A stretch of DNA of 64,000 nt from Candidatus Kaiserbacteria bacterium (GCA_029288835.1 JARIGN010000004.1:22313-86312), one strand, 5' to 3'; shown: positions 1 to 64,000, numbered from the stretch's first letter. Notes: generated by a model not told the origin, from the sequence alone. Numbers and translations are program-made.

Positions 1-1
1 T

Positions 2-2752
2 GTAGGTTCTTTTGAAAATAGAAGTGCACTAAATACCGTTGCACCCGCACCCATCTCTTCGCCGGAAGAAGAGCTTGCCTATTTACGCGCGCAAGTCGAA
101 GCAAAAGAAGCAGAGCTTCGCGAACTAAAGCAGGAGCAGCCGCAGGCACTCGTAGCGCATGAGCGCCTTTTGCATCATCGCGAAGAGGGTCATGCCGTCA
201 TGGCGCCTGAGTATAGGATTTCTCCCACTGAGGCGCAGGAGCTCGCACTCGAGCTCGATCCAGAGCAGGACGACGAGACCATGGAAGAACTGCGGAATAT
301 CATGGAAGAAAAGGGTATTCGCAATGCCTATGCCGTGCTCGACCACCTCAATAGCCCGCACCTTGAGGACGACTTCCACCGTTTTCTCGTGCAGTACATC
401 CTGGCAGGCATGCAGCCAAACGGGATGCGCGACAGCCAGCCCGAGTGGAAGTCACTTCACTTTACACTCTATGAAATAGCTTTGCCTGAAAAGGAACAAA
501 CTGAAGAGGGGAAGCAAAAGGTGCTTAAGGAGCTCATCTCCTCCATGGAGCAGTTTTATGCGAGCATGCTTTCCGTTGCGGAAGCCTATGCGGGCGAGCC
601 GCCATACTTTTCACTCGAGCTCGCAGTGCCTGTGGACCGTTCAGCACTCTTTTTCTATGCTGCCGTGCCAAATGGCCGTCGCGATCTTTTTGAAAAATCA
701 ATCCTTTCCATTTTTCCACACGCGCACCTCACGCCTCAGCCTAATGACTACAATGCCTTTGTGCCAGAAGGCTTTTCTATAGGAACCACGGCGAAGCTTG
801 CACATAAGCAGATGCTGCCGCTGAAGGACTATACGGAGTTTGACTATGATCCCTTAAATTCCATTCTCAACGCGTTTGCAAAAATCGGTGCAGAAGATGA
901 AGGCGCAGCGCTGCAGATAATATTTCAGCCAAAGGGTGACCGCTACATTCGCCACTATAGAAAAGTGCTTGAAGCACTGCGTCGCGGGGAAGATACGTAT
1001 AAGGCGCTCAATACTCCAGAATCCTTTGCGGGAGAACTCGTAAAAGAGACCGGAGCGATTTTCGTAAAGCCAAAAGAGCTTGACCGTTCCCATGCCGACC
1101 AAACGGTCATCGAGCTCGTCGAAAAGAAAATGGCGTCGCCTATTATTGCGACGAACATTCGCATGGTGGTGTCTTCGCGCAGTGAAGTGCGTGCTACGCA
1201 AATCCTCAATGACCTGGAATCTTCCTTCAACCAGTTTGAAAATACACGAGGGAATAGGCTGCAGTTTAAGCGTTTTCATAAGCGCCAGGCAAAAGACCTT
1301 TTCCATGACTTCACGTACCGTCTTTTTGCCCCCAGCGCTGAAATGCCGCTAAACCTTCGCGAGCTCACGACCATCTACCACTTCCCACCGAAGGGTATCG
1401 AATCATCACCAAACCTCAAGCAGGGCAGATACACCACTGCGGCTGCGCCGCTAGATCTTCCTCGCGAGGGTCTTTATATCGGCTCCAACTTCTTCCGTGG
1501 GACGGAAACGCATGTGACCCTTGCGCCGCAGGACCGTCTTCGTCACCTATATGTAATAGGACAGACCGGTACGGGTAAGTCGGTATTCTTGAAGAATCTC
1601 TGTATTCAGGACATTCAAGCGGGTGAAGGCACGTGCTTTATTGATCCCCACGGCAACGATATCATCGATATTCTTGCCGCCGTGCCGCCGGAGCGCTATG
1701 AAGACGTGATTTATTTTGACCCTGCGTATCTCGACCGCCCGTTCGGGCTCAACCTCCTTGAGTATGACCAGCGCATGCCTGAGCAAAAGACGTTTATTGT
1801 GAATGAAATCCTTGCTATCTTCCGCAGGCTCTATGGCGACGTGCCGGAAAGTATGGGCCCGATGTTTGAACAGTACTTCCGAAACTCAACGCTTCTCGTC
1901 ATGGAAGATCCGGCGAGCGGCTCGACACTGCTCGATATTGCGCGCGTACTTTCGAACAAAGCCTTCCGCGATATGAAACTTTCTCGCTGCTTTAACCCGG
2001 TCGTGAGCCAGTTCTGGAATGAGATCGCAACGCAAGCAGGTGGGGAGGCGTCGCTTGAAAATATCGTGCCGTATATCACCAACAAGTTTGACGACTTCTC
2101 CGCGAACGATTTCATGCGCCCTATCGTCGGCCAGCAAAACTCTTCCTTTAACTTCCGCGAGGTAATGGATAACAAAAAAATCTTGCTGGTGAATCTTTCG
2201 AAGGGAAGGCTCGGCGAGCGTAATGCAAACCTCATTGGTTTGATTTTGGTAGGGAAGATCTTTATGGCTGCACTTTCTCGTGCCGACTCCGTCGGCACGA
2301 ATTTCCCGCCGTTCTATCTGTACATCGACGAGTTCCAAAACATCACCACCGACTCCATTCCTGCCATTCTTTCAGAAGCCCGTAAATACAAGCTATCTTT
2401 GACGGTGGCGCACCAGTTCCTGGCACAGATCGACGAGAAGATTCGTGATGCGGTGTTTGGAAACGTCGGCTCCATGAGCGTGTTCCGTGTGGGGCAGGAA
2501 GATGGAGAATTCTTTGCAAAGCAGTTTGCCCCAACTATCAACGCGCTCGATTTCGTCAATATCGAAAACTATAATGCGTACATAAAAATGCTCGCGGGTG
2601 GTGTGCCACAAAAGCCATTCAATATTAAGACGCCGGCGCCAATTCAGGGTAACCCGAACCAGGTCGACGACCTCCGCGAGCTTTCCTACCTAACCTATGG
2701 CCGCGACCGCCTCACGGTGGAGACCGCTATCCGCAACCGGTACCTATCCTAA
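2..2752 (+). CDS. Type IV secretion/conjugation coupling-protein-like P-loop ATPase (TraD/VirD4/TraG family); frame open to window edge, so probably 5'-partial (first in-frame starts TTG 170, ATG 200)
   Basis: No stop codon in this frame from nt 2 to TAA at 2750. Walker A is YVIGQTGTGKS and Walker B is FYLYIDEFQN. The C-terminal ARKYKLSLTVAHQFLAQ...GNVGSMSVFRVGQEDGEFFAKQF matches the TraG/TraD C-terminal signature. The N-terminal ~400 aa is a soluble coiled-coil-rich domain with no visible TM helix. Confidence 0.6.
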   Translation, partial: VGSFENRSALNTVAPAPISSPEEELAYLRAQVEAKEAELRELKQEQPQALVAHERLLHHREEGHAVMAPEYRISPTEAQELALELDPEQDDETMEELRNIMEEKGIRNAYAVLDHLNSPHLEDDFHRFLVQYILAGMQPNGMRDSQPEWKSLHFTLYEIALPEKEQTEEGKQKVLKELISSMEQFYASMLSVAEAYAGEPPYFSLELAVPVDRSALFFYAAVPNGRRDLFEKSILSIFPHAHLTPQPNDYNAFVPEGFSIGTTAKLAHKQMLPLKDYTEFDYDPLNSILNAFAKIGAEDEGAALQIIFQPKGDRYIRHYRKVLEALRRGEDTYKALNTPESFAGELVKETGAIFVKPKELDRSHADQTVIELVEKKMASPIIATNIRMVVSSRSEVRATQILNDLESSFNQFENTRGNRLQFKRFHKRQAKDLFHDFTYRLFAPSAEMPLNLRELTTIYHFPPKGIESSPNLKQGRYTTAAAPLDLPREGLYIGSNFFRGTETHVTLAPQDRLRHLYVIGQTGTGKSVFLKNLCIQDIQAGEGTCFIDPHGNDIIDILAAVPPERYEDVIYFDPAYLDRPFGLNLLEYDQRMPEQKTFIVNEILAIFRRLYGDVPESMGPMFEQYFRNSTLLVMEDPASGSTLLDIARVLSNKAFRDMKLSRCFNPVVSQFWNEIATQAGGEASLENIVPYITNKFDDFSANDFMRPIVGQQNSSFNFREVMDNKKILLVNLSKGRLGERNANLIGLILVGKIFMAALSRADSVGTNFPPFYLYIDEFQNITTDSIPAILSEARKYKLSLTVAHQFLAQIDEKIRDAVFGNVGSMSVFRVGQEDGEFFAKQFAPTINALDFVNIENYNAYIKMLAGGVPQKPFNIKTPAPIQGNPNQVDDLRELSYLTYGRDRLTVETAIRNRYLS

Positions 2753-2779
2753 CGTGACAGCTCAGCTTATACTTTAGAT

Positions 2780-5419
2780 ATGCCAACAGGTGAAAAACTA
2801 CCAAAAATTACAGCTAATGAAAAAGGCGTAACTGTTTCCGGTCACAAAGAGGGTGTGACTGTAAATAATAATTACAAAACTGAGATTCATATCCACGGAT
2901 CAGCTCCTGAATCTCATCCGACCACAACTGTAACTGAGCCGCAAAGAATTGTTTTTTTCTCAACGCAGCGAAAAAGATTAGAAAAGATAGAAAAGCACCG
3001 CGCAAGAATGCAGGAAGCAGTTAAGGCGCTGCGAGAAAAAGAAGGAAAACAAGATAACAAAGAGTCTCCCAACGTCGAGTCCCCTAAAGCTGAAACTGCC
3101 GGCGCTGCAGCTACTCAGACTCCTAATGCAGCACCTAAAACAGAAAGTGCTCCAGAGAAGACCACTGAAAAGCTAAAGCCGCTTCGCGACAAAGGAATAG
3201 AAGAGGTAATGGAGAAGATGAAGGCTCGAAATGTGGCTGAAGCTTCTGCCTCAACGCCAAAGCCAGCAGCAGAGAAAAAACCGGATGCCTTTACTCCTGA
3301 TGAAAATAGGCTACTTAGGCTCGCCCTTGCTTCGAGAGGACCAGAAGCAATGAGGGAACTTCAAAAGCAGCTGCAATTGGATAAAGGGGAAAAGATTGAT
3401 GGAAAGTTAGGAAAAAGAACAAACCAAGAGCGCAGAGCGAAAGCAATGGAGCAGGCTGAAAAAATGCTTACTGCGGAAGGAGCATACTTTGTAGCACTCA
3501 AAGAATTTCACAGAACAAAAGGCTTCCATAGTGTCATTGGCGACAAATTTAACCCAGACGGTAGAATGCTTCCGCCAAATGTGCAGGCTTTAAAAGATGC
3601 ATGGATTGCTTCTCGCTCCTCATATGCGGAGTTTATGCGTAACAGTGCCGAAGATAGCCATCGAAAAAGGCATGAGAGGTATACCGGAAAGACTGCAGAG
3701 CTCCTCACCGACCGTGTAATGGAGCGGTACCAACGGCGCTTCATGGTTAAGGAAGTGGTCTTAGGTGCAGAAAAGGCAGAGCAAAGGGCACGTCTTGAGG
3801 GGCTTTCAACGCGTGACAAAAAAGGAATTGAAAAGTTTTTTGATAAGTACCAAAAGGGAATTAGTAAAGGCCTTCGGATATTTGGTACAGGTGCGATGAT
3901 AACGATGGGCATGGCTGCGGGAATTAGCGGATCTCCAATCGTTGGAATTGGAGCACTTCTATTCGGGGGCGCATCTGCTTTTAGTCTCTATAAAGCAGCA
4001 AAGGCAAAAGATGGTTCGGAAGAAAAGAAAAAATGGGAAAGAAGAGCACAGCTCACTAGCTTTGCAGGTATATTTGGCTGGGTTGGAGACAAGCTCATTC
4101 GCGGTGGTCATTCTTTAAACAAAACAGTTGATAAAGCTCATCAAACTCTTGAAAAGAGAGAGGGTCTCGGCGACCTTACCAGCGTGCAAAACATGAAGAA
4201 TATTGCCCATGAAAGGAAGCGAGCAACACAGGCAGAGGAAGTGGTTGAAGCAGATGCACGCATGGGAAGACTCGCAGGGTCGCTAATAGGAGGTGCGGCA
4301 GTAGGGGGTGCTCTGCATGGCCACCTTGGTCTTGGAGGAGGCTTTGAGCACCATAAGACAGTAAGTGAACTTTCTATTGGAGAGCACGCTGGGGGTCACA
4401 CCATTTATGACGGAGAAAGGCTTCTCGGACATTTTGCGAATAAGCTTCACAACCATCACTTCCCGGGAGGACATGTCCCAAAGTCAGTGCAAGCTTTTGA
4501 AAAGCTCCTTCACGTGAAAGGGCACAAAGGTTTTGCATGGAGCGCGGGGGAAAATAGAGCTTCAAAACTCCTGGGGTTTGAGGGTCCTAATGGAAGCGTT
4601 GTGATGCAGCCACACGACAGTCTAAAGCTCCTTGATAATGGAGACATTATTCTCCATAGGCCGGGACATCCGGAAATGGATACCCTTATTATGGATTCAC
4701 AAGGAAATCCTCACCAGATAGATACCTTTGTATGGCACCAGGCGCCCGTAGGGCATCATGCGCCTGGTTCTCCTACTCACGAAATGCATGAAGGCCATGA
4801 TATGAGTGCTGCCGCTTCAAATGACACCTCCCATGACCATGATGATGTTGCATTAAATAATGAGCAGCACCAAAAAGACCTTGCTGAAGACGCTGCGCGC
4901 CACTACACTCAGCCACCGACATCAACTCACATACCAGTACAGTCTACTGTTTCCCAACCAGAAAATGCGGCAAGCACCCAACAAGCATACGAAAACTTCA
5001 AACATAATTTCGCTGAACTAAAAGCCGAGCACCAAGCTGAGCGCGCTGCAGAGCATACTGCTCCACCGCATAGTGAAGTAATGTCTGCCGTTGCGGCACA
5101 TCAGCCTCCTCATGCACCTGACCTAGGCCCTATTGTGCAGCCACCACCGCATATTATTCAAGGGTCGGAGCATGCCGTAGCTACTGATAATGGGCATATT
5201 GAAGCAGAGTCTGCTGCTACTTTTCACGCGGAGCCTGGATCAGTGGCAGCATGGAATCAGGCGCGCGTGGCACCTGCAGGAACAGAAGTCCCGTATATAA
5301 GTCATGTTGATCCTAGTGGACCCCACTGGAATTCATGGGTTTCGGACGGAAAGGGACAAGTCCATGAAATATTGGGAGTTGACTCAGCTAATGGGAAACA
5401 CCTCCCTCCAGCAGCGTAG
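2780..5419 (+). CDS. Large hypothetical membrane protein (879 aa): Lys/Glu-rich N-terminal region, central TM helices, His-rich C-terminal region
   Basis: Long ORF. Hydrophobic stretch GLRIFGTGAMITMGMAAGISGSPIVGIGALLFGGASAFSLY. Repeated His clusters (HGHLGLGGGFEHH, HNHHFPGGH, HEMHEGHDM, SHDHDD). No recognisable catalytic motif. Lower GC than the core genes. Confidence 0.55.
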   Translation: MPTGEKLPKITANEKGVTVSGHKEGVTVNNNYKTEIHIHGSAPESHPTTTVTEPQRIVFFSTQRKRLEKIEKHRARMQEAVKALREKEGKQDNKESPNVESPKAETAGAAATQTPNAAPKTESAPEKTTEKLKPLRDKGIEEVMEKMKARNVAEASASTPKPAAEKKPDAFTPDENRLLRLALASRGPEAMRELQKQLQLDKGEKIDGKLGKRTNQERRAKAMEQAEKMLTAEGAYFVALKEFHRTKGFHSVIGDKFNPDGRMLPPNVQALKDAWIASRSSYAEFMRNSAEDSHRKRHERYTGKTAELLTDRVMERYQRRFMVKEVVLGAEKAEQRARLEGLSTRDKKGIEKFFDKYQKGISKGLRIFGTGAMITMGMAAGISGSPIVGIGALLFGGASAFSLYKAAKAKDGSEEKKKWERRAQLTSFAGIFGWVGDKLIRGGHSLNKTVDKAHQTLEKREGLGDLTSVQNMKNIAHERKRATQAEEVVEADARMGRLAGSLIGGAAVGGALHGHLGLGGGFEHHKTVSELSIGEHAGGHTIYDGERLLGHFANKLHNHHFPGGHVPKSVQAFEKLLHVKGHKGFAWSAGENRASKLLGFEGPNGSVVMQPHDSLKLLDNGDIILHRPGHPEMDTLIMDSQGNPHQIDTFVWHQAPVGHHAPGSPTHEMHEGHDMSAAASNDTSHDHDDVALNNEQHQKDLAEDAARHYTQPPTSTHIPVQSTVSQPENAASTQQAYENFKHNFAELKAEHQAERAAEHTAPPHSEVMSAVAAHQPPHAPDLGPIVQPPPHIIQGSEHAVATDNGHIEAESAATFHAEPGSVAAWNQARVAPAGTEVPYISHVDPSGPHWNSWVSDGKGQVHEILGVDSANGKHLPPAA

Positions 5420-5442
5420 TGTTATTACATAATTACATTTCT

Positions 5443-5733
5443 ATGACCTCTTTTGATGAAATTAAAGAAGCCCTCGACTTCGATACTATGACAAAAGCAG
5501 AGCAAGATGATTTATTGCTTGAATTGAATGAACTTATCTTTAAAGGGACTATGATTCGAGTTCTAGAGGTTATGGATGAAAAGGATAAGGAAGGCTTTCA
5601 TGATCTTATTGATCAGAATGCAAGCAGCGAAGAATTGTCACGTTATATCCAATCACACGTCTCAAATATTGACTTTTTTGTTGCAGAGACTGTGCAGGAT
5701 TTGACGCAGGATATACAAGCAGTGCTAAAATAG
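5443..5733 (+). CDS. Small acidic hypothetical protein (~97 aa; alternative GTG start 5419)
   Basis: ORF directly after the 879-aa protein. AT-rich. No known motif. Confidence 0.4.
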   Translation: MTSFDEIKEALDFDTMTKAEQDDLLLELNELIFKGTMIRVLEVMDEKDKEGFHDLIDQNASSEELSRYIQSHVSNIDFFVAETVQDLTQDIQAVLK

Positions 5734-5737
5734 AGAC

Positions 5738-6310
5738 ATGAATCAAAACACCAACGTAACCGGCACAGGAATTGCAGTGGCTGTAGCTGTAATTATCGCC
5801 ATTGCACTTATTTTTTTTGGGCCACGAATATTTACCTTATTTTCCAGTGCGCCTTCATTAGGCAGCGTCGCATCAAGTACTGCTTCAACGTCGGAAGCAA
5901 CAGAACAACCTAATCCACAACCAACTATGAATCCAAACACTGCAGACCTATCGGGAGTACCAGCAAACCCAACACAGCTTATGACTAAAGACATCACGAT
6001 TGGTACGGGTGCAGAAGCGAAAGCAGGAGATACCGTAACGGTTAATTACGTAGGTATGCTCACAAATGGAACTGTGTTCGATGCTTCGGCAAATCATGGT
6101 ACTTCTGGTTTTACTTTTCCTCTCGGGGCAGGTCAGGTCATCAAAGGTTGGGATGAAGGGGTCCAGGGCATGAAAGTCGGTGGAAAGCGTGAGCTTGTTA
6201 TTCCCGCCTCTCTCGGGTATGGAAGCCAAGCAGTTGGTCCTATTCCTGCTAACTCAACGCTTGTGTTTGAAGTAGAACTCTTAAACGTACAGGCAAGTAC
6301 ACAGCAATAG
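5738..6310 (+). CDS. FKBP-type peptidyl-prolyl cis-trans isomerase with N-terminal membrane anchor
   Basis: N-terminal TM helix plus Ser/Thr-rich linker. FKBP domain GDTVTVNYVGMLTNGTVFDAS...GAGQVIKGWDEGVQGMKVGGKRELVIPASLGYG. Confidence 0.8.
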   Translation: MNQNTNVTGTGIAVAVAVIIAIALIFFGPRIFTLFSSAPSLGSVASSTASTSEATEQPNPQPTMNPNTADLSGVPANPTQLMTKDITIGTGAEAKAGDTVTVNYVGMLTNGTVFDASANHGTSGFTFPLGAGQVIKGWDEGVQGMKVGGKRELVIPASLGYGSQAVGPIPANSTLVFEVELLNVQASTQQ

Positions 6311-6339
6311 AAAATTTATTTCTGTAAGTATATAGAAAA

Positions 6340-6370
6340 AGGGCGCGACAGCAGTCTGCTATCGCGCCCT
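6340..6370. terminator. Bidirectional intrinsic terminator hairpin between convergent genes
   Basis: Stem agggcgcga / tcgcgccct, 9 bp. Confidence 0.45.
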
Positions 6371-6392
6371 TATGCGACCGAATTGGTCGAGT

Positions 6393-6965
6393 TTAGGAAC
6401 GTGTGTGGCGCACGTTGCCCTGGATGTTGTTCCGGATCGGTTCCGGTTCAACAAAGAGGTCGTCGTGTAGGCCTGGATGAAGCTTCTTGTAGTAGTTCAG
6501 AAAGTCTCGAGCACAGCCTGCGACGGGGGAAACTTGGCCTTGGCTGTAAATGATAGCGCTGTTGGGAACAGAGTCGATCGCACCCACGACGGCTCCCACG
6601 CCCCAGTACTTCTTGGCCAGCGCCTTACCGACTCCAAGCATCTTCGCCTGGGTGCCTATCGAAAGTGCTCCAGCTCCTGCTGAAACGGCCCCATTTGCGA
6701 GGATGGTTTCAGGAAATCCAGACCCTTGGTTGTTTTGCTGGTGCTGACACTTGATTGCCTGCACTTCGCAGAGACGTCCTTCATCGGGCGTAAGCACGGG
6801 ACCGAGAGTAATACCCTCGGTGTACTTGAAACACCCGATTTTCGTCACAGCCCCTTCGTCGGAGTGAGAGATTCCGGCAAAAGGTCCGGGACCTGGAGTG
6901 GAGCATGCAGACAGTTGAGCGCCAGCAAGCAGGAGCCCACAGGCGGCAATTATCTTGAGATTCAT
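6393..6965 (-). CDS. Hypothetical lipoprotein with glycine-zipper-like segment
   Basis: Signal peptide with lipobox LSAC. Gly-rich GAVSAGAGALSIG...GVGKALAKKYWGVGAVVGAI. Confidence 0.55.
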   Translation of the reverse strand: MNLKIIAACGLLLAGAQLSACSTPGPGPFAGISHSDEGAVTKIGCFKYTEGITLGPVLTPDEGRLCEVQAIKCQHQQNNQGSGFPETILANGAVSAGAGALSIGTQAKMLGVGKALAKKYWGVGAVVGAIDSVPNSAIIYSQGQVSPVAGCARDFLNYYKKLHPGLHDDLFVEPEPIRNNIQGNVRHTRS

Positions 6966-7083
6966 TACACTACACTCCTAAGTGGCAATGCCACGGTGAA
7001 ATTTGTAGGTACTAATGCACCCTAGGTACCATATAACATATAAATAGCGCAAATGTCAAGATTTTACAGACGTATTGAAGAGC

Positions 7084-7112
7084 TTGACAATATAGGAATT
7101 ATAGATTATAGT
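7084..7112 (+). promoter_or_regulatory. Consensus sigma70-like promoter (TTGACA-17 nt-TATAGT) for the gene at 7162
   Basis: Exact TTGACA at 7084-7089. 17-nt spacer. TATAGT at 7107-7112. Lies in the divergent intergenic region. Confidence 0.5.
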
Positions 7113-7161
7113 GTTTCAAGATCAAACGCTCTAACCAGAGCTACATCGAGGGACTACCACC

Positions 7162-7485
7162 ATGATGAACGTTCTCAAGATCACGCTTTTCGGAGCAGCC
7201 GCGCTGTCGCTCGTCGCATGCAATTCGCATGGGTACGATCAAACAGACACATATACCCAGACTGTCCACCATCACGGGGACTGCTGGGGAGGGGAGTGCA
7301 GTCGGCTGCGCGCCAGCGAGGCGCAACCTTCGGAATTCCAGGATCCCACAATCCAGAATTCGAACGACGTCTCCGTGTATGTTGACGGGGATGGCGGCTC
7401 CAGTCGTCCTCATCGCCGTCACGTGCGTGTCGCCCACGCGAACTCGTCCTCTCATCAGAAGGTTTGTAAGCCCGACGATGACTGA
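7162..7485 (+). CDS. Small His/Cys-rich hypothetical lipoprotein (107 aa)
   Basis: Signal peptide with lipobox LVAC. HHHGDCWGGECS and PHRRHVRVAH motifs. Slightly higher GC than neighbours. Confidence 0.5.
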   Translation: MMNVLKITLFGAAALSLVACNSHGYDQTDTYTQTVHHHGDCWGGECSRLRASEAQPSEFQDPTIQNSNDVSVYVDGDGGSSRPHRRHVRVAHANSSSHQKVCKPDDD

Positions 7486-7573
7486 CGATGACGTGGCCTC
7501 GACCAGCCCACCCAATTCTTCACAGATGCGGGTGGGCTTTCACTTTATATACTTTTACGATATCAATAAGTAG

Positions 7574-8929
7574 ATGAGCAATAGCATTTCTCGCAACTCA
7601 ATACAATTTTCAATTACCGCAAAAGGCCCCGCTTCAAATAATGGTAATGACTTGCGTTTTGCACGTGCAGGCACGCTCACCACACCCCACGGAACAATCC
7701 AAACACCCGCATTCGTCCCGGTAGGTACAAAGGCTGCCATAAAAGGAATCTTGCCTGAGCAGCTAGCTTCGCTTGGGGCTCAGGTCGTGCTTGCAAACAC
7801 CTACCACCTATACCTGCAGCCAGGAGAAAAAACGGTGCAGCAGGGAGGTGGTCTCGCGCAATTCATGGGGTGGGAAAATCCTGCAGACAAAGACGACTCC
7901 AATGGTAGTGAAAGCATCTATGGACCCACCATGACCGACTCCGGAGGCTTCCAAGTGTTTTCGCTTGGTGCGGCCTTTGGCCGCACCATTACCAAGATCG
8001 CAAAAGGTGATGAAGCTGCCCGCACAGAGGAAGAGCAACAAGATGCGGCCCGCAAGCAAGCTGAAGCATCGCGCATGGCCGTGTACGACGAAGACGTCGC
8101 TTCCCAGCATGGCCAGCTCGCCATTATTGATGACGAAGGCGTCACCTTCACCTCGCATCTTGACGGCTCGCTGCACCGCTTCACGCCTGAGCGTTCTATT
8201 GAAATACAGCATGCCCTAGGAGCCGATATGTTTTTTGCCTTTGACGAATGCACCTCGCCGACAGAACCGTATGAATACCAGCGTGAAGCCATGGAGCGCA
8301 CCCACCGCTGGGCGCTCCGCTCGCTAAAGGCGCATCGGCAGAACCTTGAGGCAAACAGAAAGCAAGCAATCTTCGGTATCGTACAAGGTGGCCGCTATGA
8401 AGACCTGCGCAGTGAAAGTGCGAAAGAAATTGCCTCGATGGATTTTGATGGCTTCGGCATTGGTGGCTCATTCAGCAAGGAAGATATGGAGGGCGCGCTC
8501 CAGGCTGCTATTAAGGAGCTTCCGGAAGAAAAACCACGGCACTTCCTTGGGATCGGCGAGCCTGGAGACATTCTTACGGGTATTGCTGAAGGCATCGATC
8601 TCTTTGACTGCGTCGCGCCAACCCGCCTGGGCAGACATGGCACCATATACACTAGCGGCGGTCCTATTAATCTAACCAATGAAAAATACCGCTCTGAATT
8701 CATTCCGCTTGATCCGGAACTTTCTTCACCAGTGCCGGGCACAGAAGCCTTCACTCGCGCGTACGTCGCACATCTTTTGCATTCAAAAGAAATGCTTGGG
8801 CAGATAATTGCTTCAATGCATAACGTGGGCTTTATTATCAAGCTCGTCGACGGTGCGCGCGAAGCGTTGCAGGAGGGTCGCTTTGAAGCATATCGTGAAG
8901 AGTTTCTGCGAAAGTACTACGGGCGATAG
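7574..8929 (+). CDS. tgt: Queuine tRNA-ribosyltransferase (tRNA-guanine transglycosylase) with a ~55-aa insertion and no Zn-binding cysteines
   Basis: AFVPVGTKAAIKG, LANTYHLYLQPG, TMTDSGGFQV, FAFDEC, GIGEPGD and DCVAPTRLGRHG motifs are collinear with bacterial Tgt. The CxCxxC zinc-site region reads SSPVPGTEAF. Confidence 0.85.
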   Translation: MSNSISRNSIQFSITAKGPASNNGNDLRFARAGTLTTPHGTIQTPAFVPVGTKAAIKGILPEQLASLGAQVVLANTYHLYLQPGEKTVQQGGGLAQFMGWENPADKDDSNGSESIYGPTMTDSGGFQVFSLGAAFGRTITKIAKGDEAARTEEEQQDAARKQAEASRMAVYDEDVASQHGQLAIIDDEGVTFTSHLDGSLHRFTPERSIEIQHALGADMFFAFDECTSPTEPYEYQREAMERTHRWALRSLKAHRQNLEANRKQAIFGIVQGGRYEDLRSESAKEIASMDFDGFGIGGSFSKEDMEGALQAAIKELPEEKPRHFLGIGEPGDILTGIAEGIDLFDCVAPTRLGRHGTIYTSGGPINLTNEKYRSEFIPLDPELSSPVPGTEAFTRAYVAHLLHSKEMLGQIIASMHNVGFIIKLVDGAREALQEGRFEAYREEFLRKYYGR

Positions 8930-8971
8930 AAGTGTCAGTGCCGCATTAGTTTTGCACCCTAATAAGAAAAA

Positions 8972-9001
8972 GGAGTAGCACGCGTCGACGCGTGCTACTC
9001 C
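8972..9001. terminator. Perfect 30-nt palindrome (ggagtagcacgcg tcga cgcgtgctactcc), bidirectional terminator between tgt and the convergent gene
   Basis: 13-bp perfect stem seen directly in the sequence. Confidence 0.5.
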
Positions 9002-9018
9002 GAAAGAACAGTGGATCG

Positions 9019-9408
9019 TTACGATTCCTTTATTTTCTTAAGCTCTTCGAGCTGTTTTGCGCACGCCTTATCAAGCGCGGCGAGTTCTTCAGGACCGTAG
9101 TCCTCGACTGCATAGGCCAAGTGGTCAATGCCATTACGCATTATGATGACATGCACGGAAACATGGTCAGGAATACCGGTGGGCTCAATAGAGAAAATAC
9201 AAAAGGTCGTTTCGGCGCGCGTAAGGATAGAAAGAGGGCTTTCAACAATATGAGAAAAACGGAGCGACCCTTTTGCGCTGTCTTCTCCATAGCGCTTCCG
9301 TATATACTTCCCAAGCTCAAGGATGGCAGGATATGCTTCCAGTACTCGAGCAGTTTCCGCGGTTTCGAACTCACGGTCTGTCATAACACACTCCCCAAAA
9401 GGACACAC
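9019..9408 (-). CDS. Hypothetical protein (129 aa; alternative start at MTDREFE)
   Basis: ORF convergent with tgt. No motif recognised. Confidence 0.4.
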   Translation of the reverse strand: MCPFGECVMTDREFETAETARVLEAYPAILELGKYIRKRYGEDSAKGSLRFSHIVESPLSILTRAETTFCIFSIEPTGIPDHVSVHVIIMRNGIDHLAYAVEDYGPEELAALDKACAKQLEELKKIKES

Positions 9409-9517
9409 GAAACTATGCTATAGGGCCGAGAATTAAATTTTGGTGAATCCCCCTATGGATAAACTCGGAGTAGCAGCAAAGGCTGTCTCTTTTTGTATTC
9501 TCCTATAAAATAGGGCA

Positions 9518-11623
9518 ATGGCAGGTTTCAAGATCCATACGCCGTTCCCTCCAGCAGGGGACCAGCCAAAAGCAATCGAGCAGCTCTCGAAGGGCGTTCG
9601 CGATGGCTTGCGGTACCAAACGCTGCTGGGCGCAACGGGCACGGGAAAGACCTACAGCATTGCAAACGTCATTAATGAGATTCAAAAGCCGACGCTCGTG
9701 ATGGCGCATAACAAGACTCTTGCGGCACAGCTTGCCCAAGAGTATTCAGAATTCTTTCCGGAGAATGCCGTGCACTATTTTGTTTCATACTACGACTACT
9801 ACCAGCCGGAAGCGTACATCGCACACTCCGACACCTACATTGAAAAAGAAGCACAGATTAATGCGGAAATAGACCGCCTGCGCCACGCTGCCACGCAGGC
9901 ACTTCTGACGCGCCAGGACGTCATCATCGTGGCTTCGGTCTCTGCTATCTATGGTCTTGGTTCTCCGGCAAATTATGAAAAAGTGCATATAAAAATTGCG
10001 AAGGGTGCAGAGGAGAATCGCGCCGCGCTCATCCGCAAGCTCGTGGGTATTTATTTCGAGCGCACCACTGCAGACCTCATGCCGGGGCATATTCGCGCGG
10101 TGGGAAATGTGGTGGAGTTTATGCCCGTGAACGAGCGTGCTATCTACCGCGTCTCTTTTACGGAAGGGGAAGCGGGTACGGTTGTTTCAGCTATCGAGCA
10201 GCTCGATCCTATTTCTCGTGCCAAAATCTCGGACCATGACTCAGTATTTGTGTTCCCGGCAAAGCACTTCGTCTCCGATGAAGCTGAGCGAACTCGTGCG
10301 CTCGCCGATATTCAGCTCGAGCTTGAAGAACGCCTTGCGCAGCTTAAGCGCGAAGAAAAGCTTCTCGAGGCAGAGCGCCTCAAGCGTCGCACGCAGCACG
10401 ACATTGCCATGATTCGCGAGATTGGCTACACCAACGGTATTGAAAACTATTCGCGTCATTTTGACGGCCGTGCACCGGGTGAGGCACCCTATACCTTGCT
10501 TTCGTATTTTCCGCACAAAAAAGATGGCACGCCCGACTTCCTCACGGTGCTCGATGAGTCCCATGTAACGGTCTCGCAAATCGGCGGCATGTATGCGGGT
10601 GACCGCTCACGCAAGGACACGCTCATAGAGTTTGGGTTCCGCCTACCTTCAGCCCGAGACAACCGCCCCCTTAAGTTTGAGGAGTTTGAGCAGCGCGTAG
10701 GCCAGCTTATCTTTACGAGTGCTACGCCTGGCGCCTATGAGAAAGAAAAAAGTGTGCCGCCGGAAGGAAAGGTGGTGGAGCAGATCATTCGCCCAACCGG
10801 TCTTATTGACCCAGAGCTTATCCTTAAGCCTATTGTCGGAAGTGAAGCTTCCGTTGATGATAAAGGAAAGGAAGTACCCGCATACCCAGGGCAAATCGCA
10901 GACTTTATCGAGGAGGCCGCTACCGTCATCAAGCGTGGCGGCCGTGCACTCGCCACCACCCTCACCAAGCAAATGGCTGAGGACCTCGCCACCTTTTTGC
11001 GCGAGCGCGGCATTAAGGCGGAATATCTCCACAGCGACGTGAAGACCATTGATCGCATCACTATTCTCACGGAGTTCCGTAAAGGCACGTTTGATATTTT
11101 GGTTGGAGTGAACCTTCTACGTGAAGGTCTTGACCTTCCGGAAGTGGAGCTCGTGGGAATCCTCGATGCAGACAAGGAAGGCTTCCTACGATCGGAAACA
11201 TCACTTATCCAGACTATTGGCCGCGCTGCACGAAACATTCTCGGGCGCGTCATCCTCTATGCTGATGTCATGACTGGCTCGATGGAGCGTGCTATCAACG
11301 AAACAAATCGTCGTCGTGCCATCCAACTTGCCTATAACAAGGAGCACAACATCACGCCTATGACGATCAAGAAGGAAATTCGCGACATTTCCGAGTCAAT
11401 GCGCAGCGAGCATGATAAGACCATTGATTCGCTTCTCACCCTTGACCAAAAGATGTATGAGGAAGACCCTGAGGCATTTATTGCGGATAAGCGTCGCCAG
11501 ATGGAGGAAGCGGTGGAGCTGCTTGATTTTGAGACGGCGGCGCTTATCCGCGATGAAATCCTTAAGCTCGAAGGAAAAGAAATCCCCGCGAAGTCAAAAA
11601 GCCGCCGTGGACGCAAACGCTAG
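9518..11623 (+). CDS. uvrB: Excinuclease ABC subunit B
   Basis: LLGATGTGKT Walker A. Helicase motifs. C-terminal UVR domain DFETAALIRDEILKLEG. Confidence 0.95.
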   Translation: MAGFKIHTPFPPAGDQPKAIEQLSKGVRDGLRYQTLLGATGTGKTYSIANVINEIQKPTLVMAHNKTLAAQLAQEYSEFFPENAVHYFVSYYDYYQPEAYIAHSDTYIEKEAQINAEIDRLRHAATQALLTRQDVIIVASVSAIYGLGSPANYEKVHIKIAKGAEENRAALIRKLVGIYFERTTADLMPGHIRAVGNVVEFMPVNERAIYRVSFTEGEAGTVVSAIEQLDPISRAKISDHDSVFVFPAKHFVSDEAERTRALADIQLELEERLAQLKREEKLLEAERLKRRTQHDIAMIREIGYTNGIENYSRHFDGRAPGEAPYTLLSYFPHKKDGTPDFLTVLDESHVTVSQIGGMYAGDRSRKDTLIEFGFRLPSARDNRPLKFEEFEQRVGQLIFTSATPGAYEKEKSVPPEGKVVEQIIRPTGLIDPELILKPIVGSEASVDDKGKEVPAYPGQIADFIEEAATVIKRGGRALATTLTKQMAEDLATFLRERGIKAEYLHSDVKTIDRITILTEFRKGTFDILVGVNLLREGLDLPEVELVGILDADKEGFLRSETSLIQTIGRAARNILGRVILYADVMTGSMERAINETNRRRAIQLAYNKEHNITPMTIKKEIRDISESMRSEHDKTIDSLLTLDQKMYEEDPEAFIADKRRQMEEAVELLDFETAALIRDEILKLEGKEIPAKSKSRRGRKR

Positions 11624-11641
11624 GGAGTATACTACATACTA

Positions 11642-12754
11642 ATGAGCCTCGGACTGATTCTCGCCGTTCTTATGCTCGTCATACTGGCGGGCTCTGCTGG
11701 CCTTTTGTATTACACCTCCGTCTTTATTCAGTCCCATCTTGCTCTCTTCATTCCTGATACGAGCAGTGCAGAATATGCGGCTATCCACCAACTTTTCATC
11801 CAACAAATTGCCCTCGTAGGCATAGGAGAGATACTTATTGTCCTTCTTGCCTTTATTTTGATTGGGTCACTTGTCGTGAGCCCACTCCGTCAGCTCGCGA
11901 AAGCTATTGCCAATTTTACTGAAGACTTTACCGTTGCACTCCCGCCGTTCTCGGGTATGGTGCCGAGCGAAGTACATTCTATTGCTGCCGCATTCCAAAC
12001 TTTCTCTGCACGCGTATCTGAAGCGCATCAAAAAGATCAAGAGATATCTCGCGTAAAATCAGACTTTATTTCAACCGTGGCGCACCAGCTCCGCACACCC
12101 CTCACGGGAATTCGCTGGGCACTTGAAGCCCTCGAAAAGGAGCCAATCACTCCTGAGCAGCTTCAGATTGTGGAAAGCGCGGTAACCAAAAGCCACGATT
12201 TAGTCGCGATTGTGGGGACCTTGCTTGATATCTCAAGCATCGAGTCAGGTAAGTTTAAATATGCATTTGTCCAATTTGACCTAAGCGAGCTCGTATCCGA
12301 GGTAGCAAAAGATTTGGAACCTATGGCCCAGAAAGCAGGTATCACTTTTTATTATGCAAAAGAAGAGGCACCGCTTCCCCTCGTGTATGGAGACCGAGAC
12401 AGGCTGAAGTGGGTGCTCAATAACCTCGTTGAGAATGCTATCCGATATACGCCGTCACCGGGAAGTGTGCATATAAGCACAGACGCAACAGCGTTACGCG
12501 TAAATGTGCGTGTGCGTGACACGGGTATAGGGATCCAGGAAGAAGACAAGGGTAATATTTTTGAACGTTTTTATCGGGGAGAAAATGCTCGCGCAAAGGA
12601 AAACCAGGGAAATGGCTTGGGGCTTTATATTGCGCGCACAATAGCTAAAGACCATGGGGGAGATCTTAATTTCATGGCAAATGAAGAAGGACCTGGCACA
12701 ACCTTTGTCCTTTCGCTTCCTGTGGCTAGTGAAGTTGCAGGGCAGGGAATGTAG
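11642..12754 (+). CDS. Sensor histidine kinase (2 TM, HisKA + HATPase_c)
   Basis: H-box SDFISTVAHQLRTPLTGI. N/G boxes NLVENAIRYT and DTGIGI. Confidence 0.8.
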   Translation: MSLGLILAVLMLVILAGSAGLLYYTSVFIQSHLALFIPDTSSAEYAAIHQLFIQQIALVGIGEILIVLLAFILIGSLVVSPLRQLAKAIANFTEDFTVALPPFSGMVPSEVHSIAAAFQTFSARVSEAHQKDQEISRVKSDFISTVAHQLRTPLTGIRWALEALEKEPITPEQLQIVESAVTKSHDLVAIVGTLLDISSIESGKFKYAFVQFDLSELVSEVAKDLEPMAQKAGITFYYAKEEAPLPLVYGDRDRLKWVLNNLVENAIRYTPSPGSVHISTDATALRVNVRVRDTGIGIQEEDKGNIFERFYRGENARAKENQGNGLGLYIARTIAKDHGGDLNFMANEEGPGTTFVLSLPVASEVAGQGM

Positions 12755-12766
12755 TATACTTGAGCT

Positions 12767-13204
12767 ATGAACAACGACTTTATCCTGATTGTGGAAGACG
12801 ACCCTGTGTTGCGGAATTTGCTCGGTAGAACCCTCGGAACTACGTATCCCGTCTTTTATGCATCAGATGGCCAGGAAGCTCTTGATTTCTTTGAACAGCA
12901 TAAGCCTTCACTCGTGCTTCTTGATCTTATGCTTCCTACCGTAGACGGGTTTGCCGTGCTCCAAAACATTCGCAGCCGTACTGATGAAACAAAAAATGTT
13001 CCGGTCATTATTGTCTCCAACCTTGGCCAGGAGAAAGATAAGGAGCGTGCAATTTCCCTTGGAGCAAACGAGTATCTTGTAAAGGCTGAAGTATCAATCG
13101 AAGACATCATTGCAAAGATGCAGGAAAAGCTAAAGGCACATGCGGGCGTCGCATCAGCACCTGAAGCAGACATAACACCTACTGCAGAGCCTGAAGCTTC
13201 ATAA
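12767..13204 (+). CDS. Response regulator, receiver domain only (CheY-like)
   Basis: ILIVEDD...LLDLMLPTVDGF...KA receiver motifs. No output domain. Confidence 0.8.
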   Translation: MNNDFILIVEDDPVLRNLLGRTLGTTYPVFYASDGQEALDFFEQHKPSLVLLDLMLPTVDGFAVLQNIRSRTDETKNVPVIIVSNLGQEKDKERAISLGANEYLVKAEVSIEDIIAKMQEKLKAHAGVASAPEADITPTAEPEAS

Positions 13205-13297
13205 GAATGAAGTGGCAGCCTATGCTGCTTACTGATATACTACTTTAGTACCTGTCCCGCCACGGACAGGCATTCCGCTATCTAAGACCATCGAGTC

Positions 13298-16069
13298 ATG
13301 GCTAAAGAAAAAGAATCTGCAAAAAATAAGCATGAGCAGCACCAAGGCGCGAGTTGGATCGGCGTTAAGGGGGCACGTACCCATAATTTAAAAAACATTA
13401 GCGTCGACATTCCGCGCGGCGTTATGACCGTGCTCACCGGCCTTTCTGGCTCAGGAAAGTCCTCGCTCGCGTTTGACACTATTTTCGCTGAAGGACAGCG
13501 CCGCTATGTGGAGTCTCTTTCTGCCTATGCCCGCCAGTTCTTGAACCAGATGCAGAAGCCTGACGTGGACGAGATTACCGGGCTTTCCCCTGCTATTTCC
13601 ATAGACCAAAAAAGCCGCTCCAATAACCCGCGCTCGACCGTAGCGACCGTCACTGAAATATACGACTACCTGCGCGTGCTCTATGCCCGTGCTGGCCAGC
13701 CATACTGCGTGAACCATGACGTGCCAATTTCCAAGCTTTCAAAGGAAGAAATGATCAATATTATTTGGAGAAAAGTCTCTGAAAAGACTGGAGAAGCAAA
13801 CGCGAAGGATGTGGCTGCCAAAGAGCAGGCAGAAGCGTCAGGTACCAAGACTAAAGTGATGGGCGTGGAGTTTGACCGTAGTACCGTGACTATTCTGGCT
13901 CCCGTTGTGGTCGGCCGTAAAGGCGAATACTATCAGCTCCTCTACGACCTCCTCGGGAAAGGCTTTGAAAAGGTTATGGTAGACGGGAAGACGCAGTCAT
14001 TGCGCGAGAAAATCGTGCTCGATAGAAACAAGCGGCACGATATTGATGCCGTGGTAGATACTATTTTTGTTACGGAATTTGTGCGCAGCCCAGACGCAGC
14101 GCGGGAGCGCCTTTCTGAAGCGCTCGAGCTCGCACTCAAGGAAAGCGACGGCCTTGTGAAGATCATCCATGCCGATGGTTCACCAGAAACACTATCTGCA
14201 AAGTTTATTTGTCCCGAAGACGGCATGTCCTTCCCCGAGGTGGAGCCGCGCCTTTTCTCCTTCAATAGCCCGTACGGCGCCTGCCCAAGCTGTAACGGCC
14301 TCGGAACAAAGTCTTTCTTTTCTGATGAGCCATGCCCGGTGTGTCATGGGCTTCGCCTCCGTGAAGAAGCGCTTCGTGTGTATTTGAAGGGCAAAAGCTC
14401 TGGGAAAGTGGCAAAGAAAGTGGCGAAAAGCGATAAGAAAGACGAGGACAAAAACTATGACCATAATGGTCTTGGAAAAAATATTGTGGATTTCACCGGG
14501 CTTTCTATTAAAGAAGCGAAAGAATTTATAAACGAGCTCGACCTCAGCGATTTCCGCATGGAAATCGCTGCACCGATGATTCGCGAAATCGAAAGCCGCC
14601 TCGATTTCATGCTTAATGTCGGCCTCGACTATCTGAGCCTTAACCGCTCGGCAGCAACGCTCTCAGGAGGAGAGTCACAACGCATCCGCCTTGCGTCACA
14701 GCTTGGCACCGGGCTTGTGGGTGCGCTCTATGTGCTCGACGAGCCAACTATCGGCCTCCACCAGCGTGACAATGATCGCCTCATCCAAACGCTCCTTACA
14801 CTCAAGGAGCTTGGGAACACGATTCTCGTTGTCGAACACGATGAAGACACCATCTATTCTTCAGACTATATAGTGGATATTGGACCAGGTGCAGGCGTAC
14901 ATGGAGGAAGTGTGGTCGCGAGTGGATGGCTTGATGACTTGCTCACCGCGCCAAAAAATGAAAGTGGCTCCGTGACCCTTTCGTACCTGCGTGGTGAAAA
15001 AGAAATTCCGATTCCTGAGGAGCGTCGCACAGGTGAAAAGGGCAGCATCAAGATCCGCGGAGCAACACTGCACAACCTGCACAACCAAAACATTGACGTG
15101 CCGCTTGGAAAGCTCGTGTGTATCACGGGTGTGTCAGGCTCTGGAAAGTCTACCTTCCTGTATGACATCCTGCACAAAAACGTAGCAGCACGCATGAGCA
15201 AGCGTGAGTCGGAGGTAGTGAATTGTGCCTCTATGACCGGCACCGAGTACATTGGCCGTGTCATCCTTATGGACCAGTCTGCTATCGGTCGTACCCCGCG
15301 CTCAAACCCTGCCACGTACACCGGTGCCTTCACGCACATTCGAGACCTGCTCGCTGCCACCAGTGAAGCTCGTGCGCGTGGCTGGAAGCCTGGACGCTTC
15401 TCCTTCAATGTGCCCGGCGGACGCTGCGAAGCGTGCCAAGGAAACGGCGTTATAGCGGTGGAGATGCATTTCCTCCCGACCGTCTACGTAACTTGCGACG
15501 TCTGTAACGGTACGCGCTTCATGAAAGAAACGCTTGAGGCAACGTATCGCGGAAAAAATATCTATGAAATTCTTCAAATGACCATTGAAGAAGCAGAGGT
15601 ATTCTTTAAGGAAATTCCTGCCATCAATGAGCGTCTCGAGACACTAAACGCAACCGGTCTCCAGTACCTCACTCTCGGCCAAAGTGCGACGACTCTTTCT
15701 GGAGGTGAAGCGCAGCGCGTAAAGATCGCTTCTGAGCTGTATCGTCCCACCACGATGAAGACGCTGTACCTTCTCGACGAGCCAACCGTCGGTCTTCACT
15801 ACGAAGATGTGCGAAAGCTCATTGAGATCTTGCAAGAGCTCGTCCGCCGTGGGAATACGGTGGTGGTGATCGAGCACAACCTTGATGTGATTAAGTGCGC
15901 GGACTATCTCATCGACTTTGGTCCTGAAGGCGGCGTGCACGGCGGAAAAGTTATTGCAAAAGGAACTCCCGAAGAGGTTGCAGAAACGGAGGGCTCCTTT
16001 ACCGGCGAGTATCTCTCAAAAGTATTTAAGAAAGCAAAACAGTCGAAGCAGTCAAAAGCGAAAAAGTAG
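13298..16069 (+). CDS. uvrA: Excinuclease ABC subunit A
   Basis: Two ABC ATPase modules (GLSGSGKSS and GVSGSGKST; LSGGE signature twice). Zn fingers CPSCNGLG...CPVCHG and CEACQGNG...CDVCNG. Confidence 0.95.
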
Positions 16070-16108
16070 GGCGAAAGGCAGTAGCGAGTGTAGAGTAATG
16101 CCTAAAAG

Positions 16109-16136
16109 AAAACAGCTCCGTCTCCGAAGCTGTTTT
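16109..16136 (+). terminator. Hairpin downstream of uvrA (aaaacagct...agctgtttt)
   Basis: ~10-bp stem. The T-run is partly inside the stem. Confidence 0.4.
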
Positions 16137-16158
16137 CCCGTCATCGCATTGGGTTTAC

Positions 16159-16280
16159 CATGACCACCCTGAGTACCTTTATGATACTCCCGGTAAAATT
16201 CATGTCAACTAGCCAAAGTATAACTACTGGCGCTGGCGTGAGGCACGACCCCCAATGACTTACTTCTCAGGGTGGTCATG
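16159..16280. repeat. Perfect 15-bp inverted repeat (catgaccaccctgag / ctcagggtggtcatg) flanking a 92-nt spacer in the uvrA-uvrC intergenic region
   Basis: Seen directly at 16159-16173 and 16266-16280. No ORF lies between them. Confidence 0.6.
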
Positions 16281-16425
16281 CGGTCATTCCGCCGCCAGCA
16301 GTACAAGCCTATCAAGTAGCGATGAGATAAAAGTAAAAAATATATCAAATAACGCTGAGTTTTTGACAAAATCATATTAGTAATGAGTATTCAACTTCGT
16401 ATTATAATAAAATATAGCTTTATTC

Positions 16426-17796
16426 ATGCAGAAAACTGATTTAGCAAAATTTGATTTGCCTGACTGCCCGGGCGTGTACCTTTTCACCCATGGCAAAGGT
16501 AAAAGTAAGAAAGTCCTGTATGTAGGGAAGGCTACTTCCTTGCGTGACCGTGTGCGTTCGTACTTTGATGATGACCTTATAGCCACGCGTGGCCCACGCC
16601 TTGTGGATATGGTGACGCGCGCCGATGGCATTATGCATGAGACGACACCGACAGTACTTGAAGCGCTTGTACGTGAAGCTGCGCTCATCCGCTACTACAA
16701 CCCACCGGCGAATTCCATGGGCAAGGATGATAAGTCATTTCTGTATGCCGTTATCACTGATGAGCAGATACCGCGGATTCTCGCTATTCGTGGCACGGAG
16801 ATAGACTTCGAGAAAAAGCTGACGACAAGCGCATACGTCCAATCTGCCTCAAGCAAAGTACTTAAACTCAAAGCTATCTATGGGCCGTTTCCTTCCGGAT
16901 ACCAGCTGCGCGAAGGTCTTCGCCTTATTCGCCGCATCTTTCCGTTTTATGACACCAACAGGTCCATTGAGGAGATTGCGACCGGTCGCAATAAGCATGT
17001 GCAGGCAAATGTGGAGTTCAAGCGCCAGATAGGATTGTATCCGCGGAATATGGATCGCAAAGAATATCTACGATCTATTCGTAATGTTGGCCTCTTTCTT
17101 TCCGGGCGCATCAAAACACTTCGCACCACTCTCACTGCTGAAATGAAGCAAGCTGCTAAAGAGGAGCGCTTCGAAGATGCAGGGGAGATTCGTCGGCAGC
17201 TTTTTGCCCTCGACCATATTCAGGACGTGTCGCTCATTAAGGAAGACTGGAACAAAGGAAAGGAAGCGCCACGAATTGAAGCCTATGACACCGCGCACCT
17301 CGCCGGCAGCAATGCTATTGGCGTGATGACCGTGGTGGAGAATGGCATGCCACTCAAGAAGGAATACCGCACTTTCCGTATTCGCGGGTATATGCAGAAA
17401 GAACCTAAAAAAAAGGTTGATGCAACCAAGGCAGGCGAGTCCGCTAAGAAAACAGGCAAGGAGGTGAAGAGGATGAACGACGACATTGCTTCCCTTAAGG
17501 AAATCCTTTCCCGTAGGCTTGGGCATCCAGAGTGGCCAATGCCACGTGCCATCATTGTAGATGGTGGCAAGACGCACAAGAAGGCCGCTGAGACGGTGCT
17601 TGCTGAGCTTGGGATCGGTATACCAGTCGTGGCCGTGGTGAAGGATGAAAAGCATCGGCCGCGGGAAGTGATCGGCTCGCTTCGTGCGGGAATCAGTGAT
17701 GCTGATGCCGTCCTTGCAAATTCCGAAGCCCACCGCTTTTCCATAACCCTTCATCGTAAGGCACGTTCACGCTCTATGCGGTCTTCAGTCACATAA
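16426..17796 (+). CDS. uvrC: Excinuclease ABC subunit C, short form lacking the C-terminal (HhH)2 domain
   Basis: GIY-YIG (GVYLFTHGKGKSKKVLYVGKATSLRDRVRSYF). UVR motif. RNase-H-like endonuclease region EAYDTAHLAGSNAIGVMTVV. Only 456 aa. Confidence 0.85.
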   Translation: MQKTDLAKFDLPDCPGVYLFTHGKGKSKKVLYVGKATSLRDRVRSYFDDDLIATRGPRLVDMVTRADGIMHETTPTVLEALVREAALIRYYNPPANSMGKDDKSFLYAVITDEQIPRILAIRGTEIDFEKKLTTSAYVQSASSKVLKLKAIYGPFPSGYQLREGLRLIRRIFPFYDTNRSIEEIATGRNKHVQANVEFKRQIGLYPRNMDRKEYLRSIRNVGLFLSGRIKTLRTTLTAEMKQAAKEERFEDAGEIRRQLFALDHIQDVSLIKEDWNKGKEAPRIEAYDTAHLAGSNAIGVMTVVENGMPLKKEYRTFRIRGYMQKEPKKKVDATKAGESAKKTGKEVKRMNDDIASLKEILSRRLGHPEWPMPRAIIVDGGKTHKKAAETVLAELGIGIPVVAVVKDEKHRPREVIGSLRAGISDADAVLANSEAHRFSITLHRKARSRSMRSSVT

Positions 17797-17814
17797 GTCT
17801 GGTATACTTGAAGC

Positions 17815-18819
17815 ATGTACGGCACCGTTGTCGGCGTTCTTCGAGGAGGTACTTCAGGCGAGCATGATATCTCGCTTAAGAGCGGGCATGCTGTGGTGGC
17901 AAATCTTCCGCGCGATAAGTACACGGTTAAGGATATCTATATAGACAAGGAAGGGAGTTGGCATGAGCGCGGCAAGCCTTCTACTCCTGCGGATATTTTG
18001 CGCTCGGTTGATGTGGTCCTCAGCACGCTCCATGGCGCCTATGGTGAAAGCGGCGAGCTCCAGCGCATGCTTGAGCAGTTTTCCGTGCCGTATGTCGGTG
18101 CTGACCCACTCAATTCCTATTTTGCGCTTCACAAAGTCCTCTCAAAGGAGAAAGCACGGGAGGTTGGCATCAAAACGCCCAAGTATATGTGGGTGCAGAT
18201 GGGTTCCGATGTAGGGAAGATTTCCTATGACATTATTCGTAACCTGCAGCAGCCGGTCGTGTTAAAGCCCGTCACCGGCGGCTCATCGCTTGGCATTAGT
18301 ATGGCGGGCGGTTATGCGCAGGTACACACCGCTCTTGCAAAGCTTTTGGAAGAAAGTGATGTGCTCGTTGAGGAACGAGTATGGGGTACTGAAGCGACGG
18401 TCGGTGTTGTGGAGAATTTTCGGGACGAAAAGCTTTATGCGCTACCTCCTATAGAAATTATTCCACCGCAAGGCGATTTCTTTTCGTATGAGGCGAAATA
18501 TACCGGCAAAAGCATTGAGCGTGTGCCCGGATATTTTTCTAAAGAAATACAGGAAGAGCTGGTGCACGCAGCCCGACGCATGCATGAAGCGCTTGGGCAG
18601 CGGCATTATTCTCGCTCAGACTTTATTGTGACCAAAAAGGGCATTTATTTCCTCGAGCTTAATAGCGCCGTAGCATGCGGTCTCACCAAGGAATCACTTT
18701 TCCCGAAAGCGCTTGCGTCGGTCGGCGTGCAGTTTCCTGATTTTCTTTCGCACATCATTGACCGCGCGATGATAAAAAGCAAGCCGCTTTTTAGCCATAG
18801 TGAATGGCAGATTGCGTAA
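17815..18819 (+). CDS. ddl: D-alanine--D-alanine ligase
   Basis: ATP-grasp motifs. VLSTLHGAYGESGELQRMLE. FLELNSAVACGLTKESL. Confidence 0.85.
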   Translation: MYGTVVGVLRGGTSGEHDISLKSGHAVVANLPRDKYTVKDIYIDKEGSWHERGKPSTPADILRSVDVVLSTLHGAYGESGELQRMLEQFSVPYVGADPLNSYFALHKVLSKEKAREVGIKTPKYMWVQMGSDVGKISYDIIRNLQQPVVLKPVTGGSSLGISMAGGYAQVHTALAKLLEESDVLVEERVWGTEATVGVVENFRDEKLYALPPIEIIPPQGDFFSYEAKYTGKSIERVPGYFSKEIQEELVHAARRMHEALGQRHYSRSDFIVTKKGIYFLELNSAVACGLTKESLFPKALASVGVQFPDFLSHIIDRAMIKSKPLFSHSEWQIA

Positions 18820-18823
18820 GTAT

Positions 18824-19162
18824 ATGTCTGAACTACTTTCAAAAAAGTGCATTCCATGTGAAGGCGGCACATTGCCACTTTCGCCTGAGCAGGCTGCAGA
18901 GTTGCACACACAAATTCCCGACTGGCAAATTGCTGAAGAGGGAGGCATGCCGAAGAAAATTACGAGAAGCTGGAAATTTGCGGACTTTGCGGAGGCTCTC
19001 GCTTTTGCAAATAAAGTAGGAGCCTTAGCCGAAGAAGAAGGCCACCATCCAGATTTGCTCGTGTCCTGGGGCAAGGTTGGCGTGGAGCTCTCAACACATT
19101 CAATAGGAGGCCTTTCTGAAAACGACTTTATTATAGCCGCAAAAATAGACGCACTTTCGTAG
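18824..19162 (+). CDS. Pterin-4a-carbinolamine dehydratase (PCD/DCoH family)
   Basis: EEGHHPDL...WGKV...STHSIGGLSENDFIIAAKID motif set. Confidence 0.75.
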   Translation: MSELLSKKCIPCEGGTLPLSPEQAAELHTQIPDWQIAEEGGMPKKITRSWKFADFAEALAFANKVGALAEEEGHHPDLLVSWGKVGVELSTHSIGGLSENDFIIAAKIDALS

Positions 19163-19267
19163 CTGGCAAGTTTCGGGACCACAGGGCAGATCTACCGGTG
19201 AGGTGTAGACAATTTTTCCCTTGCCATGCTATAGTTTTTTGACCATCAGCGGCAACGCCGATACGAT

Positions 19268-19340
19268 GGGCCGTTAGCTCAGTTGGTAGAGCATCTCATT
19301 TGCAATGAGAGGGTCGCAGGTTCGAATCCTGTACGGTCCA
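19268..19340 (+). tRNA. tRNA-Cys (anticodon GCA), no encoded CCA
   Basis: Folded by hand: 7-bp acceptor GGGCCGT/ACGGTCC; D-arm GCTCAGTTGGTAGAGC; anticodon stem CTCAT/ATGAG with loop TTGCAAT; T-arm GCAGGTTCGAATCCTGT. Confidence 0.85.
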
Positions 19341-19347
19341 CAAAAGT

Positions 19348-19376
19348 TTGACAAATTTATAAATAAGTATTAATTT
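19348..19376 (+). promoter_or_regulatory. Promoter-like TTGACA-17 nt-TAATTT immediately downstream of tRNA-Cys
   Basis: TTGACA at 19348-19353. An AGGAG RBS precedes the ATG at 19398. Confidence 0.4.
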
Positions 19377-19397
19377 ATCTTCGGCTGAACACAGGAG

Positions 19398-19829
19398 TTG
19401 CCGCCAATGCTTTACCCAGACCGCCTGGGTAACTCTAGGCGAAAGGCTCGACCCAGTTATGCCGAAAGGCGTGAGTGGGGAAGGGAGGCAGAGGAGCGTT
19501 TTTTTCGAATCTGCGCAGAAAGCTTGCGCACGGACAAGCTTCCCGAGTGGGTAGAAAGTGTACGTGAAGCCACTGTCGAGGAAGACCATCAAGGCATTGA
19601 TGCGTGGCTTCTCACTAGTGATCCTTTTTATATTCCTATTAATGTAAAGCGTTCGATTCAATCCGGCCGCGCTAGTAGGCGGCGGCAGTGGAACACTCGC
19701 TCACTTCGAGACCGGCGAAAAGACATAGTGGAAGTAGTAGCCTCTCCACATGCCTCTGATGAAGCGATTCTGGGCCAAATAATAAGAAAAATAGAGAAAT
19801 GGCGCCGTACCTACGGGTACATCCGCTAA
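19398..19829 (+). CDS. Hypothetical protein (143 aa), Arg-rich
   Basis: ORF with good RBS. No known motif. Confidence 0.5.
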   Translation: MPPMLYPDRLGNSRRKARPSYAERREWGREAEERFFRICAESLRTDKLPEWVESVREATVEEDHQGIDAWLLTSDPFYIPINVKRSIQSGRASRRRQWNTRSLRDRRKDIVEVVASPHASDEAILGQIIRKIEKWRRTYGYIR

Positions 19830-19907
19830 AATAACCGCCCAGGCGGTTATTTTTATAAACTTGACAATTATGAATTTAAATGCTATTTTTTCTATAGACA
19901 TCCTCAT

Positions 19908-20558
19908 GTGGGGGAATTGAACCGGCCGAGGAGGGCCACTATGACAAACATGATTCAAAGTGAGACTTCCCCGATCCCAGCCACGCTGGAAACTGCGGAA
20001 GTCATCATGGTGAAGTACCAGGTCTCGAACCCAAACCGGATTCCGGAAATCTTTGAGCACGTTGAACGTCCGCCCGACTTGACGGTGGATATCGAGCAGC
20101 AGAAGCTAGCTCGCTCCCAGGGAATCCCATACGATATCTTCAAGAAGGGTCGCGTACGCCGGGGTCGGGTCGACACGGGCGAGAACACGCTCAAGGAGAA
20201 CGGCCTGTTTGATACGGGACGTCTCATCGATGGGTTGCTGGCGAGCAATCGCTTCCGTCTCGTCGACGCCGTCACCTATGAACGGCCCCTCGAGCCGAAT
20301 GAGGATCAACGTCCTCAATCCCGCAAGTTGATCATGGTCCTCGTATTCTCCTCGAGAGCTGAAGATCAACCGATCTACGTGGCCAAAGACCTCGCCTATG
20401 CCGCTGCGCTCAAGATGCTCGGCAACATGGTCTGGAAGTTCTGCTCGGTCTGGGCGAACCGCGACCACACTATAACGGTGAACCTGTCACTCCTCGACCC
20501 CGATCGGAAAAGGAGAAAAAGCATTCAGATCAAGGACGGTCAGATCGTCGCCACCTAA
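19908..20558 (+). CDS. Hypothetical protein (216 aa; GTG start, alternative ATG 19941), strongly GC3-rich codon usage
   Basis: ORF followed by a terminator. Codon composition unlike neighbours. Confidence 0.5.
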   Translation: MGELNRPRRATMTNMIQSETSPIPATLETAEVIMVKYQVSNPNRIPEIFEHVERPPDLTVDIEQQKLARSQGIPYDIFKKGRVRRGRVDTGENTLKENGLFDTGRLIDGLLASNRFRLVDAVTYERPLEPNEDQRPQSRKLIMVLVFSSRAEDQPIYVAKDLAYAAALKMLGNMVWKFCSVWANRDHTITVNLSLLDPDRKRRKSIQIKDGQIVAT

Positions 20559-20586
20559 CGTCGACGCTAATTAGCCCTCCTCACTT

Positions 20587-20618
20587 CAAGCCGAGCCCGC
20601 AAGGACTCGGCTTTTTCT
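20587..20618 (+). terminator. Intrinsic terminator (gccgag...ctcggc + TTTTT)
   Basis: 6-8-bp GC stem followed by tttttcttt. Confidence 0.6.
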
Positions 20619-20624
20619 TTATTT

Positions 20625-22049
20625 TTAATCGCCCACTTGGAAAAGATACTTTTCGTTCTTTGAGTGAATGACTTCACCAAACCTGTCAAGCAAGTGTCCA
20701 ATTGCGTGCTCTGACAATACTTTTTTGGAATCAACAAACGTGTTTGATATAAAATCTGGAGGTAAGCCACTAGCAAGAGTAAACATGTGTGAAAGCATTG
20801 TGGTAGCATATTGTCCTTTTCCTAAATCAAATTCAAATATAATTCCTTCCGGTACAATCTCTGCTTTTTTAAAATCTACGTGAGATCGTGTTGGTGTGGA
20901 ACGGTTTTTTATTATTATTTGCGGGAAAGGACGAAGGTTCTCAAACTGTGAAGGACTGAATCCTATTGGATCAAGTATAGAACTATAAATTTGTTGGTCA
21001 GCTCGTAAAGGACTAAGAAAAAATGGTAACGCTTTTGGAACAGGTTTATTATTCAAAATAAGTTCAGATATTTTTGCATTAAAGAAAAGGGAGGATAAAG
21101 CATATAGCCAAAAAGTAATTTGTTCTGGAAGTGTTTGGAGCGCTCCACGATAATCGCCGGGATGATTCTTAAGATGCTGTACCACCCGCAGTTCATTTTC
21201 AAAGATAAGGGGAAAACGTAAGAGATCTTCATATACTACATTCCAATTCGGGATGTTCTTTTGAAGCGATTTTCTTATATCTTTAAAAAATGGTATCTCT
21301 CTAGGTCCTTGGTACGTGAGAAAATCCAACACTGCTTCTTCATAATTGCCGCGTAATATTGAAAGTGCCCACTGATAATTCCGTAATCGCGCAACACCAA
21401 ATCTTTGTAAGTAAAAAAAATTATAAAATCCATTTTCCTTAACTTCTTGTAATTTGTTTGCAAATTGGGCGAATGATTCTGGATTAAAAAAATCTTGCCG
21501 AGTTCGTACTAAAATAGTAAATTTGTTACCTTCAAGATAACCTCTCTGCATGCTTCCTTTGCCAAGCTCCCACTCTGCAAGAAAATAATAAGGAGAAGAA
21601 ATATTTTTTAAAGCTTCAGGTGAAGCATGTCGTATGGAAATTTTCTGTGCAGTAAGCGCACTCTTATCCTTGAGCCCAGCAAAGCTAATATCTTCAGTTC
21701 GAATTCTAAGCTGCTTCGCTAAATCTTCTGCAGCTTCAAAGGTAGAAAGATTACATTTAACAAGAGTTGCATAATACGTTCCGGCGCTATGCGTAGGTGC
21801 CTTCTCTTCTGTTGCGAACACGCTCTTAACAGTTCCATTAATCTTTTCTTCTACAATGAAGTCTTCAGGCCAGAATTTTATATATCCATGAGGAAATTCC
21901 TCCTTACCTGGAATTTGAATTCCTAATTCCAGTAGAGTTTTGGCATCATCAATATAGGTTTGTTCTTTAAATAGCTCAGGATTTTTTAAATATTCTTTTT
22001 CTAATTCCTGAAACTCTGCTTTTTTTATTTCGAGCCGATCAGTATTCAT
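20625..22049 (-). CDS. truD: tRNA pseudouridine synthase TruD/Pus7 family, long form (474 aa)
   Basis: PEDFIVEE, catalytic FAGLKDKSALTAQ (GxKD) and NFFYLQRFG motifs match TruD. The gene is markedly AT-rich relative to its flanks. Confidence 0.8.
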   Translation of the reverse strand: MNTDRLEIKKAEFQELEKEYLKNPELFKEQTYIDDAKTLLELGIQIPGKEEFPHGYIKFWPEDFIVEEKINGTVKSVFATEEKAPTHSAGTYYATLVKCNLSTFEAAEDLAKQLRIRTEDISFAGLKDKSALTAQKISIRHASPEALKNISSPYYFLAEWELGKGSMQRGYLEGNKFTILVRTRQDFFNPESFAQFANKLQEVKENGFYNFFYLQRFGVARLRNYQWALSILRGNYEEAVLDFLTYQGPREIPFFKDIRKSLQKNIPNWNVVYEDLLRFPLIFENELRVVQHLKNHPGDYRGALQTLPEQITFWLYALSSLFFNAKISELILNNKPVPKALPFFLSPLRADQQIYSSILDPIGFSPSQFENLRPFPQIIIKNRSTPTRSHVDFKKAEIVPEGIIFEFDLGKGQYATTMLSHMFTLASGLPPDFISNTFVDSKKVLSEHAIGHLLDRFGEVIHSKNEKYLFQVGD

Positions 22050-22051
22050 AA

Positions 22052-23128
22052 CTATTTACCCTTTCCGTAATACTTTTTCAAGAGCGCAACATGCTCTGGG
22101 TACGTCGCGGCACAGTGGAAGTTTCCGTGTGAGTCATGGAAATAGTAGAGGCAGGAGGTCTGCACGGGGTTTAAGGCAGCGAGTACCGCGGCAACAGACG
22201 GGTTTGCAATTGGTCCAGGCGGAAGACCCGCGTGCTCGTACGTGTTATAGGCTGAAGAAATATATTTGTCCTTTGGCTGCGCGACAGGCCACCAGTTTCC
22301 CGCAATACTGCCGCTCTTTGTCGCCTTTGCATACTGGAGCGTCGCGTCTATTTGCAGGTTCATATTGTTAAAAAGACGATTCCAGATGATGCCGGAAATG
22401 ATACGCATGTCATCTGGTCCTGCTGCTTCACGCTCAAGGAGGGAAGCGATCGTGAGTGCTTCAGAAAGCGGCACTTGTTCTTGGGTGGTGGTGCTGTAGT
22501 GCGAAAGGATGTCCTTGCTAAACGAAGCTGAGACAATTGCAGCAGCTTCACTCGGTGTGGTTTCGCTTGAGACGGCATAGGTTCCCGGTTCAAAAATACC
22601 TTCTGAAATTTCTGTGCTCGTTCCTTCTGTCTGAGCAGTGTTTGCGGAAACATCGTTTATGAACTCTGTACGCTGCTTTGCATTCCACCCGAGCGCAGAG
22701 CCAAACACCGTCGCAACCTGCTCTTTTCGGTACCCCGGAAGAATGGTGACAAGCCTGCCGTCTGCAGAAGCAAGCGACTGGTATAAGGAAGTGTTATTAA
22801 GAAGTGAGGCAAACCATCCAAGCAGTTCAGAAAAGTTTCCAACCGAGGCCGTCAGCGAAGAAGTGTGTTCAGTAAAATAAGCATTTGCTTCTGCATTTTC
22901 AACTATCTGCTTTTTGGAAGGGATTACCGACACAGGGAAGGGTGCAGGAGTAGTAGGCTTTAGTACCACAGGAGCGCTTTGTTCATTGTGCGCGGTCAAA
23001 AGAAAAACCTGCGGCACGATGAACGCAACCGTTGCGAAAATGACCAGTATGAGAGCGGTAACCACGAGCGGCTTACGGCCTTTTGAAGACACTTTAGTAG
23101 CCATACGAATACCTAAACTGTAACGCAA
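22052..23128 (-). CDS. mltG: Endolytic murein transglycosylase MltG (YceG family)
   Basis: N-terminal TM. C-terminal GLPPGPIANPSVAAVLAALNP...LYYF signature. Confidence 0.8.
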   Translation of the reverse strand: MRYSLGIRMATKVSSKGRKPLVVTALILVIFATVAFIVPQVFLLTAHNEQSAPVVLKPTTPAPFPVSVIPSKKQIVENAEANAYFTEHTSSLTASVGNFSELLGWFASLLNNTSLYQSLASADGRLVTILPGYRKEQVATVFGSALGWNAKQRTEFINDVSANTAQTEGTSTEISEGIFEPGTYAVSSETTPSEAAAIVSASFSKDILSHYSTTTQEQVPLSEALTIASLLEREAAGPDDMRIISGIIWNRLFNNMNLQIDATLQYAKATKSGSIAGNWWPVAQPKDKYISSAYNTYEHAGLPPGPIANPSVAAVLAALNPVQTSCLYYFHDSHGNFHCAATYPEHVALLKKYYGKGK

Positions 23129-23171
23129 AAATGCTGATTTTACTATGGCAGAGCAATGCTACAATGAAGAT

Positions 23172-23585
23172 ATGAAAAAATTTCTCACCCCTTTTCTTAT
23201 TGCTCTTATTGCCATGCTTTGTCTCGACGTGCTGTGGATAGGATTCATCGCGGCTTCTTTTTATAAGGTTGAAATGGGCGCGTACTATTCCTCGACACCA
23301 CTGCTGTGGCCTGCAGCTATTTTTTACGTGCTCTATGTGTGCGGCTTGGTGCACTTTGTTATTCAGCCAGCGCTTCGTTCAGGCTCAGTATCAACGGCTG
23401 CGGCTAAAGGTGCATTCTTTGCAGCAGTAGCGTTTGGTACCTATGACCTCACGGCGCTTTCCGTCATTCCACATTGGCCCGTCATCCTAAGTGCGGTTGA
23501 TATGGCATGGGGAACCTTCGAAGGCATGCTCGTGTGCGCCATAACCTATCTCATCACAAAATCCGTTACGCACTCTCCGCGCTAG
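23172..23585 (+). CDS. Small integral membrane protein (DUF2177-like)
   Basis: Four predicted TM helices. Family assignment from memory only. Confidence 0.45.
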   Translation: MKKFLTPFLIALIAMLCLDVLWIGFIAASFYKVEMGAYYSSTPLLWPAAIFYVLYVCGLVHFVIQPALRSGSVSTAAAKGAFFAAVAFGTYDLTALSVIPHWPVILSAVDMAWGTFEGMLVCAITYLITKSVTHSPR

Positions 23586-23618
23586 ACCTTGTGTCCGCTT
23601 GTGTGGTAGCTTCAGAAT

Positions 23619-24107
23619 ATGGTTAAGATTCCGCGCAAGCCAACGGTTATAGAAAGCACCGTCACCTGGATCGGTTCAGTACCGTCCATTATTTTTCATA
23701 CCTGCGTCTTTCTTTTGTTCACTCTCCTCACGCTCTCAAACATTTTCCCCAGCAACACCGTACTCCTCGTCTGGAATACGATGGTTTCCCTCGAGGCCAT
23801 CTATCTCGCGCTTTTCATTCAGTACACGGTGAACCGCAACACGCGCAGTCTCGAAGAGGTGGAGGAAGACATTGATGAGATTCAGGAAGACGTGGACGAG
23901 CTCCAGGAAGATGTCGAAGATCTCGGCGAAGACCTTGGCGAGATTCAGGAGGATATTGAGGAAATGTCTGAAGATATTGAAGAAATGTCCGAGGAAGACA
24001 AGGAAGAGGAGCGTCAGGAGGGGGTTCGTGCAGCAAATATTGAAAAGCTTACGGAAGACATCCGTCGTGTGCTTCAGGACCTCGAGACCATTAAAAAGCA
24101 AAAGTAA
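23619..24107 (+). CDS. Membrane protein (DUF1003-like) with acidic tandem-repeat coiled-coil tail
   Basis: Two TM helices, then EEDIDEIQEDVDELQEDVEDLGEDLGEIQEDIEEMSEDIEEMSEE. Confidence 0.5.
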   Translation: MVKIPRKPTVIESTVTWIGSVPSIIFHTCVFLLFTLLTLSNIFPSNTVLLVWNTMVSLEAIYLALFIQYTVNRNTRSLEEVEEDIDEIQEDVDELQEDVEDLGEDLGEIQEDIEEMSEDIEEMSEEDKEEERQEGVRAANIEKLTEDIRRVLQDLETIKKQK

Positions 24108-24125
24108 AAAGAAATCCCTCACTCC

Positions 24126-24815
24126 TTACTTAGGAGCGAGGGTTTGCCGATATGCAGCAATGTCTTGGGAAACTGAGCTGCTTAGTGCAAAAAGGGTAAC
24201 GACACCCCATCCCCAAACGAACATAGTCCTTTTCAAAGTAGTGGAACCCGAAAGAGGAAGTTTTTCACTGATTTCATCTAAGTGTTCATTGCGAACTCTA
24301 CCGCCGCCGATGAATAAGCAGGGAATCACTGCAGCACCACACTCCCGGATTCTGCGAATTGATTGCTTGATCAGCCAGCGCTGTTCAGAGGGACGAAACT
24401 CGTTACAACAGATGAGCACCGTGTCATCGGGGCTCGGGAGCAACTCAGGATCATACTCAAGGGTAGTGTCGCAGGCGACTACTCGACAGGTTGTTTCCCG
24501 TCCAGGAATTTTTTCAAGCTCTTCGCATACTTTTACTGCGAATGCTTGTGGCATACCTTTGATACAGGTAACTGCCGTAATGTCCTGCAGGTTATAGCCA
24601 AGATTGTACTGCTCAGCATCGCTGCAGAGACGTTGCACCAAATTGTTGGCCTTTATCGCAAGTATGTTAGGATCTGGATCAAAAAAACGAGCTAGACGCC
24701 TTGTTAGAAAGATCTCGTAATCAGACAAAGGTAATACCCCCCTGGCTTGTTGCGCACCCCATAGTGCGATTTCCAAAGAAAACGGTATCAGACTATATGC
24801 ACTTTGTGAATTCAC
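24126..24815 (-). CDS. Hypothetical protein with C-terminal TM anchor (229 aa)
   Basis: ORF divergent from the atp operon. No motif recognised. Confidence 0.4.
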   Translation of the reverse strand: MNSQSAYSLIPFSLEIALWGAQQARGVLPLSDYEIFLTRRLARFFDPDPNILAIKANNLVQRLCSDAEQYNLGYNLQDITAVTCIKGMPQAFAVKVCEELEKIPGRETTCRVVACDTTLEYDPELLPSPDDTVLICCNEFRPSEQRWLIKQSIRRIRECGAAVIPCLFIGGGRVRNEHLDEISEKLPLSGSTTLKRTMFVWGWGVVTLFALSSSVSQDIAAYRQTLAPK

Positions 24816-24840
24816 ATAAGTTTTGCTAAACTAAACCGTA

Positions 24841-25885
<1,045 letters not shown>

Positions 25886-25902
25886 GGATCACCTAGGCAC
25901 GT

Positions 25903-26358
25903 ATGCAAGCACTCTTCGACGCATTTGGTCTCAACCTTCCACTTCTGCTCGCGCAGATAGTGAATTTTGGCATCGTGCTTGTTGCGCTTACCTATTTCCT
26001 CTATAAGCCGATCAACAAGGTGCTCACCGAGCGCCAGCAAAAGATCGCACAGGGAGTAGAAGACGCAGAGCGCGCGGCTAAAAAGCTTGCGACCGCAGAC
26101 AGTGTCGCGGCTTCAAAGGTCCACGAGGCTGAAGAAGAAGCAGAAGGCATCGTTGTGTCTGCGCGTGAAGAGGCCACCAGCCAGAAGAGTCGCATTGTGA
26201 AGGAGGCTGAAGCGCGTGCCGCACAAGTTGCGGCAGATGCTGAAGCACGTGCCAAAGAAACTGCAGCAAAAGCCCTTCGCGACAGCGAAAAAGAGGTAGC
26301 GCGTCTTGCCGTACTTGCCGCAGAAAAAATCCTTCGCCATCCTGAAAAAGCAGCATGA
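25903..26358 (+). CDS. atpF: F0F1 ATP synthase subunit b
   Basis: N-terminal TM plus long charged helix. Operon position. Confidence 0.8.
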   Translation: MQALFDAFGLNLPLLLAQIVNFGIVLVALTYFLYKPINKVLTERQQKIAQGVEDAERAAKKLATADSVAASKVHEAEEEAEGIVVSAREEATSQKSRIVKEAEARAAQVAADAEARAKETAAKALRDSEKEVARLAVLAAEKILRHPEKAA

Positions 26359-26747
26359 CCCTTGCCCGCGACTACGCCCAGGCGCTTGTAAACGCTGCAC
26401 ATACCGCTGAAAAGGAAAGCACGAAAGCTGAGCCTAAGAAGCTTGTCGCGCAGCTCGTGAAGCACCTCGAAACTACCGGCCGCATGAAGCTTTTGCCGCA
26501 TATCGTGCGCGAGCTCGGCCGCCTAGAAGCCCAAGAAAAAAAACTTGCGCCACAGGTAGAGGTCGCGCACCAAAAAGATGCGGCGCACGCTCTCGCAGCG
26601 GCAGCAAAGCACGGCATTCATGCAAACGAAGCGCGTGTAAACCACACCCTTGTGCAGGGATGGCGCGCCAGCAGCAAAGGCACTTTGCTCGATGCTTCCG
26701 CAAAACGGCAGCTCGTCGAGCTTTATAAGAAAGTACTCACGCACTAG
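26355..26747 (+). CDS. atpH: F0F1 ATP synthase subunit delta, shortened (130 aa)
   Basis: ATGA overlap with atpF. ARDYAQALVNAA start and LDASAKRQLVEL end resemble OSCP/delta termini. Middle is missing. Confidence 0.7.
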   Translation: MTLARDYAQALVNAAHTAEKESTKAEPKKLVAQLVKHLETTGRMKLLPHIVRELGRLEAQEKKLAPQVEVAHQKDAAHALAAAAKHGIHANEARVNHTLVQGWRASSKGTLLDASAKRQLVELYKKVLTH

Positions 26748-26784
26748 TTTTAGTTTTCTTTATTAATTTATCAATCGCCACGGT

Positions 26785-28332
26785 ATGGAAAGCATTATTA
26801 AAAGAATCGAAGAAGAAATCTCTGCACTCACGCCAAACGTGCAGGAAGAGGAGACGGGTATCGTGCGCACTGCCGGTGACGGCATTGCCGAAATCGATGG
26901 CCTCCAAAATGCCATCATGACGGAAATGGTGCTTTTCGACCCGAGCTTTGACGGCTCCCTCGAAGACGCTATCAAGGATGCCGACCCGATCTATGGGCTC
27001 GTCTTGAACCTCGAAGAGGACGGCGTGCGTGCCGTGATTCTTGGCGATGCGTCGCGCGTGTATGAAGGCATGCGTGTGCGCCGCTTGGGACGACTGCTTT
27101 CCATTCCTGTAGGTGACGCGCTTGTCGGGCGTGTGGTGAACGCGCTTGGTGAGCCGGTTGATGGCAAAGGTCCTATCGCTGGCACTAAGCTCATGCCAAT
27201 CGAGCACGAAGCATACGGCGTGATGGATCGCTCTCCGGTAAATGTGCCGCTCCATACCGGCATTAAGGCTATTGATGCGATGATTCCGATTGGTCGTGGC
27301 CAGCGCGAGCTCATCATCGGTGACCGCGGTGTCGGAAAGACCACTATTGCCATCGATACTATTTTGAACCAGAAATCAGAGCCTGAAGCGACTCGTCCTA
27401 TTTGTATCTATGTCGCTATCGGCCAGAAGGAATCAAAGACCGCAAAGATTGTCGCAAGCCTTGAGGAATCAGGTGCAATGGCATACACCATCGTGGTGAC
27501 GGCTCCGGCATCAAGCCCTGCTGCTTTTCAGTTTTTGGCACCGTTTGCCGGTGCTACCATTGGCGAGCACTTCATGGAGCAAGGGAAGGATGCACTCGTT
27601 ATCTATGATGACCTTTCCAAGCAGGCAGTGGCATACCGCCAGATGGCTTTGCTCCTTCGCCGTCCACCAGGCCGCGAAGCATATCCTGGAGACGTGTTTT
27701 ATTTGCACTCCCGCCTTCTCGAGCGCGCGGCAAAGCTCTCAAAAGAAAAGGGAGGTGGCTCTTTGACCGCGCTTCCAATCATTGAAACCCAGGAAGGTGA
27801 CATCTCGGCGTACATTCCGACAAACGTCATTTCCATCACCGACGGTCAGATCTTCTTGCTCGCTGATCTCTTCAACAAAGGCCAGCGGCCTGCTATTGAC
27901 GTCGGAAACTCCGTGTCTCGCGTGGGTTCTTCGGCACAGACTAAGGCTATGAAAAAAGTGTCCGGAAAGATCAAGCTTGAGCTTGCGCAGTTCCGTGAAC
28001 TCGAAGCCTTCATGCAGTTCTCTTCAGACCTTGATGCAGAGACCAAGAAGCGCATTGATTCCGGCCAGCGCATGACGCAGGTGTTGAACCAGAGCGAAGG
28101 CCATCCGCTTCCGTTTGAAATGGAAGCTGCGGTTATCTTTGCCGCGGTTAATGGATACCTTGATAGTTTTGATCCTTCCCAGACCAGCTCCGCAGAGCAG
28201 CGCCTCCAGGACTTCCTCATGCGAGAAGCGAAGGATGTGCTTGCACAGATTAAGGAGACCAAGAATATCGACGGCGACGTAGAAGCTTCGCTTCGCGCTG
28301 CACTTGATAAGTTCGCAGAACGCGTCGCGTAA
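26785..28332 (+). CDS. atpA: F0F1 ATP synthase subunit alpha
   Basis: GDRGVGKT Walker A. Strong collinearity with alpha subunits. Confidence 0.95.
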
Positions 28333-28339
28333 CGACTTC

Positions 28340-29248
28340 ATGGCACTCAAAGACATCAAAGCAAAAATACAGGCAACCAAACGCATGCACACGGTGACGC
28401 GTGCGATGGAAGCCTTGTCTGCGGTGAAGATGCGCAAGACACAGCAGTCTGCGTTTGAGGGCAGGCCGTATGCACGCGCAGCGCTATCCATCCTTGCGCG
28501 TCTTTCGGGAAGTCAGGATGTGCAAAGCCATCCACTTACCCAAACGCGTGAAGTAAAGAAAACGGCAGTGGTAGTCATCACAAGCGACAAAGGCCTTGCT
28601 GGAGCGCTTAATAGCGGCGTAATAAAGGCAGCAGTGCGCGCCGTAGAAGGGCGAGACCGTGACTCGCTTGTGCTCTTTACCTATGGACGCAAGGGTGAAG
28701 AATTCTTCTCTCGCCGCGGCTACACCATTGCAAAGTCATTTGAGAACAAGCGTGACGACGTGCCACTTTCCGTCATGCAAGAACTTTCCGCAGAACTTTC
28801 TCGTGGCTTCCTGGCAGGCGAGTATGACGAAGTGCTCGCGGTATACACCAATTTTCGCTCCACCTTCGAGCAGCTTCCTACCGTGCGCAAACTTCTCCCG
28901 CTTTCTATCGAAAGCGTTTCAGAGCTGGTGGAGGATATTCGCCCAGCGAAAGGGAAGTGGAGCAATGAGCCAATTCTCACTTCGCCGCAGTCCTATGAGG
29001 TCGAGCCATCGGCAGAGGAAGTGCTTGGGCTTTTGATCCCGCGTCTCGTCGCTATTTCGCTTTACTACATGCTTCTTGAGGCAAAGGCTTCTGAACACTC
29101 AGCGCGCATGGTCGCCATGAAGAACGCTTCAGACAAGTCAAAAGAGGTGACCCGCAACCTCACCCGCGCCTACAACAAGGCGCGCCAGGCTGCCATTACC
29201 CGAGAAGTGTCAGAGATCGTGAGTGGCCGCGAGGCTCTCGCCACATAA
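28340..29248 (+). CDS. atpG: F0F1 ATP synthase subunit gamma
   Basis: MALKDIKAKIQATKRMHTVTRAME start. C-terminal ARQAAITREVSEIVSG. Confidence 0.85.
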   Translation: MALKDIKAKIQATKRMHTVTRAMEALSAVKMRKTQQSAFEGRPYARAALSILARLSGSQDVQSHPLTQTREVKKTAVVVITSDKGLAGALNSGVIKAAVRAVEGRDRDSLVLFTYGRKGEEFFSRRGYTIAKSFENKRDDVPLSVMQELSAELSRGFLAGEYDEVLAVYTNFRSTFEQLPTVRKLLPLSIESVSELVEDIRPAKGKWSNEPILTSPQSYEVEPSAEEVLGLLIPRLVAISLYYMLLEAKASEHSARMVAMKNASDKSKEVTRNLTRAYNKARQAAITREVSEIVSGREALAT

Positions 29249-29251
29249 GCT

Positions 29252-31014
<1,763 letters not shown>

Positions 31015-31019
31015 CCATT

Positions 31020-31268
31020 ATGGCAAAGACTTTTCACCTCACAATCGCCCAAGTCGGCCAAAATATCTTTGATGGGGAAGCGCTTTCCGTGACGCTTCCG
31101 GGCGCTGCCGGTGCCTTTACCGTGCTTGCGAACCACGAAGCCTTCGTAACGCCGCTCAAAGCAGGTGATGCAAAGATTGTCACGGCAGAAAACGAGCATA
31201 AGACGGTGACGCTTTCCGAAGCGGGCATTGCAGAAGTTTCCCAAAACCAGGCAACGGTGATTCTCTAA
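31020..31268 (+). CDS. atpC: F0F1 ATP synthase subunit epsilon, N-terminal beta-sandwich only (82 aa)
   Basis: Operon position. LTIAQVGQNIFDGEA start typical of epsilon. Lacks the C-terminal helical hairpin. Confidence 0.75.
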   Translation: MAKTFHLTIAQVGQNIFDGEALSVTLPGAAGAFTVLANHEAFVTPLKAGDAKIVTAENEHKTVTLSEAGIAEVSQNQATVIL

Positions 31269-31302
31269 AAGAAAAGGCCGCCCGGAGGCGACCAAAAGTC
31301 TG

Positions 31303-31542
31303 TTATTCAAACACAGATGGCAGTTTTGTTGCTTTGATGAAATCCCAGATAATTTCCCGAAATTCAGTACAGCCTGCTAAAAATGAGTCTTTTGGTGACA
31401 CTTTCACCGCTTTTTTAGTGAGTAAGACCGTTACGTCTTCGTTTAATCCGTATACTGATGCCTTGAAACTACAGTGTGAGACTTTTGTGGAAAGAAGCTT
31501 GGCAAGCTTCTTTCGCGCTTGCTCAACATACTTCTTTTCCAT
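31303..31542 (-). CDS. Small hypothetical protein (~79 aa from the ATG with GAGGGA RBS; longer GTG-start version to 31572)
   Basis: ORF only. Overlaps an alternative TTG start of the downstream + gene. Confidence 0.3.
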   Translation of the reverse strand: MEKKYVEQARKKLAKLLSTKVSHCSFKASVYGLNEDVTVLLTKKAVKVSPKDSFLAGCTEFREIIWDFIKATKLPSVFE

Positions 31543-31626
31543 ACGTCCCTCTCGAAGAACAGCAAGCGACACTATACGCGAGCTGAACTAATTATTCAAC
31601 TCTGCATTTGCTATACTGTTTCTATC

Positions 31627-32793
31627 ATGGCTCTTTTCGCGCCGAAAAAAACTCGGACGTCCTTCGCACTTTTTGACTGTAACTCGACCTCTGTAGGAGG
31701 TGCACTTGCGCATATCGAAGGCGGCAACCTTCCGCTGATCTACTACACCGTGCGTCAGCCAATAGAGACGCGCGAGCATGAGACCTCAAGTGAAGCCATG
31801 CTCCGTACGCTTGCGTCAGTAGCCGAAGCACTCAGCACCAAGGGCGGCCCGACTCTTCGAAGCGAGACAGGTAGTGGGCATATTGACCGAGTGCTTGTGT
31901 GTATTGGGACGCCATGGCAAAAGACTTCCATCAGGATAGAAGCACTTTCAGAGCAAAAGCCATTTCTTTTTACGCAAGCGCTTGTGTCAGACATATTAAA
32001 GAAAGACACGTCTATTCCGGAAGGCTTTACCAAATCCCGCGAGAGCATCATTGGCACGCTTTTAAATGGCTACGAGACCTCCCAGCCCTATGGAAAGAAG
32101 GTAAATCGCGCGGAAATCGTGGTGCTTTCCTCCTATGTGCAAAATGATATTGCCGAGAAAATAGAGAAGGTGGTGCGCAAGACATACCATACCCACGCGC
32201 TCACCGTCACCGCTTTCGCTTCGGTTGCATACACCGCACTCCACGAGCTCTATCCTCATGAAAAAGACTTCCTCGTGCTTGAAGTGTCAGGAGAAGCTAC
32301 GGACATTGCCTTCGTGAAGCGCGGCTTTTTGGTAGACATTACTTCGCTCTCGCATGGCCTCAATGACTTGCTGCGCAGTGCAAAGACTATCGGCAAAAAA
32401 GTAACCCAGGAAGTGTCGGCGGGAGATTCGGCAACAGAGCCTACTCCTTCCTCGGGCTCCACGATGATCTTGCCGAAGCGAAATGAGGTGTTTAGTACTC
32501 ATGTTGAAGAAATCGAGAAGGAATGGCTGCAAAATATTGTGCAGGCCCTTAAAGAGGCGTCTGACCGCCATGCACTTCCGCATACGCTTTTCTTGCTTGC
32601 AGACCCTGAGGTACGCGAGTACTTGAGCCGGCTTCTCGACTCAAACAGTATGCGCTCGCTTTGGTTCTCTCAGGATCCATTGCGCATCCTGCAGGTCATT
32701 CCATCTCATTTTGCCCAGGTCGTGAAAGTGCGCGGGGAAGCAGATGGGGACGTGTACCTTGAACTCCTTGCTCTCTACAGCAGAACGCTCTAG
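31627..32793 (+). CDS. Actin-like ATPase family protein (FtsA/PilM-like)
   Basis: FALFDCNSTSVGGALAHIEG resembles the FtsA phosphate-1 motif. VLEVSGEATDIAFVKRGFL resembles phosphate-2 (DIGGGTTDIAV). ATG at 31627 preferred over TTG at 31519. Confidence 0.5.
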   Translation: MALFAPKKTRTSFALFDCNSTSVGGALAHIEGGNLPLIYYTVRQPIETREHETSSEAMLRTLASVAEALSTKGGPTLRSETGSGHIDRVLVCIGTPWQKTSIRIEALSEQKPFLFTQALVSDILKKDTSIPEGFTKSRESIIGTLLNGYETSQPYGKKVNRAEIVVLSSYVQNDIAEKIEKVVRKTYHTHALTVTAFASVAYTALHELYPHEKDFLVLEVSGEATDIAFVKRGFLVDITSLSHGLNDLLRSAKTIGKKVTQEVSAGDSATEPTPSSGSTMILPKRNEVFSTHVEEIEKEWLQNIVQALKEASDRHALPHTLFLLADPEVREYLSRLLDSNSMRSLWFSQDPLRILQVIPSHFAQVVKVRGEADGDVYLELLALYSRTL

Positions 32794-32859
32794 GGCTAAA
32801 GCCTTCTTTTATACCCACCACCGGTTTTACATCTACACAACGTTATATATACTAAAGCA

Positions 32860-34320
32860 ATGCCACGAACATTTGATGATATCATCCCACCGTCTCGCAG
32901 ACGCCGCATGGAAGAGGAGTCACAGCAAGGACAGCAGCAGATACCCGTTGAGCCCGAGCCGTATCAGCCAGCTCCTGGTCCTGTAGAAGCACCAGCAGAC
33001 GAATACGGAGAGCCAATGCCTGAGCAAGAAGCAGCAGAACCCACGAATACCACGCCACTGCCGCCAGCCTCGCATCACCACCACACTTCAAATCCATTTC
33101 CTAACACTTCCTACGCCCCAAGCTCCCGACCTAGCCAAGATTACCAGCAAGCTATGCCTCCTGCTCATCCACCACGCATCAAAATTAAGGTTGGCCGAAG
33201 TTTTCCATATGGTACGGCTTTGATTGTTCTCGTCATTATTGCCGTATGTGCCGGCGTACTCTACGCAAATGCGGGTGCTGAGGTAAAAGTGGTTCCTACC
33301 ACCCAAACCGGCTCCGTTAGCGGAGACTTTACCGCAACGCAGGGGAGCGGAAGCCTTCCATTCACCGTAGTGACATTTACTAAGACTGACAGCATGACCG
33401 TTCCTGCCGAGAGCACGACCAACGCAAGCACGAGCGCGCAGGGCACCATTGTTATCTCAAACGCCCAAACAAAGCCTCAGCAGCTCATCACCAACACGCG
33501 CTTCCAAACTGATAGCGGCCTCGTGTACCGCATCCATAGTGCTGTCACCATTCCGGCAGCTACCGCAAGCGGCCCCGGGAAAGTAACGGCTACCGTCTAT
33601 GCAGACCAGCCAGGACAAAGCTTTAACATTGGCCCTAGTAGCTTCACGCTTCCTGGCCTTAAAGGTGACCCTGCCTACACACTCGTCACTGCACAGTCTA
33701 CGGGCCCAATAGCAGGAGGATATTCGGGAGTTCGTCCATCAGTCAGTATGTCTACTGATCTTTCAACCCAGGCAAGCCTTCAGACAAAGCTCGCAAGCGA
33801 GCTCCAGGCAGGCGTTGGTACCAAGCTACCGCAGGGCTATGTCATCATTCCGGGCGGCAGTACCACAAATTACGAAGCGCTTCCTGATACGGCTTCAAGC
33901 ACTTCGGTAGTTGTGAGCGAGCAGGGTACCGTAAATGCTATTGCATTCCCATCCTCTGCGCTTGCTCAGGCAATTGCCTATAAGATTGCAGGTACCTATT
34001 CTGGCCAGCCGGTACAGCTTTTAAGTCCTTCTACCCTCAGCCTTACCCCAGACGCTACCAGCACCAATCTTTCATCAGCGACAAGCTACTCTTTCTCGCT
34101 TTCGGGCAATGCCACGATCATTTGGCAGGTTGACCAGTCTAAGATCGCAGGTGCCGTAGCAGGAAAGACCCGTGACTCAGCACAAAGCATTTTGGCCGGT
34201 TTTCCTGAGGTTCAGAGCGCTGTCTTGACGCTTCGCCCATTCTGGGACAGTACATTCCCTCAGGATCCAAGCCATATTCACGTGATCGTGCAGCAGCCAA
34301 GCGCTACAGGAGCGAAGTAA
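32860..34320 (+). CDS. Hypothetical bitopic membrane protein: Pro-rich cytoplasmic N-terminus, one TM, Thr/Ser-rich extracytoplasmic domain (486 aa)
   Basis: TM helix ALIVLVIIAVCAGVLYA. Low-complexity composition. Directly follows the FtsA/PilM-like gene. Confidence 0.55.
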   Translation: MPRTFDDIIPPSRRRRMEEESQQGQQQIPVEPEPYQPAPGPVEAPADEYGEPMPEQEAAEPTNTTPLPPASHHHHTSNPFPNTSYAPSSRPSQDYQQAMPPAHPPRIKIKVGRSFPYGTALIVLVIIAVCAGVLYANAGAEVKVVPTTQTGSVSGDFTATQGSGSLPFTVVTFTKTDSMTVPAESTTNASTSAQGTIVISNAQTKPQQLITNTRFQTDSGLVYRIHSAVTIPAATASGPGKVTATVYADQPGQSFNIGPSSFTLPGLKGDPAYTLVTAQSTGPIAGGYSGVRPSVSMSTDLSTQASLQTKLASELQAGVGTKLPQGYVIIPGGSTTNYEALPDTASSTSVVVSEQGTVNAIAFPSSALAQAIAYKIAGTYSGQPVQLLSPSTLSLTPDATSTNLSSATSYSFSLSGNATIIWQVDQSKIAGAVAGKTRDSAQSILAGFPEVQSAVLTLRPFWDSTFPQDPSHIHVIVQQPSATGAK

Positions 34321-34375
34321 GCCAAAGACTAGTTGACGACAAATGGCTTACTTGCTACTATAAGAATCGCTACAC

Positions 34376-34588
34376 ATGGCAGAAACACAGACGGAGCCGG
34401 TAATCGGCAGAGTGGAAGAAGTCCTTCCGAATAGCCTCTTTAGAGTGCGTCTTCCGTCTGATGAGCTCGTGCTTGCGTACCTCGCCGGTAAGATGCGATT
34501 GCATCGCATTCGTGTGTTGGTGGGTGACCAGGTAGAGCTCGTTCTCGATCCATACGGCGGCAGGGCACGAGTCGTCAAAAGACTCTAG
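34376..34588 (+). CDS. infA: Translation initiation factor IF-1
   Basis: S1-like. VIGRVEEVLPNSLFRVRLPSDELVLAYLAGKMR. Confidence 0.9.
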   Translation: MAETQTEPVIGRVEEVLPNSLFRVRLPSDELVLAYLAGKMRLHRIRVLVGDQVELVLDPYGGRARVVKRL

Positions 34589-34627
34589 TCAGCAAAATTT
34601 TGCAAACTTATTAATTTATTGATTACG

Positions 34628-34744
34628 ATGAAAGTACGCGCTTCAATCAAAAAGCAGCAACCAGGAGACATTCTCGTCCGCCGCCGCGGCCGTCTTTATC
34701 GTATTAATAAGATTAACCCGCGCCGCAAGGCTCGCCAGGGCTAA
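34628..34744 (+). CDS. rpmJ: Ribosomal protein L36, zinc-independent (C-minus) form (38 aa)
   Basis: Hand-translated [44 protein letters not shown]...RQG framing is present but the Cys/His ligands are absent. Too short for the ORF track. Confidence 0.7.
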
Positions 34745-34765
34745 CATTTCCGTAATCTATTCACT

Positions 34766-35146
34766 ATGCGTATCGCCGGAGTAACTCTTCCTGATGACAA
34801 GCAGCTTGCCTACTCGCTGCCTATTATCGTTGGTATTGGACCATCACGTGCTCGCGAAATCTTGAAGCAGGCAAAGGTCGCTCCAACCAAGAAGGGGTCT
34901 GAGCTTACCGCTGATGAAGAGCAGACTATCCGCACCCTCGCTGAAAGCTTCACTATCGAAGGTGAGCTTCGTCGCGAGGTAGGGCAGAACATTAAGCGCC
35001 TTAAGGACATTCGTGCAGCACGCGGCATTCGCCATGAGCGCCGCCTTCCGGTTCGCAATGGTCGCACCAAGACCAACTCTCGCACGGTTCGTGGAAACAC
35101 CCGTAAGACTATGGGTTCAGGTCGCCGCACGCTTGAGAAGACATAA
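34766..35146 (+). CDS. rpsM: Ribosomal protein S13
   Basis: MRIAGVTLPDDKQLAYSLPIIVGIG. Confidence 0.95.
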   Translation: MRIAGVTLPDDKQLAYSLPIIVGIGPSRAREILKQAKVAPTKKGSELTADEEQTIRTLAESFTIEGELRREVGQNIKRLKDIRAARGIRHERRLPVRNGRTKTNSRTVRGNTRKTMGSGRRTLEKT

Positions 35147-35176
35147 AAGAGCTGCTTTTAATTTACTAAATCAACC

Positions 35177-35611
35177 ATGGGTAAGAAACGAATTATTAAG
35201 AAGTCAGGAAAGGGAATGGACCAGGGACGCAAGGAGCGAGCCCTTAACAAAGCCGTCAAAAAGCGTCTTGAGCGCGGCATTCTTCATGTCGAGGCTACCT
35301 TCAACAACACAAAAGCAGTCCTTACCGACGAAAAGGGCAACGCTATCATGGCTTCATCTGCAGGAGCACTCGGCTTCTCTGGCGCTCGAAAGTCTACTCC
35401 CTACGCAGCAGCAAAGGTTGGTGAACTTCTTGGTGATCGCGCACTCGTGATTGGCCTTAAGGAAGCAAGCGTCGTTATCCGTGGGGTTGGTGCAGGCCGT
35501 GAGTCAGTCCTTCGCGCATTCTCTGGAAAGGGTATTGGTATTAACGCTATCAAGGACGCTACACCAGTGCCGCACAACGGCCCTCGTGCAAAGAAGCCAC
35601 GTCGCGTATAG
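35177..35611 (+). CDS. rpsK: Ribosomal protein S11
   Basis: ILHVEATFNNTKAVLTDEKGNAI...GARKSTPYAA. Confidence 0.95.
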   Translation: MGKKRIIKKSGKGMDQGRKERALNKAVKKRLERGILHVEATFNNTKAVLTDEKGNAIMASSAGALGFSGARKSTPYAAAKVGELLGDRALVIGLKEASVVIRGVGAGRESVLRAFSGKGIGINAIKDATPVPHNGPRAKKPRRV

Positions 35612-35638
35612 CTCTAGCAGAATAATTATCAAATATTT

Positions 35639-36247
35639 ATGAAAGTAGGACCAAAATACAAGATCGCAAAACGCCTCGGCCCGTCAGTCTTTGAAAAGAC
35701 GCAGACGCAGAAGTTTGCTATTGCCCAGGAGCGCGCTGCAAAGAACAAGAAGCGTGGCCGTGGCCCAACCGAGTACGGAAAGCAGCTACTCGAGAAGCAA
35801 AAGGTGCGTATGACCTACGGCCTTTCTGAAAAGCAGTTCAGCAACTACATCCAGGAAGCAATGAAGACTCACGGCGTGCCTCCAACCGAAACGCTTCACC
35901 GCCTCCTTGAGCTTCGCCTTGATAACGTGGTCTATCGCATGGGTCTTGCACCGACACGCCGCGCAGCTCGCCAGATGGTCTCCCATGGTCATGTGACAGT
36001 TAACGGCGTGAAGACAACGATCCCATCTCGCCGCGTCCATCTTGGCGATGCTATATCCGTGCGCGACGGCAGCAAGAGCCGTGGGCCGTTTGAAAACCTC
36101 AGCGAAAAGCTTTCCGAGCACCGCGCTCCATCCTGGCTTACCTTCGACGCGAAGGCGATGCAGGGAGGCGTGCAGCAGATGCCAACGTTTGAAGCAACCG
36201 ACACGGCAGGAGACTTGGCATCGGTGATCTCTTTCTACTCTCGTTAG
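35639..36247 (+). CDS. rpsD: Ribosomal protein S4
   Basis: GPKYKIAKRLG start. S4 domain RLDNVVYRMGLAPTRRAARQMVSHGHV. Confidence 0.95.
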   Translation: MKVGPKYKIAKRLGPSVFEKTQTQKFAIAQERAAKNKKRGRGPTEYGKQLLEKQKVRMTYGLSEKQFSNYIQEAMKTHGVPPTETLHRLLELRLDNVVYRMGLAPTRRAARQMVSHGHVTVNGVKTTIPSRRVHLGDAISVRDGSKSRGPFENLSEKLSEHRAPSWLTFDAKAMQGGVQQMPTFEATDTAGDLASVISFYSR

Positions 36248-36328
36248 ACCGTAGAAAGAAGATTAGCAGCTCGCTCGTTTTGTTTTTGTTTAATACATTA
36301 TTCACTTTGGTTAACTAAAGATTGCGTT

Positions 36329-37300
36329 ATGGAATACCACATCACCCTACCCTCAAAGCCTCGTGTTGTCTCAGAAGAAGGCATGCTTGGCATTTACGAA
36401 ATTGACTCGCTCTATCCTGGCTATGGCCAGACCCTGGGCAACAGTCTTCGCCGCATTATTTTCTCATCGCTTCCAGGCGCTGCTATTACGTCCGTAAGGA
36501 TTGACGACGTGCAGCACGAGTTTGCAACCGTCGACGGCATTCGTGAATCAGTCATGGAAATTCTTCTTAACCTTAAGCGCGTACACTTCACGCTTCATGG
36601 TGATGAGCCACAGACTATCCGCCTTTCTATTAAAGGTCCAAAGCAGGTAACGGCTGCGGATTTCCAGACCCCAAGCCAGGTGGAGATTGCAAATCCAGAG
36701 CAGCACATCGCTGACATTTCTGGCAAGATTAATTTTGAGCTCGAAGCTACCATTGAGCGCGGCCTCGGCTACGTGCCTCGCGAAGTGCTTAACAAGGAGA
36801 AAGCAGAGATCGGTACGATCGCACTTGATGCGGCATTCACCCCTATTCGCCGTGCAAACTACGAAGTAGAAGACATGCGCGTGGGCGATCGCACCGACTA
36901 CAACCGCCTTCGCATCATCATTGAAACCAATGGCACCATTAGCCCTCGTGAAGCCCTTGAGCGCTCTATCGAGATCATGATTCACCAGCTCAAGTCTATT
37001 GTTGGCTTCCAGGAGGAAGCTGAGCTTCCTACAGCACATGCTTCGACAGCTTCAGCACATCACGAAGAAGCTGCGATGAGCGCAGAGGACGAAAGCAAGG
37101 ACACTTCCAAGATGAAGATCGATGACCTCAACCTTTCTACCCGCACCACTACCGCGCTTTCAGAAGCAGGTATCCGGACGGTAGCAGGCCTCGCCCGCAA
37201 GACGGCAGCAAGCCTTAAGGAGCTTGATGGGGTAGGAGACAAGGCTATCACCGAGATCTCTGAAGCCCTTGCAAGCCTTGGCCTATCCCTCAAGGATTAG
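36329..37300 (+). CDS. rpoA: DNA-directed RNA polymerase subunit alpha
   Basis: N-terminal dimerisation domain GQTLGNSLRRIIFSSLPGAAIT. C-terminal domain IDDLNLSTRTTTALSEAGIRTV. Confidence 0.95.
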   Translation: MEYHITLPSKPRVVSEEGMLGIYEIDSLYPGYGQTLGNSLRRIIFSSLPGAAITSVRIDDVQHEFATVDGIRESVMEILLNLKRVHFTLHGDEPQTIRLSIKGPKQVTAADFQTPSQVEIANPEQHIADISGKINFELEATIERGLGYVPREVLNKEKAEIGTIALDAAFTPIRRANYEVEDMRVGDRTDYNRLRIIIETNGTISPREALERSIEIMIHQLKSIVGFQEEAELPTAHASTASAHHEEAAMSAEDESKDTSKMKIDDLNLSTRTTTALSEAGIRTVAGLARKTAASLKELDGVGDKAITEISEALASLGLSLKD

Positions 37301-37370
37301 TAAAAAGGGCCATTATTTGACTAGGGAAGTGAAAAAAGGTAAGGTATAGCGACAAGATTTTAGATTAGGT

Positions 37371-37730
37371 ATGCGACATCACCACAAAGGACGATCATTC
37401 GGACGACCAAAGAGTCAGCGCGACGCGCTGCTTCGTTCGCTTGCCCGCTCACTCTTCCTTCACGAGACTATCTCTACAACTGACGCGAAAGCTCGTGAGC
37501 TTCGCCCGTTTGTCGAGAAAATTATCTCCCATGGCCGTGTTGATACTGTCGCAAACCGTCGCCTCGTCTCTTCTCGTATGGGCAATGATGAGGAAGTCGT
37601 AAAGAAGATCTTCACGAGCATTGGTCCTCGCTATGCTACCCGCCCAGGTGGGTACACCCGCATCGTGAAGCGCCCTATCTCAAACACCGCAAGCGATGGT
37701 CGCGAAAACGCCTACATTGCGCTCGTATAG
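37371..37730 (+). CDS. rplQ: Ribosomal protein L17
   Basis: MRHHHKGRSFGRPKSQRDALLRSLARSL. Confidence 0.9.
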   Translation: MRHHHKGRSFGRPKSQRDALLRSLARSLFLHETISTTDAKARELRPFVEKIISHGRVDTVANRRLVSSRMGNDEEVVKKIFTSIGPRYATRPGGYTRIVKRPISNTASDGRENAYIALV

Positions 37731-37746
37731 CATCCCTAGAATATTT

Positions 37747-38151
37747 ATGGCAAACACTATCGCACAAAAAGTATCCAAGCAGCGCACGCTCCAAAACGTG
37801 GAAGTAATTCGCTACACTATTGACGCTTCCGGCCGTAGCCTTGGTCGCGTCGCAAGTGAAGCTGCTTCAGCACTTCTTGGAAAGAAGTCTGCACACTATG
37901 TGCAGAACCTCGTACTTCCGGTAGAGGTTACCGTTACGAATGCTGACAAGCTCTCGCTTTCAGAGCGCCGCATCGCCGGAAAGATTTACCAGCGCTACAC
38001 CGGCTATCCAGGCGGCCTTAAGGAAACCAACATGGCTTCCATGATCGAAAAGAAAGGGAAGACCGAAGTGCTCCGCATCGCTATTGATGGCATGCTTCCG
38101 CGCAACAAGCTCCGCAAGGATCGCATGAAGCGTTTGACGATAACTGCATAG
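37747..38151 (+). CDS. rplM: Ribosomal protein L13
   Basis: IDASGRSLGRVASEAASALLGK...YQRYTGYPGG. Confidence 0.9.
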   Translation: MANTIAQKVSKQRTLQNVEVIRYTIDASGRSLGRVASEAASALLGKKSAHYVQNLVLPVEVTVTNADKLSLSERRIAGKIYQRYTGYPGGLKETNMASMIEKKGKTEVLRIAIDGMLPRNKLRKDRMKRLTITA

Positions 38152-38176
38152 TTAGCGCCACTTATTCAAATTATTT

Positions 38177-38581
38177 ATGCCTGAGAAAACACAAACCTAC
38201 ACCACTGCCGTTGGACGCCGCAAGACTGCGAGCGCTCGCGTAAAGCTCACTCCTGCAAGCAAGATGAGCATTACCGTGAATGGAAAGCCAGCAGAGCAGT
38301 ACTTCAACACGAAGGAGCGCCTTTCTATTACTGCTGACACCTTCCGCCTTGATGACGTGACCGGCACCTACGAAGTCACCGCAAAGGTTATGGGGGGAGG
38401 CATTTCTGCACAGGCAGAAGCACTTCGCCATGCTATCGCTCGTGCCCTCGTAAAGGAGAATGCAGGCCTTCGCGCACCGCTTAAGAGCGCAGGATACCTT
38501 AAGCGCGATCCTCGAGCAGTCGAGCGCAAGAAGCCAGGTCTCCGCAAAGCTCGCAAGCGCCCACAGTGGAGTAAGCGTTAG
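38177..38581 (+). CDS. rpsI: Ribosomal protein S9
   Basis: C-terminal GLRKARKRPQWSKR. Confidence 0.95.
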   Translation: MPEKTQTYTTAVGRRKTASARVKLTPASKMSITVNGKPAEQYFNTKERLSITADTFRLDDVTGTYEVTAKVMGGGISAQAEALRHAIARALVKENAGLRAPLKSAGYLKRDPRAVERKKPGLRKARKRPQWSKR

Positions 38582-38616
38582 TTTCGAAGCAAGAGCGTTT
38601 TATAAAGTTTAGCGAA

Positions 38617-38650
38617 TTGCCACATTTCCAAAGTGTGGTATTTTGCTTTT
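38617..38650 (+). terminator. Hairpin + T-run downstream of rpsI
   Basis: gccacat...gtgtggt stem followed by attttgctttt. Confidence 0.4.
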
Positions 38651-38701
38651 AGATTGTTAGCATGCTAAACGCATGCCCCTCAAAGAAGCAGGAGCTACAA
38701 A

Positions 38702-39856
38702 GTGGCGAATGAAAAGACTAACTCGTGCAATCTGGCTCAAATCTTTCCTCAAGGAGACGCTCTACTTGAGAATTGGCCAGAAAAGGATGTGACGAAGGAT
38801 ATGGTAGTGAGGGGAGTACTAAATATCATTCTTAGAAATGGCATTTCCCACTCCACAACCATAGAAAATAATATGCTGGCGGTTCCCGTTACGTTATTTT
38901 CACTCCCTGAAATAGCCAAGGATGTATTCGATTTTTACTTTAAAAAGACACCACCCTCCGGCCTGAAGGAAAATCCTCGTCTTCCCAAGAGAGAGTTTAT
39001 CTTTCCGGGCATTCTTACTGATCTTAAGAGTGGCGGTCAGTTTGAGTGGTGTGAGTTCGCCATTGAGTCCCTCATGCGATTACTACCCGGAGCGCTTGAG
39101 GACCTGAAGAACGGTATCCAGCCTTATGACTATGAAGCGTGGGTGTTGGGGTATCCCACAAATGAGTATGGCAAAGTAACTAATGACTACGCATGCACTT
39201 CACCTTATGCGCAGGTACAGTATCTGTCTGAGCTGTACCTGAGCCTTGTACAGAAAGAAATGGATGACATACCAAAGCGGGGTGCAGTACTTCGTCTCAC
39301 AGGAGTGTCCTTAGGAGCGAGCTTAGCGGCAATCGTTTCTTCTGGTTTTAACTCCAAGAGAAATAAAGTACAAGTAATACTGTATTCACCCGTTGCAATG
39401 GTTGGCATACGTCGCACTGGGCCATTAGCGTTCCCGCTCACTATTTGCGGATTGATTGCGGAGCACGCATATCACGGACTCACAAATTCAGGCACAAGAA
39501 AGCTCCGAGGAGAAATGCGCCATTTCCTCAAAAGGCTTTCCGTCATTTTATCCCATCGCATGAAAGTGCGAGATACGGGTGAAGATGCGAAATACAAGCA
39601 CAAGGCTCTCAAAAGCCTGCACAAGGCTGCTACCGCAGGCATTTGGCCTCGTGTGGGAGTTCGTGCGCGGATAGTATTGGGAAAGCATGATTTGCTAGCG
39701 CGAAGCATGTTGCGCAAGGTTAAGCGCTTTGTTCTTGACGTACCTGGGTATCAAGGAAGAACGATAGAGATGGGGCACCAACCGCCATTCTATCGTGCGA
39801 GAATGTGGCAGCACTTCGCTCGCGTGGTGAGGGTACTTGATCGTCCAGCGGAATAA
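38702..39856 (+). CDS. Alpha/beta-hydrolase-like protein (GxSxG, lipase/esterase-like), GTG start
   Basis: GVSLG nucleophile-elbow motif in LRLTGVSLGASLAAIV. 384-aa ORF. Confidence 0.45.
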   Translation: MANEKTNSCNLAQIFPQGDALLENWPEKDVTKDMVVRGVLNIILRNGISHSTTIENNMLAVPVTLFSLPEIAKDVFDFYFKKTPPSGLKENPRLPKREFIFPGILTDLKSGGQFEWCEFAIESLMRLLPGALEDLKNGIQPYDYEAWVLGYPTNEYGKVTNDYACTSPYAQVQYLSELYLSLVQKEMDDIPKRGAVLRLTGVSLGASLAAIVSSGFNSKRNKVQVILYSPVAMVGIRRTGPLAFPLTICGLIAEHAYHGLTNSGTRKLRGEMRHFLKRLSVILSHRMKVRDTGEDAKYKHKALKSLHKAATAGIWPRVGVRARIVLGKHDLLARSMLRKVKRFVLDVPGYQGRTIEMGHQPPFYRARMWQHFARVVRVLDRPAE

Positions 39857-39861
39857 CTACG

Positions 39862-39893
39862 TATGGCCGGACACATTGTCCGGCCATTTCTTT
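39862..39893 (+). terminator. Intrinsic terminator: 11-bp perfect stem (atggccggaca cat tgtccggccat) + TTTCTTT
   Basis: Seen directly in the sequence. Confidence 0.6.
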
Positions 39894-39910
39894 AGAAATA
39901 AACTTGAAAA

Positions 39911-40825
39911 ATGGCTCTTAAACGATATAGTTTCCACATGTATCAGGTACTACTTTTCTATAAATACGTGGATGTTGCTGAGCCGGAAGCGTTGGCGCAA
40001 GCACTCCGTGCAAAAGCCCAGGAACTCTCGCTTCTTGGTCGTGTTTTGGTAGCGACAGAAGGCATTAATGGCACGCTTGAAGGAAAGACCGAGGACACGG
40101 AGCAGTTTGCGAAGTGGTTTCTGTCGAAAGAATGTGCCAATGGCATTTTTTCAGATGTAAGTGTAAAGCGCAGCGAAGGAACGGGAGACGCTTTTCCGAA
40201 GCTTTCGGTAAAAGTGCGTGAGGAAATCGTCGGCACGAAGTTTTCAAAGGAGGATGCGTGCCCGCAGGTCCGCACCGCTCCGCGTATTTCTGCCGAAGAG
40301 CTTCGTAACTGGTTTGAAAATAACGAAGACTTCACCATCATCGACATGCGTAATGACTATGAATACGCTTCTGGGCATTTCAAAGGTTCTATTGATCCAG
40401 GCCTGCAGGCCTCTCGCGACCTTCCGGAAAAGCTTCCTGAGCTCGAAGCAAAGGGTTTGAAGAAAAAGAAAGTGCTCACCGTATGCACGGGTGGCATTCG
40501 CTGCGAGAAGATGTCAGCATATCTCATGAATAATGGCTTTGAAGACGTGTACCAGCTCGAGGACGGCATCCATGGTTATATGCAAAAGTATCCTGGAAAG
40601 GATTTTGTTGGAGCACTGTATACCTTTGATAAGCGAAAGACAATGGATTTTGGAGGTGAAAGGGAAGTGGTTGGCACCTGTTATTTGTGCGAGGCAAAGA
40701 CTGAAGAATACGTAAACTGCGCTAATGACCTCTGTCACCGGCATTTCCTCGTTTGCGCAGAATGCCAAACAGGACCAAAGACCTATTGCTCCGAGCTTTG
40801 CCAATATACGAAGGCATCGGTATAG
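39911..40825 (+). CDS. trhO: tRNA uridine(34) hydroxylase TrhO (YceA, rhodanese-domain; alternative start 39938)
   Basis: LLFYKYV...GRVLVATEGINGT and CTGGIRCEKMSAYLMNNGFEDVYQLEDGI are collinear with E. coli YceA. C-terminal Cys cluster. Confidence 0.8.
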   Translation: MALKRYSFHMYQVLLFYKYVDVAEPEALAQALRAKAQELSLLGRVLVATEGINGTLEGKTEDTEQFAKWFLSKECANGIFSDVSVKRSEGTGDAFPKLSVKVREEIVGTKFSKEDACPQVRTAPRISAEELRNWFENNEDFTIIDMRNDYEYASGHFKGSIDPGLQASRDLPEKLPELEAKGLKKKKVLTVCTGGIRCEKMSAYLMNNGFEDVYQLEDGIHGYMQKYPGKDFVGALYTFDKRKTMDFGGEREVVGTCYLCEAKTEEYVNCANDLCHRHFLVCAECQTGPKTYCSELCQYTKASV

Positions 40826-40847
40826 TATTTCCACTAACTACTCACCT

Positions 40848-41411
40848 ATGGACGATGAAATGCAAGACATGGATGTATCAATAGAAGCCGACGGTTCTGA
40901 AGAACTTGGCGGAAGCGAGGACGAGCTTGAAGCTGAAGAATCACGCGCGGAATCAAAGCTCGCGAAACTACGTAAAGAGCTTGAGCAAGCACGCAAAGAA
41001 AAGCAGGAAAACCTTGATGGATGGCAGCGCGCAAAGGCAGACTACGTAAACGCCCTCAAGCGCTTTGAGGAAGAAAAAAAAGCTGCGTTAGAAATGGGCG
41101 CACTTAAGGCGGCAAAAGCGTTTCTTCCGGCAATTGATTCATTTGAGCGAGCAAAACAAAGCAGCGAACTCCCTGAAGGTTTTGCAGGCATCGTGAAGCA
41201 GCTTGAGGATGCGGTGGGGAAGCTTGGACTTGAGCAGTTTGGTAAAGTAGGAGACCAGTTTGACCCAATGCTTCATGAGGCACTGGGGCAGGATCCTGTC
41301 ATTTCAGCAAAAGAGGACGATAAAGTCACTGCGGTTTTAGAGACTGGATGGAAGACAGGAGAGCAGGTTGTTCGGCCCGCGAAGGTGCGCGTCTCGCACT
41401 TTGAAGGATAG
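40848..41411 (+). CDS. grpE: Nucleotide exchange factor GrpE
   Basis: Coiled-coil N-terminus. Operon position upstream of dnaK. Confidence 0.8.
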   Translation: MDDEMQDMDVSIEADGSEELGGSEDELEAEESRAESKLAKLRKELEQARKEKQENLDGWQRAKADYVNALKRFEEEKKAALEMGALKAAKAFLPAIDSFERAKQSSELPEGFAGIVKQLEDAVGKLGLEQFGKVGDQFDPMLHEALGQDPVISAKEDDKVTAVLETGWKTGEQVVRPAKVRVSHFEG

Positions 41412-41533
41412 AGATCGCTGATTTGAACTTATAAATCAGCAGGTGTAAAATGGGAGTATGAGCGTGCAATAGCACGCAGGCATAGCAGCACGGCATATTG
41501 CTGCATTTATTAATTTCATAAGCATATTTCACT

Positions 41534-43492
41534 ATGGCAAAGATTCTTGGTATTGACCTGGGAACGACGAACTCCGCAATGGCCATAATGGAAGGCGGAG
41601 AGCCGCGCGTTCTTGAAAACTCTGAGGGTGCACGCACCACCCCGTCTATTGTCGCGATCGCAAAGAATGGCGAGCGGCTCGTAGGTACGCTTGCAAAGCG
41701 TCAGGCAGTGACAAATCCAAAAAATACTATTTACGGTATTAAGCGCTTTATGGGCCATCGTTTTGATGATGCGGCAATTCAAGCAGACCGTGGCGTTGTC
41801 CCCTATGAACTAAAAGCAGGCCCAGACGGTGGCGTACAGGTACACCTCGGCGAGAAGGACTATCGTCCTGAGGAAATCTCTGCAATGATCCTCAGCAAGC
41901 TTAAGGCAGATGCTGAAGCAAAGCTTGGCGAGAAGATCACTGAGGCGGTCATTACCGTGCCCGCATACTTTGACGACGCGCAGCGAAACGCCACAAAAGC
42001 AGCAGGGCAGGTAGCGGGGCTCGACGTGAAGCGCATCATTAACGAGCCAACTGCGGCAGCGCTTGCCTATGGCTTCAACAAAAAGAAAGACGAGAAGATC
42101 GCGGTCTATGACTTCGGCGGCGGTACGTTCGACGTGTCCATTCTCGAAGTCGGTGATGACGTGGTTGAAGTGAAGTCAACCGACGGTGACTCCCACATGG
42201 GTGGCCGCGACATTGACCAGAAGATCGTGCGCTATATTGCCGATGAATTTAAGAAGCAGAGCGGTCTCGATATCACCAAAGACCCGCTTGCGCTCCAGCG
42301 CCTCGATGAAGCTGCGGAAAAAGCAAAGCACGAGCTTTCAAACTCTGCCCAGACCGAGATCAATATTCCGTTTATCACGGTTGGCTCAGACGGCACCCCG
42401 CAGCACCTTCTCCTTAACCTCTCCCGCGCTACCCTTGAAAGCCTTGCTGATGAATACATCACCCGCTCTATAGATATCACCAAGCGAGCAATTGAGGCTG
42501 CTGGCCTTAAGCCTTCAGACATTAACGAAATCGTGATGGTAGGTGGCCAAACTCGCATGCCAAAGATCCAAGAGGAAGTGAAGAAGCTTTTCGGCAAGGA
42601 ACCAAACCTTTCCGTGAATCCTGACGAAGTGGTGGCTGTGGGTGCTGCTATCCAGGCAGGTATTCTGCAGGGTGACGTGAAGGACATTCTCCTTGTGGAC
42701 GTGATTCCGCTTTCTCTTTCAATCGAAACCGCAGGGGGCGTCGCAACCAAGCTCATCGAGCGAAACACCGCAATCCCGACCTCTCGCTCCCAAACCTTCT
42801 CTACGTATGCCGACAACCAGACCAGCGTTGAGATCCATGTGATCCAGGGAGAACGCGCCATGGCTTCTGACAACAAGAGCCTTGGAAAGTTCCAGCTCGA
42901 GGGCATTCCTCCGGCTCCACGCGGCATGCCACAGATCGAGGTGACTTTTGATCTCGACACGAACGGTATCCTCACGGTAAAGGCAAAAGAAAAGACTACC
43001 GGCAAGGAGCAGTCGATCCGCATCGAAGGCTCAACGGGTCTTTCAAGCGCCGATATCGAAAAAATGAAGCAGGATGCAGAAATGCACGCAGCAGAAGATG
43101 AGAAGCGCAAGGAGCTTGCCGAAGCAAAGAATCTTGCTGAGCAGATGGTATACACCGCAGAAAAGGCAGTAAAGGAAAATGGGGACAAGGTAGATGCAGC
43201 GGTTGTGACGGATGTAAATGAAAAGATTGCAGCACTTAAGACTGCACGAGAAGGCGAGAGCGTTGACGCCATTAAGAGCGCAAGCGAAGCACTTTCTTCA
43301 GCACTCTCAAAGATTGGAGAAGCAATGATGCAGCAGCAAAATACTGCAGGGGCAGAAGGTGCCACTGGGGCAACAGAGGGATCAGAAGCAGCAAATGACT
43401 CTGGAGCAGGAAGTGCTTCGAGCGGAGCAGAAGGGCAGGGCGATTCCTCAGCAGCCACCGACGCTGACTTCACGGAAAATCCAGGGAGCTAA
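41534..43492 (+). CDS. dnaK: Molecular chaperone DnaK (Hsp70)
   Basis: [17 protein letters not shown] and [11 protein letters not shown] motifs. Confidence 0.97.
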
Positions 43493-43576
43493 GGGTAGTC
43501 TCTTCGCAACTTCAGGCATACAGCTCGCTACAACACGGGCTTGACATTACGTCCATGAAGGTGTAATACTAAACCT

Positions 43577-44077
43577 ATGACTATCAATACCGTATCCCGT
43601 CTCGGAAGCGTTCTCGCCGCATTGGTGCTTGTGTTTGCAGGGATTTCCCATGCAACGCCAGCCTTTGCGTACTATGGCGCTCTTGAGGGTACCCAGCCAC
43701 TCAGTGCCGTTTGTAACGGTCGCTATGACCCAACCTGCCTTATGAAGGAAACGGCATACGCTCAGCAGCTCAATGCTCCGTATACGAGTTGGCATAATTA
43801 CCAGTATCAAGCTCCAGCACTTCCTCATACCTACGGCGTGCCGTATGTGGCTCCTACCTACGTAGCTCCGACGTACTACAACTACACGAGCTACCCATAC
43901 AGCTATAGTTACAACTACCAGTATCAGTACGTAATGCCAGCAACTTCATACTATGCTGCACCCACCTACTACACGCCTACCGCATACAGCTATGACGACT
44001 ACAATAGCTACGACTCTTATGATAGCTATGACAATTACGAAAGCTGTGGTTCCTATTCCTACAATTGCGGCTACTAA
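43577..44077 (+). CDS. Secreted Tyr-rich low-complexity protein (166 aa, ~25% Tyr) inserted between dnaK and dnaJ
   Basis: Signal peptide (cleavage near AFA-YY). Repeats PTYVAPTYY, YSYSYNYQYQY and SYDSYDSYDNY. Confidence 0.55.
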   Translation: MTINTVSRLGSVLAALVLVFAGISHATPAFAYYGALEGTQPLSAVCNGRYDPTCLMKETAYAQQLNAPYTSWHNYQYQAPALPHTYGVPYVAPTYVAPTYYNYTSYPYSYSYNYQYQYVMPATSYYAAPTYYTPTAYSYDDYNSYDSYDSYDNYESCGSYSYNCGY

Positions 44078-44110
44078 TTCAGTAGTGCACTCGTAAAAGT
44101 GAACGAAAAG

Positions 44111-44140
44111 TCTCGGTTGCTACCGAGACTTTTTCGTTTT
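44111..44140 (+). terminator. Hairpin (tctcgg...ccgaga) + T-run between the Tyr-rich gene and dnaJ
   Basis: Seen directly in the sequence. Confidence 0.45.
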
Positions 44141-44155
44141 ATACTGGGTTTACGT

Positions 44156-45259
44156 ATGGCAAACTCCAAGAATTACTACGAAATACTCGGTATCGACAAG
44201 AAGGCAGACAAGGATGAGGTGAAGAAAGCATTCCGAAAACTCGCCCAGAAGTACCACCCTGACAAAGGCGGCAGCGAGGACAAATTTAAGGAAATAACTG
44301 AGGCATATAGCGTGCTTTCTGATGACAAGAAGCGCCGCGAATACGACTCGTACGGCCAGACCTTTCCGGGTGGCGCCGCACCAGGCGCCGGAGGATTTGG
44401 GGGGAATATGGGAGGATTTGATTTCTCGAATTTTCAAGGGTTTCAGCAAGGAATGGGTGGTATTGAGTTTGATATTTCTGACCTCTTTTCTGGGATGGCT
44501 GGTGACATATTTGGCGGGGGAGGAGGACGAGTAAAGCGTGGGCGCGATATTTCAATGGACGTTGAGATCTCCTTCAAGGAGTCTATTCTCGGGGTGCAGC
44601 GTTCTGTCCTTATAACCAAAGTGAGCCAATGTGAAGTTTGCGAGGGCAGCGGAGCAAAGCCAAAGACCGAAATGGAGACCTGCAAGACCTGTAACGGTGC
44701 GGGACGCATCCATGAGACACGCGACTCCATCCTTGGGGCGTTCACGAGCGTACGTACTTGCCCAAATTGTGAAGGCAGCGGCAAGGTACCAAAGGAGAAG
44801 TGTACAAACTGCGGCGGTCGCGGCGTAGTTCGCAAAGAAGAGGAGATTAAGCTCACTATTCCTGCAGGCATGGACAATGGCGAAATGATCCGCATGCCGG
44901 GGCATGGCGAAGCGGTTAAAGGTGGCCGGGCAGGAGACCTGTACATAAAAGTGCATGTAAAGCCACATGCCGTATTTCATAAAGAAGGGGCAAACCTCAT
45001 CATGAATCTGCCAATAAAGCTCACCGACGCACTGCTCGGCACCACCGTTTCTGTTACCACCATCGACGATAAAGTCCTCGACGTGAAAGTGCCTCCCATG
45101 CAGCAAACAGAAGAGACGCTCCGCGTTCGCGGAAAGGGAGTGAAGTTTTCAGAAGGTGGCTCCGGTGACCTGCTCATTCGCGTCACGGCAAGCCTTCCAC
45201 GAAAGCTTTCCAGCAAGGCTAAAAAGGCGATTGAAGACCTAAAGAGCGAGGGTCTTTAA
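44156..45259 (+). CDS. dnaJ: Molecular chaperone DnaJ
   Basis: J-domain YYEILGIDKKADKDEVKKAFRKLAQKYHPD. G/F region. Four CxxCxGxG zinc motifs. Confidence 0.95.
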   Translation: MANSKNYYEILGIDKKADKDEVKKAFRKLAQKYHPDKGGSEDKFKEITEAYSVLSDDKKRREYDSYGQTFPGGAAPGAGGFGGNMGGFDFSNFQGFQQGMGGIEFDISDLFSGMAGDIFGGGGGRVKRGRDISMDVEISFKESILGVQRSVLITKVSQCEVCEGSGAKPKTEMETCKTCNGAGRIHETRDSILGAFTSVRTCPNCEGSGKVPKEKCTNCGGRGVVRKEEEIKLTIPAGMDNGEMIRMPGHGEAVKGGRAGDLYIKVHVKPHAVFHKEGANLIMNLPIKLTDALLGTTVSVTTIDDKVLDVKVPPMQQTEETLRVRGKGVKFSEGGSGDLLIRVTASLPRKLSSKAKKAIEDLKSEGL

Positions 45260-45284
45260 TTCCTTCGCCATTTCGCCTATATAG

Positions 45285-45824
45285 GTGCGCTATACTGTAT
45301 CCATGGATCAGCTAGCGCTGCAGGTATCAAACATCGCCACTAATAGCGCGCTCCACGCCTGGGCACTTCTCGATAATTTCCTCATACTCGTCCTGCTGAC
45401 GGTCATTATGATCGGCTTTTCTTATTATGGAGGCCGTGGGGGCATCATTTCCGTGCAGCTCGCGTTCTATGTCGGGTATGGGATTTACATGATTTTCCCC
45501 TTTACGAATTACTTCATCGGCTTCGGGGGAGCACCGCTTGAAAAGGCAGTCATCAGCTCAATCCTCTTTATTATTGCTTCCTTTGTGCCGTTTCTTTTTA
45601 TAAACAAAATGCTCAGCGGGGGATTTGGCATTTTAAGCTTTGTGCCGCGCTTTGTGCTTTCGCTTGCCACCGCCTGCTTCTTGATAGCACTCGCGTACCA
45701 CGTCTTTTACGTGACCCATATCTACACCTTCCCAGAACCAATGAATTCTCTCTTCTCGCCTGACCAGTACTTCTTCTGGTGGTTTATCGCACCGCTCGCT
45801 GCACTTTTCTTCCTTGTGCACTAA
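45285..45824 (+). CDS. Hypothetical polytopic membrane protein (179 aa)
   Basis: Five or six hydrophobic helices. No motif recognised. Confidence 0.5.
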   Translation: MRYTVSMDQLALQVSNIATNSALHAWALLDNFLILVLLTVIMIGFSYYGGRGGIISVQLAFYVGYGIYMIFPFTNYFIGFGGAPLEKAVISSILFIIASFVPFLFINKMLSGGFGILSFVPRFVLSLATACFLIALAYHVFYVTHIYTFPEPMNSLFSPDQYFFWWFIAPLAALFFLVH

Positions 45825-45889
45825 TAGTTTCAAGATACCACCTAACGACCTAGGGTAATAGAACACAACATTTGTGCTATACTAGCAAT

Positions 45890-47785
45890 ATGCGTTCGAT
45901 AGCGGCTACAAAAACCGCGCGCCAGAAAAAAGAAAGGCGTGCGGGTTCCCATACTATTTTTACGGTCTACAGCAAGGAGCTGGGGAAGTTTCCGCTACTT
46001 TTTCTGGGCACCCTCTGTGGCACCATTTTTATTCAGACTGCTGACCTCATTTCGCCGCTTTACCTAAAGCGCTTTTTTAACACGCTCATTCTTTCGCACA
46101 CAAGCCCCACCGTCGTGCACGGACTTTTTATAACGCTCGCCATCATCGCATTTTTTGAAGTAGTGAATTGGGTTGGCTTCCGCGTGCAGGCATTTAGCAT
46201 AATGTACCTCGAGTCGAAAGCCATGAGCGACCTGTACGCAAATTCCTTTGAGTACCTCATGCAGCATTCCTACAACTTCTTCAGCTCGCAGTTTTCAGGA
46301 ACGCTCACGCGCCGCATCAGCAAATTTGCAAACGCATTTGAAACACTTCTCGACAGCATCATGCTGCAGTTCCTTCCGACGACTATTTTTGTGGCTGGAG
46401 CAATAATAATTTTGTTTATTAATAACCATACGCTTGGGTTGCTTCTTGGAGGATGGGCAATACTTTTCGTTGCGTTCCAAGTATATGTGGGAAAGCTACG
46501 CCAACCGCTCCGCGTTGAGCGTGCGGAAGAAGATAGCCGCATGACCGGAAACTTGGCGGATGCTATTTCCAACCAAAGCACTATCTGGCTTTTTTCTGCT
46601 AACGCCTTTGAATTTGCGCGCTTCCGAGAAGCAATCCGCAAGTGGAAAAAGGCCACCATGCGCGCATGGAACGCTGACGAATGGATTTGGGCATCTTTGG
46701 GACTTCTCATGGGCGGCATTTACGTGGGCATGCTCTATGCCGCAGTCTACTACTGGCAGCGCGGCCAGCTCACCATAGGAGATTTCGTGCTTATCCAAGC
46801 CTATCTTCTCACCACTTTCCAGCAGCTCGTGGGCATTAACCGAAACCTGCGTCGCTTCTATGACGGTCTCGCTGACGCAGCAGAAATGGTTCAGATATTT
46901 AATTTGCCGCATGAGATTCAGGATGATGCTGACGCAAAAGCGCTTGAAGTGACGAAAGCAGAGATTGAATTCAAGAATGTGGGATTTTATTTCAACCCGG
47001 AGCACACCATTTTCGAGCACTTTAATCTACACATCTCGGGTACTGAAAAAGTCGCGCTTGTCGGCCCTTCCGGAGCAGGAAAGTCTACCATTACCCGCCT
47101 TATCCTTCGCTTCTATGACGCGAAAAGTGGCGAGATTCTTATAGACAACCAAAATATTACGCAGGTAACCCAAGAAAGCCTTCGCGGTGCTATTTCGTTT
47201 GTGCCGCAGGAGCCAATCCTTTTCCATCGCTCGCTTATGGAAAATATTCGCTATGGTCGCCGTGACGCCACCGATGAGGAAGTTATTGAAGCTGCCAAAA
47301 AAGCGCATGCACACGAATTCATTAGTCATTTTCCTGATGGATACGAGACATTTGTGGGGGAGCGTGGCGTAAAGCTTTCTGGGGGTGAGCGCCAGCGCGT
47401 GGCTATTGCACGTGCCATCCTTAAGAATTCTCCTATTCTCGTACTAGACGAAGCCACCTCAAGCCTTGACTCTGAGTCGGAAGCACTCATCCAGGAAGCG
47501 CTCGATGTGCTTATGGAAGGGAAGACGGTCATCACCATTGCACACCGCCTTTCAACCATTATGAAAATGGACAGGATTGTGGTGGTAGACGGCGGAAAAA
47601 TTGTTGCAGAGGGAACCCACGATAAGCTTTTGGAAGATGAACAGGGCCTCTACCACAAGCTATGGAGCATCCAGGCAGGCGGCTTTTTACAAGATGAAAT
47701 AGAAGAGGGCGAAGAGATCCTTACGGAAGCTGGAACTTCAAAAACTGTGGATGAGGACCTTGAAACTCAGCTATATATCGTATAA
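45890..47785 (+). CDS. ABC transporter, fused permease/ATPase (MsbA/type-I exporter-like)
   Basis: Six-TM domain. GPSGAGKST Walker A, LSGGERQRVAIARA signature, ILVLDEATS Walker B. Confidence 0.9.
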   Translation: MRSIAATKTARQKKERRAGSHTIFTVYSKELGKFPLLFLGTLCGTIFIQTADLISPLYLKRFFNTLILSHTSPTVVHGLFITLAIIAFFEVVNWVGFRVQAFSIMYLESKAMSDLYANSFEYLMQHSYNFFSSQFSGTLTRRISKFANAFETLLDSIMLQFLPTTIFVAGAIIILFINNHTLGLLLGGWAILFVAFQVYVGKLRQPLRVERAEEDSRMTGNLADAISNQSTIWLFSANAFEFARFREAIRKWKKATMRAWNADEWIWASLGLLMGGIYVGMLYAAVYYWQRGQLTIGDFVLIQAYLLTTFQQLVGINRNLRRFYDGLADAAEMVQIFNLPHEIQDDADAKALEVTKAEIEFKNVGFYFNPEHTIFEHFNLHISGTEKVALVGPSGAGKSTITRLILRFYDAKSGEILIDNQNITQVTQESLRGAISFVPQEPILFHRSLMENIRYGRRDATDEEVIEAAKKAHAHEFISHFPDGYETFVGERGVKLSGGERQRVAIARAILKNSPILVLDEATSSLDSESEALIQEALDVLMEGKTVITIAHRLSTIMKMDRIVVVDGGKIVAEGTHDKLLEDEQGLYHKLWSIQAGGFLQDEIEEGEEILTEAGTSKTVDEDLETQLYIV

Positions 47786-47792
47786 TCAAAAA

Positions 47793-48179
47793 ATGCATTT
47801 TGGTGAACACATAACAATTGATGGATACGGAGGCGACCCTGAGCTGCTCGATAACGGCGAGTTGGTGAAAAGTTGTTTTCCAGAGCTTTGCACGCTGCTC
47901 GGCATGCATCCTCTTATTGAACCCCAGGTTATTTCCGCACCCGACAACCAGATAAAAGACCCAGGTGGCTGGAGCTGCTTTGTGATCATTGCGGAAAGCC
48001 ACATTGCAATGCACACCTTCCCAAAGCGTGGTTTTATCAGTGCCGATGTTTACACGTGCCAGAATGGCCTCGAGACGGAAAAAATAAAGCAGTACTTCAT
48101 CGAAAAGTTTAAACTCCAGGAAATTGAAACAAACCTGGTGATGCGGGGCACAAAGTATCCAGAGCATAATATAATTTAG
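47793..48179 (+). CDS. speH: S-adenosylmethionine decarboxylase proenzyme, small (SpeH-type, pyruvoyl)
   Basis: IIAESHIAMHTFPKRGF with ES-H self-cleavage motif. ~128 aa. Confidence 0.75.
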   Translation: MHFGEHITIDGYGGDPELLDNGELVKSCFPELCTLLGMHPLIEPQVISAPDNQIKDPGGWSCFVIIAESHIAMHTFPKRGFISADVYTCQNGLETEKIKQYFIEKFKLQEIETNLVMRGTKYPEHNII

Positions 48180-48198
48180 TGACAAAGTATATTTATTA

Positions 48199-49278
48199 TT
48201 GTATACTAATATTGTGATTAAAATTACTGACTTACCTGAATACGCCGCGCACGAGGCTGTGCTCCGCATTGAAGATAAAGAAACGGGATTACGGGGATTT
48301 ATCGCGATACACAATACCAATCGTGGACCGGCGGTAGGGGGAACGCGCTTTTGGTACTACAAGAATGAAGAAGAAGCACTGAAGGATGCGCTCCGTCTTT
48401 CGCGGGCGATGACCTATAAATGCGCTGCAACGGATCTTCCTTACGGAGGAGGCAAGGCAGTACTCATGGCACCCAAAGACCAAGCAGCGAGCCATACATT
48501 TAAAAATGAAAAATACCTACAGTCCTATGCACGGAGGTTGGAACTTCTTGATGGGCATTTTTTTACTGGTGAGGATGTTGGCATGGATGAAAAAGATATC
48601 GGGGTTTTAGCCCGCAACTCCAGCAGCATTATAGGCAGACCTACCATTGGTGGCCTGCCTTCTCCCTATGCGGCAAGTAGCGTGTTTGAGTCTATGCGTG
48701 CAGCGCTAACGCATGCTTATGGCTCAGATTCTTTTGTAGGGCGCACCGTAGCTATAAAAGGGCTAGGAAATGTGGGTCTTGAACTGGCTCAGATGCTTAC
48801 CAAAGAGGGAGCAGAGATTATTGGCGCTGACGTGAACCCAGAAAAGGTTGCTGCGGCCCAGCGTTTACTTCTAAACTGCAAAATAGTACCCTCACACCTT
48901 ATCCATAAGCAAAAAGTAGATATTTATTCTCCTTGTGCATTAGGAGGGGACCTTACTGCTACCGTTATTGCTAGCCTGCAGTGTAGTATTGTGTGCGGTT
49001 CTGCAAATAACCAGCTTGCTACTCCAAAGGACGCCTCCCGTCTTTTTGCGCGCGGTATACTGTATGTACCCGACTATGTCGCGAACGCCGGTGGGCTCAT
49101 TACGGTAGTAGACGAGCTGCAATCAGGCGGATATGACAAAAAGCGGGTTGAGCGAAACATTATGCAAATCAGGGAAACCGTTCTCCACATCCTTTCTGAA
49201 TCAAAAAAGAAAAAAGTATCCGAAAGTATCATTGCTGATGCACTTGCGGAAAGACGCTTTCTTACGACTCACCAATAA
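48199..49278 (+). CDS. Glu/Leu/Phe/Val dehydrogenase family (leucine/phenylalanine dehydrogenase-like); TTG start, alternative GTG 48214
   Basis: GGTRFWYY...LSRAMTYKCAATDLPYGGGKAV catalytic Lys region. GLGNVG Rossmann. Confidence 0.8.
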   Translation: MYTNIVIKITDLPEYAAHEAVLRIEDKETGLRGFIAIHNTNRGPAVGGTRFWYYKNEEEALKDALRLSRAMTYKCAATDLPYGGGKAVLMAPKDQAASHTFKNEKYLQSYARRLELLDGHFFTGEDVGMDEKDIGVLARNSSSIIGRPTIGGLPSPYAASSVFESMRAALTHAYGSDSFVGRTVAIKGLGNVGLELAQMLTKEGAEIIGADVNPEKVAAAQRLLLNCKIVPSHLIHKQKVDIYSPCALGGDLTATVIASLQCSIVCGSANNQLATPKDASRLFARGILYVPDYVANAGGLITVVDELQSGGYDKKRVERNIMQIRETVLHILSESKKKKVSESIIADALAERRFLTTHQ

Positions 49279-49280
49279 CT

Positions 49281-50819
49281 ATGCCGAAGGCGAAGCATCC
49301 AGGAATACGGGCTCGAATTCCCGCGAACAAGGCGGTTGTACTCGCACGTTCTGCTTCAGCTAGTTATTGGGAACATGTACGCAAGAAAAATGCACTCGAC
49401 CTTTTTAAGAAAGCTGCCAAAGAAGTACCAGCCTATAAGAAATTTCTTGAAGAGCACGGCATACAAGCTTCAACCGTTAAGACGTGGGAGGATTTTACGA
49501 AGATACCCGCTACCAGCAAGGCGAACTATTTGCGCGTAAACCCACCCGAGTCAATTGTATGGAAGGGAAATCTTGCTCGGCCCTCTGTCTATTCGGCAAC
49601 TTCGGGATCTACTGGTACGCCTTTTTACTTTCAACGCTCTCAAAATTTAGAAGAGGAATATTCTGCACTCATTGAGCTTTTTTTCCTTTCGAACGGAACC
49701 GTGCCAAGTCCTGAATGCCCGACCCTCGTCATTATTGGCTTCGGGATGGGAGTGTGGATCGGCGGTATGTTAACATTCCGTGCCTATGAGATAGCCAGTC
49801 ACCGAGGCTATCCTGTTTCCATTCTTCCTGCGGGAGTAAATAAGAATGAAATATTGCACGCATTCAGAAACCTCGCGCCACACTATAAACAGACCATTCT
49901 TATCGGCTATCCTCCTTTTATTAAAGACATTTTGGACGAAGCTGCCCTGGAAGGCATTGATCTCAAGTCTTTACACTTGCGTCTCCAGTTTGCTGCCGAA
50001 TCATTTACGGAACAGTTTAGGGAATATGTGGGTACGAAAGCTGGAATACAGAATATCGTTCGTGACACGTTCAATGTGTATGGCACCTCCGATATTGGAG
50101 CCATGGCCTTTGAGACCCCGGTCTCCATCCTTGTGCGACGGCTTGCCTTGCAGAACCCCGAGCTCTATACCGCACTCTTTGGTTCATTACACAAGATGCC
50201 TACGGTGGCGCAATACAATCCTGCATACATGACCTTTGAGCAGTCAGAAGAAGGAGAAGTGCTTTTAACGGGGAACAGTGCCGTGCCGCTCATTCGGTAT
50301 GCGGTAGGGGACCATGGAGGAGTTCGTTCTTATGAAGAGGTTAACAGTCTCTGCAATTCCTTTGGCATTGACCTTGAGGAAGAATGCAAAAAGCACGAGG
50401 TTCCACTTTATAAGTTTCCTTTTGTCTATGTGTATGAGCGAGCAGACCTGGCCACCACCCTCTATGGCTTACAGATATTTCCACAGTACATAAAGGATGT
50501 GCTCCTCAGCGACTTTGCCCAGGAGAAACTCACGGGTAAATTCCAGCTTGCCACAAAATATGACGCAGAACAAAACCAGTTTTTAGAAATTAATGTTGAA
50601 TTGAAGAAAGGAGTTGACGCCGCTGATGCCGAATTCATTCAAGAGATTGAACACCATATTTACACAGCACTTTTGGAGAAAAGTTCGGAATTTCGAGAAC
50701 TCTCGACGTTTGTACACAATCGTAAACTTTTTGTCCTCGTATTTCACGAGGCAGGAAACGCAGAATTCTTTCCTCAAGGAATCAAGCAAAAATGGGTGCA
50801 GAAGACAGCCGTTAAATGA
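49281..50819 (+). CDS. Adenylate-forming enzyme, PaaK/coenzyme-F390-synthetase-like
   Basis: YSATSGSTGTPFYF matches the PaaK P-loop-like motif. NVYGTSDIG matches the YGxTE-like A5 motif. C-terminal GDHGG. Confidence 0.7.
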   Translation: MPKAKHPGIRARIPANKAVVLARSASASYWEHVRKKNALDLFKKAAKEVPAYKKFLEEHGIQASTVKTWEDFTKIPATSKANYLRVNPPESIVWKGNLARPSVYSATSGSTGTPFYFQRSQNLEEEYSALIELFFLSNGTVPSPECPTLVIIGFGMGVWIGGMLTFRAYEIASHRGYPVSILPAGVNKNEILHAFRNLAPHYKQTILIGYPPFIKDILDEAALEGIDLKSLHLRLQFAAESFTEQFREYVGTKAGIQNIVRDTFNVYGTSDIGAMAFETPVSILVRRLALQNPELYTALFGSLHKMPTVAQYNPAYMTFEQSEEGEVLLTGNSAVPLIRYAVGDHGGVRSYEEVNSLCNSFGIDLEEECKKHEVPLYKFPFVYVYERADLATTLYGLQIFPQYIKDVLLSDFAQEKLTGKFQLATKYDAEQNQFLEINVELKKGVDAADAEFIQEIEHHIYTALLEKSSEFRELSTFVHNRKLFVLVFHEAGNAEFFPQGIKQKWVQKTAVK

Positions 50820-50831
50820 TAGAATAGGGCT

Positions 50832-51971
50832 ATGAATACTTTCCCAAAACCAGTACTGAAAGAAGCGATTGATACACCTGAAAACCTTTTTTCTTCTTAT
50901 GAAATTAGTCGCTCACTAGACCTGTATGACGAGCTCCTAGAGGAGTTATTCTTGATTCGTAATCCGCAGTATAAATTTAACCCAAACTATACGACAGAAT
51001 TCCAGCAGTGGAAGGCTGCGTTGGAGACTGCGCAACCTGCGCTCGCGCACGGCATGTGGGCGTATTTCCCTTGGTCTAAAATAGCGGTACGGGTACTGCC
51101 TGATGCGGAACACCTTGAGCTTAGGACGGCACGAAATAAAAACCTCATTACCAAAGAGGAACAAGAAAAGTTTTATAACTCTCGCATTGCGGTTGCTGGC
51201 CTTTCCGTAGGAAGCCATGGCGCACTCACGCTCGCACTCATGGGTGGCGCTCGCACCCTTTTCCTTGCCGATCCCGACACTATTTCAGGGTCAAACCTAA
51301 ACCGCATCCGCTATGACTATACAACAATTGGCAGGAAGAAAGCGGAAGTAGCTGCTGAATATATCTACCAACTAAACCCCTATGCTGAGGTGCATCTTTT
51401 TTCAGAGGGAGTAAGTGCAGAAAATATTGATACATTTCTGGGCGGAGATGAAAAGGTGCAGCTTCTGGTGGAAGAGCTTGATAACCTTGAGATGAAGGTT
51501 CGGCTTCGCCTTGCGGCAAAAGAAAAAGGGATTCCAGTAATTATGGCCACCGATAATGGCGACGGTATTATTATGGACATAGAACGCTACGACCTTAACC
51601 CTAACACTGAGCTCTTTAATGGTGCCCTCGGTCACTTGACGATGGAAGAGTTTTCACAGTTTACCCCGAGCGACCTTCCCAAGCTTGCAACAAAGGTGGC
51701 GGGAGTAGAAGTAGTGGTGCCTCGCATGCTCTTGTCCCTTAAAGAAGTAGGAAAGACTTTGTATTCATGGCCACAGCTTGGTGACGCTGCAACTCTTTCA
51801 GGAGTAGCTATTGCGTATATTGCGCGCAAAATCATTCTTGGAGAACCAGTCCGCGATGGCAAGCACGAGATTAACCTTGATGCGATCTTTGATGCACACT
51901 ATGACTCTGCAGAAGCAGTTGCTGAACGGGAACAGGTTCGTTCAGCTTTTAAGCAGGCACTAGGACTATAG
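50832..51971 (+). CDS. E1-like (ThiF/MoeB/MccB family) adenylyltransferase with ~110-aa N-terminal extension
   Basis: RIAVAGLSVGSHGALTLALMGGARTLFLADPDTISGSNLNRIRY matches the E1 Rossmann and SNLNR motif. No CxxC pairs. Confidence 0.7.
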   Translation: MNTFPKPVLKEAIDTPENLFSSYEISRSLDLYDELLEELFLIRNPQYKFNPNYTTEFQQWKAALETAQPALAHGMWAYFPWSKIAVRVLPDAEHLELRTARNKNLITKEEQEKFYNSRIAVAGLSVGSHGALTLALMGGARTLFLADPDTISGSNLNRIRYDYTTIGRKKAEVAAEYIYQLNPYAEVHLFSEGVSAENIDTFLGGDEKVQLLVEELDNLEMKVRLRLAAKEKGIPVIMATDNGDGIIMDIERYDLNPNTELFNGALGHLTMEEFSQFTPSDLPKLATKVAGVEVVVPRMLLSLKEVGKTLYSWPQLGDAATLSGVAIAYIARKIILGEPVRDGKHEINLDAIFDAHYDSAEAVAEREQVRSAFKQALGL

Positions 51972-51977
51972 GCACCT

Positions 51978-53057
51978 ATGCAGGAAAAGATACGAGCAAT
52001 TGTCGAGAAGGCAGTATGGGCGCCTTCGGGAGACAATTCACAACCATGGGAATTTTCGTTCGTGGATGAATCAACGCTCCAGGTGCATCTCATTCCCCAC
52101 AAGGATAATAAAATACTTAATTATAAGTTGAGTGGCACGTATGTTGCTCATGGCGCATTGATTGAAAACATAGTACTTCTGGCGGGGAAAGAAGGCCTTA
52201 CTGCTTCCGTCATGCTTTTACCCGTTTCTGATGATCCATTGATTACCGCGCAGATTACTTTTAAGGAAAGTGCTTCATCCTCTAACCTTCCAGATCCGCT
52301 TGCTGAGGCAATCCCTGCACGACATACCAACAGGAAGCAGTATGAGCCAAAGCAGCTTTCTGAAGAGGCTCGAGCAAGTATCACTAAGGCTGCTGCAGCT
52401 GCTTCAGATGAAATCACTTTTCATGTACTAGAAGACAAGAAACGTATAAAAAAAGCAGCCTATGCAGAATCCCTGATACAAAAGATTGCTCTTGAGACTC
52501 CCACTCTGCATTCAATTTTCTTTTCTAATATCTTATGGAAGGAAAAGGATAATACCGGAGAGAAACAGGGTCTCTCTCTAAAAAGTATGGAACTTCCTCC
52601 ACCAGTAGAAAAACTTTTTCCGTTGCTTTCCCACTGGCCAGTCACGAAAGCATTTAACAAAATTGGGTTTTCTGCTATGGCCTCAAAAACAAATGGCGAC
52701 CTTTTTGCCTCATCACCCGCCATAGGGCTTGTTTGCGTACGGAAAGAGGAGCCTGTGCAGTACCTTGAAGCGGGCAGGGTATTTGAGCGTGTGTGGCTAG
52801 CGGCGACCGCACAAGGCGTTTCCTTTCAACCCATTAGTGGCTTACTTTTTGTAGCACGAAGGCTTGCTGCAGGGGAGACTGACGCATTAGACTCAAAGCA
52901 TTTTGATGAAATTTCACTAGCGGCGAATGACATTGCCCAAGCTTTCTCTTTGACTAATGGAGAGATACCGCTGATGATGTGTAGGATGGGATACAGCGCC
53001 GCAGCTACGAGCCGATCAAAGAGAGCTGCTCCCGTTTTCCGCACTAGCCATGCTTAG
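51978..53057 (+). CDS. Nitroreductase-superfamily protein, apparently two tandem half-domains (SagB/McbC-type dehydrogenase-like)
   Basis: WAPSGDNSQPWEF matches the nitroreductase FMN-site motif. RHTNRKQY Arg motif. 359 aa. Confidence 0.65.
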   Translation: MQEKIRAIVEKAVWAPSGDNSQPWEFSFVDESTLQVHLIPHKDNKILNYKLSGTYVAHGALIENIVLLAGKEGLTASVMLLPVSDDPLITAQITFKESASSSNLPDPLAEAIPARHTNRKQYEPKQLSEEARASITKAAAAASDEITFHVLEDKKRIKKAAYAESLIQKIALETPTLHSIFFSNILWKEKDNTGEKQGLSLKSMELPPPVEKLFPLLSHWPVTKAFNKIGFSAMASKTNGDLFASSPAIGLVCVRKEEPVQYLEAGRVFERVWLAATAQGVSFQPISGLLFVARRLAAGETDALDSKHFDEISLAANDIAQAFSLTNGEIPLMMCRMGYSAAATSRSKRAAPVFRTSHA

Positions 53058-54687
53058 CACCTTACTTTATTTTCATAATATTGACCTTTTCGTTGTTGGG
53101 ATTACGGTCGCAGGTATCGCCGTCCTAGGCTTTACTGCCTATTTTAGTAACACAAAAAATGCTACGAATGTCTCTTTTTGGCTCTTCACCCTTTCTGCTG
53201 CACTTTGGAGCATTGTAAACTACCTTTTCTACCATATTGCAAACCCCTACCTTGCTTTTTGGATTATTCGCACTGTTATTTTCCTAGCAACGTGGTTTGT
53301 ATTTTTCCTTTTTCAATTTCTTCTCGTGTTTCCTGCAGAAAAGTATATTTTTCCAAAAAAATACCTTTATGGACTTCTACCTCTCACATGTTTCATATCA
53401 TTAATGACGCTTACACCGCTAGTCTTTAATAGTATCGGATCACTCAGCAATACGGGTGCCATCGAAACAATAAATAATGGACCTGGAATATTCTTTTTTG
53501 CCCTTTTTGTCACGTTCTTAATTTTTGGAGGATTGTGGATTTTCATTAAGAAAATGCGCTTAGCGCCTAAAAGTGAAAAGGGACAGTACCGATCAATTTT
53601 GTGGGGGCTTTTTGTTACGTTTTTGTTAATTATAAGCTTCAATCTCGTCTTACCCGCGTTTTACAACAATGCTTCCTTTATTTCCCTTGGTGCACTCTTC
53701 ATACTTCCAACAGTAGTTGCCGCTGGGTATGAAATTGCTAAATATCATTTATTCAGGGTAAAAGTCTTTGCGACGTCTCTCCTTATCTTTTTGCTTTCCA
53801 TTTCTATTCTCCTCGAAGTGCTTTCTTCAGCGACTCTTTTCCAGATCATATTCAGAAGCATGGAGTTTGTCCTGGTCCTTGCCATAGGTATTTTGCTCAT
53901 CCGAAGCGTGCTTCGTGAAGTAGAGCAGCGTGAGCATATACAGGAGCTTGCTAACCAGCTTGAGTTCGCGAACAACCAGCAAGTGGCGCTCATCCATTTC
54001 ATTACGCACCAAGTTAAAGGCTTTCTTACCAAATCCCGTAATGTGTTCTCGATGGCACTCGAAGGGGAGTTCGGTCCCATTCCTGATACCTTTAAGCCGA
54101 TACTCCAGATGGGGCTTGAATCGGACACGAAAGGCGTGAATACCGTCCAGGAAATACTGAATGCATCCAATATTAAAAGCGGCAAAATTACCTACTCAAT
54201 GCAGCTGTTTGATCTCGCCGCACTGCTTTCAGAAATTATTACAACCCTTAAGCCGAATGCCGATGCAAAAAAGCTTTCACTCAAGGTGACGCTTTCTGAA
54301 AATCCTTGCGAGATCCAGGGAGATCGCATGCAGCTTGAAAATGCCTTTAAGAATATTATTGATAATGCTATTAAGTATACCCCTGCGGGTGAGGTTGCCA
54401 TTTCCTTAACCAAGGAAGGGTCACTCGTACGCATTATTGAGCAAGATACAGGCGTCGGTATCACGCCAGAAGATATGGGCAAGCTCTTCACCGAGGGTGG
54501 CCATGGCAAGGAATCTGTAAAGGTAAATGTCGACAGTACCGGCTTTGGCCTCTATATTGTGAAAAATATTATCACTGCCCATAACGGAGAGATTTGGGCA
54601 GAATCCGAAGGGGCGGGGAAGGGATCCAAATTCACTATTGAGCTCCCTATCATGCAGCCCAATACTCCTACAGCAGTAAGCGCCTAG
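53050..54687 (+). CDS. Sensor histidine kinase with ~8 N-terminal TM helices
   Basis: Multi-TM N-terminal half. H-box QVALIHFITHQVKG. N box NIIDNAIKYT, G boxes DTGVGI and GFGLYIVK. Very AT-rich. Confidence 0.8.
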   Translation: MLSTLLYFHNIDLFVVGITVAGIAVLGFTAYFSNTKNATNVSFWLFTLSAALWSIVNYLFYHIANPYLAFWIIRTVIFLATWFVFFLFQFLLVFPAEKYIFPKKYLYGLLPLTCFISLMTLTPLVFNSIGSLSNTGAIETINNGPGIFFFALFVTFLIFGGLWIFIKKMRLAPKSEKGQYRSILWGLFVTFLLIISFNLVLPAFYNNASFISLGALFILPTVVAAGYEIAKYHLFRVKVFATSLLIFLLSISILLEVLSSATLFQIIFRSMEFVLVLAIGILLIRSVLREVEQREHIQELANQLEFANNQQVALIHFITHQVKGFLTKSRNVFSMALEGEFGPIPDTFKPILQMGLESDTKGVNTVQEILNASNIKSGKITYSMQLFDLAALLSEIITTLKPNADAKKLSLKVTLSENPCEIQGDRMQLENAFKNIIDNAIKYTPAGEVAISLTKEGSLVRIIEQDTGVGITPEDMGKLFTEGGHGKESVKVNVDSTGFGLYIVKNIITAHNGEIWAESEGAGKGSKFTIELPIMQPNTPTAVSA

Positions 54688-54705
54688 TTCTGCTATACTC
54701 GACCT

Positions 54706-55965
54706 ATGGAAACAGCCGGAAACCTCCAAAAAGACTTGCTTGCACGCGGCCTTATCGAGCACCACTCCGCCGAGCTAGAGACTATCTTTGCGCAAAAGCG
54801 CACGGTGTACCTCGGGGTGGATCCCTCTGCAGACTCGATGCAGGCAGGGAATTTGGTCGTGATTCTTTTAATGAAGCGTCTTGCAGACGCAGGGCATAAG
54901 GTGATCTTCCTCGTGGGTGGAGGCACCGGCATGATCGGAGACCCGCGCGAAAGCGGCGAGCGCACCCTTGCGGATGCGAAGGTAATCGAGAAAAACAAGA
55001 AAGCCCTTAAGGCACAGTTCCAGCAGATCCTCGGCACGCGCATTCAGCTTGTGGACAACGCAGACTGGCTTTTGAAGGCGAAGCTTGTCGATTTTTTGCG
55101 TGACATTGGAAAGCACTTTACGGTGAACGAGCTCGTGAAGCGCGATATCATCCGCCGCAGGCTTGAAACCCCTGACGAAAGCATTTCATACACCGAGTTT
55201 GCCTACTCACTTTTGCAAGGCTTTGATTTTCTTGTGCTGAACCAAAAGTATGGCTGCAATATGCAAGTGGGTGCGAGTGACCAATGGACAAACATTCTTT
55301 CAGGCGTCGAGCTTATCCGCCGCAAGCTTGGCAAGGAAGCGTTTGCGCTCACCTGCCCGCTCGTAACGGACGCAAATGGCAAGAAGTTTGGCAAGTCAGA
55401 AGGGAATGCAGTGTGGCTGAGCGCACAGAAGACTTCGCCCTATGCCTTCTATCAGTTTTGGCTTAACCAGCCAGATGAGAAAGTGGAGCAGTACCTGAAG
55501 TTTTACACCTTTATGAGTGTGCGCGAGATAGAAGCGCTCGTGGAGCTGCATCGCCGTAACCCAGGCCGACGTGAAGCACAAAAGATGCTTGCGCTGCACG
55601 TAACGGAAATCGTGCATGGAAAGCAGGCTGCGGAAAACGCGCAAGCAGTTTCGGAAGTGCTCTTTGGTGGAAAGCCGCTTGCGGAACTCACCACAAAAGA
55701 GCTTATGCTTTTGGATCAAAACTCCACAACCCATGGAATTAAAAGCTCTGAAATAGAAGCCGGGTATCTTGTCTCAGACGCCCTCGTTGCAAGCGGCCTT
55801 GCCAACTCCAAATCTGATGCCCGAAGGCTTATAGAAGGGAAGGGAGTGTATCTAAATGACGAAAGGGTGGAGTCAGTTTCAGATCAGCTAACTCCATCAT
55901 CCTTTATTCAGAACCATGCAAAGCTAGCGAAAGGGTCACAAATAGTAATTCTTTTCATGAAATAA
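54706..55965 (+). CDS. tyrS: Tyrosine--tRNA ligase
   Basis: YLGVDPSADSMQAGN HIGH-like region. KFGKS (KMSKS). C-terminal S4 domain. Confidence 0.95.
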   Translation: METAGNLQKDLLARGLIEHHSAELETIFAQKRTVYLGVDPSADSMQAGNLVVILLMKRLADAGHKVIFLVGGGTGMIGDPRESGERTLADAKVIEKNKKALKAQFQQILGTRIQLVDNADWLLKAKLVDFLRDIGKHFTVNELVKRDIIRRRLETPDESISYTEFAYSLLQGFDFLVLNQKYGCNMQVGASDQWTNILSGVELIRRKLGKEAFALTCPLVTDANGKKFGKSEGNAVWLSAQKTSPYAFYQFWLNQPDEKVEQYLKFYTFMSVREIEALVELHRRNPGRREAQKMLALHVTEIVHGKQAAENAQAVSEVLFGGKPLAELTTKELMLLDQNSTTHGIKSSEIEAGYLVSDALVASGLANSKSDARRLIEGKGVYLNDERVESVSDQLTPSSFIQNHAKLAKGSQIVILFMK

Positions 55966-56006
55966 GCAGAAGTGAGGCGCAAAGCTATTTGTGATAAGGT
56001 TACTAG

Positions 56007-56651
56007 ATGGCGTCAATACCTGATACACAACATTCGTATGCTATACAAATGTATGAGTCAGGTAACAGTGCTCAAGAAGTGGCAAATTACTATACCGTAA
56101 GCGTGGGAGCTGTCTTTTATATATTGAAGAAATATAAAATACCAAGGAGAAGTACGAGGGATTCGAATGCTATCAAGTATGATCGGGCAGCACCTTCGTT
56201 TATTCTCAAAGAAAACCTTACTCAGGATCAAAAAGAGTTAAAAACTATTGGAGTGATGCTGTATTGGGCTGAAGGGTATAAGATTGGAAAAAATACTATA
56301 GATTTCGCTAACTCAGACCCGTCAATGGTCGTTTTGTTCTGTAAATTTTTACGTCAGATATGTGGAATTACTGAATCTAAAATTCGTTGTTCTTTGTACT
56401 GTTATGACACCCAAGATTTAGCAGTACTTCATTCTTATTGGAGTTCGCTTCTTAGTGTTCCTCTAGCGCAGTTTACAAAACCCTTTATTAAAAAGGCTGA
56501 TGAAGACAGCAAAAGAGGGCCAAGAATGGTGCATGGCCTTGTGCATGTTCGATATTGTGATAAAAAGTTATTACGGCAGGTACTTAATTGGATTGCTGAA
56601 TATCAAATCGAAAGCGTCGGTGGCGGAGTGGTCAATCGCATTGGACTGTAA
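56007..56651 (+). CDS. HTH + LAGLIDADG-like (homing-endonuclease-like) protein; 3' end overlaps tRNA-Tyr by 38 nt
   Basis: N-terminal HTH (YAIQMYESGNSAQEVANYYTVSVGAVFYILKKYKIP). LYWAEGYKIGKNTIDFANSDPSMVVLFCKFL resembles the LAGLIDADG-type motif block. AT-rich gene. Confidence 0.45.
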   Translation: MASIPDTQHSYAIQMYESGNSAQEVANYYTVSVGAVFYILKKYKIPRRSTRDSNAIKYDRAAPSFILKENLTQDQKELKTIGVMLYWAEGYKIGKNTIDFANSDPSMVVLFCKFLRQICGITESKIRCSLYCYDTQDLAVLHSYWSSLLSVPLAQFTKPFIKKADEDSKRGPRMVHGLVHVRYCDKKLLRQVLNWIAEYQIESVGGGVVNRIGL

Positions 56652-56700
56652 ATCCAACGACTTAATGTCTACGAAGGTTCGAATCCTTCCCGGCGCACCA
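56614..56700 (+). tRNA. tRNA-Tyr (anticodon GTA), long variable arm, CCA encoded
   Basis: Hand fold: acceptor GCGTCGG/CCGGCGC with two G-U pairs; D-arm GCG-GAGTGGTCAAT-CGC; anticodon stem TTGGA/TCCAA with loop CTGTAAA; variable arm CGACTTAATGTCTAC; T-arm GAAGGTTCGAATCCTTC; terminal ACCA. Confidence 0.75.
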
Positions 56701-56705
56701 AAAAG

Positions 56706-56727
56706 AAAACGGCCTTCTGGCCGTTTT
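56706..56727. terminator. Terminator hairpin aaaacggcc ttct ggccgtttt after tRNA-Tyr (bidirectional)
   Basis: Perfect 9-bp stem with A-run/T-run flanks. Confidence 0.6.
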
Positions 56728-56732
56728 AGTAG

Positions 56733-57335
56733 TTATGGATGCCTCGTTGAATAGTATATTTCGGGAACACCATAGGTTCTCATCAGCCACCCGAAAGTAA
56801 AGTGCTGTGATACCTTCGTTGACTTGTTTACACTGATCACTACAGTGTGTTCCGTTAGCACGCGTGGCTTCTTAGGATCCGAAAACTCGCGGATTAGATC
56901 GCGCCCTTCAGTCCTGCAGTAGCCACAGCACTTAAGGGTCTGGTTATACTCATGGTCAGGATCACTTTTCAACCACTCCGGCGCGTAATCGTCGATCTGC
57001 TTATCTGCATAGACGACGATCATGAGCAGCTCATACCCGTACTTTCTACACTCAGTAAAGTGATAGTTTTCACCACAGCGCCGAGGCCCCTCTTCTCCCG
57101 GAAAGGGCTTGAGGTTAGCCTGGTACAGGATTTTATACGCCCACTCGCAGGTATGAATTTCCTTGTAACGAACGAGCGCAGCAACACCAACGTGAAAGTG
57201 ACGATGACTTACGCCATATTCCCAAGCGTGCTCAGCGTATTCAAGTAAAATGAGCTTGATCTGCTCAAACGATTTAATTTTGATGAACACCCCTTCCGGG
57301 GTCTCAACCATTCGCTCCTTTCCAGGAGGACGCAT
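56733..57335 (-). CDS. Cys/His-rich hypothetical protein (200 aa), possible zinc-binding nuclease-like
   Basis: AAGGAG RBS before the ATG. Motifs HTCEW, CGENYHFTEC and CCGYC. No family recognised. Confidence 0.45.
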   Translation of the reverse strand: MRPPGKERMVETPEGVFIKIKSFEQIKLILLEYAEHAWEYGVSHRHFHVGVAALVRYKEIHTCEWAYKILYQANLKPFPGEEGPRRCGENYHFTECRKYGYELLMIVVYADKQIDDYAPEWLKSDPDHEYNQTLKCCGYCRTEGRDLIREFSDPKKPRVLTEHTVVISVNKSTKVSQHFTFGWLMRTYGVPEIYYSTRHP

Positions 57336-57428
57336 GGCAAACTCCTTTCAGTTGCGGATAAATACTATACAATAAGCGTAATTTATATCAAGACGCTTGC
57401 TCTAATAACGGTATGCTATCGTATTTAC

Positions 57429-58412
57429 ATGTCTAGCCCATCCACAAAACCAGTGATGCTTTCGGGCATTAAGCCGACCGGTGAAATTCATCTCGGGAAT
57501 TATTTTGGGGCGATGCGTCAACTCGTCGAGCTCGCGAAGTCAGGGAAGTACCAGTCATTCATCATGGTGGCTGACTATCACGCGCTCAATTTCATCCAGA
57601 ATGCAAAAGAAATGCGCGAGCTGTCCCTCGACCTAGCCGCTGCATATATGGCGGTGGGTCTCACGCCGCAAAGCGGAAGCGGGGAAGACCGCGTCGTACT
57701 TTTCAAACAGTCAGACGTGCCTGCGCACACCGAGCTCACCTGGATCTTCGATACCCTCACCACCATGCCCTACCTCATGCGCGCACATGCCTTTAAGGAC
57801 GCTGAGGCAAAGAACCATGAGATAAGCGTGGGGACCTTTAACTACCCAATGCTCATGTCAGCAGACATTCTTTTGTATGACACCCAGCTCGTGCCGGTGG
57901 GGCAGGACCAGAAGCAGCATATAGAATATGCTCGTGATACTGCGGAAAAGTTTAACCGTGTCTTTGGCCAGGAAGTATTTACGCTTCCAAAAGAGCACAT
58001 CATGGAAGAGGTTGCTATCGTACCAGGCATCGATGGCCAGAAAATGAGCAAAAGCTATGGCAACACGATTCCGCTTTTTGCTTCACGCGAAGTCATTACC
58101 GAGCGCGTCATGAGTATAGTGACTGATTCCTCAGGAGAGCGCCCTGAAAATGTGTATGCAATTCACAAGCTTATTAAATCGGAAGCCGAGCTTGCGCCAA
58201 TCTATGAGGAGCACCGAGGAAAGTATAAAGCGCTCAAAGAGGCGCTTGTTGAAGATCTCGATGCGTTCATCGCGCCGCTTCGCACTACATACATCGAGCT
58301 TAAGGATAGTCCTGAAAAGATAACGGCAGCACTCGAGCGCGGTGCAGAGCAGGCGAGGGAAGTGACCAGTAAGAAGATGGCGGAGGTTAAAAAAGCCATT
58401 GGAGTAGCATAA
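57429..58412 (+). CDS. trpS: Tryptophan--tRNA ligase
   Basis: SGIKPTGEIHLGNYFGA (HIGH). KMSKS present. Confidence 0.95.
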   Translation: MSSPSTKPVMLSGIKPTGEIHLGNYFGAMRQLVELAKSGKYQSFIMVADYHALNFIQNAKEMRELSLDLAAAYMAVGLTPQSGSGEDRVVLFKQSDVPAHTELTWIFDTLTTMPYLMRAHAFKDAEAKNHEISVGTFNYPMLMSADILLYDTQLVPVGQDQKQHIEYARDTAEKFNRVFGQEVFTLPKEHIMEEVAIVPGIDGQKMSKSYGNTIPLFASREVITERVMSIVTDSSGERPENVYAIHKLIKSEAELAPIYEEHRGKYKALKEALVEDLDAFIAPLRTTYIELKDSPEKITAALERGAEQAREVTSKKMAEVKKAIGVA

Positions 58413-58449
58413 AAATAAAATAATTGTATAGTGCATACAGAAAGGAAAT

Positions 58450-58704
58450 ATGGAAATGCCGAAAAAACCACGACCTGCTGCAGTAGAAGCAGCACGGTAT
58501 CGAGAAGATACTGCTGCCCTAAGTGCGATGGGCAAGAAGGGTGCTGAAGCAGCAAACCGTGTAAAGGCTGGTAAGAAGTCTTTAGCGGAAGTTGAAGCCG
58601 CGCTTCGCGCTGAACGAGACGCTGCTGATCGGCGCGCCATGGACGAACAGGCAAACTACCATATTTTGGATCCAGACGGCAACCCTCCGTTAGGACAAGA
58701 GTGA
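58450..58704 (+). CDS. Small Ala/Lys/Arg-rich hypothetical protein (84 aa)
   Basis: GGAAA RBS. No motif recognised. Confidence 0.4.
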   Translation: MEMPKKPRPAAVEAARYREDTAALSAMGKKGAEAANRVKAGKKSLAEVEAALRAERDAADRRAMDEQANYHILDPDGNPPLGQE

Positions 58705-58711
58705 ACTATAG

Positions 58712-58752
58712 CGCCCCGATGCTTTATACAAGCATCGGGGCGTGTTATTTTA
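58712..58752 (+). terminator. Intrinsic terminator: 13-bp stem cgccccgatgctt...aagcatcggggcg + T-rich tail
   Basis: Seen directly in the sequence. Confidence 0.65.
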
Positions 58753-58759
58753 TATACAT

Positions 58760-60208
58760 ATGACATCTCGTACTGAGGGGGAACGATCTCGTGTTTTGAT
58801 AGGGGAGCTCGCACAGCATGCCGGAGAAACGGTCTCTATTGCTGGCTGGGTGGACGTGCGCCGTGATCAGGGAAAGCTTATCTTCTTTGATTTTCGTGAC
58901 CGCACCGGCATAGTCCAAGGAGTCGTGCTTCCGGCAAGGACAGAAGACGAGGCGCAAATAGCGCTTATGGAAACCGCAAAGGAAGTGCGGAATGAATACG
59001 TCGTGCAGGTAGAAGGGATCGTAAACAAGCGACCTGAAAAGAATGTGCAGGCTGACAAGCAGAATGGAGATATTGAGCTTGAGATAAAAAACATCGAGGT
59101 ACTAAACCCTGCCGAGACGCTTCCGTTTGACATTAGCACGGACACGAGCGGCATCGATGAGAGCGTGCGCCTCAAGTACCGCTACCTCGACTTGCGCTCT
59201 GAGCGTCTCCAGAAAAATATGCGCATGCGCAGTGAGTTCATCCAGAAGTGTCGTGAGTTTCTTTTTTCAAATGACTTCACGGAAATTGAAACGCCGCTCT
59301 TCACCGAATCAACTCCTGAAGGTTCTCGAGACTTTGTCGTGCCATCGCGTCTTAACCCAGGAAAGTTTTATGCACTTCCGCAGTCTCCACAGCAGTATAA
59401 GCAGCTCCTTATGACCGCTGGATTTGAGCGTTATTTCCAAACGGCGCGTGCCCTTCGCGACGAAGACCTTCGCGGTGATCGCGGCTTTGAGCACACGCAG
59501 ATAGACTTAGAAATGTCATTCGTGCAGATGGAAGAGGTGATGGAAATGGTGGAAGCGATGATCACCAAAACCGTCGAGAGCATGGGACTTACGATTAAAG
59601 AAAAACCCTTTCCGCGCATCTCATACAAGGATGCTATGGAAAAGTATGGCGCGGACAAGTTCGACCTTCGCACCGAAGAAGAAAAGGCACAAGGCATTCT
59701 CGCCTATGCATGGGTCGTTAATTTTCCTTTCTTTGAAAAGACCGATGAAGGCGGTTGGACCTTTACCCACAACCCGTTCTCGATGCCTATCCCCGAGCAC
59801 GTCGAGTGGCTGATGAAGGGCGAGCATATTGAAGATATCCTCACTACGCAGTATGACCTTGTGTGTAACGGGTATGAGTCAGGCGGCGGAAGCATCCGCG
59901 CGCACCGTCCAGAGATTTTGGAAGCCACGTATAAAGTGATGGGCTATACCGAAGAGCAGACCCAGGCAAGTGTCGGCCACATGCTTGAAGCGTTTAAATA
60001 TGGCACTCCGCCGCACGGCGGTATCGCGCTAGGCGTCGAGCGAAACCTCATGAACCTCACCGGCGAGTCATACCTGCGTGAAGTGCAGGCATTCCCGATG
60101 ACGCGCGGTGGGCAAACGGCCGTGATGAATGCGCCGAAGCCTCTTGCAGAGAAACAGCTAAAGGAGCTTGGCATTGAGATTGTTAAGAAGCCCGAAGGTC
60201 AGCAATAA
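58760..60208 (+). CDS. aspS: Aspartate--tRNA ligase, short (archaeal/eukaryal-type, no GAD insertion; possibly non-discriminating)
   Basis: OB-fold N-terminus. Class II motifs FFDFRDRTG, QSPQQYKQLL and GGGSIR...ER. Confidence 0.9.
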   Translation: MTSRTEGERSRVLIGELAQHAGETVSIAGWVDVRRDQGKLIFFDFRDRTGIVQGVVLPARTEDEAQIALMETAKEVRNEYVVQVEGIVNKRPEKNVQADKQNGDIELEIKNIEVLNPAETLPFDISTDTSGIDESVRLKYRYLDLRSERLQKNMRMRSEFIQKCREFLFSNDFTEIETPLFTESTPEGSRDFVVPSRLNPGKFYALPQSPQQYKQLLMTAGFERYFQTARALRDEDLRGDRGFEHTQIDLEMSFVQMEEVMEMVEAMITKTVESMGLTIKEKPFPRISYKDAMEKYGADKFDLRTEEEKAQGILAYAWVVNFPFFEKTDEGGWTFTHNPFSMPIPEHVEWLMKGEHIEDILTTQYDLVCNGYESGGGSIRAHRPEILEATYKVMGYTEEQTQASVGHMLEAFKYGTPPHGGIALGVERNLMNLTGESYLREVQAFPMTRGGQTAVMNAPKPLAEKQLKELGIEIVKKPEGQQ

Positions 60209-60240
60209 AAAATAAAATAAACGACATAGCCACTCATCCT

Positions 60241-61710
60241 ATGAAATTCACCCTCTCCCCAAAATCACTTGCAGAAGCACCGAAGGAATTTGTACGGGTA
60301 CGTATCACGGAAGATGACAAAGGTACAAAAAGACTTGTTTGCGAGCAGAAAGAGGGAGCTGAGGTGACTTATCTGGAGATAGGCGTGGGGACATACAAAG
60401 AGCTCACCCAGCGCAAGTTTATTATCGCAAGCCGTGCCGTCATTAACGCAGCAAAGCAGCAAAAGGCGCGAAAGATTGCATTGTCGCTCGACGACATGCT
60501 TATGCTCGCAGAAAAGTTTGATGTCACAAAAGAAGAGCTGCTTTCTCTCGCAGTCCAAAACATGGAGATGGCAGGATTTGAGTTTACGCAGTTTAAAACA
60601 AAGCCAAAGGAAGGGTGGCCTACCGTTGAGGAAGTGCTCTTATGCGGGCCAAAGTCTGCTGCAGGAAATCCCGCGGCAACTAAATCACTGCAAGCATCAC
60701 TAAAGCGTGGGCAGCTCATTGGACAGGAAGTGAACGCCTGCCGCGCGCTTGCGAACACCCCTGGCGGCGACATGAACCCGCGCAAGCTCGCGAAAGCTGC
60801 GAAGGATGCGGTAGCGGGCCTTAAGACTGTCACGGTACAGACTCTCGGTGAAGCCGAACTCAAAAAGCTCGGTATGGGTGCGCTTCTGGGAGTGGGAAAC
60901 GGTTCTTCTGAAGAGACGACCTTCACCATCATGCAATACAAGGGCGCACCAAATGCAAAGGGAGAGGCAGCGAAGCCGATCGTTCTCGCGGGGAAGGGAA
61001 TTACCTTTGATAGCGGCGGCTTGAATCTTAAACCTTCTGCACATATCTATGAAATGCATATGGATATGTCGGGCGCCGCCTCGGTCATCCATGCAGTCGC
61101 ACTCGCCGCAAAACTTGGCGTGAAGAAAAATGTGATCGGCCTCATTCCAGCAGCAGAAAACATGCCCGGCAATAACGCGACGCGCCCCGGTGACGTGCTT
61201 CACTCACTTTCTGGTAAAACTATCGAGGTACAAAACACCGATGCTGAAGGACGTCTCATTCTCGCGGACGCGCTCACCTACGCGAAGCGATTCAACCCAG
61301 GCGTCGTGCTCGATGTCGCAACCCTCACCGGCGCAGCCCTCGTCGCACTCGGTCTCTATGCCTCTGCAGTGCTCACCAAGGATGACGAGCTCGCGCAGCA
61401 GCTCGAGAAGCTTGGAGAAAAGAGCGGTGACTATGTATGGCCGCTGCCGCTTTGGGATGAGTACGAGTTTCTTGTAAAGAGTGATTTTGCCGACGTAACC
61501 AACTCCAGCAACGCGCCAGGCGGCCGTTATGGCGGCACCATCGAAGGCGGCATGTTCCTCTGGCAGTTTGCGAAAGAGCTTGGCTGCCCTTGGGCGCACC
61601 TCGACATCGCGCCGCGCATGACCTCTGCACCAGGTGATGAATTGGCCAAAGGTGCTGCCGGTGAACCTGTCCGTCTTTTGCTCGCCTTTATCGAAGCATG
61701 GAAGAACTAG
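60241..61710 (+). CDS. pepA: Leucyl aminopeptidase (M17)
   Basis: NTDAEGRL signature. GKGITFDSGG. Confidence 0.9.
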   Translation: MKFTLSPKSLAEAPKEFVRVRITEDDKGTKRLVCEQKEGAEVTYLEIGVGTYKELTQRKFIIASRAVINAAKQQKARKIALSLDDMLMLAEKFDVTKEELLSLAVQNMEMAGFEFTQFKTKPKEGWPTVEEVLLCGPKSAAGNPAATKSLQASLKRGQLIGQEVNACRALANTPGGDMNPRKLAKAAKDAVAGLKTVTVQTLGEAELKKLGMGALLGVGNGSSEETTFTIMQYKGAPNAKGEAAKPIVLAGKGITFDSGGLNLKPSAHIYEMHMDMSGAASVIHAVALAAKLGVKKNVIGLIPAAENMPGNNATRPGDVLHSLSGKTIEVQNTDAEGRLILADALTYAKRFNPGVVLDVATLTGAALVALGLYASAVLTKDDELAQQLEKLGEKSGDYVWPLPLWDEYEFLVKSDFADVTNSSNAPGGRYGGTIEGGMFLWQFAKELGCPWAHLDIAPRMTSAPGDELAKGAAGEPVRLLLAFIEAWKN

Positions 61711-62462
61711 ACCACAACGAAAGTACAGGTTCCGGTTCTACCATTTCACCAGCGTTCACCATTCGCACGCCGTCTTTTGAAGGTCCGTTCGGTCTCGTGC
61801 TTGACCTCATCGAAAAGCGAAAGCTATCCGTGAGCGAGCTCTCACTTGCTCAAGTGACGGACGACTACATTCAGTATGTGCGTGGCCATGAAGCCTTTCC
61901 GATGGAAGATGCTGCGGAGTTTATTGGTGTTGCAGCAACACTTCTTTTAATAAAATCAAAGTCCCTTATTCCGGAGCTCGAGCTTTCACCGGAAGAAGAG
62001 GAGGATGTCGACTCCCTTAAGGACCGTCTTAAAAAATATGAAGCAGCACGTGACGCAGCCCGGGAGCTTGGCAGAGTATTTGGCCTTACGCCGATGGTGC
62101 CGGCAGGGGAGCGAGCACCTGAAGCATTCTTCGCACCAAGCCGTGACCTTTCCCTCGCTGCGCTTGAAACTGCGCTCCAAAATGTGCTTGCTTCCATTCA
62201 AAAAGAAGAAAAACTTCCCGAAGCACGTGTGAAGCCACTCATTACCCTTGAAGAAATGATGGATCGCCTTACGGACCGGGTCCAAAAAGCACTCACCATG
62301 TCCTTTAAAGATTTCGCGGGAGAAAAAAGTGAAAAGGTTGAAGTGATCGTCTCGTTCCTCGCGCTCCTTGAGCTCGTGAAGCAGGGGATTGTCGAAGCGG
62401 AGCAGCTCGGTTCCGACATCAAGATAACGAATAACGCGTCGAGCGTTCCAAGCTACGGCTAG
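61698..62462 (+). CDS. scpA: Segregation and condensation protein A
   Basis: FEGPFGLVLDLIEKRKLSVSELSLAQVTDDY kleisin N-terminus. Confidence 0.8.
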   Translation: MEELDHNESTGSGSTISPAFTIRTPSFEGPFGLVLDLIEKRKLSVSELSLAQVTDDYIQYVRGHEAFPMEDAAEFIGVAATLLLIKSKSLIPELELSPEEEEDVDSLKDRLKKYEAARDAARELGRVFGLTPMVPAGERAPEAFFAPSRDLSLAALETALQNVLASIQKEEKLPEARVKPLITLEEMMDRLTDRVQKALTMSFKDFAGEKSEKVEVIVSFLALLELVKQGIVEAEQLGSDIKITNNASSVPSYG

Positions 62463-62524
62463 GTCCCCAGTCAGCCACATGATAGCGCATTAATCCATAC
62501 TTCATCGTTGTCGGCATATAGTGC

Positions 62525-62746
62525 GTGCACTTAGAAACTAAAGAAACGCCTATGTTGAAACAATGGATCACCGCACTTATAGGGCTTGCCGTTCTTTCGG
62601 TTCCGTTCATGGGCATGAGCCAGGAAGTCATGATGTGGACGCTTATTGTCTCAGGTATTTTGATAACTGGTCTCAGCCTCCTCACGGCATACGAAATGAC
62701 TGGTACTGAAACTGAGGTGCGCACCTATCGAGAAATCCACGTCTAA
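62525..62746 (+). CDS. Small 2-TM hypothetical protein between scpA and scpB
   Basis: Hydrophobic ORF. Alternative start at 62552. Confidence 0.4.
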   Translation: MHLETKETPMLKQWITALIGLAVLSVPFMGMSQEVMMWTLIVSGILITGLSLLTAYEMTGTETEVRTYREIHV

Positions 62747-62781
62747 GTCTAAGCAACAGAGCAGCATGGTACTATGGTGCT

Positions 62782-63324
62782 ATGCTGTCGCATTCTGCTG
62801 CCCTCGAGGCACTCCTTTTCGCAGCCGGTGAGCCGCTTTCAAAACAGCGGCTCGCGAGCATACTTGAGCTGTCTGCGGATGAGCTTCGCGCTGCCGCTCT
62901 CGAGCTGCATACCAGCCTCCAAAACAGAGGGCTTGCGCTTATAGAGGTAGGGACCGACCTCGAAATCCGCACGAGCCCAGAAGCCTCTTCGGTCATTAAG
63001 AAATATAGGGAAGGGGAGCTTTCCCGAGACCTCGGTAAGGCCAGCCTTGAGACCTTGGCTATTATCCTGTATAAGAATGGGGCGACCCGCAGTGAGATTG
63101 AGTGGATCCGCGGGGTAAATTCTGCTGCCGCACTGCGCTCTCTTACCCTTCGCGGACTCGTCGAGCGCACGGAGCACGAAAGTGACCGCCGCCGTATTAT
63201 GTACCTCCCGACGACCGAAGCGCTCGCGCACCTCGGCGTCTCGCACCTCAGCGAGCTACCGCACTATGATGAGTTAGTCTCGGCCCTTAAGGATGCTGAG
63301 GAAGCTAAACCTGTTACTGAATAA
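62782..63324 (+). CDS. scpB: Segregation and condensation protein B
   Basis: Winged-helix pair. ALLFAAGEPLS...LETLAIILYKNGATRSEIEWIRG. Confidence 0.85.
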   Translation: MLSHSAALEALLFAAGEPLSKQRLASILELSADELRAAALELHTSLQNRGLALIEVGTDLEIRTSPEASSVIKKYREGELSRDLGKASLETLAIILYKNGATRSEIEWIRGVNSAAALRSLTLRGLVERTEHESDRRRIMYLPTTEALAHLGVSHLSELPHYDELVSALKDAEEAKPVTE

Positions 63325-63327
63325 TCC

Positions 63328-64000
63328 ATGCCAAAGAATCGTCATCCGCACCACACGCAGCAGCGAAAAGGAAACAGTCGCACACGGCTGTATATTGGTG
63401 TGGGCGTGGCATTCATAGCAGTCGTACTTTTTGGTGCCGCAGCCTACGTGGCAGCCCAGGAAAACGAGCAGGAAGCGGCACTCGCTAACGCACAGCCACC
63501 GCTCAACACCGCCACAACCACTCCTACAGGACCTGATGCATACGCCACTCTTTCTCTCCAGGCACAAGACGCGATAGTCTATGACCTTACTAATGGCCAG
63601 GTCCTGTATGCTAAGAACGCATACCAAACCCACCCGCTCGCTTCTATCACCAAGCTCCTCACGCTCTATGCCGCAGCAAACACTCTTTCCCCGGCAGCAA
63701 CCATCACCATGTCACCAGACTCTGTGGCTGCAGTTAATGACACTGCAGACACTGGCTTTTCCGCAGGCGAAACATTTTCTTTTGAGGATCTCGCGCGCTT
63801 GACCCTTGCTGCCTCATCAAATAGTGGTGCTGAAGCGATCGCTGAAGCTGCCGCTACGGCGCAGCAAAAAAGTAATGCGACCTTGCTTGCTAATGCTGCT
63901 TCAGCCATTGGTCTCACCCAAACGAGCGCAACGAATGCAACTGGCCTTGATATAAATTCACAAGTGTCGGGAGGCTATGGATCGGCACACGATGTAGCAG
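63328..64000 (+). CDS. D-alanyl-D-alanine carboxypeptidase (PBP5/S11 family), 3'-partial at window edge
   Basis: TM anchor. SxxK motif in LASITKLLT. Confidence 0.75.
   Translation, partial: MPKNRHPHHTQQRKGNSRTRLYIGVGVAFIAVVLFGAAAYVAAQENEQEAALANAQPPLNTATTTPTGPDAYATLSLQAQDAIVYDLTNGQVLYAKNAYQTHPLASITKLLTLYAAANTLSPAATITMSPDSVAAVNDTADTGFSAGETFSFEDLARLTLAASSNSGAEAIAEAAATAQQKSNATLLANAASAIGLTQTSATNATGLDINSQVSGGYGSAHDVA

What the first reader, a model, noticed from the sequence alone, without database searches (positions are those of the whole stretch)
56007..56727. AT-rich HTH-LAGLIDADG-like gene between tyrS and tRNA-Tyr, with its 3' end reading 38 nt into the tRNA
tRNA-Tyr(GTA) lies 650 nt downstream of tyrS, which is a notable cognate pairing. 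Between them sits an AT-rich ORF with a probable N-terminal HTH and a LAGLIDADG-type motif block, so it looks like a homing endonuclease. Its stop codon is at 56649-56651, inside the tRNA acceptor/D-arm (the tRNA starts at 56614).

I see three readings. It could be a mobile endonuclease gene that has inserted next to the tRNA and targets it. It could be a domesticated tRNA-Tyr-associated factor. Or the tRNA call could be wrong.

The convergent Cys-rich gene on the other side of the shared terminator adds to the accessory character of this spot.
Basis: partly seen in the sequence, partly recalled or inferred. Interest (0 to 1): 0.6.

Follow-up and report, generated by a model that had tools for sequence, protein, structure and literature searches.

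The report
Endonuclease-like gene wedged against tRNA-Tyr
The gene is real and belongs to a large, unannotated family of probable selfish DNA-cutting-enzyme genes in ultra-small (CPR) bacteria that always sit hard against the start of one particular tRNA gene, which may help explain how the gene-less introns in these bacteria's tRNA genes spread.

Summary
ORF 56007-56651 (214 aa) runs 38 nt into a well-supported tRNA-Tyr(GTA) at 56614-56700. Its TAA stop is U35-A36-A37 of the anticodon loop, not the acceptor/D-arm.

It is not a one-off. At least 279 species genomes encode relatives. In 79 of 84 copies a same-strand tRNA begins 0-40 nt after the last conserved codon, against 3% for ordinary ORFs. 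Protein subfamilies are each tied to one tRNA (Tyr, Thr, Trp, Val, Phe, Glu and others).

Seven of seven tyrS-anchored relatives have an empty site, with tyrS followed 27-82 nt later by tRNA-Tyr. Empty and occupied genomes interleave on the tyrS tree.

The partner tRNA often carries an ORF-less group I intron: Phe 7 of 9, Tyr 5 of 70.

The motif acid E89 is invariant in 84 of 84 copies, and fused double-domain relatives keep both acids.

Best reading (about 0.5): a free-standing homing-endonuclease-type element living in the pre-tRNA leader. Nuclease activity is untested, and slow evolution plus partial co-divergence with the host keep a domesticated role possible.

The parts
56007..56651 (+). 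Full ORF (214 aa plus stop) encoding the HTH-LAGLIDADG-like protein. The ATG at 56007 is supported by N-terminal conservation with homologs. The NCBI call is the shorter 200-aa form, inferred to start at M15.
56007..56186 (+). N-terminal helix-turn-helix domain (about residues 1-60, four helices), of the resolvase / Tc3 / sigma-4 / YlxM type.
56223..56618 (+). LAGLIDADG-fold domain (about residues 73-204). The motif helix ends in Y86-W87-A88-E89-G90-x-K92 (codons 56262-56282), followed by the beta-hairpin, the N102-S103-D104 helix cap, and the G177-L-V-H180-x-x-Y183-x-D185 strand.
56614..56700 (+). tRNA-Tyr(GTA), class II with a long variable arm and an encoded CCA.
   Evidence: ARAGORN; Rfam RF00005 62.8 bits.
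56614..56651 (+). 38-nt ORF/tRNA overlap. The tRNA 5' half is read as (S)VGGGVVNRIGL*. The stop TAA at 56649-56651 is U35-A36-A37 of the anticodon loop. The tail is low-confidence in the model and absent in homologs that stop earlier, so it is probably non-functional.
   Evidence: The same tail and stop occur in about 30 related loci.
55966..56006 (+). 41-nt spacer between the tyrS stop and the ORF start. In empty-site relatives the corresponding 27-82 nt spacer leads directly into tRNA-Tyr and carries a sigma-70-like promoter. No strong promoter match is found in the window itself.
56706..56727 (.). G+C-rich hairpin with flanking A/T runs (bidirectional terminator-like), just after the tRNA. 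There is no terminator between the ORF and the tRNA.

Best explanation
The ORF is a member of a previously unannotated family of free-standing, homing-endonuclease-type selfish genes. The protein has an N-terminal HTH and one divergent LAGLIDADG-fold domain, and probably acts as a dimer. The family colonises the position immediately 5' of tRNA genes in CPR/Patescibacteria.

Shown:
- The gene is a roughly 600-bp insertion relative to the ancestral tyrS-promoter-tRNA-Tyr junction found in close relatives.
- Its conserved core ends about 10-20 nt before tRNA +1.
- Having no stop codon of its own, it reads into the tRNA until the UAA formed by U35-A36-A37.

Inferred:
- The gene is transcribed as part of the pre-tRNA-Tyr leader, so RNase P processing would separate the message from the tRNA.
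- The protein cuts the unoccupied junction, or the tRNA gene, in genomes that lack it. Repair from an occupied copy then uses the highly conserved tRNA as one homology arm and tyrS (or an upstream tRNA) as the other, copying the gene in.
- Neighbouring markers, including ORF-less group I introns in the partner tRNA, would be co-converted. This parallels trans (collaborative) homing by phage T4 mobE.
- The 10-residue tRNA-encoded tail is a by-product with no function.

For: (2) Active-site candidate. E89-G90 at the end of the motif helix is invariant in 84/84 copies, including the subfamilies at other tRNAs.

(3) Family architecture. Three independent fused double-domain relatives (P0294, P0370, P0384) were found, and in the two checked (P0370, P0384) both domains keep the YWCEG.K motif. 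HTH-less single-domain forms also exist. This mirrors the homodimer/monomer dichotomy of LAGLIDADG enzymes.

(4) Presence/absence at one site. 7/7 informative tyrS-anchored relatives (tyrS 68-73% identical) have tyrS, then 27-82 nt, then tRNA-Tyr, with no remnant of the gene. Empty and occupied genomes interleave on the tyrS tree.

(5) Gene tree versus host tree. Host clades with 99-100% tyrS bootstrap support are recovered in only 0-3% of gene-tree replicates.

(6) Composition. The gene is AT-shifted relative to its flanks in 78/81 loci.

(7) Fixed position. 79/84 copies (genome set) have the tRNA within 0-40 nt, and 61/77 informative copies (metagenome set) abut a tRNA 5' end. At least 13 tRNA partners are seen, and partner identity is clustered on the protein tree.

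(8) Group I introns in the partner tRNA. Phe 7/9 versus 1/95 genomes in PMC13011429 (p=1e-8). Tyr 5/70, or 6/71 counting L169.

(9) Precedents. T4 SegB is a free-standing endonuclease in a tRNA cluster that recognises a tRNA motif (PMC2330249). T4 mobE trans-mobilises a neighbouring intron (PMC2790892).
Against: - No nuclease activity has been shown.
- By my own hand alignment to I-CreI (not a tool result), bulky M84, Y86 and W87 occupy motif positions that are small residues in canonical dimer interfaces.
- The family evolves about as slowly as tyrS (mean distance 0.38 vs 0.36) and its GC tracks host GC (r=0.89).
- It shows significant co-divergence with the host (Mantel r=0.40, p=0.0015).
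- Degraded copies are rare: L078 among the 84 genome-set copies, plus HTH-less forms such as L169. These last three points fit long vertical residence or a host function.
- The tRNA-Tyr sequences of empty and occupied genomes are not distinguishable, so self-immunity is unexplained unless the target spans the insertion junction.
- Most Tyr-type copies (65/70) sit next to an intron-less tRNA.
- No relatives were found in viral contigs.
Confidence: 0.5

Rival explanations
1. Domesticated LAGLIDADG-derived DNA-binding protein, analogous to WhiA. The HTH and the LAGLIDADG scaffold would bind DNA at the tRNA gene and regulate its transcription or processing. It would be inherited vertically and lost repeatedly.
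Against: The gene is dispensable and patchy: 7/7 sampled close relatives lack it. It is unlikely that reduced genomes would keep a separate dedicated regulator for each of at least 13 tRNAs in only a minority of species. By my own knowledge of the WhiA family (not tested here), WhiA-type domestication lost the catalytic acids, whereas E89 is invariant here, and both acids are kept in the two double-domain forms checked. This reading also does not explain the enrichment of group I introns in the partner tRNA.
Confidence: 0.22
2. RNA-binding maturase or chaperone. The LAGLIDADG-like protein would assist folding or splicing of the adjacent pre-tRNA, originally of its group I intron, as some intron-encoded LAGLIDADG maturases do.
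For: There is a strong association with intron-containing tRNA-Phe (7/9) and some tRNA-Tyr (5-6 of about 70). The gene is co-located with, and probably co-transcribed with, its putative RNA substrate.
Against: 65/70 Tyr-type copies, including the window's, and all Trp- and Val-type copies abut intron-less tRNAs. Rfam finds no intron in window 55900-56800. The related Patescibacteria tRNA-Asn and tRNA-Asp introns tested in PMC13011429 self-splice in vitro without protein. The HTH and the conserved acidic residue point to DNA as the substrate.
Confidence: 0.1
3. Artefact: the ORF is spurious, or the tRNA call is wrong, and the overlap means nothing.
For: None beyond the oddity of a coding sequence ending inside a tRNA.
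Against: There are 294 homologs at E<=1e-3 with 36 invariant columns. The AF2 model is confident (pLDDT 89-90). The tRNA scores 62.8 bits and is conserved in relatives.
Confidence: 0.01

Closest known systems
Phage T4 SegB (free-standing GIY-YIG homing endonuclease in the T4 tRNA gene cluster; PMC2330249)
   Same: It is a free-standing gene, not inside an intron, embedded among tRNA genes. It is absent from close relatives (T2L, RB1, RB3). Its recognition site is built on a conserved tRNA motif, and it is inherited together with flanking tRNA genes.
   Different: It belongs to a different nuclease superfamily (GIY-YIG rather than LAGLIDADG-like). It is phage-borne rather than in a cellular chromosome. 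It has no fixed abutment to or overlap with a tRNA 5' end, and no set of subfamilies each tied to one tRNA. Its activity is demonstrated, whereas here activity is only inferred.
Single-motif LAGLIDADG homing endonucleases (I-CreI, I-CeuI, I-MsoI, I-Vdi141I) and double-motif I-DmoI
   Different: There is no detectable sequence-profile similarity. The protein has an extra N-terminal HTH and bulky residues in the motif helix. It is encoded outside the intron, in a tRNA leader. Dimerisation and cleavage are untested.
Collaborative / trans homing: T4 mobE with the td/nrdB intron (PMC2790892). By my own recollection, not checked here, cyanophage F-CphI with the psbA intron is a further example.
   Same: A free-standing endonuclease gene lies next to a gene that carries an ORF-less or defunct group I intron. 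The intron can be mobilised by co-conversion, and it may protect the carrier's own copy.
   Different: Those cases involve phage protein-coding genes and HNH or other nuclease families. Here the hosts are cellular tRNA genes, and most partner tRNAs (Tyr, Trp, Val) have no intron.
WhiA (domesticated LAGLIDADG transcription factor)
   Different: By my own knowledge of the family, WhiA has two degenerate LAGLIDADG domains lacking the catalytic acids, a C-terminal HTH, and near-universal conservation within its lineages. Here there is one domain, an N-terminal HTH, an invariant acid and a patchy distribution.
Group I introns at position 35/36 and 33/34 in Patescibacteria tRNA genes (Nakagawa et al. 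2026, PMC13011429)
   Same: The introns found next to family members (tRNA-Tyr 35/36, tRNA-Phe 33/34) are of the kinds listed in that paper.
   Different: That study searched for endonuclease genes only inside introns longer than 500 bp, using Pfam. It concluded that most tRNA introns lack such genes. The flanking family described here is not mentioned, and Pfam would not have detected it.

Membership tests
tRNA (Rfam RF00005), tRNA-Tyr | Cloverleaf covariance-model score above the gathering threshold, with a GTA anticodon | tested here: met
   62.8 bits against a threshold of 29, full model 1-71. ARAGORN calls tRNA-Tyr(gta).
LAGLIDADG homing endonucleases | Alpha-beta-beta-alpha-beta-beta-alpha core fold | tested here: met
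LAGLIDADG homing endonucleases | Motif helix ending in a conserved acidic residue plus Gly (the metal-binding catalytic residue) | tested here: met
   Y86-W-A-E89-G90 sits at the C-terminus of helix 73-88, immediately before the first beta strand. E89 and G90 are invariant in 84/84 copies. That E89 is catalytic is an inference.
LAGLIDADG homing endonucleases | Sequence-profile membership (Pfam LAGLIDADG_1/2/3, Hom_end) | tested here: not met
   There is no LAGLIDADG hit at E<=1 for the window protein, nor at E<=0.01 for 10 diverse relatives. Only HTH models match. NCBIfam and PDB sequence searches also find only the HTH.
LAGLIDADG homing endonucleases | The functional unit has two domains: a homodimer of single-motif proteins, or a fused double-motif monomer | tested here: inconclusive
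   The window protein has one domain. Fused double-domain relatives exist (P0294, P0370, P0384), and P0370 and P0384 were confirmed to keep both motifs, which suggests a two-domain unit. Dimerisation of the single-domain form could not be modelled.
LAGLIDADG homing endonucleases | Site-specific double-strand cleavage of a long (about 18-22 bp) target, leaving 4-nt 3' overhangs | not testable with these tools
   This needs purified protein and substrates (empty-site junction DNA, tRNA gene DNA).
Free-standing homing endonuclease genes (Seg/Mob-like behaviour) | Presence/absence polymorphism at one fixed site between conserved genes in related genomes | tested here: met
   7/7 informative tyrS-anchored relatives are empty at exactly this junction. 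Occupied and empty genomes interleave on the tyrS tree.
Free-standing homing endonuclease genes (Seg/Mob-like behaviour) | Horizontal spread: the gene tree conflicts with the host tree | tested here: inconclusive
   Host clades with 99-100% tyrS bootstrap support get 0-3% in the gene tree. However, no alternative clade is strongly supported, and overall distances co-vary (Mantel r=0.40, p=0.0015).
Free-standing homing endonuclease genes (Seg/Mob-like behaviour) | Cleaves the allele that lacks it, while the carrier allele is immune | not testable with these tools
   tRNA-Tyr sequences do not separate empty from occupied genomes, so immunity would have to come from disruption of a junction-spanning site. 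This is untested.
WhiA-type domesticated LAGLIDADG regulators | Two degenerate LAGLIDADG domains without catalytic acids, a C-terminal HTH, and near-universal conservation in the lineage | tested here: not met
   There is one domain, an N-terminal HTH and an invariant E89. No Pfam WhiA model hits. The gene is absent from 7/7 sampled close relatives.
Intron-encoded LAGLIDADG maturases | Encoded within, and acting on, a group I intron | tested here: not met
   No RF00028 hit in window 55900-56800. The gene lies outside the intron even in intron-bearing loci.

The most novel reading that the evidence does not exclude
A Pfam-invisible family of active, free-standing LAGLIDADG-type homing endonucleases lives in the 5' leaders of tRNA genes across CPR bacteria. 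Each subfamily is specific for one tRNA gene. The family uses the conserved tRNA as a homology arm and is expressed from the pre-tRNA transcript. By co-conversion, it is the missing mobility engine for the ORF-less group I introns of Patescibacteria tRNA genes.
Probability: 0.3. Interest if true: 0.8.

Novelty: new variant of a known kind. Interest (0 to 1): 0.64.

Why it matters
[quoted passage not shown] The most recent survey (PMC13011429) therefore concluded that their horizontal spread is limited. A large, unannotated endonuclease-like family sitting immediately beside those same tRNA genes would offer a direct, testable mobility mechanism, namely trans or collaborative homing. The family is strongly enriched next to intron-bearing tRNA-Phe.

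Such a family would also extend free-standing homing elements from phages to cellular tRNA operons. It would add a divergent branch to the LAGLIDADG superfamily, which is relevant to meganuclease engineering because each subfamily appears to have its own tRNA-gene specificity.

The arrangement is also an unusual piece of gene architecture. A protein-coding gene is embedded in a pre-tRNA leader, and its stop codon is made from the tRNA's own anticodon loop. This raises testable questions about competition between translation and RNase P processing.

For annotation, it explains a recurrent apparent CDS/tRNA overlap in CPR genomes.

Tried and rejected
- Sequence-profile searches of the C-terminal domain (Pfam, NCBIfam, PHROGs, PADLOC, PDB by phmmer and hmmsearch) found only the HTH. 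No curated family covers the domain.
- A scan of viral contigs found no relatives.
- Target-site duplication: none is visible at the window junction, and none is expected for repair-mediated insertion.
- Immunity through tRNA polymorphism was rejected. The empty-site L086 tRNA matches the occupied L013 tRNA through the 5' half, and L014 shares its D-arm with the empty clade.
- The promoter analysis was inconclusive. Strong sigma-70-like matches occur in 71% of empty-site spacers, 46% of regions upstream of the ORF, 23% of ORF 3' ends and 6% of random windows. The in-ORF matches derive from conserved YCD/RQIL codons. The window itself has no good match at either position.
- Gene tree versus tyrS tree: the gene tree is too poorly resolved to prove horizontal transfer. 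tRNA distance against gene distance gave r=0.18, p=0.08, which is not significant.
- The source organism could not be named. Its nearest relatives are Kaiserbacteria-like Parcubacteria.
- The AFDB Foldseek library was unavailable.
- The Cys-rich neighbour has no homolog in the related loci and no hit in any library tried, so it is not part of the system.

Full report
**1. Observation**

The window carries tyrS at 54706-55965 (Pfam tRNA-synt_1b, E = 8e-72). A 214-aa ORF follows at 56007-56651, then tRNA-Tyr(GTA) at 56614-56700 (ARAGORN). Rfam scores the tRNA at 62.8 bits against a threshold of 29.

The ORF overlaps the tRNA by 38 nt. Its TAA stop at 56649-56651 is U35-A36-A37, that is, the last two anticodon bases plus A37.

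The ORF is AT-shifted, at 34-40% GC against about 50-57% for tyrS and trpS. A hairpin terminator at 56706-56727 follows the tRNA, and none lies between the ORF and the tRNA.

**2. The protein**

Pfam, NCBIfam, PHROGs, PADLOC and PDB sequence searches detect only an N-terminal helix-turn-helix. The matches are to HTH_7 and HTH_23, YlxM, Cbp1 and a PHROG "DNA binding protein".

AlphaFold2 gives confident models: pLDDT 88.9 for the full length and 90.3 with pTM 0.85 for residues 62-204 alone. The model has four N-terminal helices, a linker, and then an alpha/beta domain.

The motif helix ends in Y86-W-A-E89-G90-x-K92. E89 occupies the place of the catalytic acid of LAGLIDADG enzymes, which is an inference from the motif and fold.

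**3. A large family with a strict positional rule**

A homolog search returned 294 proteins of 200-218 aa, about 50-58% identical, from Parcubacteria, Kaiserbacteria and Paceibacterota. Where named at all, they are called "hypothetical". An exhaustive profile search found 118 clusters (at 50% identity) below E = 1e-30 and 1,990 below 1e-10.

In the alignment, most homologs end with the same peptide, CVGGGVVNRxxL*. This is simply the translated 5' half of tRNA-Tyr.

A scan of one genome per GTDB species found 279 carrier species. They span many CPR lineages, plus a few MAGs labelled Omnitrophota. Across 80 fetched loci plus the window:
- 82 of 84 copies have a same-strand tRNA.
- In 79 of 84, the tRNA 5' end lies 0-40 nt (median 13 nt) after the last conserved codon.
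- The two copies without a tRNA sit at the ends of truncated loci.
- The background rate for other ORFs is 25 of 806 (Fisher p = 6e-84).

About 30 copies stop exactly at U35-A36-A37. Others stop 2-18 nt before the tRNA, or at +4 to +29 inside it. The overlap itself is therefore variable. It looks like a by-product of extreme abutment. The tRNA-encoded tail has low model confidence (pLDDT 49-63) and is absent in many homologs.

**4. Subfamilies are dedicated to particular tRNAs**

In the genome set, the partners are:
- tRNA-Tyr: 65 copies
- intron-split tRNA-Tyr: 5
- tRNA-Thr(GGT): 6
- tRNA-Glu(CTC): 2
- tRNA-Trp: 2, both being second paralogs in L042 and L045

A metagenome scan seeded with the divergent paralogs gave 84 more copies. 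Of these, 54 abut a tRNA, with a median gap from stop to tRNA of -1.5 nt. The partners are Trp 27, Val(TAC) 9, Glu(CTC) 4, and also Lys, Phe, Gly, Gln, Arg, Ala, Asp and Thr. Seven further copies abut an intron-split tRNA-Phe. In total, 61 of 77 informative copies abut a tRNA 5' end.

On a protein tree of 161 copies, partner identity is strongly clustered:
- Tyr: 69 members in a clade of 78. The Thr(GGT) copies nest inside it, and tRNA-Thr(GGT) is the next gene in the thrU-tyrU-glyT-thrT operon.
- Trp: 26 members in a clade of 29.
- Val: 9 members in a clade of 12.

**5. Presence/absence**

I sampled relatives through tyrS, that is, without reference to the gene. In all 7 informative contigs (tyrS 68-73% identical to the window's), tRNA-Tyr starts 27-82 nt after the tyrS stop, and no family remnant is detectable by tblastn. 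The spacer in five of them is a near-consensus sigma-70 promoter, TTGAAA, 17 nt, TATAGT or TATATT.

On a tyrS NJ tree, empty and occupied genomes interleave. L086 sits beside L014 and L004, L084 sits beside L002, and an all-empty clade is nested among occupied lineages. The window therefore carries a roughly 600-bp insertion relative to an ancestral tyrS-tRNA-Tyr junction. At least three gain or loss events are needed within this clade alone.

**6. Vertical or horizontal?**

The evidence is mixed.
- Gene and tyrS distances co-vary (Mantel r = 0.40, p = 0.0015).
- The gene diverges about as slowly as tyrS (mean distance 0.38 against 0.36).
- Its GC tracks host GC (r = 0.89), while being lower than the flanks in 78 of 81 loci (median -6.7 points).
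- Host clades with 99-100% tyrS bootstrap support are recovered in only 0-3% of gene-tree replicates. However, the gene tree supports no strong alternative apart from L014+L004 at 94%.

The data fit long residence with strong purifying selection. Occasional horizontal replacement is neither shown nor excluded.

**7. Link to group I introns**

In L039, L040, L054, L055 and L058, ARAGORN found no tRNA-Tyr. In L040, L054, L055 and L058, Rfam finds a group I intron (80-102 bits) exactly there. In L039 the split was identified by eye. Reading the sequences shows tRNA-Tyr split between U35 and A36 in all five. L169 adds a further apparent case, also identified by eye, beside an HTH-less copy.

In the metagenome set, seven copies abut tRNA-Phe(GAA) split at position 33/34 by a group I intron (62-90 bits). 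Five more have an intron-bearing tRNA just upstream of the gene.

Both insertion sites are known in Patescibacteria from Nakagawa et al. 2026 (PMC13011429), but at about 1 of 95 complete genomes each. The enrichment next to this family is strong for Phe (7 of 9; p = 1e-8) and marginal for Tyr (5 of 70, p = 0.08; 6 of 71, p = 0.04).

[quoted passage not shown] It would not have detected this flanking family. I found no paper that describes the family.

**8. Signs of an active LAGLIDADG-type enzyme**

- Y86, E89, G90, N102, W145, F156 and G177 are invariant in 84 of 84 copies, including the Trp, Glu and Thr subfamilies. K92, S103 and D185 are nearly invariant.
- Three independent clusters (P0294, P0370, P0384) are fused double-domain proteins. 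In P0370 and P0384, which I checked, both domains keep the YWCEG.K and NSDP-like motifs.
- HTH-less single-domain forms of about 120 aa also exist.

Single-domain forms alongside fused double-domain forms are characteristic of LAGLIDADG enzymes. Retention of both acids contrasts with WhiA, as far as I know that family.

Against this, my hand alignment to I-CreI (not a tool result) places bulky M84, Y86 and W87 at positions that are usually small in the dimer interface. No activity data exist.

**9. Most likely mechanism**

Shown: the gene occupies what is the pre-tRNA-Tyr leader in empty-site relatives. It ends against tRNA +1 and borrows the anticodon-loop UAA as its stop.

Inferred:
- The gene is co-transcribed with the tRNA. 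There is no terminator between them, and the promoter scans are inconclusive.
- RNase P cleavage would then remove the stop codon from the message. Translation would have to precede processing, which would keep expression low.
- The protein, acting as a dimer, cuts unoccupied alleles. Since the tRNA sequences of empty and occupied genomes are indistinguishable, any target probably spans the insertion junction.
- Recombinational repair uses the conserved tRNA on one side, and tyrS or an upstream tRNA on the other, as homology arms.
- Nearby ORF-less introns in the partner tRNA hitch-hike by co-conversion. This parallels T4 mobE (PMC2790892).
- T4 SegB (PMC2330249) is a precedent for a free-standing endonuclease in a tRNA cluster that recognises a tRNA motif.

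I put about 0.5 on this reading.

**10. Rivals**

- A WhiA-like domesticated DNA-binding factor for tRNA expression (about 0.22). It is favoured by the slow evolution and the rarity of pseudogenes. It is disfavoured by the gene's dispensability, the multiplicity of tRNA-specific subfamilies, the retained acid and the intron link.
- A maturase or chaperone for the pre-tRNA or its intron (about 0.1). It is disfavoured because most partner tRNAs are intron-less, and because related Patescibacteria tRNA introns tested in PMC13011429 self-splice without protein.
- An artefact (about 0.01). This is refuted.

**11. Novelty and verdict**

The kind of element, a free-standing homing-endonuclease-type gene near a tRNA, is known from phage T4. 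Several things appear undescribed:
- this protein family
- its strict position at tRNA 5' ends in cellular CPR genomes
- its tRNA-specific subfamilies
- stop codons that lie within the tRNA
- its association with ORF-less tRNA introns

I classify it as a new variant of a known kind and score interest at about 0.64. The score is limited mainly by the lack of any evidence for nuclease activity and by the unresolved question of vertical versus horizontal descent.

Noticed in passing
window 54706-58412; L001-L019, L082-L088: An aminoacyl-tRNA synthetase cluster is conserved in this Parcubacteria clade: tyrS, tRNA-Tyr, a few variable small ORFs, trpS, then an aspS/asnS-like gene. The cognate tyrS/tRNA-Tyr adjacency is ancestral there. 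In five of the seven empty-site relatives the tRNA promoter (TTGAAA, 17 nt, TATAGT or TATATT) overlaps the tyrS 3' end.
   Followed up: partly
window 56733-57335 (-): The convergent Cys-rich 200-aa ORF has no homolog in the related loci searched (L001-L080) and no comparable gene in the gene tables of L081-L088. It has no significant hit in Pfam, NCBIfam, PHROGs, PADLOC or PDB sequences. Relatives carry other small genes in the same tRNA-Tyr to trpS interval (GreA in L085, and 91-179 aa hypotheticals), so this interval is a variable hotspot.
   Followed up: partly
L144 about 2203-2395: A 23-nt direct repeat, AAAATAAAATATGCCGCGGTAGC (leader plus the 5' end of tRNA-Phe), flanks an insert of about 170 nt between the family gene and the intron-split tRNA-Phe. 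It looks like the footprint of a further insertion or recombination event at the tRNA 5' edge.
   Followed up: no
L017 about 3000-4000; L006 about 3365-4000: Extra DNA (984 nt in L017, 632 nt in L006) lies between tyrS and the family gene. In L017 the family ORF also has no stop in the tRNA and reads on for about 690 nt.
   Followed up: no
L157 617-1210 (L158 is a related locus but was not itself scanned with Rfam): A group I intron hit spans 594 nt, much longer than the usual 230-250 nt, and lies just upstream of a family gene. It may hold an ORF or an insertion.
   Followed up: no
P0294, P0370, P0384; P0244, P0252-P0254, P0280; L169 1501-1863: Several architectural variants of the family exist: fused double-domain proteins (P0370 and P0384 are from high-GC organisms), proteins with two N-terminal HTH units, and HTH-less copies of about 120 aa. 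One HTH-less copy (L169) abuts an apparently intron-split tRNA-Tyr, with tRNA-Thr(TGT) only 150 nt upstream.
   Followed up: partly
window 56007 vs 56049: The public NCBI gene call for this ORF is 200 aa, inferred to start at M15. Conservation of residues 1-14 across homologs supports the ATG at 56007 instead.
   Followed up: yes
window about 56553-56590 and the equivalent positions in L002, L007, L012, L014, L015: A recurrent promoter-like TTGTGA, 18 nt, (G/T)ATACT lies 29-40 nt upstream of the tRNA, inside the ORF. It is formed by the conserved YCD and RQIL codons. It could be an internal tRNA promoter or just a consequence of protein conservation. In the window the second hexamer is the weaker GGTACT.
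   Followed up: partly
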